A stretch of 64,000 nucleotides of DNA, taken from the NCBI GenBank assembly GCA_965153355.1, contig OZ231126.1, positions 3,410,001 through 3,474,000 of the forward strand, in the 5' to 3' direction. A model generated the notes under the pieces. It worked only from the letters and a program-made list of their open reading frames with translations, was not told the origin of the DNA and searched no databases. The position numbers and the translations under genes were made by a program. This DNA is from Flaccisagitta enflata (lineage: Eukaryota). Positions 1-64,000 of this stretch are shown here, piece by piece. The first letter of the stretch is position 1. Each line of letters starts with the position of its first letter.

Positions 1-368
1 TGGGAATTTTGCATTTTTTTAATTTCTTGTCAATTTGCCATGTTATTCAATGGAAATTCTACATTTTTCTCAGTTTTCATCAATTTTCCATGTTATTCAA
101 TGGGAAACAGACATTTTTTTGTTCTTTTGTAAACTTTCCAAGTTATTCAATGGGTAGTTTGCATTCTGTCAATTTCCCATGTTATTTGATGGGAATTTGA
201 GGCTTGAGAAGCTTCAGGGGGGGGGACGTACATACGGATGGACGGACGGACGGACGGACGGATGGACGTATGGAAATTCACCTCTGTGTCCTACAGGACA
301 TCGGCCCTTTGGGGCCGCTGCCCAAAAAGGATGTTACTTAATCAAAAGCGTGTATGTATATGCAGTAG

Positions 369-959
369 TAATAGTCGCAAAAACGTTAGATGGTCAGCGG
401 TACCCGTGCCCTGCCTAAGTAGGTTGTGCTTGAGGTTGAGGGGGGAGCAGGGCAGCGGCCCCAAGGAGTTGATGACCTTTGCTTTCACACATGTGGGGGA
501 TTTTCCCTCCTCCTCCGTCCCTCCCCCCTCAAATCCCAGTCTTGAGGCCCAAATCCCAGCCTCCAGGCTCAATTCCCAGTCTCAAGGCCCAAAACTCAGC
601 CTCAAGGCCCAAATCCTAGCCTCAAGGCCCAAATCCTAGCCTGGAGGCCCAGATCCCAGCCTTGAGGCCCAAATCTCAGCCTCGAGGCTGGAATCTGGGC
701 CTTTTTGCTGAGATTTAGATCTTGAGGCTGAGATTTGGGCCTCAAGGCTGGGATCCGGGCCTCCAGGGTAGGATTTGGCCCATGAGGCTAGGATTTGGGC
801 CTTGAGGCTGAGTTTTGGGCCTCAAGACTGGGGTTTGAGCCTCAAGGCTGGGATTTGGGCCTCGAGACTGGGATTTGAGGGGGGGGATGAAGGAGGAGAA
901 AATCCCCCATATGTGTGAAAGCACAGGTCATCGACCCCTCCAGGGCAGCTGCCCAAAAA
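369..959 (-). mobile_element. Helentron/DINE-1-like non-autonomous element (long family)
   Basis: Subterminal inverted repeats (gggcagcggcccc..gatgacct..gctttcacacat versus its complement at about 900-955), central 21-bp repeats that switch orientation near 690, and a tail shared with 11788-12222. Confidence 0.65.
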
Positions 960-1049
960 GTAGGTGAGCTTTTACATGAGTTTGGGTTCAGTTTAAGTAC
1001 CAAGGTCTATGTAACATGCGGTTTTAACCCTCTCTCTTGCTTTTCACAG

Positions 1050-1192
1050 GTCCTTCCAACATGGATTTCCTTCCATCTTCTTGCTTAATCAACTTAATCC
1101 AAGAATTGTTAAATTGGAATAGTGGTGGAAAAGGATACCCATGAACATAGGACAAGATACATGTGATACAATTCATTTGACCTGATTTCAAG
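1050..1192 (+). other. Putative 5' non-coding exon of the NACHT-Kelch gene
   Basis: Acceptor ctcttgcttttcacag|G at 1049/1050 and donor CAAG|gtaaga at 1192/1193; candidate downstream acceptor tccctttgcccag at 1953, just before ATG 1976. No transcript evidence. Confidence 0.4.
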
Positions 1193-1975
1193 GTAAGACG
1201 GTAATTAAATTTTTTTCTTGATACGCGATGTCAAATGATGAATAGTGATAAAAAAGGATTTGATACAATATTCAGTTGTATGTTTACGTTCAGGTGGACA
1301 TGGGCCACTATGCAAAGATATTCATGCAGTTGGGAAGCGGTCATGATGTAAAATACAGAACATGACCAAGTGACCTGGGAAAAGTCATGATTGAGAGAAA
1401 GATGGTCTAGTGAGCGAAAACAGTTGTTGAATAGTTATAAATCTTAGTACTATTAAGATGACTGTTCGGACAAGAGAAGAGAATGAGCATTATTGAAGAC
1501 AGAATGTTACGTTTTGCTAAAGCATCAGGCACATAAACAACAAGATACTCTCATACAGATGAGAATATGGTCATAATTGAGAACAAATGTGCGCAGCTAT
1601 CATTGACCACGGGAATGGGTGTGCCTATATGACTAGCGGAACAATACGCCTCACCATACCCAAACTGAATTAAATGGAAGGGGGCCTCCATCCAGCCTAG
1701 TAGCAAACTGCTTACCAAAAGTAGCAAAGGAGTGCTTAACCAAAATTGTTATGTTACACGGATATGATAAAACATTTGAACGCGGTTAACAAGAGACGAA
1801 AGGGGTGTTCTTGTAACGACGAACCTGATGGCATATTTTTGTCAATACTTTAGACCCTGATGGGTTTTTCATTTCACGGTTTGTGCTCTCGGGTCAGCAT
1901 CAGATTTGCCACTCGGTCTGTGCGATTTTATATCCAAGATTCCCTTTGCCCAGTAACGGTAAACCATATCCAAAT

Positions 1976-4674
1976 ATGAAGCCGACAGATCCTAACTCCC
2001 CGGTGTCAATGCTGCCGGCGGAACATTTCCCATTCGGAGAAGACTGCAAATTGACGCGATTGTTTCAATCGGTCCTTTTTCATCATGACGTTCAACCCGA
2101 AATTGTAGATATCTTACAAGAGCAGGAAATCTTCTCGCTTGAGGAGGTACGTCTCGCTGACCCGGATGGCAATCAGGAGAGCCAGAATCTCTTTCAGGAG
2201 ATTGCAAATCAAGTTACTCCTCCCGTGCGTCGTCTCAGATTGAAGAAAGCCTTTCGCCGAATGCTCTGTCCGGATCCATTGGTGGCCATCCATGAATTGC
2301 CTTCTGTCGCTGATCACACCTCCTCTAACGTGAACGCTATTACTACGGGCTCTACCGCCATTGATGACGCCTCCTCCACTGAAGACAGAAAGGGGAAACA
2401 AGAGGTGGCGAACAACATGAATGTTACGGTCAAGAATTCGACTGTACAAGAACAAGTTAATGCAGGCACAGTCATTAAAAATGTAAATGTAACAGATAGC
2501 GCCAAGGAACTGGGAGAAGATTATTTGAATAAATTAGAAACAGAATTTCGAGAATATCTGAAAGAAAACATTAAAAATTATCATGGAGAAATCTCCATTC
2601 CGGCTTCCAAACAACGAGCAAAGTTGAGTGAAGCTGTTCTTAATTTGAAAGTAAAGCTAAAAAAAGAACCCGAGGAATCGCAAATTATCCAAGAAACGAA
2701 TGTATCTAACGAATCAGAATTTGCTCAATATTCTGATTCTGATTCTGATTGTTCCGATTATTCTTATTCTTATTCTTATTCTTATTCTGATTCTGATTCT
2801 GATACTCAAACATCATTACCAATACCAGAGTCAGAGATGCAAGGTGCAAATTCTGAATCGGTGCCAGATACTGAAACCGACATGCCATATCAACTATCAG
2901 GATACACACCAGATGAGAACCTGGATGAAGAAAGTTCTGATGATTTTCAGGAGCCAGTTGAGTTCATTGAAATATGTTCCACCATTGAAAGTGGTAATAG
3001 GCTTGTGATAATAACAGCTCCCGGAGGAAGAGGAAAAACCACAATTGCCAAGAAGATAATGTGGTGTTGGGGAAACGATACCTACTTTCAACTCCAAGGC
3101 TTTTCCATGGTCATTTGGATCGATGCAAAGTACATTGACAATGATAGCAACCTCTTTGAAAATTTTGTGAAGCAATACAACTTCATCGAGGGAAAATTTT
3201 CACCATCTAAATGGAAGAATTTACCCGAAGTGATCCGACAAATTCAAGAGCGAATCGTTTGGATGGTGGATGGCCTCGATGAAAGCGCAAATCATTCACT
3301 AATGGAAACATTCATCAAAACAGAGATTGGCCGCTATGAAAAAAGTTCATTTATCTTTCTGACAAGAGAGGAGGGAAAAGAAATCCTGGGGCCAATTGCT
3401 GATCGCGCGGTTGAATTTACTCTCTGCAATCTTGATGAAAACCTATGCCAGGAATTCATCAAAGTGTACCCTTTCTCAGAGAACAAATTTGAGAAAACAG
3501 AAGAATTATCATCTCAGTTACAAATCAATGTGGCGCTCAAGTCGATGTTTTCAGTCCCAATCAACGCCGCTATGATATGTCGTCTGTTTGATGATAAGGG
3601 ATTTGACGGTTATATCAAGGACGAATTGGACATCATTGGGAAAAACCTCGCAATGAACATAAAAGCCGCTCAGTTCAAGCAAATTGAAGGACAACTGGCT
3701 AAGGATTATGTCAGCAAAGAGGAAAAGGAGCGTCTGGATAGGAAAAAACGAAAGCTACTTGAAACCCCAATTGATGAAGTGCATAAGAAAAACAAGGAGG
3801 CGCTCATCAAGCTAGGACATGCCATTTACAAATGTAATGGCAACTCAGTGATAGGGTTTACCAATTTGAAGGAATGGATGATTGAGGAAGCATTACAGGA
3901 CCTTAATGTGACTGAGGAGGATAGGTCTCTCATATTAAGATTGGATATTTTTGAGAAAATACTTGATGGCGACCAAACAATACTGCGTTTTTACCATCGA
4001 AACATCCGCGAATATCTTGTCAGTTTGTTCCTGATCAGCGACACAGACAGAGACTTAGTCCTACCAAGAGAAAAAGGAAAACTGCAAGATGCTCATCTCG
4101 CCATTTTCAAATGCGCTGCGGCGCAGTTGTTCAGTTGTTTAGACCTTGACGGCAAATTTGTGATAGATCAGCTCTGCAAACTCATTAAATATATCTTTGA
4201 AAGCTGCAAAGAGGCTGATGAATGGCGACTTTTGGAAATCATCTTTGAAGCGATTTTTTATGCGACGCAAAGACCAGAAATGAAGAATGATCTTCAGACT
4301 GTTTTGCTTTATGTTATCAAAGTTGCCAAGAAGCAATCGTTTCCAATCAATCCAAATTGGGCTGATGCCATTAACAAAGGCATCCTTGATGCTATTGTGA
4401 CTCATGCCAAAGATCTCGAAAACTATGACTGCCAAAGTTGCATATCACTGACGGTATTCAGCAGACGCATGAGATCGCTGTTTCAGCGGGAAAGGACGTC
4501 AATGTACAACTGGCCGGAAAATCAACCCGTTGTTATCATTCCATTTGTGGCAAAGACCGATGAATACATCGTCATAAATCTCCCAACGGAATCTGGAGCC
4601 AAACATGTTACCCAAGGGTTCCAATCCTTACTTTTGAAAAAAAATGGTATGCTATGTTATGCTCTTTCTCTCCT

Positions 4675-4758
<84 letters not shown>

Positions 4759-5822
4759 TCCTCCACATTCACACGGACTCTGTTTCATTGTCAAACTCTA
4801 TGTTTTTGTGTTCTTTTCCAGATACTATTACCTCCCCAATACCTCTTCAATACTGTGAGACGGATTTTCAATCCAGATTTGGATCATATGGAGTGATCGC
4901 CGAATGCATAGATGGAAACATTTTTGTCTGGGGCGGCGTCAGTCAAAAAAAGGTTTATATTTACAATGTCAAAGAGAAATCTTGGAAAACCTTCAATACA
5001 TCAGGTGAAGTTCATCCTGGGTATATATACGCCGCGAGCGTAGAGCTGAATCGTCTCATTTACCTATTCGGCGGTTGGCCGGATTCAAATCGCCTTTCGA
5101 GTCTCTCTCTCACTGGGGAATTCCGCCGAGTTCCCATCAAGGATGACTCGATGCCGTATCCGCGGAATAGGTCAGTCGGTTGGACTTATAATGGCAACCT
5201 CTATTTTGCGTTTGGGCACAGCTGGGGACCTAGAGGGAACCAGCCCAAGCGTGAATTTATCAAAGGCGGGGCCTGGACCAGTGGAGATGGCGAAGGTTTT
5301 ACGAATGAGGTTTTGAAATTTGATTTGAGAGAAAAGTCCTTTTCCTTTTTGACGACGAAGGGACCTTCGCCTGCACCTCGCGAGGATTGCGGATTCGCAA
5401 AGCTGCCGACGAAAGTTTTCATTCATGGCGGTGGTGGTGTGAAGGCGCGCGTGCGTGCGTGTTTGCGTGACTTTTTTGTGTTAGACTTGATATCCAATGA
5501 ATGGACTGAATTGAAAGACTATGGTCTCCCTTTCGCCAAACAAGGGCAATCATTGACAGCATTAGGTCCCCGGCAAATCATGCTTATGGGAGGGTATGAG
5601 ACGAATGGTGGGAATCCCTCAAATGCTGTTAAGATTTACGATTTGGCCACTTCCATCTGGAAAGAAGACCAAACGCTGTCGCTTGTATTCCCTGGCAGAA
5701 GTGGAGGACCAGTTGGGCATAAGTCAGTTGCTGTTAAAGAAAATGAGCGGGTTACCAAAGTAATTACGTTTGGAGGCACATCCCACCTCCTAGAATTTGA
5801 CGTGGAAGCCACAAGCCAGTAA
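1976..5822 (+). CDS. NLR-like STAND protein: SAM-like N-terminus, acidic linker, NACHT NTPase, helical region, 6-blade Kelch propeller (1223 aa; exons 1976-4646, 4822-5822)
   Basis: NACHT motifs: Walker A ITAPGGRGKTT, Walker B WMVDGLDES, sensor FIFLTR, VPINAAMIC, winged-helix FYHRNIREYL. Phase-1 intron AATG|gtatgc..(tttc)n..ttccag|ATACT joins the 991-aa and 392-aa ORFs in frame (..KKN-D-TITSP..). Kelch GG motifs: IFVWGG, IYLFGG, LYFAFG, VFIHGG, IMLMGG, VITFGG. First in-frame ATG is at 1976. Confidence 0.85.
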
Positions 5823-6727
5823 CTAAGTGATAGATAGTTTGAGCTATGGATTCAGAGGCTATACTCCTTGTAAACATAATCTCTGGATTAACTACACCAG
5901 GCCGCGTTTCTGAAAAATCAAAGATGTTTCTTATTTTGCAAAAATGATTTCAAGTTGTTTCACAGTAAGTCAGTATCTTTGAAAAAAAAAGTCTGAAAAG
6001 AATTTGACTTGTCAGGCAGATGACCCAGTAACGTCTTTAGGTTGGATTGGAAAGTTGTAAACCTTTATAGCTTGAAAAATATTGGGCAAAAATTCTTTAA
6101 ATTTTCAATGTATGTTGGTAATAATCAAGCCAAGTCTCAATATTGGTCGGTTGGACACATTTTATTTTTTCATATTTTGCGGTCTTTGGCCTCACTGCCC
6201 CAGCCCCAATGCTCCCATGACTTCGAATACAGCCCCTGCCCATCCGCACACAACTGGGGTAGCCGTGCTCCAGGTCTCGTTCCTTTTGTTTTCTTTTTGT
6301 TCCTCGAAAATGTTAAAATGAACTTCTATGCAATACCATTCTGTTTAAACTCTTATCTAATTTCATTTTCAAATTCTTTGAGTGAAAGCCGTTTGATTTA
6401 TGTGCTGCACCATATAGTTTTACCTTTAAATAAAACATCTCTTATGGAAATATTTGGAATATCGGAATTGCAGCTTTACAAATAATAACCGCGCCGACAC
6501 GACTAAAAAAGATTCATTACCAAAGATCAACGCAAATATTTCCTTGGAATCATTAACCTATCTGACGAGTGCAACAATTCATCCTATTTGTAACTTATGT
6601 GAGGCAGGCTGCTGAAAGCTGCTGGGACAGTCAAATTGAGAGTTGGGCAAGGCCAAGGCCAAGGGCTCATTTGCGTTTGAAAGAATTCATGAAGGAGCAA
6701 AAATGAACCTCCGTGGGAATGTGCCAC

Positions 6728-7213
6728 TAGGGTGTGTCAAAAGATAAAAATCACCTTTGATCAGATCATCAACATCAGGATGTGTAAACAAAATAATTTC
6801 ATTTATCTTCAGTTTTTTCCAAAAAAAACTTTTTAGCTGCTAATTTGTATATTGCTGTGTTATTGATTTTATATCAGAATTATTGTTCATAAATATATTA
6901 AAGGCGCTATTTAAATGTTTTGGTTTGATTTCTAATTGGGGTTAGGTAAAAGTTGTTTTTTTATCACAGAATTCATAAAAAGGAATAAAACTTGATATTC
7001 TTTGTTGAAGTTTTGGGTCTTATCTTCAACAAAACTAGGTGGAGACTCTGAAAGTATCCGTATATATATTTTTGACAATCATATCCTGTGCCAAAAAAAA
7101 TGGAAGATAACTGAAATTAAAAAAAAAATGCTAAAAGTCTTAATTTGTTTTGTTTACGCTCCCTGATATTGATGATCTGATCAAAGATACTTTTTATTTT
7201 CTGACACACCCGA
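6728..7213. mobile_element. MITE with long TIRs and 9-bp TSD
   Basis: TIR tagggtgtgtcaaaagataaaa..tttgatcagatcatcaa / ttgatgatctgatcaaag..ctgacacacccga; TSD atgtgccac at 6719-6727 and 7214-7222. Confidence 0.85.
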
Positions 7214-8423
7214 ATGTGCCACGGCCATCATCTAGCAGTATTGGGCAGGCTGGCCCGCGTGTTGGATAAATGACAAAAAGCAGTAAATAATCAATAATCC
7301 TCTCTTGCTTTCTTCTCTTCTTACATTCGATTTTGATTATTTTTTGTGACTTGTACCTTGGGAAATGGTGACGGGACGCCTAAACCAGCCAAGCTTTAAG
7401 TGATGGTTGTAATCAAAAAATCAAAAGCCGCTCAACTATATGCATACACCCCTGTTTAAACATGCTGCCCACTTTCGATGAATTAAAGAGATGGTGAAGA
7501 GGGTGTTTGGTCGTTGCTTTTAAATTGACCAATTTCACGGTTGTAATCCATCATGACCATTTTACACTGTGTACTCATTGTAAGTCGTTGATATCTTGCA
7601 TTAACTTAGGAAACACTAGCGACATAACAGACATAATAGTAGCATTCAGATCATTCCCATTTTCAAAAGCATTTAATGCTAAGTTGTAAGGTTTTTTTTC
7701 TGAAAACGTCATAAACTGGCGGATTGTTGGATCTAGACAAATTGACAAACTGACCTAAACTTGTGCTCATTGTAAAGCGCTAAGTCTGCTCTTTAAAATG
7801 ACCCCAAGTTAAGGTCAATTCGTTAATTTGTTTAGGAGATACACCGTTTTCATATCGATTTGAATTTTCAGTGAATATTGTTAACATATGACGGTTTTGT
7901 ATTATATATGAGTACTGAATAATTGAGTCAAGCCAGGGGCTAGTCGAGGAATTCCGGGCCCCTACACAATAAAAAATCCGCCCCCCCAATTTTCACGTAA
8001 ATGCCGGCCCAATGATAGCACATGCTGTTTTTTTTTTTTTTAATTTTTATTTTCTTTTTCTTTTTTTTTCCTGGTTTTCTTTTTTCCCTCTTTCTTTGTT
8101 TTCCTTTTTCTTTTTTTCCTCTTTTTTTTCTTTTATTTTCTCTCTCTTTTTTTCCTTCCTCTTTTCTCTTTTTCCTTCTTTTGGGCAGCAGCCGTGGAGG
8201 GGCTGATGACCTATGATTCCACATAGGGCAAATTCTCCGGTTTCCGTCTATCCGTCATTCCATCCGTCTGTCAGTCCATCCATCCGTCCGTCCGTCCGTC
8301 CGTCCGTCTGTCCGTCCGTCCGTCCGTCCGTCCGTCCGTCCGTCCGTCCGTCCGTCCGTCCGTCCATCCGTCTGTCTGTTTGTCTGTCAGTCCATCCGTC
8401 TGTCTGTCCCCTCCAAGCCTGAA

Positions 8424-9074
8424 CATTAGCTTGTACCGAAATGACAGAAAACAATAAAATCAGATGTCCACGAGTAGTTCTTGTTGTGAGGCTGTCTTGG
8501 GCTTCTAATGACATCAATTTCAGATTGAAAATTTTGCATCTTGCTTGCCGCGCCTTACCTTGAAATTTCCTTTAGCCTATAGGAAACCAAAAAATTCAAG
8601 TTACTAAAATCCCATTTTTGACTGCATATTTGAAATCTGCATGAAAAACTGATAATTGAAAGTGCTCTCCTTTTTACAAAATTCCTTCGGGATCATAATC
8701 AAAATTCATCTTGAAGATATGACAAAAAGGTAAGTTTAGCAATTTTACAAAAAAATAAAAGAGAAAGGTAAGTTTTGCAAACTTTGACGCTTATTTTGAG
8801 CACCTTCTAGTTGGAATATTGAAAAAAGGAAAGCACTCTCAATTAACAGTTTTTTCTGCAGATTTCAAATCTGCAGTTAAAACAGAGATTTAAGCACTTT
8901 GAAATTTTTGGTTCCTCATAGAGGTAGGTTTTACCAAGGGTAAGACGCGGAAAGCTTAAAGTAGGATTTGAGTGGCAAAACTGATCTTAACAGGAGGCCA
9001 AGACAGCCCCACAGCATAAAGTGCATGTAGAATGCCAAATTTATCACTTTTCGTCATTTAGGTACAAGTTACTG
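8424..9074. mobile_element. TIR MITE nested in the Helentron-like element
   Basis: TIR cattagcttgtaccgaaatgac / gtcatttaggtacaagttactg, with further internal inverted similarity. Confidence 0.65.
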
Positions 9075-9376
9075 AACATGGCCTCCTGGGCCTTAAATTA
9101 GGCCTTTCAGACCCCAAATCAGGCCTATCAGATCCCCTATCAGGCCTTCCAGTCCTCAATTTAGGCCTCTCAGAACCTCAATCAGGCTTTTCAGACGCCA
9201 ATGCAGGCTTTCCAGGCCTCAAATTAGGCCTCTTAGAATCCTAATCAGTTATCTCAGAACCCCAATCAAGCCTTTTAGATCGAAAATCAGACCTTGACAG
9301 ACTCCAAATTAGGCTTCTTGGACCCCTGATTAGGCCATCCAGACCTCAAATCAGGCCTCTCAGACCCTAATTCAGG

Positions 9377-10165
9377 CTTTTGGGCAGCGGCCCCAAAGGG
9401 GACAAAGTCCTGTAGAACACAGGGGGACTTTCGTTTGTCCGTCCGTCCGTCCGTCCGTCCATCCGTCTGTCCGTCCGTCCGTCCGTCCGTCCGTCCGTCC
9501 GTCCGTCCGTCCGTCCGTTCGTCCGTTAGTCCCCCCTTCATCAAACCCCTCCGGCCTCAAATCTGGCCTCAGGCCGCAAATCCAGCCTCTCAGGTCTCAA
9601 ATTCAGCCTCCCAGGCCTCAAATCTGGCCTCTCAGGCCACAAATTTGGCCTCTCAGGCCACAAATCTGGCCTCTCAGGCCACAAATCTGGCCTCCAGGCC
9701 TCAGATCTGGCTTCTCAGGCCTCAAACCTGGCCTCCAGGCCTCAGATCTGGCTTTTCAGGCCTCAAACTTGGCCTCTCATGCCTCAAATTAGGCCTCTCA
9801 GGCCTCAAATTAGCCATCTAAACCTCTATATATTGCTCCCACGCTTCAAGTCAGTCCTCTGGCCTTTCATCCCTTAATCCAGCTCTCTCAAGCCTCAAGT
9901 TAGCCCTCTCAAGCTTCCAATCGGCATTCTGAGGCCTTATATCAGCCTTCTTAGACCTCAGTTTAGGCTCTTGAATGCCTTCAGTCAACCCTCTATAGCA
10001 TCTCATCCACTTCTTCAGGTAGAACGAACGAAAGTCCCCCTGTGTTCTACAGGACTTCGTCCCCTTCGGGGCCGCTGCCCTGCTTCCCCTCACTCCAATT
10101 CACAATCACTCAAAGCAGGGCAACGGGTATCGCTGACCACATATTGCCCTTGGGCGACCTGTTCA
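9377..10165 (+). mobile_element. Helentron/DINE-1-like element (long family)
   Basis: About 55-bp subterminal IR gggcagcggcccc..gtcctgtagaacacagggggactttcgt, (CCGT)n, 21-bp repeats, 3' tail ending gggcgacctgtt. Confidence 0.7.
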
Positions 10166-10200
10166 GTACCTAATTCAGTCCTCTCAGATCCAAATCAGGC

Positions 10201-10806
10201 CTTTTGGGCAGCGGCCCCGAAGGGGATGAAGTCCTGTAGAACACAGGGGGACTTTCATTTGTCCATTCCTTCATTTGTTCGTCCCCCCTCATCAGGCCCC
10301 TCAGGCCTCAAATTTGGTCCCTGAGACCTCAAATCTGGCCTCTCAGGCCTCAAATCCAGCCCTTCAGGCCTCAAATCCAACCTCAAACCTGGCCTCTCTG
10401 GCCTCAAATTAGGCTTCTCAGGCCTAAAATCCAAATTCTCAGGTCTCAAACCTAGCCTCTCAGGCCTCAAATTAATCAGCTATCTAAGCCTCAATCTATT
10501 GCTCTCAGTCCTCTGACCTTCCAAGGCTTAATCCAGCTCTCTCAAGGCTCAAGTCAGCCCTCTCAAGCTTCAGATTGACACTATCAGGCTTTTCATCAGC
10601 CTTCTTAGAACTCAATTTAGGCTCTTGAAGGCCTCTATATCATCTCATCCACTTCTTCAGGCAGGACGAACGAAAGTCCCCCTGTGTTCTACAGGACTTC
10701 GTCCCCTTTGGGGCCGCTGCCCGGCTTCCTCTCACTCCAATTAACAATCCCTAAAAGCAGGGCAACTGGTATCGCTGACCACATATTGCCCTTGGGCGAC
10801 CTGTTC
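10201..10806 (+). mobile_element. Helentron/DINE-1-like element (second copy)
   Basis: Same architecture and near-identical termini to 9377-10165. Confidence 0.7.
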
Positions 10807-11787
10807 AGACCCTAAATCAGGCCTTCCCAGCCCATAATCAGGCCTCAAGCTCTGAATTAGACCCAGAATCAGGCCTCTAAGCCCTCAAACCAACTTCTCA
10901 AACCTCTCAGTCTCAGACCCCAAATCAGGCATCTTAGACCTGAAATCAGGCAACTCAGACCTCAAATCAGGCTACTTGGACCCAACATCAGGTATTAAAG
11001 ACCCTTCAATTGTCCAGCATAGAAATTTAGGTCATCGGCCCCTCCGGAGCTGCTGGCCCACTCATCTCATGCCAACATAAACTAACAAAGGGGCATCGGG
11101 TACCGCTGACCATGTAACGTTTTTGCGACTATTTTCTCTTCATTTCTTAAACCATTCAGGGGCCCTTCAGGCCCCCCTGCGGCCCAGGCCCCCATAATTT
11201 GTATAGGGTATATAGGCCTCAACAGGCCTCTGGGCCAAGCAAAACACCAAAAAGAACTCCCACTTTTTGAGCCACTGTCATTTTTTCCCAGCTTTCTATT
11301 ATTGTTTTTAATCGCGACTCTACACCTTGCTCCGACGGTAGGTCGGTAGGTCCGTAACAAACCTTGTTGAATTCCGAGCGGTTTATGCATTACTGCTCCT
11401 GCCCAACCGTCCGCGACTGCATCGCCGTGTATCCAGCCTTGTTTTCCAAACATATTGACCTTAAACCCTAAGATTGGTCAAATCATCATTCATCGTACCA
11501 AACAAGAAAAATCACTATAATTTTCACAAATGTAATGAAAACAGTCAAATCTTCCAGCAAAAGGGAAGTCTGAATTATCATTTGTAATCTAGAATTGTTC
11601 TTAGGGTTCCAATTCTATCCTTTTGGGATCTACGGGCTGAAAATTACAAGTTTCTTTGAAAAAGACATGGCCGGATACACGGCTACCCTAGTCGCGTGCG
11701 GGTGAGCAGGAGCAGTGCTGGAGAAGGTCAATAGGGCATCTGGGCAGGAGCCGTATGCTCAAAAACCTAAAAAACGTCGAAAAAGTA

Positions 11788-12222
11788 ATAGTCGCAAAAG
11801 CGTCAGATGGTCAGCGGAACCCTTGCCCTGCCTAAGTAGGTTGTGCTTGAAGTTGAGGGGGAGCAGGGCAGCGGCAGAGGGGTCGATGACCTATGCTTTC
11901 ACACATATGGGGAATTTTCTCCTCCTCCTACGTCCGTGCCTCCATTCATTCCCCCCCCCCCCTGGCTCAAATCCTAGCCAGGCTGGGATTTAGGCCGCAT
12001 GGGTGAGATTTGAGCCTCGAGGGTGAGATTTGAGCCTTGAGGATGGGATTTGAGCCTCAAGGCTGGGATTTGGGCCTTGAGACGGGGATTTGGGCCTTTA
12101 GGCTAAAATTTGAGTCAGGGGCGATGGATGGACGGACGGACGGACAGACGTACGAGGAGGAGAAAATTCCCCATTTGTGTGAAAGCATAGATCATCAACC
12201 CTTTTGGGGCCGCTGTCCAAAA
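11788..12222 (-). mobile_element. Helentron/DINE-1-like element (long family)
   Basis: Terminal region of about 150 bp closely matches 369-520; inverted subterminal repeat; (GGAC)n. Confidence 0.65.
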
Positions 12223-14668
12223 AGGAGAACAACCAACCAACCAACCGACTGATCAACCAACCAACCAACCGACATAGCGAGGTGTAGAGTTGTGTAGCAC
12301 GCAACTGAAAATTGGATAAGTTGATTTTGCTCCAAAAAAGGACGTTCGTTCAGTGTTATGCAATCCGCAAGATTTGAAGTACTCAGATCTGACATTCGGC
12401 ACGGTAAAACCGTCACACATTACCAACATTCAGAATTTGAATTTTAGCCCATGGTGGCACAATACCCCAACTTCCAGGCTTCAGTTTTTCTGAAAATTCC
12501 CCAATTGGGTGGGTCAAGATCCAAAAGTTCTTTTGATTACCATCCTGGCGTGAGAATACATCAATTCTAAAATCTTTTGCAACTTTATTTTTTTCAAATT
12601 CATGTTTTCTTTTTCCTTCAATCTTTTCTTAACTTTAAATATTTTTATATATAAAAAAAAAGACTTTTTTCTATAGAAATATAACAAAGCTTTATAAATT
12701 ATAACTATCTAGTATATAACTTCCTTGTCCTCAGAAACAAAGATCTTTATACAAAATTCAGTATACTTCAATGTAATTATTGAAAAATAAATCCCCATAA
12801 TATCTTATATTAATGGTCAAATCAAAAGTACTTTTGCATGTGTTTATTGACAAACCAAAATGCCCTATGCAGCTAGCTAGTTCAAACGTTTGGAAGGATT
12901 CAGATAAGGAGTCAGAAATGTAAAGAAAATGTGATCACCAACTTACAAAATCGCGACATAATTTTGTTTTCTGGAATCAAAAAATTAAATTATGAGATGT
13001 TTGAAACAACATTTCATTGAATAACTGGACTCAATCCAGTTTGCCACGCGTCTCCCATCACAACGAAACCAATAACAAAATGATAATAAAGTCTGTCATC
13101 AGGAGTATGAAAACAAAAAATAGTAACAATTATTTCACACTACATTGAAATGATTGAATTTCATAGATGCTCATCACCTATCAAAAAATTTAACCCTGAT
13201 GATAGACTCTACCAAACACAAATAGAACAGAAGTAAGCTTCAAAGCATCCAAGGTAATCATACTTGAAAATTAACAGCAGTTGAAAAAAGATCAAGACTT
13301 GAAAAATAACAGGTGACCCAGAGAAAAAGTGCTTTTCATTTCAATACAATCATATCTATAAGTTTGAAGTTTCAGTTAAAATTATGAAGCAATCAATATC
13401 ATTTGACCTATCAAACTTGAAAAAGATTGAAACAAAAACACTTTTAGGGACCAACCATCGACAATTTCAATCAACATAACATCATTGGTCTCTGCACCTA
13501 TTTCATAATTGCATAATATAACTTTGTGTATAAAAGAATCAGACCTTAAAAGCATTAACTGAGACCATACATCATAATCAACCACGTCTGAAAGACAAAA
13601 TGTATGTTAGCATGCTTGCAAATAAAGTACACATGCACCTGAGCATTTTATGCAATTTGTGTTTATCAAATACACTCTCATGGTACGGTAAAACCTGTTT
13701 ACAAACATTGCGCCAGTCAATTATGAACAATTTTATTGTCTAAACCGTCATATCACTGGAATCTCAATCATTATCAATGGGCATTCACAAAAAAAAAAAA
13801 CTCAGATCGAGGAGGCCAATGATCATCAATCAAATGATCATCAATCAAATTTTCATCATGTTGCTAAGAAGTTTTTTGCTGATTATCACTCCTATCACCA
13901 CGAAAATAAAAATAATCTTGTAAAGGAACAAGGATTAGAAAAAATGTATGATTTTTATGTTAGTTGTTAGTTTAGGTTAGTCATTTCCTTTGGTATACAT
14001 TGAACAAACAAACTAGCATTAAGATGGAATCAATACCTTTATGTTACACAAGGAAAATGCTCATTTAAAGAGCTTCAGTAATTAGTATGAACCCGTTGCA
14101 CTTTTTTTACAAAACTTGAACTAGAATTTTTTTAATGGTATAAATATAATCTTGAAATATGGATTAATTCTAGCGAATAAATAGGGAATGTAAAGAAAAT
14201 TATGTCTTACTGTTTAATAGGATTTTATCAATACCGTAAACTATATTGAACATTAGTAAATAGAATAGAATTAATACACAACTTTAGTATGGGTTGATAA
14301 AAGAGTAACACCAGAATTCTTGAGCATGAGCCAGAGTCTTACTAGGTGATCTACAAAACTTATTTTCTTTGAATCTCTTGTACCAAAAAACATGATAATC
14401 ATTATTTATTATTTTAAGTAAGTAGAATAAAGTGGCTTTTTCTTTATATTCTTATTCTAAAAAAGAAAAAAATCATTTTGGTCCACCCGGTAGCACAAAC
14501 ACATTGTGAAGTAAGTTTGGAGTTTGAAAAGTATCTCTTCATAAATGCATTTCAATTTCTTCAGGCAGTATTCAATTAGCCAACTGGGAGTTTATTTTCC
14601 TCTCCAATCAGCCAACTTTTAGAGTCACTAGTCATCAGTTAGCCATTTATATGTGTTGTTGTTAGTCA

Positions 14669-22927
<8,259 letters not shown>

Positions 22928-23879
22928 GATGGCCAAGGATATGGAGGAGGAAGAGGAAGAGGAAGAGGAAGAGACAGAAGAGGAAGAGACAGAGGGGGAA
23001 GAGGAAGAAGTGGAGGAAGAAGAAGAAGAGGAAGATATCGACAAGACGCTAGTAGGATGCTGAAGCGGATGAAGCAGTTGACGGCGTGCTGCAAGACACC
23101 GACGAGGGTCGTCGGGAAAGGACGGAAGTTGTTGACGGTGATGTTGAAGAAGTTGACGACGAACTTGAAGTTGACGTTGACGTGGATTCAGATGTGATGA
23201 AGAGGAAGAGGAAGTCGACGAAGGCAAAATGACTGACGGTTGTTGACGAGATTCTCATTGACTGATAAAATCCAAGTTGATGTTGTTGCTGTTGCTTCTG
23301 TTGCTGCTGATGTCGCTGTTGTTGTTATCTCCTTCATAACTCGAGTTAAGCAAGCTTAATTTACGTCTTCGTTCCGACGATCAAACTATTAATGTTTGAA
23401 GGAGCTGACATTTGTTGATCTTGATCCACTCGTTCATTTGCGGCTGGCGAAATTGTATGGAAGTTGGTTTGGCTGTTGGTGCGAAAATGCTCCTCACTCG
23501 AATCCGCGACGTTCACCAGATGTCGATATAATTACCTAAGAAAGAGATAGAGATTTATTAATCACAACTGGTCATAAATGGCCCGGCAGTGCATTACGGC
23601 TATTGATAAAGTAATAAGCATGATTAGCAATTGATTTCACCAACGACTGAGAGACCGTTGTTGATTGATTGATTGGTTGTGCTTTCATCCTATGTGAGGT
23701 CTGTCACATTGGTCACACGAGTAATATCTTAATGCAACGACTAAAAGCTCATAATCTGCAAAGAAATAACAGAAGATTCTGCACGGTCATGATTGGAGCT
23801 TTTGTTTGAGTGAGAAAAGCTTAGGTGCAACATGACTACGAATGCGGATGTCAGGGTTATGCCAAAAGCGACAAATTCA

Positions 23880-23910
23880 AAGAAAGAAAGAAAAAAAAAG
23901 TAAGTAAGAG

Positions 23911-23968
<58 letters not shown>

Positions 23969-23977
23969 GAAGAGAGA

Positions 23978-24068
<91 letters not shown>

Positions 24069-24137
24069 CAGAAAAAAAGAAAGAAAGACAGAAAAAAGAA
24101 AGAAAGGAAGAAAGAAAGAAAGAGAGAAGACGGAAAA

Positions 24138-24209
<72 letters not shown>

Positions 24210-24215
24210 AAAAAG
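23880..24215. repeat. (AAAG)n microsatellite
   Basis: Direct inspection. Confidence 0.95.
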
Positions 24216-24979
24216 GAAAGAACGAGAGTTGCTGCTAATGGTTTTCTCATTGCAATATAAACCCTTTTACTACCATCCAACTGAAACAACAAACACAACA
24301 ATTTCAGCAATTCATTTCTGATTTTCCTTTCTGTCTTGTTATTGTCCGTTTCTTTATATTTTTCTCTTTGTCTCGCGCCCCAGAGTGTGACGATCTCTCT
24401 TGCATCTTTTTTTTTTCTTTTTTTCTTTCATTCTTTTGTTCATTTTTTCATTCATTCTTTCATTCTTTCATTCATCAATTCATTCATTCATCAATTCATT
24501 CATTCATCAATTCATTCATTCGTCGATTCATTCATCGATTCATTCATTCACTCATTCATTCATTCATTCATTCATTCTTGTTCTCCTTTCTTTGTTTCCT
24601 GCTTTCACTTCTTAAGTCTTTCATTATTTCATTAATCCATTATTTCATCAGTTCATCATTTCAATATTTGAATAATTATATCAGTTATATATCACGGACT
24701 CACGACTCTATGAGAGGCTTTGTCCGTCCGTTAGTCCATTGGTCCGTTAGTTCGTCCATCCCTATGTCTGTAATAATGGAGTTGGAAAGTGTGAAGACGC
24801 ACGTTTGAGATGCGGTGGTTGTGCATGGAAGGTTTTACAACCCTGCCCACGACGATATTGTAACCCGTGTTACATTTTCTCTTCCTCCCTTTAATTTCTT
24901 ATTCTCTTCTTTTCTTATATCTGTTTCTGTTTCTCTCACTATTTCCATCTTCATTTGCTTCTTTCTTTTTTTCTTTTTT

Positions 24980-25026
<47 letters not shown>

Positions 25027-25344
25027 CTCTTTCTTCCTTTCTTTCTTTCTTTTCTGCTTTCCTTGTTTTCTTTCCTCCTTCGTTTTTCTCTTTCAATCTT
25101 TCAATCTTTCAATTTTTTCAATCTTCTTACCTTCTTTCTTTCTTTCTTTCTTTCCTTTTAATATGATTCTTTTCATAAAATAAGCCAGAAAAAATGCTCA
25201 TAATGAGAATTTAGGTAAATGAATAAATGACTAGATTGGACTGTGAGTTTGATTTTGTCTGTTTGAAAATAAGAGTGCTTAACATACATTATGATAATGA
25301 TTATGACAACGATGTTAATGCTAAAGTTAGATCCATGAAGATGG

Positions 25345-25421
<77 letters not shown>

Positions 25422-25775
25422 TCTATAAGCGATAAAAACAAACCGCTTAAAAGTAAGGCAAGAGAGATACTTTGTTTGCAACTATTTGTTGTTGTCGTGA
25501 TTGTGAGTCGGCCGCTCTTTTTCTGTACACGAAGGCCTTCATGAAGGGCGGCTATGGGCTTAGATACCAACACTCTCTCTCTTTGACTCTGTCTCACTCT
25601 CTCGTTAAATCTATGTCTCTATCTCTGTCTCTGTCTCTATCTCTGTCTCTGTCTCTCTCTCTGCCCCGCTTTTCCTTCCTTTTCTTTTGTTCTCATTGTT
25701 TGAAACAACAAAGAAATATCAATGGAGAGATTGCTAACCAGAACCGGCCGAAAGAATGCATCATGCCCGCCGTTC

Positions 25776-25912
<137 letters not shown>

Positions 25913-26389
25913 CTGCCTCCCTAACTGTCTCTCTGTCTATCTCTGTTGGTGTATGTCTGTTTGTCTTCCACTGGATTTCTCTCTGTTTCACAATCTCATC
26001 TGATTGTCCGTATGTGTCTGTCTGTCACTCTCTCTTTCCTTGTATCGTTATCATCTTTCTGATTGTTTCTTTGTGTGGCTTTGTCATTCTCACTCTACCT
26101 GTCTCTCGTTCTCACTTTCTTTGTCTCGGACATATTGTCCGTCCTTGTCTCTCTGTCCCTCTATCTATCCCTTTATCATCATCCTGTCTGTCTCTGTCCC
26201 TCTCTGTCTCCCTGTCTCTTACTTTCCGTCTTTTACTCCTTTCCTCTGTCATCGTCCTCCCTGTCTCTTTCCCTCTGTGTCTATGTCTCTTTCCCTCTGT
26301 GTCTATGTCTCTTTCCCTCTGTGTCTATGTCTCTTCCCCTCTGTGTCTATGTCTCTTTTCCTCTGTGTCTATGTCTCTGTCTGTCTGTC

Positions 26390-26458
<69 letters not shown>

Positions 26459-26780
26459 CTCTCGCTCTCTCGCTCTCTAGCTCTCTAGCTCTCTAGCTCT
26501 CTCGCTCTCTCGCTCTCTCGCTCTCTCGCTCTCTCTCTCTCTCTCTCTTCTTTACCCATGTATCCATTGGAATTCACGGTGGAAGAGTCGCGAATAGATT
26601 TCATTTAATGCTTTGATTTGGTTTTTCCTCTTTTTGTATCCTTTCATAAACGCCTCTATGTGGCTCTTTGGATTTTTATACGGCAAATTCTGATATAACT
26701 TATAATTGTTCTAGAAGCCCTACGGGGCATTGTATTAGATGGCGCTGAATGGCTCGACTACGAACCATGTTACCTGCTAC

Positions 26781-26876
26781 TGGTATGTCAATTGGTATGT
26801 CAACTGGTATGTCAACTAGTATGTCAACTGGTATGTCAATTGGTACGTCAACTGGTATGTCAACTGGTATGTCAAT
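26781..26876. repeat. 12-bp minisatellite (tggtatgtcaac) x8
   Basis: Direct inspection. Confidence 0.9.
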
Positions 26877-27102
26877 CGGGCACAACATCGTCATCCATCA
26901 ACTCTCGCGTTACGCTAACGGAAAGCTGTATAGAGTTGTTGTCAGGATGTTATTGCCAACTTCCAAGGAGTTTAGTCCGTTTGCGTCAATTTTCTCCTTC
27001 GGAATTGATACCATGCAAGAGCATGTACATGAGCATGAGCGTACAGACAGACAGAATACTGAGAATCGCGTGAGGCAGTAAACCACGCTCGATTGTAGGA
27101 TG

Positions 27103-27154
<52 letters not shown>

Positions 27155-28039
27155 CAACAGTGAGACAGAGACGAAGTCGAAGCGGTCAAAATATAACCGG
27201 AAATGAGCTCCGATGCGCGGAAGGATCAGTGACAAAAACAGTAACAATGACAGTGACAATGACAGTGACAAACTGACAATGTAGGTTTCAATGTACGGAT
27301 GGATGGATGGTGGATGGATAGATGGTGGATGGATGGATGGTGGATGGATGGCGAGGAATCAGTATGGGATTCGACGCACAGATGAATGGCTCATGTGGAA
27401 AATGTGTGGAATCAGTGCGGTAAAACTGCAATAATCAGGCTGGAAGAAAGCCTCTCGAAATCCTTTTACTAATTGAACAATAGTCCATTAATAGGCTTGA
27501 TAAGCTTAATCAGTGATGATCAGTTGGCGCTGTAAGTTCACATATATCATAATGCCAAAAATAACTGTTTAAATCAAGATATGACACTTAAGTTCTGATC
27601 ATTTTCTTAAAGTCATAAAACTGTTGGTGGAAAAAGGAAAAAAGGCTGTAAAGTGGCTGCATGATCTTGAAAGAATAGAACAAGGCCAAGTGAAGGCCAA
27701 TAAGTGCGCCTCGCTTGATTAAGATTTTGTGAATGAACGTTTTTGATGAATGAATGAATATATGAATGAATGAATGAATGAATGAATGAATGAATGAATG
27801 AATGAATGAATGAATGAATGAATGAATGAATGAATGAATGAATGTGGTTAGTCATGAAAGGTGATAGGAATGAAGAAATACGTCAGAATCAGTCGTTTTG
27901 CGCATTTCAAACGTTAGCGTGACCGACCGACCGACCGACCAACCGACCAACCGACGGACATGACCTCTTATAGAAGTGCGAGGACGCACTTAAAAATGTG
28001 GTAAAACTTTATGCTTCAATCTCATGGATGCACGAGAAT

Positions 28040-28090
<51 letters not shown>

Positions 28091-28180
28091 GTTGTGGGCA
28101 TGCCGTCACATAAATTCCTACACAGAAAGACTTAAACTCCCGCAGAGAACTGATTGTTGAGATACTCCAGCGTCAAGATT

Positions 28181-28226
<46 letters not shown>

Positions 28227-28348
28227 GACAGAGAGACAGGGACGGACGTAGACAGACACGGAGACACGGACAGAAAGACACCGATTCCGACAAAGAAAAG
28301 ACATGCAGACAGACGGACGCACAGACAGAGACAGACAAAGACAGAAAG

Positions 28349-28513
28349 AAACAAGGCTGGATACACGGCCAATACCAGTTGCGGACGGGTGGGCCTGGGC
28401 GGAAATGCGCGTTTTCACACTTTCCAACTCGATCATTACGGACGGACCGACGCAACGGACCAACAGACGGACGGACAAAGCTTCTTTTAGAGTTGAGTGT
28501 CCGCAACTAAAAA
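28349..28513 (-). mobile_element. Short Helentron/DINE-1-like element
   Basis: Reverse-complement copy of the 20855-21008 family. Confidence 0.75.
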
Positions 28514-28663
28514 GAAAGGAAGAGATCAAGAGTCAGCCAGTCGGTAAACAAAGTTAAGTTTGTCACGGATATTTCTAGGTTAGGAAATCTTTTGTCTTCA
28601 TGGTTTCAATTTCCAAAAACCTGATATAGATGGATGAGGGGATTTGTATACTCATGGAAAATG

Positions 28664-28726
<63 letters not shown>

Positions 28727-29475
28727 GACAGAGACCGCGAAAGAGAGACACAGAGACAGAGAAAAGAGACAGACAAAAAGACAGACAGACAGACAGACAG
28801 AGAGCCAAACAGAGACAGACAAGTTACTGAAAGAAAGACAGACAGACATATGGAAAGACAGACCGAGGCGAAGGCAGAAATGAACTGAATAGAAGGAAGT
28901 TGATGAGAGAAAAGGGAGGAAGGAGAGGAAGGAGAGGAAGGAAAAAGGAGGGGCCTAAAGAGACGAAGGAATGTGGGCCAAAGGGACGAACCAGTTAGAA
29001 GTCGCTGAGTCCATGGTGACCAAATATGAATAAATGGAATGATGTGTCAAAACGATAACTACCAACTAACTGCCTTCACACGCAATGTGCGCGCAATATC
29101 GTGTACAAGTCGTGCATCTCACAATTCTCACATTTTTACAATGATACGTCGCGCGCTTGTTAAAATGGAATCCGTGAGCTTGCGGAATCTTTGTTTTTTG
29201 TTTGTTTGTTTTGTTTTTTTTTTTGGGGGGGGGAAGTATTTTTTTTTATTTTTGTTCCGTGGTCTATGTTTTTCCCAGCTTGAAATTTGTTGACTGGGAG
29301 GGGATGGGAGATTGATTCAATAAATAATTTGCAAGGTATGAGCGCAATTTTGACTGCATGGTATTGGAATGGCACATTGGCACACTTGTGCAAAATGTTC
29401 CCATTCCCCTCTCCCTTTTTTTTTTTTTTTTTTTTTGTTTTGTCCCACGGTCCGTCACACTCAGTCTGTCCCAGT

Positions 29476-29509
<34 letters not shown>

Positions 29510-29635
29510 CCATGGAAAAAAAACTCGCATCTATAAAAAGAGGCTGAGTGGAACCATGTGGCATCATCCGGCTGCAACACTGCCAACACATAAGTGCTAT
29601 AAGTGAGAGAGAGCGAGAGCGAGAGCGAGAGCGAG

Positions 29636-29710
<75 letters not shown>

Positions 29711-30379
29711 TAGACAGGCAGACAGACAGACAGATAGACAGACAGACAAAGACAGACTTACACTGAAAGACAAACAGTGACAGAGGAAGATAAGGACAGA
29801 CAGAAAGACAGACAGACAGACAGACAGACAGAGCTTCCTTCGGATGTTCTCGACTGCCGCAGTTTTCGGTTACGAATGAGATAGAATTCTCCAACTTTGC
29901 ACGCGCGAGAGGATGTACTAATCAGTTGGTCAGTCGGTCCGCGGCGTATTGATTCCATCAGTTCACTCCTCAGTATGTTATGTCATGGATAAAACGTCCA
30001 TGCGATGGCGGGTATGTTTCAATGATACAGATTTCCTTATGTACAAGTCAATGAACTCGATGCTTCGAAGGGAAAAATACAAATCGAAAGAGATCGGGAG
30101 GGGAGCCGGCGCAGGTCAGAGAACTGAGATGACCACAGGAGACCGAGAGAAGATTACAGGGGGAGATCGTAGGGGGTTGTTTAGGGCCCACGCTACTCGG
30201 CTTTTAACTTTTGCCCTTTTAATGTACCCACGTGGAAAATTACAATCCAGAATGGGAATCTGCATTTGACTTGTTGATTTTCAAGCTTTCTTCCTTTGGT
30301 TTTGTTTTCTTTCGCTCAAGATTCATTTCTCCATGTCTTTTGAAAGGAAGGAAATTACGTTCGTTCGGGAAAAGGATTT

Positions 30380-30587
<208 letters not shown>

Positions 30588-32396
30588 TCCTCCGTTTGAT
30601 TTATTCATTCATTGACATTTTCCTTAGTATTATCACAGTTTCTATGAAGCACAAGTTCATGGCTTTTTCCCCTCACCATTCCCACTCTTACTTCTCCCTC
30701 TCTTTCTTACTTCTCTTACTTCCCTTACTTCTTCCTCTCTTCCTTACTTCTCTTACTTCCCTTACTTCCCTTACTTCTTCCTCTCTTTCTTACTTCTCTT
30801 ATTTCCCTTACTTCTTCCTCTCTATCTTACTTCTCTTACTTCTCTTACTTCCCTTACTTCTTCCTCTCTTCCTCACTTCTCTCGTAAAATCTTTTTCCCA
30901 CACTTTCCCAATTTTTTCCCCGGCATCCATTTTCTTGATCATCTCCCAATTTTTTTTTTCTCACGGATTAAAAAAGAAAACCTTTTTTATGAGAGGGACG
31001 CGTTTTGAAAAGAAAACAAAAACATGAGGATCGCCAATTCAGAGATGATGAGCATTGCATTGAGAATCACAAATACGACAAATACGGATCTCTCCTCTGT
31101 GTTATTAGGATCAACGTTAAGGATGAGAATCAAATACGGATCAATTCTTTGTGTAGACTGTTGAATTGTTGGAGTGTTGGACCCACTCTTTTGAATTCCA
31201 ATTCTACACCATCTAAATCCCAATTGTTCAGTCAAGTGACCATAAAACAGAATAACCATTGAAGAAGATCCTTTCATGGAATACTCTTTTTTAATGGAAT
31301 CTTGAAACTACTTTGACTCTTTTAACAGGGCTAGTATGAAAAGAACAAGCCCGACCAGGCAACGATGCGTCCTGACTGTGTCTCTGCGTGTATTGAATTT
31401 TGTACTTAACGTATGTGATGTTGTGAGGGGAGAAAAGATTCAGTGTCCTTAACAGGAGACCAAATCGCCTTTAAATGATTTTTGCATATTGCGGCTCTTA
31501 GCATCGATTTTCATTTATGTGGTCAAATAAAAGTGATTTATACTCTCAAAGAACTCTATTTAAAGCAATTATCATATGTGCTTGATGTTTCTAGTTTGTT
31601 GTAACAGGAAAGCTGATACTATAGGGTAGCAGCAAACCCTGATGACTTGACTTAAAATGAACAGTATCCAAAGAATTTGATTTAAAAAAAATCGAAACAT
31701 GGAGGTGGGTGGGATGGGGGCTAGATCAACTCAGGCACATAACCAGGATAGAGAACTGACTTTGAGGAATGGACACACGGACCGATGGACGGACGGACGG
31801 ACAGACCCTCTTATAGAGATGCGAGGACGCATCTAAAAAGGGTTGCGGGTGGTTGGTGAGTGATTTGAGATGGCTAGATGCGATTTAAGCAGAGGCGTAA
31901 CGGACACACGGACCGACGGACGGACGGACGGACAGACCCTCTTATAGAGATGCGAGGACGCATCTAAAAAACGTGTTTGATAACTGAATGAATGACTCAA
32001 TGAATGAATGAATGAATGAATGAATGACGATCATTGATCACGCACAATGACACAACGTCAACTAAAGGACATGAGGACATAAAGACAACGAATGACCATC
32101 AACACAACACAACACAACACACAACACATGTACCAAGCCACGCAGTATGCAGAGACAACTGATTGCATATGAGGTCATATGGTGACAACAATTTAACAAA
32201 ATGAAACCCCAAAACGATTACACGCAAGTTTTGGGATTTCTTTTTGGCATCACCACAATCAGTCTCACGGTCAAATTGCTTCACCCAAACAACTGCTGGA
32301 CCATCGTCCATTACCCACCGCCAACCCGCCATCGAGGCATCGACCACTATCCCACCACGGACAACCAAATTACCGACCATCGACGCCACAACTAAC

Positions 32397-32452
32397 CTTA
32401 TCTCTTCTCACCATCTCGTCCCTTCAAAAATAGATGATGAATCTGCATGTAC
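32397..32452 (-). other. Putative 5' UTR exon of cyclin B3
   Basis: Minus-strand acceptor ctttttttag|GTAC at 32452 and donor ATAAG|gttagt at 32397. It lies between a minus-strand donor at 36597 (ACAG|gtaatt) and the acceptor at 23535 (ctctttcttag|G) upstream of the cyclin ATG. Confidence 0.35.
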
Positions 32453-32753
32453 CTAAAAAAAGGTCATTTTTTGACCCATCTGAGCTTTAAATGTGCGAAC
32501 TCAGTCAAGTGGAAGATATTTGATCCACTAAAAAAAAGAATTCTTTTGCTTCTCTTTTGTCTTTTTGTGACCGAAATGCAAGGAAATTCTTGGCTTTAGA
32601 GTTGTTTATTCAAAATCATTCCATGTCCGTCAGTGGATAAACCGAAATACAGTCAGAAATTCTGCACTAGTATACATTGGTGTAAATGGTGTTACGTTTT
32701 GTGCTTGTGCAATGTGTGTTTTTTATGTGTGCACTTATGTTTTGTATGGTTGT

Positions 32754-32787
<34 letters not shown>

Positions 32788-33381
32788 TCACGTCCATTGC
32801 TCAGGTGTTACATTTTAGTGCACACATGGGCAATAATTTTGCATGAGTGTGCATGTCCATTTATACCCAATTTCGTTTATTTCATCCATCCATGTACATC
32901 CGTCGGTCACACATTTAATTTAATTTAGCACTTTTTAGCCGGGGTGGCTTCCAACGCCAGTCCTTCAGCCAGACTGCAAAACCACATAAAACTGGAGTAG
33001 TCGGTTTTTTTCTCAAAAGCTACTGTATTTTGGTCGCGTACAGTCGGTCTGTCAGCCGCGGTCGCTTGGTTGGTCAGTCCGTCCATCCACTCATATTTGT
33101 TCATCACTTGGTCACTTATTTGTTCATCACTTGGTCCGTCCATCGGACTGTGAGTGTCGTCAGTGAGGATAGAGTTGAAAAGTGGGAGACCGCGTAAGTG
33201 TTATGATTTAAGGTACTGCTGTTGTGTTTGTATGTAAAGGGTGTGGAATGGGATTGTATGCCCCTGCCCACCCATCTGCGACGATATTGTCACTCTTCCT
33301 TACTTGTTTGGTTACATTTGGTCCCAAAACCCTTCAAATGCAAGTAAAAAAGCTTTCGTTGAATTAAAAATGTCGGTCAGT

Positions 33382-33812
33382 TACTCTTTTTTTTTACAAG
33401 AACATCATTTCTTTTTTCGAAGGCTTCATGTTCTTATTTTCAAGGCCAAATAAAGCCTTCAACTTTCTTAGAGCGTTCTTAATTTCAAATACTATATAGA
33501 ATAAAGGTAACCTTATAATATACTATTGCTAAATAATACTTATCATATTTCTATTAAATACTGTTAAAACAAATACCAATTATTAAAATCTGGGGATATT
33601 TTCATAATATTTATTCAAAAATCATAGAATAGTATTTGAATTATACTAAAATTCAAGTGTTTTCTTAATGTTTTTTAAATATCATCGTAAGCAAAATTTT
33701 TCTCTTAAGATTTGAAGTCTTTGTATGTTCTTAAAATGTTCTTAATCTTAGGGCTATTTGATGCATTGATGTTCTTATAAACTAGGTTCTTATAAAAAAA
33801 AAAAAGAGTCTA
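33382..33812. mobile_element. MITE related to 18370-18787
   Basis: actcttttt..caagaac / gttcttataaaaa..agagt termini. Confidence 0.6.
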
Positions 33813-35121
33813 GTCTCGAAGAAATTCAAATTCGAGTGAGGAACATGTGTTTCCGAATAACTTTCCCGGTTATATAAGACGTCAAATCTGCCAGGGAAAA
33901 ATGAAGTGCTTCACCCCACTTTTGCATCAATAATGGACTAATTATCCATTCACAAATGTTTTCATTGCTCAAGTTGTCACTAGATACACTTATTATGTAT
34001 GTCTGTTTCATATTTTACGCTTTAAGTTGCCTTTTGATAAGCAATTCTCACGGCAAATGGCAAGAAAATGAAGATTTTTTTGTAAAGTTTTGTTGACATT
34101 TTTTTGTATTTTCTGAGTTCGAAATTATAAGAAAGCCACAACCAAAAGAATTTTGCATTTTCAAAAACATAGTTCTCTCTAAAAACAATTTGGGAAGAGA
34201 ACTATGTTCTTTGTTTTTTTATTTTTTCATTTTCTATGCAAACTTATAATTTCGACCAACCCATTGTCGGTGACAAAAAGGAAATTTGTAGAAATTTTCG
34301 GTAAATCTTCCTCAATAACATAGGCTAGATCTTAGTCTTTTGCTGAATGGATGCAAATTTTACTTTCATATATCATGCATGTCTTATCTCAATCATTTTT
34401 ATTCACTTGATTTTCTATTTACACTCATGTATATTTTCTATTTTTACCCTTTTTGATACCCTAAATGTTGGCTTCGTGGGCACGATGTCATAATTAGAAA
34501 AGGAGTGTAACAATACATACGATAAATTGAACGTTTTAAGGCAAATTACAGAATCATCCATTCGATCTTGGTTTTCTTCATGTGAACCGAACCCCTGTAT
34601 GAAGTTTTTGTTATTTTGTATTTTACAATCGAAACTTTTATCATTATGACAGAGGAAACAAACTGTAAACACTAAAAAAATGGCAATCCTAAGCAATAGG
34701 TTAACAAAATCGCTAATAAACTGATATCATTTTTTTGTATCTATATTTGTTGAGGATTACACTCTCGGGTTAAGCTTAAGATTAGATATGATTAAAGTTG
34801 TATGACATTGTGCTAGGTCTTTAAATTGAATAATCATTATAAGTTTTTATCTTTATTCCTAGATACACGGGTATCATGAGTGTGTGCAGGAGAGCAGGGG
34901 CAGTATTGAGATAAACCAATCAAGCACTTTTGCAGAAGCAGTGACACAAAATCTATTCTAAATAAACAAATGTAGTTGACAAACCAATAAACCAATTAGC
35001 ATCTAAGTAGAAGAACCACATAGCATTCTACAGAAAACATACAATACCAATAAAGGCGGCTAATCGCCGTAGGAAAAAAGTCGTAAATGCTGAGAGAAAA
35101 AAGAGAAAGAGAAAGAGAGAA

Positions 35122-35159
<38 letters not shown>

Positions 35160-35852
35160 GCAGGCAGACGACAAACAGACAGAGACAGACAGAGGAACAG
35201 ACAGACGGACAGACAGACAGAGACAGACAGACAAAGAATGAGACAGAGAGAGAGAGACAGATAGAGATACTTGTTTTTCCACTTTTGACTTGATCACAAT
35301 GGATAGACTGATGGACCAACAGACCAACAGATGGACTGACGGACGGATGGACAAAGCCTTTTATAGATTCTACAACTAAAAGAGTCAGAGACTTTGCTGC
35401 CAGCATACACAATCATCATCTGGGACAATTTGAAGTTCAAATACACTTCAATACCTTAATACCTCAATTTTTGGAAAAATGCAAAAATGCGGAAAAATAA
35501 AAAAAGATTAAAAAAATCATAGCACTAAAACTATTGATCGCACAGAATTCTGCTTGGCGTCATCTGAAAGAGGAGAATTAGCTCTTTCTTAGCAATTAAT
35601 TTCATGCGTAGTCTCATTTAGCCCCCAAAATTTCTCAACTTCCACAGACCACTCATGAGGAAAGAGGAAAATCAATTTCCGCCGTAGGTCTCAAAAAGCC
35701 GAAGGTATTCTTCGACTTTTGTCCAAATAAAGCCAACCCAAAACAGGTTCTTTTTCTCCAGATGCTATTTCATGTACTCTCGTTATGTGAAAAAATTATT
35801 TTAGTAAATGAGAAGATTAGAGAGTGAAGAGATGGCAAGATTGATGTATCAT

Positions 35853-36353
35853 TCGGGTGTGCCAATATGCAAAACATTATTCTATGAAGATATCACACTA
35901 GGACAACATGGGGCTACTAATTCAAACGCCCTCAACGTTTTTCTTTTTTCATATTTCACTTATTTTCCGTTTTTTTCAAAACCTCTGTTTTGTCCCTTAT
36001 TTGCATATCGTTGTAATTATGTAATTGACTAAATTTCATTTGCCGTGTTTCTTGAGGAGTTTGGTTCATTTTTTATGGCATCATGAGGTGTAAGACAGAA
36101 CAGCAGCCTACTTAATTTCATCTCATCAAAAATCTATAACTGTACTCTGTAGAATGGTCTTTCTTTGGGTAAATTTTCTGTCTCTTGGCAAACAAGAGTG
36201 CGGACAAATCATTTTATTTGGATCGCAAGAAAAAACGGTTGCCGATCTAATTTTGGAAAAAGGAAAACGGTCATCGTCTTGAAATCAAAATCCCCATCTT
36301 GAGTTAGTGTCACAATTCAGTAATCGGTCATCACCCCTATTTGGCACACCTGA
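35853..36353. mobile_element. MITE with 9-bp TSD, termini like 6728-7213
   Basis: TIR tcgggtgtgccaa / ttggcacacctga; TSD atgtatcat at 35844-35852 and 36354-36362. Confidence 0.8.
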
Positions 36354-36719
36354 ATGTATCATGTTGTTGCGCAATTTTTTTTGATTTTCTTCTGTGCAAA
36401 TAAACTACTTGTAAATGAGGAGAACAGACCATGAAGTCAAATTTATTTGTGATTCAACTTCAAGCAAGATTAGGAAAAACAACACTAAAACATAATTGAA
36501 ACACTCGGGTACAAATCAACAAGGAAATTCAATGCAAAGGCCCTGAGTGATGAGTGATGAGTGAAATCACAATGAGGATACATCAATGAAAATTACCTGT
36601 TCAGTTATCCATTGTTGTTAGGTGTCCATCTTGATTAAGAAACACCCTTTCATTTCAATCACAGCCATGAGTTGTAGCGTTTATTTATTTGTCTTTCCTA
36701 TGGAACTGGAGGATGGATA

Positions 36720-37093
36720 CATTTGAATGAGAGAGAAAGAGAGACGTTGAGACTACCCAACTCAGTATCTCTCAGAGCTTTGAATTTTTCGGCCACGATT
36801 TCTGGTCGTCTCTCTCTGGCTCATATCTGAGATTCCAAATTCAACGTTGAGTCGAAATTGAATCAGCGCGGACCAACCAGATCCTGGAGTTGGGTTCGTC
36901 CTTGAGAATGCCGCTCATTGGTTAAATGCAACTAGGAAAACTTGGGCCAATCACAAGTGAGGGCTTGGGTCTCTGTCCAATCAGATCTATCCAATGTGAG
37001 CTTGTGATGCCATACTGAAGAGTTCATGGTTTGGAAAACAGTTTGTTTCAATTACAGTCGGGTGGTGACTTAGAGACACGTATATTGCGCGGG
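36720..37093. promoter_or_regulatory. Candidate bidirectional promoter with tandem CCAAT (NF-Y) boxes and CHR-like TTTGAA motifs
   Basis: ATTGG 36917, CCAAT 36947 and CCAAT 36977 (exact 30-bp spacing), plus CCAAT 36991; TTTGAA at 36722 and 36779. Flanked by a + strand donor (GGG|gtgagt 37093) and a - strand donor (36597). Confidence 0.55.
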
Positions 37094-37472
37094 GTGAGTC
37101 TGTCTTTTTGTTTTCATTCTTTATGTTGCTTTTGGAGATGTTTACAAAACGCAATAGCCTAATCATTACCACAGTGTTAATGGGGAAGTATATGAATAAA
37201 AATATTACATCTTCGAGTAAAGTTCAAGACTCTCATGTTTCAGAAGAGGGTTGATATTTGAGAGTTTATACAACGACAATTATGGTGTGGACATACAAAA
37301 AAAAAAAAAGATATAAAATTGTTACTCTTCACGCGCAATCTGATTTCGCTTCAATTCCCAACATCTAAATCCCCTTTTCAAAAAACAAATTATGTGAAAA
37401 TACAGATGAATACTATTGATTGATTGAATGATTTGAACCGTTGATTGATCGATTTCAGGCTGATTGTGTAGA

Positions 37473-62989
<25,517 letters not shown>

Positions 62990-64000
62990 ATTAATAATTT
63001 ATAGGTTGTTTTATATCATTCGATTCATTCATATGTCAAATCTTGTCCCGAAGTCATTTGCAAATTATTCGTGGTCATGGAAGCTAGTTTTGTTTGTTTT
63101 TTTGTTCTTGATGATAATCTTCAAAGATAGTTTTGTCTCATTTTCATTCATATTCAAACCCTCACTTTACTTTTTTCCTCTCTCCTCCCCCCCTTCCCTC
63201 TCTTTCCCTATGGATCCGTTCTTGGAGTTACAAGCCCACCCAAACATCCCCTTGCTCTTACCCCCGGAACTGCCCTCTCGTTCCTCCTCTTCCCATCTTA
63301 CAATCATCAAAAACGCCCACTTAACTAAAATCATATTATTTTAATTTTTCTAGTTTTCATCGATTTTAACGTAGGCCCTTTTATTTTATTATAAACTTCG
63401 TTTCTGTTTGTTGTTGCATTATCATTTTTGACTCGAAAATTGGAAAATTAGCTATATGTTTTCCGTGGGTTGATTTAGCTTGCATTTTCTGTTGACAATC
63501 AGCTTGTCATTGTGATCGGTATCAATCTGACCAATTTTAGATCGTCGCTGTCGTTAGTTTTTTTCATCGGTAATTATCCCTCATTAGTTAACGCTGGACG
63601 GTCATCAGAAAACGATCTTTACATCGAAACGATTTAGTTATTGTAGTTGCATCCTGGTATTTCTACAAGAGGGTTTATAAGAGGGTCCGTCATTTAATGA
63701 CTGACAACGTCTGTCGGTCTGAAAAGTAACTACTAAAACCCTTTCCCTGCCCCTCGACGAATGACAATTGCCAACCGATCGAATGACTATTTAAAGTGTT
63801 ACAACGCTACACGATGAAAGAATACAAACTTTTTGGGGGCATACATGTAGTTACATTTTGTGAGAGAGGACGCCTGGTGTGGCTCGTTTTTTAGTTGCGG
63901 ACTATCGCCTCCATAAGAGGCTCTGTCCGTCCATCAGTCCGTCGGTCTGCCGTTCCATGGGTCACGCTCCTGTTGGGAAGTGTGAAAACGTGCAATTTGA

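Follow-up and report, generated by a model that had tools for sequence, protein, structure and literature searches.

A predicted two-exon STAND/NLR-type gene joining a NACHT module to a KLHDC2-type Kelch propeller

Gene model and domain layout

The window (the whole 64-kb stretch of DNA analysed here) carries on its plus strand, where all features described below also lie, a stop-free frame at 1829-4858 whose first ATG lies at 1976, together with a second open frame at 4638-5822, both taken from the ORF reading. We read these as the two coding exons of one gene, as the initial annotation had proposed, and joining the exons by script gave 3672 nt with an open frame, corresponding to 1223 codons and a single terminal stop. 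Exon 1 (1976..4646) starts at the first ATG of its frame and encodes residues 1-890 and supplies the first base of codon 891, and exon 2 (4822..5822) encodes residues 891-1223, opening with a 20-residue linker that leads into a propeller and ending in a TAA stop at 5820-5822. Between them, splice signals and frame arithmetic place a predicted phase 1 GT..AG intron of 175 nt (4647..4821), with its donor at 4646/4647 (ATG/GTATGC), its acceptor at 4821/4822 (ttttccAG/AT, with a pyrimidine tract upstream) and a (TCTT)24 microsatellite at 4663-4760. Because 175 is 3x58+1, the exon frames join solely upon removal of this intron. Searching the window with the spliced protein (tblastn) recovered 1976-4645 at 100% and no second copy of the gene within the 64 kb, and a sample of about 6/100 of RNA run X3, no test of splicing or expression, placed 0 reads at the locus.

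Comparison with relatives appears to back the splice from 4646 to 4822. The distant relative P0014 aligns to the spliced protein by BLASTP in one stretch (residues 143-1218, E 6e-64) that spans the junction, and the homology of a further relative, P0009, extends 10 residues beyond it (SPIMLQH versus SPIPLQY). Of the 13 other relatives extending to residue 840, 10 end or lose homology within 6-76 residues of that position, which fits a splice donor at a conserved place, and only 1 of 13 relatives that reach the junction carries the whole Kelch part in frame. A single two-exon gene, laid out as an N-terminal region, a NACHT module and a Kelch propeller, is very probably real.

The protein has an N-terminal helical region (residues 25-97; 2048..2266) with predicted helices at 26-35, 41-49, 55-60 and 67-96. 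The fold of these four to five short helices is of low confidence, with pLDDT 63-79 as part of the long model but 42.6 for the N-terminus modelled by itself. The initial annotation had called this N-terminus SAM-like, a label that we could not confirm, as Pfam returned no SAM match at E<=10 and no family of any kind at E<=0.1 on residues 1-145; the remainder of that description, namely the gene, its NACHT motifs, the helical region after them and six Kelch blades, stands. No CARD, PYD, DD, TIR or other known effector matched in Pfam at E<=10 on residues 1-145 or 129-325, and the protein atlas placed the N-terminus only among unnamed clusters, with recognition below the atlas mark.

Residues 89-175 are modelled at pLDDT <50, and the predicted-disordered segment holds a short N/V/Q/G-rich motif, NSTVQEQVNAGTVIKNVNV (residues 154-172; 2435..2491), which has no Pfam match and which may resemble the G/N/Q/V-rich amyloid signalling motifs (RHIM, fungal PP, bacterial BASS) that NLRs carry N-terminally and share with a partner effector. 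It is the sole match to the motif patterns across the six frames of the window, with no second copy, and comparable motifs are present in two relatives, P0001 and P0027, as well as N-terminally in P0014. Next comes a pre-NACHT module (residues 181-236; 2516..2683), a helix followed by short strands at pLDDT 76-94, which aligns in 8 of the 8 relatives compared. It is followed by an acidic, Ser/Asp/Tyr-rich low-complexity linker (residues 237-322; 2684..2941; pLDDT <50), part of which is encoded by a hexamer repeat at 2730-2803, with SD-rich tracts at the equivalent place in P0001, P0007, P0013, P0014 and P0027.

The NACHT nucleotide-binding domain (residues 323-500; 2942..3475) was identified by Pfam, by motifs, by the model and by a sequence match to NLRC4 (E 6.2e-4). 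Pfam NACHT (PF05729) covers residues 342-440 at 33.2 bits (cut-off 26.7, E 5.6e-8), as against 13 bits for NB-ARC on the same protein. Walker A follows the form GxxxxGK[ST] and the NACHT-type Walker B the form hhhhDGhDE, and we located the former as APGGRGKTT (residues 348-356; 3017-3043), the latter as IVWMVDGLDES (residues 427-437; 3254-3286) and sensor-1 as FIFLTR (residues 459-464; 3350-3367). The domains that follow, HD1, a winged-helix domain and HD2 (residues 501-836; 3476..4483), include a SVPINAAMIC motif at residues 526-535 and the winged-helix motif RFYHRNIREYL (residues 671-681; 3986-4018) with its conserved His. The NACHT thus holds all of its catalytic and switch motifs, in agreement with the complete set that had been claimed; across 34 long relatives their G, K, D, E, R, P and H show little or no variation, and the sensor-1 Arg and winged-helix His, nearly invariant in the alignment of relatives, correspond to R557 and H763 in P0014.

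The helical region described after the NACHT is likewise recovered in the alignment-based model of residues 323-890, with pLDDT mostly 87-97 and about 90. Foldseek on this model gave 196 PDB matches at E<=0.001, the best being NLRC4 (4kxf, 5.1e-13, 528 columns), followed by NLRP3, NOD2 and NAIP5, and the alignments to NLRC4, NLRP3 and NOD2 cover about 500-530 columns over NBD-HD1-WHD-HD2 at 12-15% identity; a weak sequence match to an NLRP3 region lies at residues 627-693. Judged from the model, the NBD-HD1-WHD-HD2 module is predicted to fold like those of animal NLRs. It is followed by a beta-strand linker (residues 837-890; 4484..4646), with strands at 852-888 in the model and a motif common to relatives (NWPEN..P....PF.AK), which ends at the splice donor.

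Exon 2 encodes a six-bladed KLHDC2-type Kelch propeller (residues 911-1218; 4881..5804), assigned by Pfam, by KLHDC2 chains and by GG signatures. The Pfam family Kelch_KLHDC2_KLHL20_DRC7 (PF24681) matches at 133.6 bits (cut-off 50), with six more Kelch or propeller families above their cut-offs, and six 'hhhhGG' Kelch signatures, at residues 924, 970, 1017, 1089, 1143 and 1204, confirm the six blades first counted from the sequence. Among solved structures, the propeller nearest in sequence is that of KLHDC2 (E 4.3e-18 across exon 2 residues 41-279), the protein terminus lies 5 residues past the last blade, and no LRR family matches either exon in Pfam at E<=1. A complex predicted between the NACHT-HD and Kelch parts scored 0.00 (mark 0.34) and is evidence neither way.

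Relatives and their C-terminal modules

Among 1.84 billion representatives, we found 109 hits at E<=1e-3; of relatives at the stricter E<=1e-10 there are 31, most of them fragments, in keeping with the earlier expectation of a lineage-restricted gene outside any widespread housekeeping family. A Kelch part is present in only 1 of the 111 collected proteins besides the window protein. This one, P0014, is a 1332-aa protein in one uninterrupted frame on a 4273-bp contig, carries a KLHDC2-type propeller as the window protein does (Kelch_KLHDC2 at 176.1 bits) and has a NACHT match of 25.3 bits, 1.4 bits below the cut-off. Colinear pre-NACHT segments, SD-rich linkers, NACHT, helical domains and 'NWPE' linkers are found in P0014, P0001, P0002/P0110, P0003, P0007 (annotated as 'hypothetical protein') and P0009, and the family members are 24-43% identical to the window protein. 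In the P0110/P0111 cluster, the Kelch gives way past the same junction to another P-loop domain (AAA_22, 27.7 bits) in addition to the NACHT, and the family thus has no fixed C-terminal module. Beyond the family, the closest relatives are NACHT-LRR proteins, among them some that also bear Ig domains or a NOD2 winged helix, and LRR_6 is present in 18 of the 34 long, more distant relatives. Neighbours in the protein atlas are from Cnidaria and Arthropoda, which together with the NACHT-LRR-Ig relatives hints at an animal origin.

Word-based homologue searches found none for residues 325-890 and none among longer proteins for the Kelch exon, the first search having returned P0001 alone; such searches are weak for proteins so divergent, and therefore say little on rarity. 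No relative was found on metagenome contigs using either a four-sequence alignment or P0007.

The propellers of the window protein and P0014 are 31-35% identical, and over the full-length pair the propeller reaches 31.2% identity as against 24-26% for the NACHT module. By this comparison the propeller appears no less conserved than the NACHT, unlike a rapidly diversifying pathogen sensor. A fast-changing pathogen surface is therefore a less likely ligand than some conserved molecule, which might be a protein of the host, a peptide end or a microbial product that is itself conserved.

Comparison with known receptors

The window protein shares with NLRC4, NOD2 and NLRP3 a NACHT with Walker A, a DGLDE Walker B, the sensor-1 Arg and the winged-helix His, as well as the NBD-HD1-WHD-HD2 fold, a conserved pre-NACHT segment and the three-part layout. 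Where these receptors carry C-terminal LRRs, however, it carries a six-bladed Kelch propeller, and no CARD, PYD or death fold was detected at its N-terminus, such that it would fall outside a strict definition of NLRs (C-terminal LRR, N-terminal death fold). Apaf-1, NWD1 and TEP1 are alike in possessing a STAND NTPase, helical domains and then a beta-propeller in the sensor position, but their propellers are WD40, usually of 7+6 or more blades, where the window protein has one six-bladed Kelch, and the NTPase of Apaf-1 is an NB-ARC rather than a NACHT. In Apaf-1, the propellers bind the ligand that activates it and keep the resting state locked.

KLHDC2 receives host proteins as substrates by reading C-terminal degrons, and its C-terminal tail docks to the ubiquitin-ligase core. 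Its propeller has in common with that of the window protein PF24681 and a long third-blade loop (EF..GG.W.S....). In human KLHDC2, residues R236, R241 and S269 presumably hold the degron carboxylate, and in an alignment to the chain with residues 65-307 their counterparts in the window protein are G, R and Q, so that 1 of 3 is kept. The window propeller further differs in lacking a C-terminal tail and in being fused behind a NACHT module. We would accordingly class it, from its pocket and tail, as a KLHDC2-type propeller and not as a C-degron receptor.

The sensors described in surveys of animal NLRs are LRRs, while related STAND proteins carry WD40, TPR, ankyrin or HEAT repeats. In a plant NLR atlas, kelch is named among the rare LRR alternatives behind the nucleotide-binding domain, with any alternative repeat present in <500 of about 56,000 sequences, and these alternative-repeat proteins are NB-ARC, whereas the window protein has an animal-NLR-type NACHT (PMC9825502). 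The word 'kelch' has 0 occurrences in the NLR surveys of sponges, fungi, zebrafish and ctenophores among the matches listed, and the openly searchable full text gave no paper on a NACHT-Kelch protein, though an architecture table in a subscription journal or a supplement may list one. The matches that this literature did return mostly couple NLRP3 with Keap1.

The initial interpretation is partly supported. Its claim that a Kelch sensor is uncharacterised agrees with the open full text as far as NACHT-Kelch proteins go but overlooks the kelch entry of the plant atlas, and its tripartite effector-NACHT-sensor layout is recovered as three parts in one protein, in P0014 likewise, although the N-terminal effector has no recognisable fold. 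To summarize, the protein appears to be a STAND/NLR with an alternative repeat sensor, which is a known kind, and it is the combination of NACHT and Kelch that seems to be new.

Proposed mechanism and alternative readings

By analogy to known STAND proteins, we think the product is probably a ligand-gated NLR-like switch. Given the solved NLRs and Apaf-1, the resting protein would be closed around ADP, its winged-helix His in contact with the nucleotide and its propeller contributing to the lock. Binding of a ligand on the propeller would open the lock, nucleotide exchange would then allow the NACHT modules to oligomerise, and the N-terminal regions, comprising the helical part and the disordered N/V/Q/G-rich motif, may cluster and signal to a partner. 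That the gene yields a 1223-residue STAND/NLR-type protein working in this way we hold to be somewhat likely; a role in immunity or cell death, which we only infer, is tentative.

STAND/NLR switches are built of interchangeable parts, among which the sensor sets what is detected, and joining an animal-type NACHT to a KLHDC2-type Kelch adds to them a sensor fold apt for short peptide ends. As the fusion is conserved across about 25% identity, it suggests ligands of a class for which no LRR-based NLR is known. Modules swap at one fixed junction, with Kelch in two members and a second P-loop module in another, and this junction is here an intron, which makes for a small, clean case of exon-level domain shuffling in receptor evolution. 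Practical value is modest pending expression and a ligand.

Several other readings of the locus have to be weighed against the ligand-gated switch. The protein might instead be a non-immune regulatory or scaffolding STAND ATPase, as NWD1, TEP1 and NPHP3 are, with a task in proteostasis, signalling or cell biology and a Kelch that binds some conserved protein of the host, for instance a peptide end in the manner of KLHDC2. Consistent with such a regulator, the propeller is the best-conserved part in the pairing with P0014, the contigs of DNA run X1 that were listed show 24 differences from the window, all in exon 1, and 0 over the Kelch exon, no tandem array accompanies the gene in the window, no known death-fold or TIR effector was detected, and the nearest solved propeller, KLHDC2, serves host substrates. 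Yet the family is small and patchy, unlike a conserved housekeeping family, its closest outside relatives are the NACHT-LRR proteins, with Ig domains or the NOD2 winged helix in some, and the C-terminal module has been swapped in one relative, as in diversifying receptor families; moreover, the ligase-docking tail of KLHDC2 is absent, and only 1 of the 3 degron-pocket residues is kept. We regard this reading as unlikely, if worth keeping in view.

Two simpler explanations concern the gene itself. The fusion would be a frame artefact if two genes lay head to tail, one a NACHT-only frame ending at 4858 and the other Kelch-only, and it is true that most relatives are NACHT-HD fragments ending near the junction, that exon 2 could be read from an in-frame ATG at 4644, and that the sampled RNA, which is no test, held no spliced read. 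That frame, however, would open with about 30 residues from the (TCTT)n microsatellite, whereas the donor, pyrimidine tract, acceptor and 3n+1 intron length all fit exactly, P0014 holds both parts in one frame, colinear across the junction, and P0009 crosses it too, such that we consider two genes very improbable. About as hard to credit is a copy that has lately died or fallen silent, the unexpressed but seemingly intact relic of an expanded family, which the gene-poor, microsatellite-rich surroundings, the hexamer repeat in the coding sequence and the 0 RNA reads (again no test at that sampling) would allow. Against it, all 1223 codons are free of stops and frameshifts with every NTPase motif intact, and 15 of the 24 differences from the X1 contigs, which represent another individual or copy, are synonymous third-position changes, as expected under purifying selection.

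A more specific version of the ligand-gated switch is a 'cleavage-sensing' NLR, in which the propeller would read a defined terminus, for example a new C-terminus made by a protease, whether of the pathogen or of the host, and the output would be amyloid-like through the N/V/Q/G-rich motif. The KLHDC2-type propeller is a fold specialised in peptide ends, and RHIM and fungal PP motifs signal by amyloid-like templating. We put this forward as a long shot that, if true, would describe an animal-lineage NLR with its LRRs replaced by a KLHDC2-type propeller and a prion-like output.

Read depth in run X1 rises over the NACHT region, as extra copies might cause, depth not being equal to copy number. 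Rfam gave no match in the window.

Gene structure and the exon junction

On the forward strand, a stop-free frame at 1829-4858 with its first ATG at 1976 overlaps a second open frame at 4638-5822, and a putative intron (4647-4821) lies between a donor at 4646/4647 (ATG/GTATGC) and an acceptor at 4821/4822 (ttttccAG/AT) that is preceded by a pyrimidine tract. Because the intron length is 175 nt (3x58+1), the two frames join only with this piece removed. Joining the exons (1976-4646 and 4822-5822) computationally gave 3672 nt, or 1223 codons with a single terminal stop, so that the coordinates and 1223-residue length in the initial annotation were correct.

To evaluate one gene against two, we compared the spliced protein with P0014, a relative from our protein search that encodes both NACHT and Kelch_KLHDC2 in a single frame (1332 aa, 4273-bp contig; Pfam Kelch_KLHDC2 176.1 bits, NACHT 25.3 bits and slightly below its cut-off). 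BLASTP aligned the two in one stretch (143-1218 versus 266-1331, 24% identity, E 6e-64) that crosses the exon junction without a break. The alternative, a separate Kelch gene, could start at the ATG at 4644, but its first residues would then come from a (TCTT)24 repeat. The RNA run returned 0 reads from the roughly 6 in 100 of the run that were read. Judged on these alignments and frames, a single two-exon gene very probably encodes both the NACHT-helical part and the Kelch propeller.

Comparing the window with contigs of the DNA sequencing run X1, which represent another individual or copy, we listed 24 differences, all in exon 1 (2579-4592). As many as 15 of these are synonymous third-position changes, a share far above random expectation, and the intact frame is therefore under coding constraint; the X1 contigs listed over the Kelch exon showed 0 differences. 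A single 416-base contig piece (4221-4636) holds 18 of the 24, and the differences may represent alleles or a close paralogue. In the NACHT region, summed X1 depth exceeded that of the flanks, depth here being no measure of copy number.

Among the 14 relatives reaching residue 840, P0014 continues through the whole propeller, while P0009 extends 10 residues beyond the junction (SPIMLQH versus SPIPLQY) and then ends. In two members of one cluster, P0110 and P0111, the NACHT-helical module leads at this junction into a different P-loop module and a helical tail in place of Kelch (P0110 residues 462-832; AAA_22 27.7 bits, TniB 22.1 bits). For the remaining 10, homology is lost or the protein ends within 6-76 residues, several of them directly after a '..KK' that is the counterpart of the window's donor. 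The pattern across these relatives fits a conserved intron position at which the C-terminal module can be swapped. The P0110 helical tail is similar to the N-terminal part of P0014 (SLFP.[ST]F.FE), a likeness that hints at module shuffling or genes in arrays.

NACHT-helical module and Kelch propeller

The NACHT domain (residues 342-440) scored 33.2 bits in Pfam against a cut-off of 26.7, and every switch motif could be located: Walker A (APGGRGKTT, 348-356), a NACHT-type Walker B (IVWMVDGLDES, 427-437), FIFLTR (459-464, containing the sensor-1 Arg), SVPINAAMIC (526-535) and RFYHRNIREYL (671-681, containing the winged-helix His). A structure model built from a 36-sequence alignment reached pLDDT ~90 over residues 323-890, and Foldseek against the PDB returned 196 matches at E<=0.001, led by NLRC4 (4kxf, 5.1e-13, 528 columns) with NLRP3, NOD2 and NAIP5 among the other leading matches. 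The complete NACHT motif set and the helical region that had been read from the DNA are thus borne out. By sequence, NACHT matches NLRC4 weakly (E 6.2e-4); together, model and sequence matches identify an animal-NLR-type NBD-HD1-WHD-HD2 module (nucleotide-binding, helical 1, winged-helix and helical 2 domains). The protein belongs to the NACHT STAND NTPases, yet lies outside the NLRs in the strict NACHT-LRR sense.

Exon 2 matched the Pfam KLHDC2/KLHL20/DRC7 Kelch domain (133.6 bits versus a cut-off of 50) and 6 more Kelch/propeller families over their cut-offs, and its six 'hhhhGG' signatures agree with the six blades first proposed. The propeller is of the KLHDC2 (Kelch domain-containing protein 2) type, given its match to that protein (E 4.3e-18). 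Two differences speak against its acting simply as KLHDC2 does: the chain stops 5 residues past the last blade, and at R236, R241 and S269, three degron-pocket residues of KLHDC2, the window has G, R and Q (1 of 3 kept). Between the two full-length members, the window protein and P0014, the propeller is the best-conserved part (31.2% identity, versus 26.4% for NBD, 24.5% for HD1-WHD and 24.2% for HD2).

N-terminal region and proposed working

In the part initially labelled 'SAM-like', four or five short helices are predicted with low confidence at residues 25-97 (pLDDT 63-79 in the long model, 42.6 when folded alone). Searches with the N-terminus (residues 1-145) found no SAM at E<=10, no Pfam family at E<=0.1 and nothing usable in the protein atlas. 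A short N/V/Q/G-rich motif (2435-2491, residues 154-172) lies in a disordered stretch before a well-modelled pre-NACHT module (residues 181-236) whose sequence is alignable in all 8 relatives examined. The motif recurs in P0001 (residues 1-30), P0027 (10-40) and the P0014 N-terminus (18-45), and is reminiscent of NLR amyloid signalling motifs such as RHIM and the fungal PP motif; Pfam gave no supporting profile, and neither a second copy nor a motif-bearing partner was found in the 64-kb window. Between the pre-NACHT module and NACHT lies an acidic Ser/Asp/Tyr tract, partly encoded by a 12-copy hexamer repeat in coding sequence (2730-2803, encoding SDSDSDCSDYSYSYSYSYSDSDSD). Since acidic SD-rich tracts occupy the same place in P0001, P0007, P0013, P0014 and P0027, the tract is a conserved family feature rather than mere slippage. 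P0027 and P0013 begin MGN..., which may serve as an N-myristoylation signal; the window protein begins MKPTD, without that pattern.

By analogy with solved NLRs and Apaf-1, the protein would rest in a closed, ADP-bound state with a lock aided by the C-terminal repeat domain, ligand on the propeller would release the lock, the NACHT modules would then exchange nucleotide and oligomerise, and the clustered N-terminal region would pass on the signal. We are cautious about the term 'immune sensor' because the propeller is the best-conserved part and no known effector domain was found in the window protein.

Family breadth and the surrounding window

Searching residues 325-890 exhaustively against 1.84 billion representatives (HMMER) recovered 109 relatives at E<=1e-3, mostly short fragments; of these, 31 passed E<=1e-10 and 12 passed E<=1e-30. 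Among 111 proteins compared, P0014 alone could be aligned over the Kelch part. Relatives at greater distance have ordinary NACHT-repeat architectures: the 34 matches of at least 927 aa include NACHT (31), LRR_6 (18), NOD2 winged helix (4), HEAT_2 (3) and Ig I-set (3). In the protein atlas, the NACHT-HD part has NACHT clusters of Cnidaria, Arthropoda and bacteria as neighbours, which serve as leads only. Full-text searches, limited to the main text of open-access articles, retrieved no description of a NACHT-Kelch protein, and among the results listed, NLR surveys of sponges, fungi, zebrafish and ctenophores show 0 occurrences of the word 'kelch'. A plant NLR atlas names kelch among rare LRR alternatives in NB-ARC proteins (PMC9825502). 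We interpret the locus as a real gene of a known class, the NACHT STAND NTPases, whose variation is a Kelch propeller as C-terminal module.

The eukaryotic window is microsatellite-rich (G+C ~32-49%). Microsatellites and short tandem repeats are packed very densely at 4663-4760, 8243-8409, 530-877 and many other places, including the (TCTT)24 in the intron and, elsewhere, (TCCG)42 as well as arrays of 20-mers found in either orientation; these produce many long spurious open frames throughout the window. Forward-strand frames at 57072-59511 and 61889-62989 have C2H2-like Cys/His spacing (e.g., CEICGGFVKDLSSLCIHFLNAH) and a Lys/Glu-rich tail, and matched no Pfam family at E<=0.01. On the reverse strand, an exon-like frame at 17894-18301 matches Cyclin_N (48.4 bits, E 9.9e-13), and long Ser/Ala/Gln/Asn-rich frames at 21088-23254 on the same strand may form one gene with it.
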